The notes beneath the pieces are model-generated. The model had not been told where the DNA came from and did no database searches. It saw nothing but the letters and a program-made list of their open reading frames with translations. A DNA stretch of 34,887 nt from Craspedostauros australis (Eukaryota), in contig JALAGF010001367.1 of the NCBI GenBank assembly GCA_030167865.1, positions 1 through 34,887 of the forward strand, written 5' to 3'. Position numbers and translations under genes: made by a program. Positions within the stretch are counted from its first letter, which is position 1. Each line of letters starts with the position of its first letter. Below, piece after piece: positions 1 to 34,887 of this stretch.

Positions 1-1603
1 AACTCAGAGCACACCCATTAATGATCCTATCAACCTTTGGTCTCAACAAGTGATGCGATAACATGCAACGAAGCATTCAGATCAAAACAGTCTAAACTAG
101 AACAGTATTCTACAGAAGAGAAGCCGATCCAGTCATGTTGGTCGTCTTTCCGTGTTGGTCACGAACGAGTCACGAGTACCAATGTGAAATCCGAACGTGA
201 GTGCCACATGTGACATGAACACAGGGGTGTGAATGTGAAATGCGATAGGCCTCTATTGTTTCATTCTTCCGAAAGCCAATGTTGAATGCGGTCAGACATA
301 ACTATTGATGTCCAATATTGTTCAATTGTCCGATTGTGTGTCCGATTATATGGTACCATGTATTTCGGAAAGTACTGTTTACGGATAAGTACTTATTGAT
401 TGGTATCTATTAGTGTATAACGAGTCACGTAAGAATATTGTCTTTCGATTGATCCGACGCCGTACGGTCTGAAACGATGACTTTCAATATATTGAAGCTC
501 AACCAACGATGAGAGCACAACTGCCGTCTTGGAATCGTCCGAACACCAACATGTCATTTTGCGTAGCCGGCGAAACAATCATTCAATGGCCTAATTGTGC
601 GTGTGTTGTGCGTTGATGTCGGAGATGTTCGGTGTGATTCAAGAGCGGATACGGAGAATGTTGTTTTCGTGTTGTGGAGTTTCGGTGCAAGCGCGCCCGA
701 TCCTGTGCGTGTTGCTGTTCAGGATTTTCCCTGGCGAACTTCTTGAAACGTGTTGGGTTTGATGGTGCTTTTTTGTTTGTTTGCGTTTGCGTTGGTGCCG
801 AGAAAGATGATGTTCTGTTGTCATGACAACCTTCTTGCTACCGATCCATCTCCACAGCCACACTCTCTGGAGGGAGGGAGCGAGTGAGGGAGATAGAGAT
901 AGAGTACGACCTTCTCGTATTCCCAATGTCAGCCGAGTACACGTATGGATAGCGAGTGTGGATGTGGCAATTCCGAAATGCATTCGAGGATAGCTGCTGG
1001 ATACGAAGTCGATCATCGAGTGCAGTGACCAGTGAAGTTGTCCTGCCAAATACTGTAGAATAGAATAGTTGTCCACAGCGCTGGGCATACCATTCAATTC
1101 GTCGCCACTGTCTCTTTGGGTGGACGGTTGGTGTGCAGCTTCGCCGAGTGATTTCATCTGACGAATGACCTTTGTTGCAGCAGTGACATGAGCATCGTCA
1201 TGAGTACGAGCGACCAACGCCGCGACTGATCTGGAGGCGAACGGCCGCAGTTTGGTATGTAGATACGGGTGCCAACCGCGTTCTGTATGCTGCTCGGTGC
1301 GTGGTGCGATCTCCCGCCAAGGAACTGATACAGAGGCTACTCTCTTGCAATTCAACCAAGCACAGAAATGAACGTTGGTGCAATGCACGGTCAGATCCGC
1401 GTCTCTATTCTAGTTTGCAGTCGAACACAATGGTCTACTCTAGAGATTATAGCAGAGTTGAGTGTGGTATGGTGGATCTCTTGTTGTGTTCTGGTACATG
1501 CTGTTATATGTTGGTAAGTTTATTGTAGGTTGAGCAATCGTCTGTTGCCGATATCGTTATTTCCCTGCCATCGTCGTTGTTGCGATCCCATCTGTTACAG
1601 TTG

Positions 1604-2146
1604 TTACCGGGCAGTGCGGTGGTCGAGACGTCCGGTTCTGTATGCGGATGCCTGCGCCTGTCGCGAGACGAGGGTGTACTGGTGCGAGATGGAGTCAGCG
1701 TCCACTCCAGTTCCCTCCTTCCACTGACGGTGCTGCTCATCCAGCACGACCTGGCGAGCGTAATCGATGACGGCCTGGCGTTTGGTGCCGTTCTGCATCG
1801 TCCTGTGTTCCAGCCCGCGCTTGCACTCGTTGTCGCTGAGTGGCTTGTTGTGGTTGAGGCTGTGCAGCGTCTCTCTGGCTTCGCAACGGATGGCATCAGT
1901 CTCCCTGGATGTGTACCAGGTGGCCTCGATCTCCTCCCTGCTGTAGTCGGTGCGGCGGAGAGTGCGCTTGGCCCTCGTCATTGGGGCGAATGTGACCTGG
2001 CGCTTGGCTGGTTCGATGCAGCGATCGAGTGACTGTCTGACGACGTGCTTGGAGCTGTCGTTGACAGTGAATGTAGACGAGTCGTCGCCGCTGTGCTGCA
2101 GCTGGTTGTTGTCTGCGAAGTTGTACATGCTTGATCGTGGTGCCAT
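1604..2146 (-). CDS. Uncharacterised diatom-type protein (180 aa; K/RxVTF...W...RGLE...VLDEQ family)
   Basis: Single-exon ORF with coding-like composition. It aligns over about 130 aa with the 14639-15379 ORF (QVTFAPMTRAKRTLRRTDYSREE..W..RGLEHRT vs CVTFAPRTRARRTIRRCDYTDEE..W..RGLECRT). Confidence 0.8.
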   Translation of the reverse strand: MAPRSSMYNFADNNQLQHSGDDSSTFTVNDSSKHVVRQSLDRCIEPAKRQVTFAPMTRAKRTLRRTDYSREEIEATWYTSRETDAIRCEARETLHSLNHNKPLSDNECKRGLEHRTMQNGTKRQAVIDYARQVVLDEQHRQWKEGTGVDADSISHQYTLVSRQAQASAYRTGRLDHRTAR

Positions 2147-3269
2147 CTTGAATAGTTGCTGTTGATCTTGTTGTTGGTTGGCTGGTTGGCTTTGTATTTG
2201 CTCTGGAAGTTGATTTTATGAGTTGGGTGAGGCCACCCATCAGATGTGATCACAGAAACACCCAGTCGTTGTGATCGTTCTCTCCTGTGTCGCGCTCCAT
2301 CTCATCGCCATCCAGAGAGTCGTGTTGGTGCTCCACCTTTCATCCGCTTTCACCAGCCATGTTCCTTGGTTGGCGTTGTGGGCGCACAAATCATCAGTCA
2401 GCACCGGGATTGGTTGACTTTTGGGCGGACTATTTGTCTCCGTTTGGCCTTTTGCTGGCACTTGTTGCATGTCCAATGCGGAGCTCCTACAAGTCGCACA
2501 CTGGTTGTCTGATCGTGCGTGGTCAGGCGTGAATGGCTGCCTGGGATGAAAATAGTTGCCGTGCTCTCTGCACTATTCGCCGTGTTCATGACCTCGGCGA
2601 GGGACGTATTGTTCCTTTTTGGTGTCTTCCGCCATCATTTGGGGCTGTGGTGGCGGCCTCGAACACAGATCTCAACCTTGTGTAAATTATCAATCCAATC
2701 CAATAGGTGTTATTTGTGAAACATGAATACTAGGCTTATCACTACACTTATGGCGTGGGGCAGGAATGTTGCCATTTTGAAGTGCCAGCGAGCAACAATA
2801 TTGGTACCTTTCCATACAGAAGAACATCCGTCTGTTCTGTGAAGAAGGCAACTGAGGATTTTATTGTTCACAAACTTAGCCGAGGAAGTATAATTCATGC
2901 CCGACACATATGATGCATCGGAGAAACATCGGCGAAGTCCGCTCACGTATTTGCAAACAACAGCCATCCACAACTTTTTCAGGCATTTGGTTTCCTTCCA
3001 GCCTCACATTTTGGTTCAATTTCGCGCAGATGTGGACACGAAACGCGATAGCGTCACAACTTGACTTTCTCTCACAAGCACCAAGGAATGCGCTTTGCGT
3101 GTCCACCCAGGTGCCCGAACGAAAGCAGAGTAGGAGATCGTAGAGTAAAACAATCGTAATCGGCATCCAAATCGAATGTATAGTACGTGTATGGATGTCG
3201 CTACCGTCATTACTGTCACAATCGCGACCGTGCTCTATGTGACTTTGTTGCCACTGCTCGGTTACTGTC

Positions 3270-3332
3270 ACTGTGGTTGTTGCTACCGCTGTTGTTGTTG
3301 TTGTTGCTGTTATTGCTGTTGGTGTTGGTGGC
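3270..3332. repeat. Imperfect (TGT/TGC/TGG)n trinucleotide microsatellite
   Basis: Seen directly: ctgtggttgttgctaccgctgttgttgttgttgttgctgttattgctgttggtgttggtgg. Confidence 0.8.
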
Positions 3333-4499
3333 ACTGTGACCAATTCTATTCCTTTCTTGTTCCGTCTCTACTTGGATACGAATTATACGAGTATGGAGTG
3401 AGATGACGACATGCCCGTACTCGTACGTAAGTCGAAATGAGATCGCATTCGTTTGAGACTTCAACGGCGGAATACCTTTACGTCCACGTAGGTTGGACAA
3501 CTGCTACCGACATAGAGTGTGCGCATGGATAGTAGTGGCGTTGGCTTGTATGTGAATATCATTGGGACAATTCGATGAGCGTCATCGGATGTCGTTGAGA
3601 GCTTTTGTTCATCCACAGACGCAATCAAGAGCGACGATGCATATCTCGACGACGACGACGACAATCTTGAAACGCATTGCGTCCAATGCCCAAATCGCCC
3701 ATGGTCTCTTCGCAGGTACCGCGCAGATCCGCGTTCATACCACTCGCAACCTTTTGGTTTATTTCGGCTTGTCGTTGCCTCCGATCTGGCATCTAAAAGT
3801 AGCCGCGCAGTTTCTCTGTGTGATGATGATGGCTGTGGTGACAACAACAGCGGCAACAATGAACAGCCCAACTGGCAGCAATGATAAAGATGGTCGAAGC
3901 CGTGGATAGTTCGAAATGCTCCAGAGTTGTCACCCCTGCTCCGCTCTGGTCTGCCCTACTCTACTCGATGCACATCTTCTTGCGCTGTACGCGTATGGCC
4001 GTACGCACCAATCCAATGGAAGGCGAAATTGGACTCTTCCTAAAAAGGACGCCGTTCTTCCGATTCTGTCCCCTTCTTCTCATCCCAAAGAAGTGGCCGA
4101 GTGTGCGTGTGGTGTCGACTTCAGACAAGTTCGCCTTTGTCTTGTTGGTTCCAGTGCAGATAGAAATCCGTCCATGCGTCGGTGACAAATCTCTAAGATT
4201 CGTACGTGATAGGCTCTTGTGGAGACGTTGGGGAAGCAGCAACTTCCACAAATACTGTCTCCGCCCCAATGACACGCTGACCACAATCACAGCGGCAGGC
4301 AACTATTGCAATACAACAAAGATGCTGTTGCATCCACCCAGCCTCCTCTCCGCCAGCGGATGGGGTATGGCATGCGAACACTCTAGAGAGAATGTTTGCT
4401 GTGTTAGGAATCCAACTGCTGATACGTGATATAGGATTATATTCCTTTTTTGCTCCAGTGTTGCTCAACTGTTGGCTGAGCGTTACTCAAATGTTCCTA

Positions 4500-7400
4500 C
4501 TACTTCCGTCTGCGCTTGCTAGATTTCGCATCAGCGTTGTCCTTGTACGAATCCCTGCCGCGTTGCTTTTTGCTGCTCTTCTTGTCGGCATTCGCAACCT
4601 CCTCGCCTCCAGGAACATCTGTCGCACTAGCTGACAACGTGAACAGCGCCGGTGCCACCAGATCGATCTTCAGGTCCTTCTGGCCGTCTTGGATTTCTTT
4701 GGCGTAGATCCTGACTCTGACCTTATCAAAAACCTGGATGGACTCTTCCTTGCCATCTCGCCGGATTGCTATTGTGTGCCTTTCGTCATCCTTCGTGTAG
4801 GAGATATCTGGGTGGGTGTCGCCATCGGCACTGCGAGCAGTTGGAAGCTGGGTGCGTCCTTCAATGCCGTACCGCGGGATTATGATGCTCATTGTCGGCG
4901 AATCATGCACATCTCCCATGTCGATGTCCAGCACGTAGGCGTCCTCAACCTTGGCGCCGTCATCGCCCGAGAAGAAGATGAGAGTGTGAAGCTGAACACT
5001 GGAGCGCCCGGCCAGCTGTGCGGATCGATGGCGGCGGTTCATGTTTTCGCAAAGATCGTGCATGTAAGACTTGGACGATAGATGGGCTGGCAACGGCGCG
5101 ACGTTGATCGCAGCCGCAAGCAGGCGATGGACACAGACATCCGCATACCTGGCGATGCCCGTGAGTTCAGTTTGGCAGAATGGATCAAGATTTTGAATGT
5201 GTACGGCATGGTAGTTTAGGGATTGGTGGTGAGAGGTGAGCGTACATACCATGCAATTGCAGGATAGATGTGGACGTGGGTGCGGATACAGATGGCAAGG
5301 TTAGACGTGATGCAGCACGTGGAACAACATCGTGTCATGACTTGCGGTGTATGTATAATTCGCAAACAAAGAGTGCATGACTTACCTGCGGATAGGGGAT
5401 GTGAAGTGAGTGTACACAGGCGCCGCAAGGCCGTAATGATGCCAATCCGTGGCGCGGTACTCTCCCGAGCAAAAGTACTGCGCCGGCGACATGCACCGAG
5501 TTGACAAGATCCGGAGGAGCTTGTTGAAGTACGGTTCAGACTCGATCACCGCGTCGTCCAGTGAGTCGGCGAGCTGCTTTGAATCTTCGATCTTGATCTC
5601 GAATCCGCGGGAACGTGCCTTGCTGATCAAGGTTTGGAACATCGCTCTGTTCGGCGACGGGTGGCGTCGCAGGACCGATAGAGTCGGGTACGATCGTAAA
5701 ATCTTCTTTGCCACCGTCACGTTGGCGAGCAGCATGAATTCCTCCACCAGCGCGTTGGCCTCGAGCAGCTGGTACGATTGCACGTCGGTCGGGTTGAGGG
5801 ATTCGCTGTCCAGCACAAACTTGACCTCCGGCGATGCCAACGTCAGCGCACCGGCGTCGATCCTTCGTTTGCGAAACTGCCTCGCCAGTTTGGCCAGGCG
5901 CTTGACAGATGATTCCTTCAGACCGTCATCCTTCTCTGGCTGATCGATCATGCTCTGCGCTTGCTGATACGTCAGCGCCGCAACAGAATGGATGATGGAT
6001 TTCTTGAATTCCACATCGACGATCTGCGCATCTGGTGTCACCTCCCATATCACGGAAAAGGCGTATCTGCGGTGGACGATGATGCAAATGGCATGTACAG
6101 ATACATACGTGCGTTGGAGGTAGAAGCGCATGTTACCAGAGGAATAAAGGAATAGTTAAAGTGAATGGATAGAACGGCGCCACGGCGTGGTGTGAGTTGG
6201 GTTATTGAAGGCAAAAAGGATCTTGAGATGCAATAAAGCACGCTGCAGTAGCATACTATGGAACAGAGTAGAACCCACAGTAGAACAAAGCTGCATCCAC
6301 GCAATGCTCATATGAACCTACAAACGAAACAGGACGACGCATGATTCCAGGACACCTGCGATGTAGCATAGGACACGACGAGGCACCATCACTCACCTGT
6401 CGACGTTGCCCTTCAAACTGCACAAGTCGGTCGTCAGAAGGGCCGGCAGCATATCCAAACGCCGATTGACCAGGTACGTCGACGTCGATCTGCTGGCCGC
6501 CTCCAGATCGATGGCCGTGCCCGGCTTGACGTAATGCGTGACGTCGGCAATGTGCACGCCCAGCGAGTAGTTGCCATTGTCGAGCTGCGTGCAGTGCAGG
6601 GCGTCGTCAATATCCTTGCAGCCCGGCGGGTCGATGGACATGACGGGGATGTGACGCAGGTCCGTGCGATCCGGCGTGGGCACGAACTTGAAATCGGCTG
6701 GTGGCAGGCATGCCAGGACGGCCGCCGAGAATGGTTCGTGGGGGATGGCATGCTGCAGCAGCAGCACCTGCGTCTCGACGTCCTTGGATCCGATGGGGCC
6801 CAGCAGCTTGGTGTAATGGCCCAGCGGGTAGTGCGAGTCGGCGGGCCACGAGTCGATCGTGACGAGGATGCGTTGGCCGACGAGACGCTGCTTCTGGGAT
6901 GTGCGGATGAGGATGGTCGGTATCTTCTTGTCGACGGGGAAGAAGACGCAGGTCGTGGTACCGTCGGGATGCTGGCGTTCGTGCGTCTCTACGATCTTGC
7001 GACGTTCGGGTGAGATCTTGCCATTCTTTTCGCTGCCGCTGCAGATGGAGCCGCAGTAGCTGCCGAAGTTGCGCCGCATGATGCCCGCGATCTTTCCCGT
7101 GGGACACATGGCCTTGCCGTCCTGCGATGTCTGCGCGACATCCGAGACGTTGGAAAGCTCGGCCTGGGTGGGCTCGGCCGTGTCGGGCGCGATGCCAGCC
7201 TGCAAGGGAGCTTTTGTGGATGATGCACTATTCGATTTGGCTTTGGACTTGGCCGTTGGCGACGACAGCCACTGATCGGGCGAGTGCAGCGCCACGGCCA
7301 CCACATCACCATCGAGGGCGCGGTTGCGATCCATTCTGCCCCGGATGGAGACCACGACGCGCTCGTCGCCCTTGCGGATGGTGATGCGGCCGTTGGTGTC

Positions 7401-8270
7401 GTCGAGCGAACGAAAGACGGCGCGGTACAGCGTGCCCGATTTGACACCGTCCGAAATGTCGGAAGCAGGCAGGTGGCGGGGAAAGCAGTTCTTGCGCGCC
7501 TCGCCGGTGCTGCCCACCTGCGCTTCGAAGTTGGCGACGGTATCGAGCAACGACAGATCGGGGTGGTGCTTCTCGAGCTCTTGCGCCCAGCTGCGCACGC
7601 TCCTGGCCTCGTACAGGGCCCCGTCGGCCTTCTCCCGGCTTCCTTTGTCGTCCGTCAGGAGGATGACGCGCACGTCGCTGCCGGTGAGGTTTTCCGCAAA
7701 CAACGCGGCCACATGACGAATGCGGGCATCGTTCTCGTCGTTGATGCTGGTCCTATCGGCCTCGGCAACGTGCGCCGTTTCCACATGATGCTGATCGGCG
7801 AGGAAGACGCAGAAGCGAGGGTTGTTCTCCACCTCCCGCATCATCCTCGCCACGCGCTCGTAGGCCGCGCTGCTGTTGGATCGCAGCTCGAGCAGGGCGG
7901 TCTGCACGAAGACCACGTTGGGCATGACCGTGTCCGTCATCTCCAGCAGATCGAGGTTGTGGATGAGGACGTTGGTGTCGCAGACCACGAGAGCGTTGGG
8001 CTTGCAGGGACGCAGCATGGACAGCAGGTGCGGCGCATCGCGGATCAGCCGCGGCCTGCCGATCCTGGCCTCCTTCACGCGCAGGTTCTCGTCGTTGCTC
8101 GATTCGTAGTAGTACCCCAGGCCCAGATCGTCGCGCAGGTATCTCTCGGATACGTTCTTCAGGATCTTTCCCTTCTTCCGCGTTTGGCGGTAGAAGAATG
8201 GCCGTTCGTACAGCGATGGGGCCTTGGAGATCCCATGGTCCATCTCCGTGCTGCTGTGTTCGACGTCCAT
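4500..8270 (-). CDS. DIS3: Exosome catalytic subunit DIS3/RRP44 (PIN endonuclease + RNB exonuclease), 3 exons: 8270-6397, 6066-5386, 5148-4500 (about 1067 aa)
   Basis: PIN motifs (VVCDTNVLI, NDENDARIR, ILLTDD), RNB catalytic motif SIDPPGCKDIDDALH, VHIADV, LVEEFMLLAN, HYGLAAPVYTHFTSPIRR|YAD. Phase-2 GT-AG introns 6396-6067 (GTGAGT) and 5385-5149 (GTAAGT) join the three ORFs in frame (3204 nt). Confidence 0.96.
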
Positions 8271-8314
8271 CGTGCAGTGGCGTACAGTGGCGTACAGTGG
8301 CGTTCAGTGGCGTG
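8271..8314. repeat. 10-bp tandem repeat (CAGTGGCGTN) about x4 immediately upstream of the DIS3 ATG
   Basis: cgtgcagtgg cgtacagtgg cgtacagtgg cgttcagtgg cgtg. Confidence 0.85.
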
Positions 8315-8869
8315 TGTGTATGTGCTTTGGGCTTCCCAGAGTGTCGCTGATGGTGACGATGGTGATGATGATGCGGATGCAGATGGGATTTTGATGCCAC
8401 AGAAGCAACCGAATTGGCGCCAACTTGGACCGTTTCGTGAGTGGCTGAGGAGACGAACTTGGTGTCTCGTGTTGTTTCTGCTTGACGAAGAAGCACGACC
8501 ACCATATCCTACAATCAAAGTTGAGTGTCGACTCGCACGACCAAACATGTTGATGCCAAAACTGCAACGCGGAGACGTGGAGAAGTCTCCACGATGATCC
8601 GACAAAAGAGATCTTGTTTGGAGGAAAGACCTCAACAGCGAAGCGAGAAAGCAAATGGCGCCAACAACAACAGCAACACAGCAACCAACAGGAACTGCAA
8701 GAACAGAACACAAATCATCGCCTCGTTGAAGATACCCACCTCGGTCCGCCAATCCATCACATCGCACCATACCATACAGACACCAGTTCGACCTTGATCC
8801 AATCTCGCAGATCCACTCACACATCAACGACAACAACGACAACAGAAAGACTGCTCTGCACATCACATC

Positions 8870-9924
8870 ATGAAATCCTTCACGTTACCCTCCCTTGTCA
8901 AGTTCCTCCTCGTCGCCTTGGTCGTGGCAAGTCCCGCCAAGATGGTGGCAGGCAGCGGCGAAGACGATGGCGGCTTCTTTTCATTCTTCAAGGAAAAGTA
9001 CGACGGTCTGCCGGAGTCTGGCAAGTTCGCCACGGGCGCTGCCATTGGCTTTGGCGGATCCAGGGTCGCCGTCAATTCGGCCGTCGGCGTCGTCAAGTTC
9101 GCGGGGGCGGCTTTCGTCGCGTGAGTTCTGCTTGTGAATTGGTCTGCTTTGCTTTGCTGATTCATTGCGGGGTACTCTATCAATTATTCTCCACGTTGCT
9201 TCTCCTATTTCCACGTTCCATTCCATTCCATTCCATTCCGTTGTATTGCTTGGTCAGGTGATGGCCAGGCAGTCGCTGGCGATTGGGGGCAGAGAGATCT
9301 TGTGTTGATACCATGGCATGCCGCGACGTCCGTCTCGTCAACACAACCTCAAGCTGCAAAGCTTTGTAGAATATGATGAATGTAAACACTACTATACTGT
9401 GCTCGAATATGCAATGCGCACACTCCAACTCACCCATACTCGTGCGTGCTCTGTGCTTCTCTCTCATTTCTTTCCATCCATTTCTGTCCATCCCTGGAAT
9501 ATCACATTTCGTGTTCTTCCAAATGTGCGCATCGGACTGGCTAAATCCCACCGCTCAACGCAACCCGACGCAACGCAACATAACATAACCACGTGGAACT
9601 ATCTCACGGCTGGGGACAACTCATCACGAATCAATTTCAATAACCACAACCACGATAATACTGATGACGACAACGATAACGATGGCTATGAACAGTTCGG
9701 AGGTGCTGAATGCCGCAGGTCTCCTCGACGATATCCCATCATTTTCGGACGAGCAGGTACAGCTTGCCGAGAGTATGAAGCGAAGAGCCTTGAAGACCGC
9801 GCAAGGCTTCCGACAGAAGGTGCGAGACTCCGTCAACCCAGCCAAGGTCCAGAGCTTCCTGGAGACGGACAAGATGGCGGCTATGGGACTTGCGGCTGGG
9901 GCGTTTGTTGGTTTCGTGGTGTAA
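8870..9924 (+). CDS. FUN14-like membrane protein with N-terminal signal-peptide-like segment, 2 exons: 8870-9120, 9696-9924 (159 aa)
   Basis: Donor GTGAGT at 9121 and acceptor AACAG at 9691-9695 join MKSF...AAFVA to SEVLNAAG...GAFVGFVV* in frame (480 nt). Gly-rich hydrophobic segments (GAAIGFGG, AGAAFVA, C-terminal GLAAGAFVGF) resemble FUN14. The family call is from recalled pattern only. Confidence 0.72.
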
Positions 9925-10010
9925 CGTAGGTGAATCTTCGCACCAAATACAGGCGACAAGACCATGTACCAGCCCATCGCCCACTATCCGTAACCATATC
10001 AACCTCTGCC

Positions 10011-10125
10011 AGAGAGAGAGAGAGAGCCCTCTACAATACTCTAGAGAGTATCAATATTCGTACTCCACCTCACTCTCTCTCTCTCTCTCTCTACATATAT
10101 ATATATATGCATCTATAGAGAGAGG
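10011..10125. repeat. (AG)n, (CT)n and (AT)n microsatellite cluster between convergent gene 3' ends
   Basis: Seen directly at about 10011-10025, 10073-10092 and 10096-10108. Confidence 0.85.
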
Positions 10126-10637
10126 GAAACAGGCAGAATGGCCCATGTGTGTGCGATCAGAGCCCAGAATTGCGATTCAGGGATTCAATAGTGTGACACT
10201 GTTCACTCTCTGAGCGTTTGAAAGAGACTTCCATTGTCGTACTATACCTGCTGTACCTGCCATTATTTTGCACGCTGCGTCAATCTGCTTTCCGCACCAA
10301 ATATCTTGCGGCACAAGAACATGCCGTCCACGCAGAGACACCACACGAGATGCACAATCACAGGCACGCTGATGCCGTTCTCTTGTTCCCATCAGCGATG
10401 CCCTCCGTGGGGGAGAGAGAGGTCGGGCAAGATTCCAAGGGCAACGTGTCATAACCCACACATTCCCCGTTGATACGTAACTTCATGCCATTCCTGATCC
10501 AGTGAGGATGCTTGTATGGTACGACTACAGATACTACGAATGTCATGAAGGGTATCATATAATATAATAGTATGCAGCGAACGTTCGTCCATCAAGTGTT
10601 AGTGGCGATTACTTCGTTTTCTTAGAGTACCTTTTGT

Positions 10638-11673
10638 TTACTGGAAGTAGAACTGCACCTGCTTGTTCGTGAGCTTGCCGTAAACAGAGGAGAAAGTGTC
10701 AGTTCGTCCCTCAACATTGGCCTGGTCCTTGGAGTCAAGGTAGACCTTGAGGATGCGCTTTCCGTCAACCTTAACGCGTGTTCTCTTGCCGACAATCTCA
10801 GTTGGGTAGACGATGTCGTCCAAGATGGAGTCATGGACAGCGGTGAGGGTGCGCGATCGTGGGAGGAGTCCGGTGGTCTTCTGGTTTCTGGAGTAGGACT
10901 TTCCGAGGATTGTGCGCTGTGCGATGATCAGGACGTGACGTCCGGAGAACTTCTTCTCCAGTTCTCTCACAAGCTTTGGGTGGACCTTGTTGAAGGCCTT
11001 CAGCAGTTTGAAAGGAACATATAGAACAATGGCCTTGTTGCCACCTCCGCAGTCAACCTCCTTGGCAGCTGTGATGTACATATCACGGAGAGCAGCCTTC
11101 AACTCGGTGGATGTCATCTCCAAGTTGAGGAGCTCCTGTGCGACGGAGGCCTCGAACTCATCGGGCTCCTGCGGAAACCATGCGTGTTGTGTCGTGTCAT
11201 GTCATGATGCGGTGTGACGCGTGGCGTCCAGATCAAGGCCGAAGAAGTCAAGTAGCAAGGCAGAAAGCGTTTTGGTTTGGTCAGTCAGCATGTGTGTTTC
11301 ATTCGTCTTGAAGCAATCCTCTCTTGTTTTTGCTGAACACTCAAGGTCAGGATCGCAGGCTCCCTTGTGAAAAGCACGTCTCCGAGTGGAAAAATCAACT
11401 TCAACAGTTCATCTCTTGCGGGGCTGCGATTCCTTCGTGGTCTTTCGCACGGCGTTGTCGGTAGATCGGCGCCGATGTCAGTGGTGGCGGCAGTGGTGAT
11501 GCCATGGCGACACGGCACATCGTCTGGCGCCGATCTGCTTCCAACAAGAGCTCCGGACCATCCCAGAGACTCAAAACCTCCATCTTCCCGTCACTTCGCT
11601 TCGCGCTCCGCATGCTCCTGTCACCATCTTGATGACTTACTCCACTGCTCTTGCGGATCTTCTGAAGGCTCAT
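10638..11673 (-). CDS. RPS7: 40S ribosomal protein S7 (eS7), 2 exons: 11673-11641, 11168-10638 (187 aa)
   Basis: LVRELEKKFSGRHV, PRSRTLTAVHDSILDDIVYPTEIVGKRTRV. Exon 1 MSLQKIRKSSG|GTAAGT and acceptor CAG|GAGCCCGATGAG (EPDEFE) flank a 472-bp phase-0 intron. Confidence 0.97.
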
Positions 11674-14128
11674 GGTTGCACTTGTTGTTTACTGGTATAG
11701 TGTAGCGACGGTCGGTGGGCGTGGAGGATGGACACGACGAGTTCGGCAGGTGCGGTGGCTGTTGCTGTTGCTGTTGGGGCTGGTGGTGGTGATGCGGATG
11801 ATGTTGGAGCTGTTGTTGCGAGCAACCAACGATGGCGCTACTGCTTGGGTGTTGGACCTCAGGCACAACGGCACACACACGGACCTTTCTTGTCTGTTTC
11901 TTTGGCGTTTGTTGTTGCTCATTCTGTCGCGTTTCGCTCGTGAATGAAAAAAGTAGTATCCGAAAAAGCGGTAAATGCAATCGGATGAATCTATCGTTCA
12001 TATTGCTTCGACTGGATGGATTACAGTGCAGAATCGCACGTTTCGATTCAATCGTGCACCTGAACTATGGGATCAACGGTGAATTACTGAATCATTTTGA
12101 CTATTGGGTTGTATATGGAAGTTTGAGGTAATATCGATGTATCCGAACTAACTTTCAACATCGCTTTGCGCGCCACCTCGGCGAAGTTCCCACCACGATG
12201 ATCCAAGATGGAAGAAGCATGACCTCTCAGAAACCAACACTGGGGTTTCTACACTCCTCCAAGGGCAATCTGATCGTTCGTCCACCATACCAATACCAAC
12301 AAATCACTGTGGGTGCATGTGTCTCCACCATGCTTGGTGGCACACGTGATATCGCACGGCACTACCTGCAACCCAATAGATAACACCCGGGTGGAATCCG
12401 CAGAGCAGATCTCTCAACACATTCAAGCACACGCAAGCACGTACGCATCCATGCATTCATGCATGCACGTCCACGCGTTGCTTGGCTTTTCCAAGTACTC
12501 GTACGAATAGAGCATATGGAGATTCCTTGGAGATACTTTGCTCTCGAGCAATCTGTTCTGCTCTTTCCTATTTTGCTGCTCCAGCTCGAAGTCCGTGGTA
12601 TTGGTCGGAAGCTTGGGGGATAATTTGCAGCGCGTCCAAATATTCGCCGGGAATCGAACTTGCTCCATTACGATTCTCAAATCGGCAATGAGGAGCCATT
12701 GATGCGCGACTGGATTGAAGTAGTTTGGAGGGATCCACTTCTATTCCATAGCATTCCATGCCACCGACGTCGATGGTGGTGGCGCCGGTTGCGGCCTCTG
12801 GTCGTCTCCATTCCGAGATCGAAGACGCATTCAGCTCTTGGTAGGTTTCTGTCGATGGCGATAGATGTTGGAGATGGCGAATTTGAAGAAGAAGCGAAGA
12901 GAACGATAAGATCCTCCGTCCTACATTCCTTGCTTCCATTTATGCCAGAAGAAACCCCGATACGTGTTCACCACCACCAAATCAACCCTCACATTTTGAA
13001 AGAAGGATGGCGAATGGTGGTGGTGGCTGGAGGCAACAATCAACCCGCTGGTCTGGGATGAATTGTGCTCTCACTGCACGGCGGTCATGGTGTGAGGTGT
13101 GAGTGTGAGGCTTGGTGTTCGCGTCCCTCTTCCCCGCCGTTTCGCTCTCAGCGATGGACTGATAGATCGGTGGGTTGATGAATGGATGGATGGATGCGCG
13201 TGGTGACGGCATCCTCTCTCTTCGCTTTCATCACGCGAATTGGGAGATGGCAAACACCACGACCAAGGAGAGACTCAATGGCGGGATGACCGGAGTATCC
13301 CCTGCCTCTGTGAAAGTATCGTACGAGTAAGCAAGCATGGCAGAGTGGAGTTGAGTTGAGTAGATTGCTCTACTCTATTGTGCTATCCCTATTATTCCTC
13401 CATTTCTGTTGTGTTCGTGATCGTCCTTGCCTTTCTGCCCGGTCATCTGCTACATGTCAAAAGACGCATTGCGAATGATGCCACGGGATGACCATGGCCA
13501 ATGCCGGGTATGCCTTCCATCAGACCGTCGCGAAGAACTCCAGAGTGGCGTCCGGAGCGTGTGTCGGCGACACTTCGACAGGTGTTCACCCTTCGGCCCC
13601 TCTGTCGACGGTCTGGACGTATTTGTCGCGCGTCTCTGCTCACATCACCGCTCGGCGAAATCGAATCATCTAGTCTTCGTCGATGAGGCGTACTTACTTA
13701 CGCTCGTTCTGTACGAATAGTATGCACCAGCAGAGGAATAGCGTGGATTTTCTCAACGTGCACGCTCATGCATAGTTTAATAGCTCGTAGAGCGGGGTAG
13801 AAGACATTGCATGAACTCGTGCCTGGTGCGTCTGGGTGATCGGTCTGACACCGTGAAATGAAAACAAGCAGAGAATAATTGAATAGAATAGAATAGGATG
13901 CTGCAGCGGAGAGTATTGATAGGTACGTGGGCGACTTCTCGTGCAAATACCCCAACCACGCGCACACGAGCTAGAAAGTGTAACCAAGGTTTCTTCCATC
14001 AACACAGCCCCGCGGTGTTTGAAGGTCATCAACAGCAATGGGCTTTCTCCATGGTCCGAAGCAAGATGGTGGTGGCGTATACGGCATTCGTGACTTCTGC
14101 TGGAGCATGCGCGGCGTAGCAGTGCTCA

Positions 14129-14130
<2 letters not shown>

Positions 14131-14160
<30 letters not shown>
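14131..14160. repeat. (GA)15 microsatellite
   Basis: Seen directly. Confidence 0.95.
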
Positions 14161-14163
<3 letters not shown>

Positions 14164-14638
14164 CAGCCTGCCTGCACGAGAGTGAGCTCGAGCGCGTCTG
14201 CTGCAAAGACGTTCCGGAAATTCATCACCTGGGTCCTTGCGTGAAGCTTCAATTCTGTCCGCGATATTCCGGTTGTAGCAGTCGTCAGACCTGTGCTGCT
14301 GACGTTGGAGCATACCATACTCTTCTCTTACTTCTACTGCTCCTGCTGCTACAACCACTGCTGATGCATAGATCGTACTAGTACTTTACTCTATGCTATT
14401 GTATGTTGCTGGTGCACGAGCAGGTATTCGAAGTATGGTACCTACTCGCATGCATGGTAGCGATTCTTCGATTGGTGGCGGTGGGACTATACTTTTGTTT
14501 TGTTTCTGATTCTATTGTATTACTTTGTACGTATGTGAAGGTAGTAGCTGTGGCTGCGAAAGTGACTTGCGATGTCAAGTCATCAAAGGTACTTGCACTG
14601 GTGGGGCATGTGGCAGATGAGGATCGTCCTGCGCTGAT

Positions 14639-15379
14639 TTAGGCAGAGACGGAGCTTCCATCCGATGAGGAGGATGTCTCAGAGTCGTTGGTGTTGCGCT
14701 GGCTTGATCGGGTGGTCACACGGGCAACAGACTTGGCGTCCTTCTCTCCCATGCGGATGGCGAGCTTGACGCTCTTTGCGGAAGCCTCCATGCACGCAGC
14801 CGCGATGGCAACTTCGTCTCGCGCGCACTCGTCGGCGTCGCGCTGGGACTCTTGCATGTCGAACACCGCCTTCCTAGCTTGCGTGATCATTGCCTGGCGA
14901 CGTTCGACCTCCTTCCGGGTGCGGCATTCCAGCCCTCTGCGTGTATCGCCCTTCACGACCTTGTCCTTGTTCATGATTCGAACGACGCGGACAGCGTCGG
15001 ATCGGATCTCGTTCATCTCGTCCTTCGTGGTCCAAGTGTTGACCTTCTCCTCGTCGGTGTAGTCGCAGCGACGGATGGTTCTTCGCGCGCGGGTGCGTGG
15101 GGCGAAAGTGACGCACTTCGTCGTCTTCTGCTTCTTGCGAAGGCTTGGGTTGGGCGTGGGCGCCAATGTTGCCGGTGGTGGTGGGCAGGCCGGAGCGGAG
15201 ATGACTCCATCCTGTTGAGGCTTGCCTGTTGTAGATGTTGTCATCATGGCAGACGAACAGCCATCTTCGCGGCGCTGATGCTTCTGCCCCTTCTTTTTGG
15301 AAATGCTGGTTGTAGCGTTGTTGTTGATGGTGCTGCTGCTATCGGCTTCGATCTTGTTGTAAGAAGAAAGTGGCATCAT
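14639..15379 (-). CDS. Uncharacterised diatom-type protein (246 aa), paralog of 1604-2146
   Basis: Same conserved core (KCVTFAP, DY.DEE..W, RRGLECRT, AVFDMQE) and a CA-rich 5' leader like other genes in the window. Confidence 0.8.
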   Translation of the reverse strand: MMPLSSYNKIEADSSSTINNNATTSISKKKGQKHQRREDGCSSAMMTTSTTGKPQQDGVISAPACPPPPATLAPTPNPSLRKKQKTTKCVTFAPRTRARRTIRRCDYTDEEKVNTWTTKDEMNEIRSDAVRVVRIMNKDKVVKGDTRRGLECRTRKEVERRQAMITQARKAVFDMQESQRDADECARDEVAIAAACMEASAKSVKLAIRMGEKDAKSVARVTTRSSQRNTNDSETSSSSDGSSVSA

Positions 15380-16448
15380 GTTGATTGTCGTTGTTGTTGT
15401 CGTTTGTTGGGACGGTGGTAGGCTGGTGTTGTTTGTTGTGTGGTGGTTTGAGTTTTTGTTCGTGCTGACTTGTGAATTGTGAGAGGAGATAGTGCAAGAT
15501 GAAGAAATGCACGAAGCAGTGACGAACTGTTGACAGTTTGCGTTCGTGCGTTTGCCACAAACAAGTTTCCATTTTCGCTCATGTGGGTGAAGCTTTGCGG
15601 TTAGTCGTTTCTCGTGTTGGTTCTTTGTTTCATGTTGCGATGTGGAGAAATCGGCACTGTCTTCGGTGTAGGTGATACATGCGATGAATGCGGCGAATCA
15701 TGTAGTCATAACGCACTCAGTGAAGTTCCGTGTGTGAATGTGAGTGTCGCCGGTTCGTGGCGATGCGGAAGAAGCTTGCCCAGGTAGATGCCTATTCGTA
15801 GATTCTGCCCATCGCGCAGTTTGTGCATTTCTGTTTGAATTGCCCAGCAGGAACTCTGCTGCGCCGTCTCGCTTTGTGTGAGCGAAGCGTTGCCCCAACA
15901 CGCTTTCATGGATGTTTCTGTTTCGGATTATGTGTCAACGCAGTTGAAGGATAATATGTGAATGACATCTGGCTTCGTTGTCACCTCAACAAGCAGCTTG
16001 GGCTCGCGTGAATGAAGTTGGATGCCGTTCGTTATGTGACCCTTCGGAAACGCACAAACGCGGAGAACGCTCATCGGCATATATAATTTCAAATATGCCG
16101 ACTGTTTCACGAGCTCTCCACATCCAACCTCACAATTTGGGCACAGCGGTGCTGCCATGATGGCACAACATCTCACAACCTCCGCCAAAAACTCCCCTTC
16201 ACAGACAAGACACTCTCCCACCAACAGACTGGAAGGAAGGAGGTCGTCATGACAGAATGCAGACAGGGAAGCACATTGGATTGGCTTTGGTTGGGTCGTG
16301 CTGGATGCTTTCAACGAGTATCACTCTGGGCACACCGTCACGGACGATGAAACCAAAGGAGCTATTGCAACCAAAACACCAACATCTTGGGCAGCGGCAA
16401 ACCAAAGAGTCAGAAATGGTTGGAGATGGACACAACCGAAACAGGAAA

Positions 16449-16503
16449 CGAGTCGAGTCGAGTCGAGTCGAGTCAAGTGAAGTAGAGTAGAGTGGAGTAG
16501 AGT
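16449..16503. repeat. (CGAGT)n / (AGAGT)n pentanucleotide microsatellite
   Basis: cgagtcgagtcgagtcgagtcgagtcaagtgaagtagagtagagtggagtagag. Confidence 0.85.
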
Positions 16504-17402
16504 TCAAGGGGGGCGCTGTTTGTACTTCCCAACCTGGCCACTGTTGATGCATCCAACCCGCGCTGCGAATGGGCAACGCAGGAGGTGCTCCTATCACGCG
16601 TACGATTAGGAAGTATAATACATCTCACGACTTGACCCTATCCTGACCTCTCCTTCGGATGCTGATGCTCGTGGTGCTGCTGCAGATTGATTCTCAGGCT
16701 GATCCTCGCCAAGGTACCACGATCTAGTCTTGCCAGACTCTATTCGCAAACACCAATGTACTTGCATGTACTCGACGAGTAGCTCGTGCTCCATGCCCAA
16801 CGACAATCTTCGTTGGTGAACAAGAGGACTTCAGAATCGAAACCTGAAACGCAGTGGTTCGCCGAGGTCGTGTCCATCTCCGAATCCACCCTCGGGATTG
16901 AAGCAAGTTTGCACTGTAGTTGTGGGCACTATTCTGGAGGTGATACTCGTAAAAGTGATTCGTCCTTAGGTATCTGTTGGGTGTCTGATCTTGACACGAA
17001 CTTGCGCAGAGTAGACGACGATGCTCTATTCTGCGCTGGTATGTGCGACATCGCATGCACTCAAAGCTCGCAGGCAAGATCATTCCAGATCAGAACGAAT
17101 CACGACGAAAGTTTGGGAGTGTCATGTTCTGCGATCCGTTGTGTTTTGTGTCGCTGTCTCTTTGCCGCGGAGGTCGTAACAGTTCACTCCAGATCAGGGG
17201 TGTCATGCGTCGAGCAGTTGAAACCACATCGTAGTCCGTCGTCGTCTCTACTCGTACAGTATTCATGCATGTAGTCCAAAGAGTGCTTCTCCTTGTTGTA
17301 AATGTACCAGTGCGCACAACAAAACTACGACACTACAACATGGATGAGGGGTTCTGCTGTTTTGTCACAAAGAGTCTCGTGATGGTCGATGAAAGTCAAC
17401 GC

Positions 17403-17438
17403 GAACATGAACGTGAACGTGAACGTAAACGTAAACGT
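17403..17438. repeat. (TRAACG)n hexanucleotide repeat
   Basis: gaacatgaacgtgaacgtgaacgtaaacgtaaacgt. Confidence 0.8.
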
Positions 17439-18599
17439 ATGACCCCATTCAGGATACGATAGTATACAAATGCGGATTTTTAATATTTTTTCTTAAATAG
17501 TCCTATTATGTTGTAGATAGTATATGGGTGAAGTTACAAGCTTCTGGGCCTTGTAGTTAAAAAGTTTATATTTTTCGCATTAATCTACGGCTAGACACGT
17601 GAGGCATGCGAACGTAGAGGGGCAACTTGGATTCGAAATTCTCAGTCGTGCTTTGGCCAATGTCCAGTCGTGTCCTTCGTCGACACACTCACATTTCGCG
17701 TGGGTGAGGCGGGTTGTTGCGAAACAATGTCGAGGATTGCGCAGTGGCAGTAGGCATGCTGAAGTTGCTGCTTCATCTGGGCCGTGGATCAGTTGTCGAG
17801 ATCCAGAGTTGTGGGTTGGTGTGTAATCCAAATCCTGACCCCCCACCAAGACTGTCACACTGCCTTGTTCTCGGTTCCCCCACCGCTCATGGCCCAGGAC
17901 ATTGAGCTTCGTCCACGTCCCAATCAGCACACACTGCCTTCCCTCCATACGCCTACTCTATTACAGCCTCATCCTTGCTTCAGGTCTATTCCCTGCCTGT
18001 GTGTTTGGACCTCCTCTCTGCTGGTCGTCGCGAACAGTCATTGTTGGCTTCTGGCTGTTGTTCATCTGCTCTCCTCTCAATTTCTTGTTTCAGTGTCAGT
18101 GAACCTGCAAACACTCACATCACAACACCATAAACAACAAGAAAACAACACTACCGCCACCAGTCTCTTTCCACACCATGCCAATGGCTTAGTAGATGGC
18201 CATGGCGTCCCATGTCCATGGGAGCAAAGCAGGTTCAGCAGGACTTTGTATTTACAAACAAACCTAAGTGTTCAACAAAATTATATTTTGCATACCAAAG
18301 GATAAGTCACTGTGCTCCATTGCACTATACATATAACTCATGGATTAAGTTGATTAGTGTGTGCCCAGCCTGCGCTGGAGGCTTTTTTACACCGCCCGCT
18401 TTTATCTCGTGTAGGGCACAAGGCAGAACGGCTATCGAGTCAATATGTATGCATGCTCAGGGGATCACGACAGCCTCCACCTATCCTGCTCTCCACTCTT
18501 TGCGGCTCTCTGGTAATATGTAAGGTGTATGTATTTGTGTACTCACGCAGGGAAATCCAGGGACAGCCTTGTTCACGATGGCCAGCTACCGCCATCGGT

Positions 18600-20870
18600 G
18601 GAGCCAAGTTCGGACTTCAACAGGAACTTATTGCCTGGTATCTGCAGCACTCGGTGCACTTGTCCAAACCATATTGCGACCGTTCCCATAGCTGTGGATC
18701 CTTTGCCTGACATCTGCAGTCAGGCCCACACAGCCATGCTTGCCCCTTGTAGTTGCGCTGCATCTTGCAGGGTGGAGCTGTAGTCTTGCACCACCTGCCT
18801 CATGTGAGCCTCTGGCCCCTCATCAGTGCGATGCATCTCCTGATTGTGTTGGTGCCAATGCTCCCACACCACTTTCCAGAGCTTGCGCACAATTCGTGCC
18901 GCCCACCTTGCTGTGAACAGCCTGCGACCGATTTGCGCATAGTACTGCTCCTGTAACTTGGTCTATGACCTCACGATCACACCTGTGACCAGCCAATCCC
19001 ATCCCACCTCCTGTTGATTGTCCATCAGCTTTGTCTCAGCCCGGTTTGCGCATATGTGTCCAACAGGTCCCAGCCCTCTCAACACTTGCTTGACATTGCT
19101 CAACTGTATTTTTGCAATGGTAGGATGAGTCGGCATCTTCTGCATTGTGCTTCTCAGCCGTTTCTGCTGCACTTTCCAAAACGCCATCGATTCCGGTGAG
19201 CAGCAGGCCCAGAGGTGGCCATGAGTTTCCATCTCGCTGCACCTGGGGCAGCTGTCACTCGTCCTCGCCTTCCACTGAACCATCCGGATTCCCACAGCCA
19301 CCTCCTGTATTGTGAGCTCCATGATGAGCACCCTCTGTGTATTGGTGAGCTCGCCTGCCACCCGTCATTGCGCACTTTTGTTGGCATCACCACCAATCAC
19401 CTCCATGCCTCGCTTGCGCCTGACCCTCACCATGTCCGCCTCCACCACATCTCTGACAACCCTGGCATATGTGATGCTTGACCTGTGAATGCCTTGTCTT
19501 GCAATGTGCCACGATCACGTCCCTGTGTTCTGGTGAGAGCTCCATGCATCGCCCTCTTCGAGCATTCGCCATCGCTGTACCGCGAGCCGATCGGTAATGA
19601 CATTCATACACTCCCACACATCAAGTTCATCAGGCTTCTTGTGTTCGTCCTGTTGCCCATGCACGTGTCGTCCCACAAATGTTATACTCAGCTGGCTTCG
19701 GACCCTCATGGCAGCCACCATCATGTCGTGACCAGGACTTGCCAGATCCAATTAATGTACCCACTCCAGTACCTTCAGGGCTTGCAGGTTGTCACAGCTT
19801 CAGCGCCCCCATCCGCCTTGTATTCCAAACCTCTCCTCCATTTCCCAAACCGTCATCAGTGCACCGTAGATTCCCGCCAACTCCGCTCGCTGGGACGATG
19901 TCAGGTCCTCCCTCCGTGGAGCCTCAAAGGTTCCAAACACCATCACCTCCAGAGTCTCATCAATGGCCATCGCCCATGCCGCCATTCCCTTGTCATTTCT
20001 GCCAGACCCGTCACTTCTGCCAACCGCCGTCTCTTCTCATATACTCTGGGCCATATCTCCAGTCGACCTCGCATCTGATGTGTTTCACAGCCCACAACTT
20101 GGCCTCGCCAAGATCCTCCCAGACACTCTCCATCCCCTGGGAATCTGCCACCGTGGTATCATCCCATTCGCCAACTGTCAGCATCCATATGCCATCTCCT
20201 TGCCTGTAGCCATCCACAGGGACCCTTCTCCATTCCTCACCACTGCTGGCACCTGCCAACACAGCTTCCTTCTTGACTTCATCAGAACCTCCCTCCATTC
20301 CATCCATCCATCGCCATGGACCTGAAGCCTCCCAGTTTGCTCATTCTACCTCATGGAGGTCGCACTGCCTGCCCTGCTCCACTTGCCCAGCCGTAAACAA
20401 TCCTGAAGCATGCTATTCTGACCCAGCATCTCCTTGAGCTTGGACCTCCATGTTGCCCAATACGCTTGCTTGAGCCGCCCAACTCCAGGCACGTTCACTT
20501 CACTGGCTTCCACCATCGCTCCATCATCTTCAAGGACCGCCTTCAGAATGCCTGTTCCGTCCGCCGTAACAATCTCAGACATCCAGAACAACTTCATTGA
20601 CCTTTGACACAGATTCACTTGTCGCATTTCCTCCCTGTTGCACAGCTCCGCAATGGTTTTCATTATTGGGCGATCACCCTGCCTCCTCGGTTGTATCAGA
20701 TCCTCCACCATTCGCACTTCCAGCTGTGCTGCAGATGCTTATTTGGCCACACTTGCCCACCACGACTGTGGAACCACCATTGACCACTTGCTTCCTACCG
20801 CCTGGAAGATTCGCATTGTACCTGCACTTGTCGCCACGGCCTGGTAGGATGCTCGCAGGAGCCTCCACCA
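18600..20870 (-). pseudogene. Disrupted C-terminal part of ORF2 (post-RT region, RNase H, zinc knuckle) of the degenerate element
   Basis: Motif matches listed for the element, spread over several frames. Boundaries are approximate. Confidence 0.85.
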
Positions 20871-22287
20871 TGCATTGCTTCATGACCGACTTGATAGGCT
20901 TGTCGAGCGCCGTCCCTTTTCGACTGGTGTGCGTCGTGAACGAGTATGCACTTTTGTCGTCAAGCGCCAGCAGTCGAAATGACGATCCTTCCACCACTTC
21001 GAGTCCTTTGATCTTGACATCCAGAAATTCGTCTGCCACCATCAACATCAATTCGATCTGGAGCACCACGTACTTCCCGGTCTCCTCGTCGTACTGCACC
21101 TGATGCACCTTGGCTTGCTCAGTCGGAGTGAACCAGTTCGCGCTGGTGGCTCCCACTTCCCACGTGCACCTTGCTGCCAGGGTGTTTACGATCCCCTCTG
21201 CCCTCACCAGATGCTCTGGGAACATGTATGCGTAGGCGGTGTCGGTCTCGCCATTCCAGGGCACCTCCTGCTTGTCAATGTGGATAAACACCGGCCTCTT
21301 TGTGATCAGATGCACCTGATTGGCAAGGTTCGATCTCAGTGGTTCCTTGGATCCGTCGTGTCCAGCTCATCAAATTGTTTGACCCCTCTGATCGACACTT
21401 CCACCATCCTTCCCATTTCCGCTTTGCGTTTCTGTAGCATCTTTGTGGCTGCCACTCCATCTGGGCCCAACGTCATTGCCATTGGATGGGGGATGAATCT
21501 GTTGCAGAGTTCTCCTGACCCAATCTTGGAGATGTCATCGAACATCTCGCAGAAGATTTTGGCGATTCTCACATGGATGCGGATGTCAGCTTCAAGCCTG
21601 AGAGCTTGCCAAGGTTGCACCTTGAAACTCCTCCCCATAGCTTTATGAGCATCTCGCCATTCCTGGCTGATCATTCCGTCCGCCCTGACTCTTCCCCCAA
21701 CTTTGCCGTCGACTCCTGCAGCCTTCAGACGCTTGTTGATGATGGCACATATAGCAGGTCCATTGGAAAAGTTCCCCATGTAGGTGAGCATTCCAATTTG
21801 CTTTGTGTACTCCACTTCATCCAGCAGTCTCTTTTACAGAGTCTGTCGAGTTGACTGGTAGAAGAAACTCAGCTGCGATCCTGACTTTGACACGATGCCC
21901 TTTGGATCACATGTCATAGCAATACGCACTTGTGCCACCACCGTTCGACCATTCAATGTTGCCTTCGTTGTGCTCATGTACACCATCAGCTCCTTCTCAG
22001 TCGTTGGGAATTGGTTGGCATTGCCAATCGCCTTGTTGGCGTCTTGTACCTTCCACACCATGAGAAAAATCGTGTCATCATGATCCTTGAGCGCCCCTAG
22101 CCATTCTTAAGTGGCTTCAGATACCTCTTCTCTGGATTGCCGCCTGATATGACTGGTACTGTCAAGTCAAATCTCTTCGCTACCATGCCTTTCTTCAGTG
22201 TATGCGTGGTCTTGCTCTCCACGGATGCATTGCTATCACTGGCTTCATCCGATTTTGCACTGCTTGTGCTCCCTGTTAGAGCACTAT

Positions 22288-22454
22288 CAAAAAATCATGA
22301 GGGGAGAGCAAAAGCAAAGTACCATGCCAGGATTCGAACCAGGAACCTCAGTTAGAATTACTGGTGCTCCACTGTTGAGCTACAGGCGATGCGATTGCTG
22401 ATCCGAACACAAGTGAAATTTATAGATAGTGGGGGCTACGGGAGTAACGTACTT
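22288..22454 (-). mobile_element. 167-bp insertion carrying a tRNA-like Pol III cassette, flanked by 8-bp TSD AGCACTAT (22280-22287, 22455-22462)
   Basis: Removing the insert plus one repeat restores ORF1 (…KPNSA|LTGSTSSAKSDEASDS…KRFDLTVPV). Confidence 0.8.
22320..22389 (-). pseudogene. tRNA-like sequence (degenerate; anticodon loop resembles Arg-TCT)
   Basis: Minus strand: TCGCCTG TAGCTCAACAGTGGAGC ACCAGTAATTCTAACTG AGGTT CCTGGTTCGAATCCTGG CATGGTA. It has a box A-like motif and a perfect box B (GGTTCGAATCC), but a mismatched acceptor stem and a non-canonical anticodon loop. Confidence 0.75.
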
Positions 22455-24651
22455 AGCACTATTCGGTTTTGTGCTGATACTCCCTTCACTCTTGCTTGAC
22501 TTTTCATCCTTGTCAGACTCCTCACTCTCACTACTTGTGTTGTGCTCCATCGTCTTTGCCAAATGCTGTCCCTCCACCTCTCTCACAGTTGGTGTGATGG
22601 TCATGAATTTGATTTTCTTCTGCTTGAGCTTTCTTGGTTGGACAATGTTGCTATCTCTCGTCTTTCCCTTCTTGCCACTCCCTTCTGCGGTTGTGCTCAT
22701 CATGCTGCTTTCGGCTTCCCCCACTACCGCATCTTTGCCTTGGGTAACAAACTTGATGTCTGGGTACCATGACCCCAACACGTTCACAGCCGCTCTCCAT
22801 GCAATGGTGATCTCAGTCTTCCTCAGGAGCCCTCCTGAATTGGGAATCATCATGTCTTTCAGCACCATGTTTGGATCTGTCATGCTCAAGTCAGCAGCGA
22901 GTTGTTGGATCTGCTGTCGTCGTTCATCTGTTTTGGGCACTTGCGCCACACCAAATTTCTTTTCTTCCATCAATAGCCATGCTGATGAACACCTGCACTT
23001 CCTGCACCAGGATGGTGTTTCCTGTTTTGCAGTTGCCTTCCTGGTCCACCTGTATCGTTGATTCATCATCCCTTTCACCAGGATATGGATTGACCTGCCT
23101 TCCTCTGCCGTCACTTCACGGTAGGAGAACAAAACAGCCACCTTGCGGATTTCTCCTGGCAGAGATTTCCACATGCTTGTCGTTGTCCTGTGCGCAGTGG
23201 AGACTCTTTCCTTGTTTTCTCCTTCCACAAGTGTCAGCATCTTATCCCGTTTCTTGCTCCCAGCCTTCTGTGGCATGGTCTTGACAGCCCTTGTTTGTGA
23301 CTGTCCTCCTCCACGTATGCCGTTGGCAGTCTCCTTATGATTTACCATCGCTTTGCCTGCCATTGTTGCTGCTGTTGGCCTCACTTCTGTATCTTTTCTA
23401 TGGTTGACACCCGTTGACGTCGGTGCTGTTTCGGTGTTTGCATTCATTTTTGTACTATCTTTACGTGTTTCTACTGTTTTTGTTTTCCTGGTCCCTGGTC
23501 TTATGCTCCATTACACAATATTGTACTATATGATATTATATGATATTATATTATGTTGTGTCATATTCGCAAGTGTTGCTATTGCCGTGAACGTGGAAGT
23601 GGACGTGTAGGGATGCCACCACCAACACCGTGCTGTTTGACATCCCACGCACAAAGGAGGTAACGCACACCAGAGCCAAACCATCGACAACACAAGGAAT
23701 GAACGTAGCGCTGAACCTTTCACAACATCACCATCGAGGCCGCTGGATACCATCTCAGTCTGGCATCGACCGTCGATGACGTCACCATTTTCGTCCACAA
23801 TGAGGACAAGCCAGCCATGTATTTGTGTCGTAAAAGCTAGCTAAATATATCTAACCCTAATGGACAAGACGGAAAATTGATGTCTAAAAATATCACGTTT
23901 CAGTATCTCAAATCCGCAGAATAATACTCGACTTCGCTGAATGGGGCCGTATGTAAACAGAAACGTGAATGTGAATCCGTGCGTGAGTCATCATCACAAA
24001 CATCACAATTCGAGACTGAACAGGCATTGCGAGGTGATCATGTTGTCGGTCAAGCGAGCAACGTGACATTGGATGCCCACAACAATGTCCTCGAACTGGA
24101 GTGTCCTCTGTACCAATGCGAGATTCTGGACCGTGCACTCGTGCGTGCGACTAATCCACAACGCCGATGCCAACACCAACCCACGACTACTCGCACAACT
24201 CTCCGGAGAGGGAGAGCACCATACGTCACACTCAGGTGGAGAACTGAGGAAGCGCAGACGCATCCACGCCAACATCATGAGGGCTTCTCGTGATGGAATC
24301 AATAAGGAGGAGAGCGAAGCAAGCAACTCGTTGTGTGTGTTCCGAAAGGAACCAAGGCAGTCCACAATCGTTTGTGATTTGGAGTCGCCTCTGCCGCATG
24401 CAACAAACTTGCGAGAAGCGAGTACTTGGCGAGGCGACGGCCTCGTCACCATCTCACAGAGCCCAGAGCGAATGACGCAATCAATTGTGTTTGGGCTCTC
24501 CTCATCATTGGTTTGCAAGAGAGAAGCCACGAGAGTTGCTACCACCAGCACAATCAGAGAAGTTTTGCACGCGACGAGATCGTGGTGCAGAGCACAACAT
24601 AAGGCTATAGAAATTCTAAATCAAGCAGCTCAGCAGCATTGCTGTCACAAA

Positions 24652-24723
24652 GTCTGCATCGTATAGTGGCTAGTACCTCACATTGTGGTTGTGAAAGGCT
24701 GGGTTCGATTCCCAGTGCGGACA
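24652..24723 (+). tRNA. tRNA-His (GTG)
   Basis: Full cloverleaf: GTCTGCA/TGCGGAC acceptor, TCACA-TTGTGGT-TGTGA anticodon arm, CTGGG-TTCGATT-CCCAG T arm, discriminator A. No encoded G-1 (A at 24651), as is usual for eukaryotic tRNA-His. Confidence 0.95.
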
Positions 24724-24729
24724 GTACCC

Positions 24730-24734
24730 TTTTT
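24730..24734 (+). terminator. Pol III terminator (T5) of tRNA-His
   Basis: TTTTT starting 7 nt after the discriminator base. Confidence 0.8.
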
Positions 24735-24856
24735 GACCACACAGATTGAAGAATACGAGGAGACAAGTTTTCATTTTGCTCAATCGAAGGCTCACCACCC
24801 ACCATAACCAAGCACAGCATGTCGCTCGCACGATCCTTGCCCTCCTAACATTCTGG

Positions 24857-24872
24857 TGACGGCAAAACAAGA
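24857..24872. repeat. Target-site duplication, left copy (TGACGGCAAAACAAGA)
   Basis: Identical to 33228-33243. Confidence 0.93.
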
Positions 24873-25009
24873 ATAAATAAATAACACAATGATTAAACCC
24901 TCTTATGAGGCTGCGCCGGTGGCGCTTTTCTCCGCCTCCTTTCAACTTCGCGCAGGGCGCGAAGGGAGCACGGAATCTGTGTATCGTTTCATGTAAAATG
25001 TAGTCGTTG

Positions 25010-28000
25010 CTATCCACCCTCCGTGGAGCCACCAGGGCCGTAGCCAGGGTCTGGATGAGCTTGCCTGCGATAACGTAGCCACGTGAGCAGGGCGCCAGAG
25101 GCGGCCGGTTCACGCAGTATCATGGCGGCTTGCTCCACCCACACCGCGACCTGTGCTGTGGTAGCCCCTTCCGCCGGCTGAGACAACAGAATGCGTCGAT
25201 TGGCTGCCTGATCTTCCTCGAGGCGAAGCCGAAGTGATGCCGCTCGATTTTCCAGAGCTTGGATCATTTCGGCCTCGGCCGAGTCTTGACTGTGAAAAAG
25301 TTCGTCGTTGCGCACAGTCCACTGCTCCCACGCGATGTGCCAGATACGCCGCACCAGTTGTCTTGCCCACTTCGCTGCTGACCTTCGCGATTGCTGCTGC
25401 CGCAAGTACTCCTCCTGCATGCTTTCCCAGTGAGTGACGATTAGCCCCTTCCGGAGGGACTGGTGCCCCACTGCGAGCTGATGTTGAATAGCCTCATGGA
25501 GCATGCTCCCCGGGCTGGCTATTTGGAGATAAGCTGAGTTGTCGAACTGGCTGCGAAGGATGACAGAAATACTTGCCGCCACCGCAGGATGGGTTGGATA
25601 TCTCTGAAGCCACCTTCGAATATCGCTCAGAAGACGATGAGCCACTTCGCGCCTGCCACCGCTGGGACACTGCCAGAAATGCTTGGCGTCCTCACTTGCT
25701 GCGCATCCCGGACATTGGTCCGACAATCGCATTCCCCAGCGTTTCATGCGCTTTCCCAGAGGAGCCTCACCAGTGATCAGCTTGGTGATGAGCACCCTCT
25801 TCGGCTGGCCGATCTGCTTAAGCACGCGGCCTATGGTCGGCCACGCCACGTGGGATGCGTCATCGATCGCCCGCCGAGAAATAAGGACGTTGACAGCCTC
25901 CTGTTGAGTGCGCTCTCCGGCCACCGCCGAGTAGTTTACTTGCGTCAGTTTTGCCGTTGCCATGAACGAGACTCGCTCCCCGCGTATATGGCCGTCGTAG
26001 GCTGTTGTGCCAAGCATAGAGCTTCTCGCCGCTCCTGCCACCTTGTCTGCGATCACGTTCAGTCGGGCCCATCTGTCCAGTCTATGCCACTCCGTTTTGT
26101 TGTCTTGATGCCCTTTCACATGTCTCCCTCGAATCGTGATTGGTAGGTCTTCGCAGCTGTTGCGAACCGCCCTCAGCAGGTCTGCATCTGTGGAGGAAGG
26201 CGACAACCGCCACTCTTTGTCCAGGGCTTTCAGAGCACCAACATTGTCGCAACCGATCTCAGCGCTGCCGCCATCAACGCCATGCACTTCACAGATCACT
26301 GCCAGCATCGTCAGAACTCCGTAGAGTCCCGAGAGTTCCGCCCTGTGCGACTGCATGACCCCGTTTGTTGCTGGGGCGAGATTTGCGATGATCAGTTGCG
26401 CTGTCTCACCGCCGTATTCCGCCAGTATGACCGCCCCTGAGGCTCCGCTGCCGTCTGCTACTGAGCCGTCGCTGCACGCCACCGCAGTCCCCTGCCTTAT
26501 GGATTGGGCCACCGTGTCCCAGGACCCCGCTATTTCGTACTGTTGGACTGACCAAGATTGCGTACGCTGCATGGCTTGAATGGCCATCTCCACAGAGGTC
26601 GGACTTCTGGGTTCTGCGGTCATTCCCTCGCTTGCTCCTGTCACTACGATCTTTCCCGAATGGCGGTAACCGTCCACGAGCTTTGCGGGATTACACTCTT
26701 CTCCTTCGATTTCTGCGTAGAGTCTGCGCCTACTGCGCCGAGGTATTCTGGCGAACACCTTCGAGGGCTGCGACTTGTCGTGCAGTCTGTCACTCGCTGG
26801 GTCCCAAAATACTAATGGCTGCTGCGATGTGAATCCTCGCCACTGCCCAAGGTGCTGCTCCAGTTGAACGCTTCCGGTTCTGGACGCTGGGAAAATCCTC
26901 CGAATGACCTGTTGCCACGCTTTCCAGCTGGCTGAACTCAACTTCCCCACTGGAGGCCAATTGAGACATGTGGCCCGTAGTGGGACGTCGCCAGGCTGGT
27001 CGGCCGATGGCAATAGATGATCGCCGCCCACTGACACTATATCCGACAGCCAGAACACTTTCTTGGCGATCCGACACAAGTTGATGATCTTTTCCTGCTG
27101 CGGACCGAGCGCTAGGGCTTTAACGCGCACCATGATTGGCGCATCATTTTGTCTGGGGGCATGCAGTATCCTGCTCTCCCACTGCACTGTGATGCCCACC
27201 CCGCTTGTCTCCATCCACAACGACTTCATCCAAGAGTCCTCGGCCAAGTGTCCCCACTGGCTTGGATCCTGTTGGAACACGTCTGGAACTCCAACCTGTA
27301 TCGTAAGAAGCTCCACCAACGTGTGCATGAGCTTTCCTGTCAGCGTTGACCTCTGCCAATGGCGCGCCACACTCTCAAGATGTCTTGTGATCTGCACGTA
27401 GTACAGATGTTCCACTCCAAGTCCCAGACCTTCACTTGGCCCGAACACCAGTTGGCGAGACACATTTCGTTGAACTCCGGCCGCCGGCAGGGCTGCCATA
27501 AGGACTGGTCGCATGATGCGTTCGGTGGCTTCTCTCGTGAACGTCGCACTTGTCAATGGATATTCTAGAGCCTTCCATATTGTCGATTTCATGGCGATCC
27601 ACGCGTGCGTTCGTAACATGCGTCCTCTCCTCATCTTGTCTGCCCACTGCTCGGCCTTGCTTGCGTAGTACTCCTCATTGTCCTTCTGTACTCCATCGTG
27701 CCTGACCATGACTCCAAGCGCCTTCCTAGCTTGGTCGACTCGAAGTCGCAGTAGCGTGGACCTGTCCTGGCTGTCTGGCTGGCGGATGTTGATGTCGCCT
27801 GGTTGCTCTTCGATCGTTTTGTATTTCCATCCGGCGCCTTCCCACTTGAATGACATAAGGTACCAGTAACTCTTCCGGGGTTCGAGAGCTCCGCCTGTAG
27901 CACGCAGCATCCCTTCCCACGCGTCCACCACTTGTTGGATCTCCCTGACGCACTCTTCTGGATCATTGACGTCCGACTGTACCGAGTGGATCAGATCCGT

Positions 28001-30538
28001 GTCATCCACAAACGAGAAACATACCAGCTTTGTGGACACTTGCTTGGTTGGACTGACGGCCTTGAATCCGAATCCTCTTGCTGTCATTGCTGCCATGATC
28101 GGAGAACTCATTGCCACCCAACCTGCCGGGGATATGCCTAGTCCTTGTAGTAGGCCTTGCAATTTGGATCCACGGTGAGGGTAAGTTCTTGTGGACCTTC
28201 CAAAACCCGTCAGCACATGGTGCTGCATGGACTGCACTGCCGATGTTACACTTTCCCCCACGACTTCGGGCACACCCAGTCGCCGCATGCTGAGTTCCAG
28301 GGGAACATGCGCCATTCTGTCGTAACAGCTTTTCGCATCGTTTGAGCATATGCAGCTGGTGGCCGCCGTGATCCTGATGATGTCGTCCGTCATTCTGTTG
28401 TTGAGACTGACTTCTGCCGCGCTTCGCTGCTTGCGGCTGCCGTACTGTTCTTCCGGCAGCATCTGGTGTGTCTCCGCGTGTTTCATCATGATCTTACCGA
28501 TCCACTTGAGATTAGCGTTGAAATCTCCTTCCACCAAGCTGATGGTGCGGAACCTGGAAACTCGGAAATTTCCTGGCTCCTTTAGTAAGGTGACATCGGT
28601 GCACTTCAGCCATCGCTTCAAATTATACCCCGTCCTCAGAGACACCTCTCTCATGATCGCGTCGATGTTTGCGAGATCATCACACTTGGCATTCGCCTTC
28701 CACAGCCCAAAATGGAGGCCGGATGGACCCGACGTAGTCTTCTCCCTCGCTTTGGACCACAGTTGCTGGTGGCTGGACGTGGTGATGTGAAGATCTTCGG
28801 CCTTCCATGGTATTGCGCCAGTTTTGCCGAGTTCATCGAGAAGATGGTTGTCGTGCTGGCCGAGCTTGCGATGATGCCTGCGCTGGGCGGATTGTATACT
28901 CATGTTCCGTATGTCTCGAGCGAAGGTGGGATGCTGGAGCGGGGTCACGTACGCTTGCCTGTATTTTGCCTCGTTCGCTTTCATGCATTGGGTGATGACT
29001 GTTTGTTCTTTGTCGTACACTTCCTCTTCGCCACTTTCGTTATTGGCGATAACCATCGTCACCTTGCTGTTGGAATCGTAGTCCCCCATCACCTGTCTTA
29101 TGGCGCGGAAGGTTTCCACTACTTCTTCTCTTTTCTGTATGGAGACGAGAGCGGACTCCGCGGATATATTGCCCGCTTTGGCTTCCTCGTCTGCTCGTTG
29201 TTGCAGGAAAGTGGCCCGATGTTTCTGCGCGTCCTTTTTTGCCTTCTTCCATTTTTCATGCGCTCTCTTTCGTTTCTTGTCCAGATCCTCTTTACTGAGA
29301 GTGGCTGTGCGGGTTGAGATACCTGCCTGCTTTTTTGCTCTTTCATACCAACGGGAACTCACTTTCGTGCCTCCACGTCGCTTCCACGCCAAGTTCCAGA
29401 ACTGCTTCTCCATGGCTCTCTTTTTGACTTCCGGAGAGAATGGCACCTTTCCCATGTGTATAGTCCTGGCTTTCTTCTCGGCTGCCAACATGATGTGCGT
29501 GCGGTCGCTGTCGATGGATTCCATTCGTTCCACTTGGCCCGGAGTGAGCGCTTTTGATGATTCGATCTCCTCCCTTAGACTCTCAACCCGTCTCTGCATG
29601 TTCACCCGCCTGTATTGTTTTCTGACTTCTGTCTGGTACCGCTTGACCGTGATGGGCCTGTTCAGACGCACTCTTCTGCCTTCGAATTTGCTGGTGGGCC
29701 GACTCGTTGTGCCAAAGACCGAGTCTTGGGCTACCTCTATCCATGCTGTGCGATGATCCCAGGGACCAAATTCACTGTATCCTGAGCGCACGATTTGTAG
29801 AGACGCCGGCACCCAGATGCCATCGATGACCCTGTCTGTGCTTGCTCTTACGTTGGTAGACACTCCTGGGCCCGTCGGATGTCGGCTGAGGATCGCTTCT
29901 TTCATGTGTAGCCTCGCCATCATGTTGGCCATCTGAGAACGATTCACCGGCATGTTGATGTCGCCGCCCACTATCACTGTTTCTTCTGCTTCCTTCCACT
30001 GTCGAATCGACTCCTCGAGATCTTGAATCAGTTGCGAAATGGGTGGTGTGTGTATACCCTGCGACTCTAGCCAGGAGGCCTGCTGGTTATGGACTGTTCC
30101 CGCGCTTTGTCCTCCTTTATTTGGAATGTACACGCTGACGAATCTGATAGTCGTATCGCGTTTACCTCTGATCGCCATGCTTGCCCATCTGCCGAGCTTA
30201 CGCGGATCATTGGCCCTGCTTTTGTACCTTCCTGTGATATTTCCCGTCATGGTACAGGCTGTGCCGCCCCACTGTCTCAGGCTGCCCAGCTGTTCTCTCT
30301 CGTTATACGACAGAGAGTGTCGTTCCGTGTAGACGTGCTTCTTAGTCCTTGATTTCCATGAATTCATTCGTCCGATCTTGGACCAATTGACTCCTATTTC
30401 TGAGAGGAGAGCAACGTCGATCTTCTGCTGCTTGACCCATTGCCACAGGTCATCGTTTTTCCAGTGTTTCGACTCAGCCTGGAGACATCCCACGTTCAGA
30501 GCGGCTATTCGTATCATAGTGCCGCCTTTGGTGAACAT
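25010..30538 (-). CDS. Retrotransposon ORF2 polyprotein: APE endonuclease, reverse transcriptase, RNase H, C-terminal CCHC knuckle
   Basis: APE: IRIAALNV, DVALLSE, VSVYIP, VGGDIN, IDGIW, WDHR. RT: FRTISL, QYGSRK, SNDAKSCYD, LLQGLGISP, SFVDDT. RNase H: ACSDGS, RAELSG, GCDN, HVKGHQD, NVIAD. Knuckle: CPGC-x8(approx)-HFWQC. Confidence 0.96.
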   Translation of the reverse strand: MFTKGGTMIRIAALNVGCLQAESKHWKNDDLWQWVKQQKIDVALLSEIGVNWSKIGRMNSWKSRTKKHVYTERHSLSYNEREQLGSLRQWGGTACTMTGNITGRYKSRANDPRKLGRWASMAIRGKRDTTIRFVSVYIPNKGGQSAGTVHNQQASWLESQGIHTPPISQLIQDLEESIRQWKEAEETVIVGGDINMPVNRSQMANMMARLHMKEAILSRHPTGPGVSTNVRASTDRVIDGIWVPASLQIVRSGYSEFGPWDHRTAWIEVAQDSVFGTTSRPTSKFEGRRVRLNRPITVKRYQTEVRKQYRRVNMQRRVESLREEIESSKALTPGQVERMESIDSDRTHIMLAAEKKARTIHMGKVPFSPEVKKRAMEKQFWNLAWKRRGGTKVSSRWYERAKKQAGISTRTATLSKEDLDKKRKRAHEKWKKAKKDAQKHRATFLQQRADEEAKAGNISAESALVSIQKREEVVETFRAIRQVMGDYDSNSKVTMVIANNESGEEEVYDKEQTVITQCMKANEAKYRQAYVTPLQHPTFARDIRNMSIQSAQRRHHRKLGQHDNHLLDELGKTGAIPWKAEDLHITTSSHQQLWSKAREKTTSGPSGLHFGLWKANAKCDDLANIDAIMREVSLRTGYNLKRWLKCTDVTLLKEPGNFRVSRFRTISLVEGDFNANLKWIGKIMMKHAETHQMLPEEQYGSRKQRSAAEVSLNNRMTDDIIRITAATSCICSNDAKSCYDRMAHVPLELSMRRLGVPEVVGESVTSAVQSMQHHVLTGFGRSTRTYPHRGSKLQGLLQGLGISPAGWVAMSSPIMAAMTARGFGFKAVSPTKQVSTKLVCFSFVDDTDLIHSVQSDVNDPEECVREIQQVVDAWEGMLRATGGALEPRKSYWYLMSFKWEGAGWKYKTIEEQPGDINIRQPDSQDRSTLLRLRVDQARKALGVMVRHDGVQKDNEEYYASKAEQWADKMRRGRMLRTHAWIAMKSTIWKALEYPLTSATFTREATERIMRPVLMAALPAAGVQRNVSRQLVFGPSEGLGLGVEHLYYVQITRHLESVARHWQRSTLTGKLMHTLVELLTIQVGVPDVFQQDPSQWGHLAEDSWMKSLWMETSGVGITVQWESRILHAPRQNDAPIMVRVKALALGPQQEKIINLCRIAKKVFWLSDIVSVGGDHLLPSADQPGDVPLRATCLNWPPVGKLSSASWKAWQQVIRRIFPASRTGSVQLEQHLGQWRGFTSQQPLVFWDPASDRLHDKSQPSKVFARIPRRSRRRLYAEIEGEECNPAKLVDGYRHSGKIVVTGASEGMTAEPRSPTSVEMAIQAMQRTQSWSVQQYEIAGSWDTVAQSIRQGTAVACSDGSVADGSGASGAVILAEYGGETAQLIIANLAPATNGVMQSHRAELSGLYGVLTMLAVICEVHGVDGGSAEIGCDNVGALKALDKEWRLSPSSTDADLLRAVRNSCEDLPITIRGRHVKGHQDNKTEWHRLDRWARLNVIADKVAGAARSSMLGTTAYDGHIRGERVSFMATAKLTQVNYSAVAGERTQQEAVNVLISRRAIDDASHVAWPTIGRVLKQIGQPKRVLITKLITGEAPLGKRMKRWGMRLSDQCPGCAASEDAKHFWQCPSGGRREVAHRLLSDIRRWLQRYPTHPAVAASISVILRSQFDNSAYLQIASPGSMLHEAIQHQLAVGHQSLRKGLIVTHWESMQEEYLRQQQSRRSAAKWARQLVRRIWHIAWEQWTVRNDELFHSQDSAEAEMIQALENRAASLRLRLEEDQAANRRILLSQPAEGATTAQVAVWVEQAAMILREPAASGALLTWLRYRRQAHPDPGYGPGGSTEGG

Positions 30539-30656
30539 AGAGTCTCCCCAGCCCTTGTCGAGGAGGTCCGGCCCTTCTCGGCGCCTTTCCTCCGGGGTTG
30601 CATCTGTTAGGCTTGCGGGGGTGGTTGACGATGCTTCGCCTGCCCCCAGCCTGTCA

Positions 30657-33102
30657 TTATTCTTGGTCCTCGCCCCCGCCTTTGCTTGGAGCGGGTGGCT
30701 GGACTTCGGACGCCGCGAGTTGGGCGCGCAAGGCCGCGATGATGGTTTCCTGACTGGCTATCGTGTTCTTTTGTTCTTGCACTCGAACACGACTCGCCTC
30801 CAATTCCTGAGCTTCTCTGGCCATTCGCATGGCTTCCTCCAGTTCTGCTTCGATCGCTTCTCTCTCATCTGCTGCTGTTTGTGACTCTGGAATTGTGTAT
30901 CTAGATGATGCTTCTGATTTCCCATACTCCGTTCCAAAGGTCTTGTAGCTTTCGTCTTCCAGTCGTGCCTTCTTGCGCTTTGGTGCTTCGTCGTCCGCTT
31001 CCATGATGTTGATTCCTTCGATGACTACATTGCCGAATCCTTCATCCAAGAGAAAGTCCATCTCTTCTTCGGTCTCTACGTCCACGTATTCTCCGTTTGT
31101 GTCTTTGATCATGTTGCTGCTCATGGCCACGATGTCTTCAGAAAACCACTTGTTGGTGGACTCGTTGATCTCCGAGGAGCATCTGATCCCGATGGTGTGG
31201 ATCAATCCCACCGCTTGTGCATATCGCTCTTCGAATGCAACGATGTGGATTGCGTCCTCCTTCCCGTCCGACATGTGTGTTGTGCTGACGTCGTGGATCA
31301 TTGGACATCCGTCAATGGTTTGGTTGGCGAGGAATTCCCGAAGCGTGATTGTCTGGGTCTCTGGGTCTTTCACGTCCAGTGCGAAGTCGCCCTTGAGCTG
31401 CTCGTACTTGAGCCGGCGGACGTAGCTTTGATGCTTGCGGGTCATCGCCTGCACCTTCGCGGCTGTCTTTGCCCCCATCACTGATGTCCCTGGCTTTGGG
31501 ACATACCTGTAGTTGAGTCCACCTTGATCGCCTTCTTTTGTATTGAAGATCTTTCCCAATAGTTTGGAGGCCCTTCGAGCATCTTTGACATCTGCATGAA
31601 GATGCAGGGCCATCCACGGGGCGTTGTACCAACTTCCGCCTAGTTGAAGATGTTGCTCCTTCACTTCTTCTGACACCTTCCCCATGTACTTCACCCTTCC
31701 TCCGACTTTGAGTTTCGCGCGTTTGCCTTCCAGCAGCCGATTGATGATCGCGAGAGCCTGTTTTGGTTTGGTGAAGTTTCCTGAGTACGCCATGAATCCA
31801 ATCTCCGTTGTGTGTTCTGCATCCTTGAGATCTTGAATGTATGAGTATTCACCTTCAAGATAGGCGCCCTCGAGCTCCGTGTTCCAGCTCGTGAACATTT
31901 GCATGTCCATGTTCGATGATAGGAGCACCTGGAGATATACATCCTCGCTCTTTGACGTTGGGTTGGCTCTACCAATGAAGTACCGAAGATCTTTCCATGC
32001 TGCGGGAATGTCATCCGCCGTGACTATGCAGCCTTTGGCTTTGTTCTTCTTGTACCAAGGGCTGATGATCAAGCTTTTGTCCATCCCCAGAGCTTCTTCA
32101 TACCACAATCGAAAGCGCTCCTGGAAGTCTCTGACCGGCGTTTTGGATCCTTTGGGAATCTTCAATCTCATTTCGAACCGCTCGTAGTATCTTCGCTTGG
32201 GACTTGACATCTGTGGGACAGGTTTCTTCTGCAAGATGGTCCAACCTTCGCCTTCGTCGTTGTTGCCACGTGTTTGACTCTCTTTGGTGGTTGGAGCTCG
32301 TGCAGCTTTGAGGTTACCTGCTGCGTCCCGCGGGGCTGGTGATGTGATTCTTGTTGCTGTTGTGTAGGCTGTGAGGTTGGCTTGCTTCAGAGGCTTCTTC
32401 GTCATGAGGGCTTCCAGATCATAACTTTCGTCATCACTGTCCACCTTTGTCTTCTCGTTGTCAGAATCGACTTCCGGCGGAGCTTGCTCGTCCATGTATT
32501 GGCAGCCCATGTAGTTCGTTGCCGCTGCCCATAGAATGGTCATCTGATTAGCTGCCATGGTCTTGTTGCCGGGCTTGAGGGCGTCTGCAAAGCATCGGAT
32601 GGGATTTGTGAGAGACAGGTCTGCCACGAGTTGTTTGATGGCAACTCGTGCCGGATCATCCGAAGTCACTTTTGTTTTCCCCAACTTGGTTGTGCGCCCG
32701 TCCATCACCGTCTGAAAAAAAGCCTGTCATCTCGCTTATGGTTGGCATGTGCGCCGACACCATTGATGTGTCGCTTTTCTCCCACCTCGCTTTCATGACC
32801 AGGGTCTTCTTCGTCTGGTTATGCAGTGCTCTGTCCTCTTCTCCATACGTCTCGTCTGGCCGAAAGGCTTTGGCTTGTTGAATGATGGTGTCATGAAGCT
32901 TCTTCCACCGCGCAGTGTTCGGGTCTTTCCACGTCGTCGCTATTTCCCCTCTTTTCTCCATCGCCTCTTCTTCGATTGCTCTCGGATTTGGCTTGGGAGG
33001 CGGCTTTGGAGCTGCTGTCTGCACAGCTTGTCCTTGCTCGTCCATCATCTCAACGTCGTCGGCTTTGTCGTCTGCGATTCTAACATGTTTGATTGCCTTC
33101 AT
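30657..33102 (-). CDS. Retrotransposon ORF1 (about 814 aa if fused), split into 33102-32656 and 32708-30657 by a +1 shift at a T7 run (32715-32721)
   Basis: Removing one T gives …MTGFFQTVMDGRTTKLG… continuous. The degenerate copy reads through the equivalent region in one ORF. The C-terminus has a coiled-coil-like E/A/R-rich segment. Confidence 0.82.
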
Positions 33103-33227
33103 GGTCGTGTCGGTATCTTTCGTGTCACGTAGAATTTGCTGTAGTTTGAGTACTGATTTTTGTTGATGTGTTTCTTTTTTGTGTTTATCTAGTGTTATCG
33201 TTTGTTTTGTTTTTTCGGGTTCTGGTA

Positions 33228-33243
33228 TGACGGCAAAACAAGA
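33228..33243. repeat. Target-site duplication, right copy (TGACGGCAAAACAAGA)
   Basis: Identical to 24857-24872. Confidence 0.93.
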
Positions 33244-34418
33244 TACGGCATACGTAGCCGTAGGTGTGACGCCTCTTCATTTTGTTTCTCCCATCCTTTG
33301 TCGTGAACAGAGGCCGTCGAAATCCGCCGAATAATCCACACCCAAAGACTCTCTGTATTCTACAATAGTTGTTTGCTTGGCGTCACTGGCATGGTAGTGA
33401 TCTCTGCGAATCCATCCCTGGCGAACGAGGCATTGTTAACTTTCCTGCTGCATCTTCTGTTGCTCACAGGAATGTAGGTTTGGTTTGGCCAGATCGTTGC
33501 GATCAAATCTGTCGTGAATTCTTGCTCTTGTGTTGTTGGAAGTGACAGTTCGGTTGGACGGGTATGTTGAACGGTCAATGTCAACACAGACACTGACCGT
33601 TCATATGTGGTCACCACTGACGTGCGATAGGACTGTTGCACGTTTGGGAACTGAAGCGCACAACGGGCTGATGTTGTTGCGATTACCGCATCTCGCCCTT
33701 TCTCGGGAGAGAGTGAGAGGAAGTGGTGGTCCTTCAGTTGCTCGCCTACGACAAAGATTGGGCCAAGGGCAAGTACTGTAACCACCAAACCATCATCAAT
33801 CGATTCGTTACTTAATTCGTCACTTTGGTGCTCAGACTGATTGGGGGTGCCGACAATCACACCTCTGCCCCAGGTTGTCACCGTCCTCGAGACTGAAGAT
33901 GGAGCATGCAATGAATGCAGAATCATCATCTGCCCGCCACCTGTCCGTCCTAATCGAAACAAACCAGACAGCATTCTGCAGTATCTAGTGCTTGTCTCAA
34001 TCTGCTGCACCAACATCGTAGTCTCCGCATTGTCATCTCCCACCCCTTACCACATCCCATGTCATGCCATGATAAGATCATGCACGGCATGACATGACAC
34101 CAAGCATGATCATATCCGCAGAGTTTTCATGCTGCAACAAGACTATGCTGCACATCTGGTGGAGCTATCGCTCCTGGCGCTGCTGCCATCCGCCATCCAC
34201 CATCGTGCTAATAATATACTAATCATACGTTTGCTCGCTTGCTGTTTTGTTGTTGTTGTTGGTTTGTGTTAGACTGTTAGAAACACCACGTGAAGAACGG
34301 TGCTAGAAATCAAAATTATTGGGACATGCAATGTGGTTGCCGCTGCTGTTGCTGCTGCCGTTTCTGCTGTGAGAGGCAATTCGTAAACACCAGGGGACCA
34401 CTGGCTGGCTGCTGTTGC

Positions 34419-34887
34419 CTAGGCCTCATCATCCTTGTCGTCCTTTGGCTCTGGGACGGCCAAGGTGCTCTTGGTCTGGACTGGGGCGTCCTCTCCACAC
34501 AAAAGACCGGCGTGGCCCTTGATGTTGATGAGGACGGAGAAGAAGGCGGATCCCAGAATGGTGCAGCCCATGATGACGAAGGCGCTCTTGTATCCCAGCT
34601 GACGGAATCCAAGTCCGAACCCAACGGCCCCAGAGTTGCCTCCGGCTCCGACGATTCCAGAGATGGATCCTGTGGCCGGTGGGTCGACGTATGGGACGAT
34701 ACCGTAAGTGGATCCCTCGGCGGCCTGGACGAACAGAGAGAAGAAGACCATGACGGCGATGGCAGCTCCGAGAGTTCCGGTGTTGGCGAAGACCAGCACA
34801 AGGGCTCCCTCGCAGAACAGGAGGATGGTCTGGACCCAGATGCGTCCGCGCATTCCGATGCTGGCGTTGGCCTTGTCACTGAGGAAG
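34419..34887 (-). CDS. NRT2: High-affinity nitrate transporter NRT2 (NNP family, MFS), 3' part; 5' end outside window
   Basis: FLSDKANASIGMRGRIWVQ…FVQAAEGSTYGIVPYVDPPATGSISGIVGAGGNSGAV matches the nitrate-signature region of NNP transporters. Confidence 0.92.
   Translation of the reverse strand, partial: FLSDKANASIGMRGRIWVQTILLFCEGALVLVFANTGTLGAAIAVMVFFSLFVQAAEGSTYGIVPYVDPPATGSISGIVGAGGNSGAVGFGLGFRQLGYKSAFVIMGCTILGSAFFSVLINIKGHAGLLCGEDAPVQTKSTLAVPEPKDDKDDEA

Follow-up and report, generated by a model that had tools for sequence, protein, structure and literature searches.

A tRNA-like insert with candidate intron ends in a diatom retrotransposon, possibly a mobile unit of the introner kind

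A 167-bp segment bracketed by perfect 8-bp direct repeats interrupts ORF1 of a decayed non-LTR retrotransposon in Craspedostauros australis (contig JALAGF010001367.1, positions 1 to 34,887; this whole stretch is referred to as the window). The segment is tentatively assigned to short, non-autonomous mobile elements of the introner type and would contain, or be derived from, a Pol III tRNA-like gene (probability about 0.4). In this interpretation, (i) one insertion event with an 8-bp duplication would have placed the 167-bp unit into the ORF1 sense strand of an already defective LINE, (ii) the unit would represent a pseudo-gene of Pol III type that stems from a tRNA, its cloverleaf having decayed while boxes A and B are intact, preceded by TATA and CAA and followed by T runs as terminators, (iii) it would bring along a splice donor (GTACGT) located 2 nt in from the 5' end, the acceptor AG being supplied by the duplicated target after a run of six Ts (T6), and (iv) 169 nt could be spliced out in frame with six bases left over. 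A further-reaching version, according to which the insert is a member of a mobile-intron family in this raphid pennate diatom with a tRNA-derived Pol III gene and its own promoter as core, is rather doubtful; such a SINE-like unit would spread together with its splice signals and draw the acceptor from its 8-bp duplication.

Insertion into ORF1 of a decayed retrotransposon

The insert, its host (element 2) and the neighbouring LINE (element 1) are located as follows:

18322..23503, minus strand: element 2, decayed non-LTR retrotransposon; ORF1 homologous to that of element 1, ORF2 residues 1-1141 absent
23504-23512 and 18313-18321: probable 9-bp duplication of element 2
24873..33227, minus strand: element 1, full-length relative; ORF2 of 1915 codons, no poly(A)
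33228-33243 and 24857-24872: 16-bp duplication of element 1
22455..22462, minus strand: copy of the target-site duplication (TSD), upstream in minus-strand sense, 8 bp
22288..22454, minus strand: insert, 167 bp; one copy within the window, no terminal inverted repeats (TIR)
22280..22287, minus strand: TSD copy, downstream in minus-strand sense, 8 bp; contains the candidate 3' splice AG (22285-22284)

The host had been described as a retrotransposon ORF1 in an earlier note on this DNA, which is borne out by homology to ORF1 of the intact neighbour (E 3e-28). Pfam searches yielded no family for ORF1 and only a weak endonuclease match for ORF2. The part of ORF1 upstream of the insert had no match among proteins of 191-611 aa and only two remote ones in a 1.84-billion representative library (E 1e-5 and 4e-4, residues 102-262); no relatives of ORF2 were found in a virus collection.

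The direct repeat AGCACTAT at 22280-22287 and 22455-22462 brackets the insert at 22288-22454 as previously noted, its two copies matching at 8/8 positions. With the insert left in, the minus-strand frame starting at 23510 meets a stop at 22380, i.e., within the insert. Excision of 175 bp brings this frame back in phase and extends it by 63 codons to a stop near 22096; thus, the earlier claim of restored ORF1 codons holds for the phase, whereas the gain had been put at about 55. Downstream of the insert, one of the three frames is open, which is the in-phase frame. A serine- and acid-rich ORF1 linker flanks the insert on both sides, the serine-rich coding composition breaking off and restarting exactly at the repeats, and in the intact relative, the ORF1 blocks that correspond to the two sides of the insertion site are not separated by a segment of this kind. 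These observations support a genuine insertion event with an 8-bp duplication in ORF1 of a non-LTR retrotransposon. Only phase and composition argue for the restored frame, since homology to ORF1 of element 1 is not significant for the 62 residues that follow the insert (E 22).

The repeat by itself is little proof of an insertion, since 8-mer direct repeats at such spacing are common in the window (355 pairs spaced 108-408 bp). Besides the insert's own pair, excision extends a frame at four other places (five pairs) as well, and the host linker around the insert is rich in AGCAC/GTGCT words. All this would suit an 8-mer that recurs by chance because the coding region is of low complexity, the frame extension being equally fortuitous. 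Such a reading is nevertheless hardly credible, because a tRNA-like Pol III unit cannot belong to ORF1, and because it would have to accommodate both the break in composition exactly at the repeats and the uninterrupted ORF1 of the intact relative.

Inverted pairs in the insert are internal and not found at both ends, confirming the previously reported lack of TIR. The predicted RNA fold of the insert is no better than that of shuffled sequences (z -0.76). Neither a further copy nor a transposase partner was found within the 34.9-kb window.

Pol III-type motifs around a tRNA-like body

All motifs named in the earlier note (TATAAAT, CAA, boxes A and B, T4 and T6 runs) were located on the minus strand, on which positions are numbered with tRNA position 1 at 22389. 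A true tRNA-His gene in the window served for local comparison:

22418..22424, minus strand: TATAAAT, -35..-29 relative to the tRNA-like body
22395..22397, minus strand: CAA, -8..-6 relative to the tRNA-like body
22320..22389, minus strand: tRNA-like body, box A at 22382-22369, box B at 22340-22330; match to RF00005
22289..22313, minus strand: T4 (22313-22310) and T6 (22294-22289), putative Pol III terminators and/or polypyrimidine tract of the candidate intron
24652..24723, plus strand: tRNA-His gene with A/T-rich block at -46..-28, CAA at -4..-2 and T5 eight nt past the 3' end

On the two strands of the window, there is a single TATAAAT, and TATAAA is found twice in 69,774 strand positions, one of these being in the insert; T runs of at least six number 12 in the 69,774 positions of both strands. 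Box B of the insert agrees with the consensus at 11/11 positions. In tRNA genes of plants and yeast, TATA is placed at -34..-29 and CAA at -7..-3 according to the available part of PMC3082873, and the positions of both motifs in the insert agree with this placement. A Pol III-type layout is thus supported by the arrangement of the motifs.

The body is tRNA-like and represents neither a working tRNA nor a tRNA gene. It matches Rfam family RF00005 (E 0.009; 551-bp query region, 4227 families), but with 24.5 bits vs a gathering score of 29 and across model positions 6-65 only, and ARAGORN detected no tRNA in the insert even at a 60% threshold. Pairing amounts to 4/7 in the acceptor, 4/4 in the D, 4/5 in the anticodon and 4/5 in the T stem, and the anticodon loop (AATTCTA) is non-canonical with A at position 33 and T at 37.

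In the earlier note, a DNA-level capture of a tRNA gene or an undescribed class of small mobile element had been considered. In either case, a transposase generating 8-bp duplications would have moved promoter and terminator together, which would explain the promoter-like DNA inside the duplicated borders, the 8-bp duplication and the lack of both A-tail and TIR. Since the body fails every tRNA-detection test (RF00005 below gathering score, no ARAGORN hit, acceptor 4/7), it is unlikely that a working gene was captured recently, and the idea of a tRNA-gene capture is not supported. Moreover, a DNA-level cassette gives no reason for cuts just after T6 and 2 nt before GTACGT, and the window holds no transposase partner or second copy. 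An undescribed class is also not needed, as short TIR-less elements making duplications are already described among introners (PMC9860276, as far as available), near which the insert is placed by its candidate splice donor and its T runs together with the AG of the repeat. Overall, movement as a DNA-level cassette is judged unlikely.

Candidate splice sites at the insert ends

The ends of the insert, overlooked as intron-like in the earlier note (donor at the 5' end, T runs and AG of the repeat), can be read as those of a candidate intron, with the donor carried inside and the acceptor AG stemming from the duplicated target:

22447..22452, minus strand: candidate 5' splice site GTACGT, beginning 2 nt into the insert; 10 occurrences in 69,774 strand positions
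22284..22452, minus strand: candidate GT...AG intron, 169 nt; removal leaves 6 extra nt, keeps the frame and leaves 414 codons open

The candidate acceptor consists of the T6 run followed by AG at 22285-22284 in the downstream TSD copy. Among random placements, 172/200,000 satisfied the same splice and frame criteria, which were set after seeing the data. The splice reading is likewise post hoc, and stronger sites than its candidates GTACGT and TAG|T, namely GTAAGT and CAG|G, are present in the RPS7e intron and, as judged by eye, at the 5' ends of two DIS3 introns. The RPS7e intron of the C. australis genome (GTAAGT...CAG) is flanked by exons matching a transcript-derived protein at 100%. The T6 run is counted twice in the present description, i.e., as terminator and as pyrimidine tract. 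Since the host element is dead, there is no selection for splicing at the insert.

Duplications of 8 bp are characteristic of hAT and P elements, and perfect repeat copies are unusual for excision footprints. Both facts bear on a one-off, non-mobile repair product, i.e., tRNA-like filler DNA caught at a staggered break or in the footprint of an excised hAT-like transposon. Such an origin would agree with the single copy in the window, the included promoter DNA and the duplication length, which is also given as 8 bp for hAT and P in the available part of Dataset S2 of PMC12130899. It is quite improbable, however, given that both repeat copies are perfect and that no explanation would be offered for boundaries that coincide with a T6 run at one end and a splice donor at the other.

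Adjacent LINEs and copying route

For an introner-kind unit, copying by LINE reverse transcription of a longer RNA spanning the unit is slightly favoured over unknown DNA-level transposition. The template would be the unspliced RNA or the excised intron; being longer than the unit and spanning it, such an RNA could account for the promoter inside the copy. Element 1 is a possible source of the reverse transcriptase. Both LINEs in the window are devoid of A-tails and their duplications differ in length (16 and about 9 bp); thus, the absent A-tail, previously used as an argument against LINE-driven copying of the insert, does not speak against this route. The specific 3' hairpin and tail common to both LINEs, on the other hand, argue against easy trans mobilisation of foreign RNAs. 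A LINE-like tail on the insert was considered and rejected, since 27-30% of random 16-mers resemble the tails of the two LINEs at least as closely.

The same LINE machinery could have generated a SINE-like Pol III retrocopy with an 8-bp duplication from a tRNA-derived master transcript, in which case read-through from an upstream unit would have brought the TATA spacer, T6 would mark the transcript end and the splice-like ends would be coincidental. This is possible, albeit on the unlikely side. The 3' boundary of the insert 1 nt past a T6 run, given the rarity of such runs (12 in 69,774 positions), the A/B boxes retained in a decayed cloverleaf as in SINE heads, and the adjoining LINEs lacking A-tails and having variable duplications would all be accounted for, and for a few diatoms, the available parts of PMC7466962 and PMC8147415 report SINEs, from automated annotation only. 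However, a Pol III start would be expected near 22395-22389, whereas the copy begins 65 nt further upstream and includes its own promoter. In this 65-nt leader, no second tRNA-like unit or other RNA family was detected at E up to 10 (sub-threshold snoRNA-like noise only). A SINE-like retrocopy is further opposed by the tail, which is not LINE-like, and would leave donor, acceptor and frame to chance (the 172/200,000 placements of the post hoc count).

Insertion with duplication, the ORF1 linker on both sides, tRNA likeness, TATA/CAA placement, the rare TATAAA, the in-frame splice, the RPS7e intron, the published TIR-less introners with duplication and the adjacent LINE machinery were counted for the introner reading. 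Counted against it were the single copy in the window, the post hoc splice reading with weak sites, the double use of T6, the dead host, the tail unlike that of LINEs, the 3' hairpin and tail specific to the LINEs and, from the available parts of the introner survey, pennate diatom rows with 0 introner families and no SINE-classed row.

Beyond the window, four 22-23-mer patterns from the insert had 0 matches in the virus collection. A metagenome match to a 22-mer (T-arm and trailer) was dismissed as chance, since it concerned a single locus sharing 23 nt within otherwise unrelated DNA. Insert motifs occurred 0 times in the available supplementary tables of two introner surveys, a weak negative given that these tables hold metadata.

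If present in multiple copies, the unit would be the first SINE-like element to be dissected in diatoms, whose SINEs are known only from automated repeat tables as far as PMC7466962 and PMC8147415 are available, and it could be the first case of an introner with a Pol III gene at its core. The latter would bear on the origin of new introns and on LINE machinery seeding them. A mobile-intron family would establish a link between introners and Pol III retroposons, and this in a lineage devoid of introners in the accessible survey data. As a single copy, the insert would be a curiosity, having been retrocopied or captured just once within a dead transposon.

Comparison with known systems

Size and 8-bp duplication are common to the insert and to MITEs or hAT-type non-autonomous elements, but MITEs possess terminal inverted repeats. 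Upstream TATA and CAA and downstream T runs resemble those of nuclear tRNA genes of plants and yeast (available part of PMC3082873), and the tRNA-His gene of the window has a similar upstream block; unlike the plant and yeast genes, the insert fails tRNA detection and has an acceptor pairing of 4/7 and A33 and T37 in the loop. With tRNA-derived SINEs it has in common a core that resembles a tRNA and includes boxes A and B, the decayed cloverleaf, the flanking duplication and the adjoining LINEs. It differs from them in beginning 65 nt upstream of tRNA position 1, so that TATA and CAA are inside the copy, and in ending with T6-G and not with an A-rich, simple-repeat or LINE-like tail.

The nearest known systems are introners with duplication and without TIR that carry the 5' and co-opt the 3' splice site, as found in Chrysochromulina, Aureococcus (8-bp duplication) and families of unknown class in Thalassiosira oceanica (available parts of PMC9860276, PMC11282704 and PMC12130899 Dataset S2). 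TIR-less introners taking one splice site from the duplication are described in the accessible passages of PMC9860276 and PMC11282704; according to those of the former, duplications occur in 19/40 non-TIR families, the Chrysochromulina introner has a duplication without TIR and the Aureococcus introner adds 12 nt. As far as the introner survey's genome table is available, its rows for six pennate diatoms list 0 families, and T. oceanica is the only diatom with families; Craspedostauros is absent from the survey files. The available tables hold no SINE-classed row or passage, and one row assigned to 'tRNA' by RepeatClassifier was finally classed as DIRS.

Unlike introners, the insert is known from one copy and from sequence, its splicing being predicted; it sits in a dead retrotransposon and not in a gene, and its tRNA-derived Pol III unit has no counterpart in the available survey rows and passages. 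Its predicted layout nevertheless conforms to the "carry 5', co-opt 3'" arrangement of published introners. Insert and introners share the short length (about 170 bp), the duplication, the lack of TIR and a marine alga as host, as well as an internal donor, an acceptor AG in the duplicated target and, if spliced, few extra in-frame bases.

Host element and its neighbour

The frame interrupted by the 167-bp insert (22288-22454, read on the minus strand) is, by sequence similarity, ORF1 of a decayed non-LTR retrotransposon (element 2). Matches to P0003, the ORF1 of an intact neighbouring relative (element 1), flank the insert: residues 14-79 at 22958-22758 (E 9e-8) and residues 216-600 at 22079-20929 (E 3e-28).

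Retroelements and other genes of the window
33227-24873, minus strand: element 1, full-length non-LTR retrotransposon, 16-bp target duplication, no poly(A)
Between repeats 23504-23512 and 18313-18321, minus strand: element 2, 9-bp repeat (probable)
10638-11673: ribosomal protein S7e gene, one 472-nt intron (11640-11169), protein matching a transcriptome protein of Craspedostauros australis at 100 % identity
4500-8303: DIS3/Rrp44 exonuclease gene, at least two introns

Element 1 is bordered by an exact 16-bp direct repeat (33228-33243/24857-24872); from the sizes of the two searched zones, we estimate that ~2e-4 such matches would be expected between them. Its ORF2 (1915 codons, overlapping ORF1 at 30657-30757) has a weak endonuclease match and a reverse-transcriptase region with 272 database relatives (identity up to 47 %). 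Likeness of the ORF1 region to element 2 ORF1 (tblastn, 32843-32490) starts ~117 nt upstream of the first stop-free codon; thus, an in-frame stop may be present in element 1 ORF1.

Element 2, a relative with an internal deletion, lacks ~3.3 kb, i.e., the ORF1 end and ORF2 residues 1-1141 (endonuclease, reverse transcriptase). Since only a stretch matching residues 1142-1885 is left of its ORF2, it is defective; in addition, its ORF1 is frameshifted near 22096-22079. The 9-bp repeat probably marks its borders, as the first 80 nt and the 3' hairpin-plus-tail resemble those of element 1, in which the 3' end is of TTAT type and the 3' UTR contains a GC hairpin. Neither element ends in poly(A). Protein searches retrieved no sister copy of element 2 ORF1.

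A tRNA-His gene (24652-24723) lies between the two LINEs, tail to tail with element 1 (150 bp from its 3' end) and ~1.1 kb from the 5' end of element 2. This location may reflect chance, or these particular LINEs may mildly favour Pol III genes.

Insertion into ORF1

The 8-mer AGCACTAT occurs at 22280-22287 and 22455-22462, enclosing the 167 bp. Unexcised, the minus-strand frame opening at 23510 meets a stop within the insert (22380); excision of 175 bp (insert plus one repeat copy) brings it back in phase for 63 further codons, to ~22096. Only one of the three downstream frames is open, namely the in-phase one, and the serine-/acid-rich composition reaches the repeat from either side. For the 62 residues downstream of the insert, similarity to the related ORF1 is not significant (E 22), so frame restoration is based on phase and composition.

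Among the 355 8-mer direct-repeat pairs spaced 108-408 bp in the window, excision extends a long frame at four other places (five pairs), one across a DIS3 intron and one at an ORF1/ORF2 overlap. Taken alone, an 8-bp repeat with frame extension is therefore weak evidence for insertion. The insertion proposed in the earlier note is nevertheless confirmed, because foreign content sits exactly between the repeats. Immediately outside the duplication, a 7-nt direct repeat (TTGTGCT, 22264-22270 and 22469-22475) flanks it on both sides; AGCAC/GTGCT words are abundant in the host linker, which raises the short-repeat background there.

Pol III-type unit

The Rfam tRNA model matches 22384-22325 (minus strand) at model positions 6-65 only, with 24.5 bits, below the gathering score of 29 (E 0.009 in a 551-bp search with all families). 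Box B of this tRNA-like body is perfect and box A good. Stem pairing amounts to 4/4 (D), 4/5 (anticodon), 4/5 (T) and only 4/7 (acceptor), the anticodon loop is non-canonical, and ARAGORN found no tRNA in the insert at thresholds down to 60 %. With position 1 of the body set at 22389, TATAAAT lies at -35 to -29 and CAA at -8 to -6; TATAAA occurs only twice in the window (both strands). For plant and yeast tRNA genes, the relevant passages of PMC3082873 give TATA at -34 to -29 and CAA at -7 to -3. The tRNA-His gene (n=1) has an A/T-rich block at -46 to -28, CAA at -4 to -2 and T5 after the gene. Downstream of the tRNA-like body follow T3, T4 and T6 runs, and the insert ends 1 nt past T6. Judged from these motifs, the insert has a complete Pol III gene layout, the predicted product of which could not be a tRNA. 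A metagenome scan with a 22-mer from the insert yielded one 23-nt match attributable to chance; in the virus collection, four 22-23-mers had no match and ORF2 had no relative.

Candidate intron

On the same strand as the Pol III unit, GTACGT begins 2 nt into the insert (22452). T6 is followed by G-ATAG; the AG at 22285-22284 is part of the downstream copy of the repeat. Removing this candidate 169-nt intron leaves 6 extra nt and a frame open for 414 codons. The same splice criteria were satisfied by 172 of 200,000 random 100-400-bp placements in the window, a generous figure since the criteria were fixed after the sequence had been seen. A verified intron of this genome is that of S7e (11640-11169, GTAAGT...CAG, 472 nt), both exons being identical to the Craspedostauros australis transcript-derived protein, which bears out the diatom origin assumed in the earlier note.

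Route of copying

Transcription from the promoter within the unit would begin near 22395-22389 and leave out the 65-nt leader, which does not fit a classic SINE event. The missing A-tail, taken in the earlier note as an argument against a SINE, carries little weight: the local LINEs also lack A-tails and have duplications of 16 and ~9 bp, making it plausible that LINE machinery produced the 8-bp duplication.

A LINE-made retrocopy of a longer RNA spanning the unit is a possible origin. Such an RNA (unspliced or excised intron, or Pol III read-through) would bring the promoter into the copy. An intron as the copied RNA would account for both insert boundaries, with the ATAG common to RNA end and target possibly serving as priming microhomology. 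However, the insert tail is not LINE-like, and the 3' hairpin is conserved in the LINEs. The unit may also have been moved at the DNA level by an unknown enzyme, as may many introners (short mobile intron-like elements).

Similarity to introners

The survey-table rows and passages considered include no SINE class, and the one row tagged 'tRNA' by RepeatClassifier has DIRS as its final class. Genome-table rows of six pennate diatoms list 0 introner families; Craspedostauros is absent from the survey files consulted. In the passages of PMC9860276 considered, a duplication but no terminal inverted repeats (TIRs) is reported for 19 of 40 non-TIR introner families, Chrysochromulina introners supply the 5' splice site themselves, co-opting the 3' one, and Aureococcus introners have an 8-bp duplication with 12 nt added. 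In rows of Dataset S2 of PMC12130899, the class is given as unknown for six families from T. oceanica, and several of these are of the 'carry 5' co-opt 3'' type.

The earlier interpretation holds in part: a Pol III-type tRNA-like unit was indeed inserted together with its promoter. A new element class is not required, since TIR-less, duplication-making intron-like elements are already known. The insert fits these at least as well as a new class, its candidate intron matching the introner layout described in the relevant part of PMC11282704, in which one splice site comes from the element and the other from the duplicated target.
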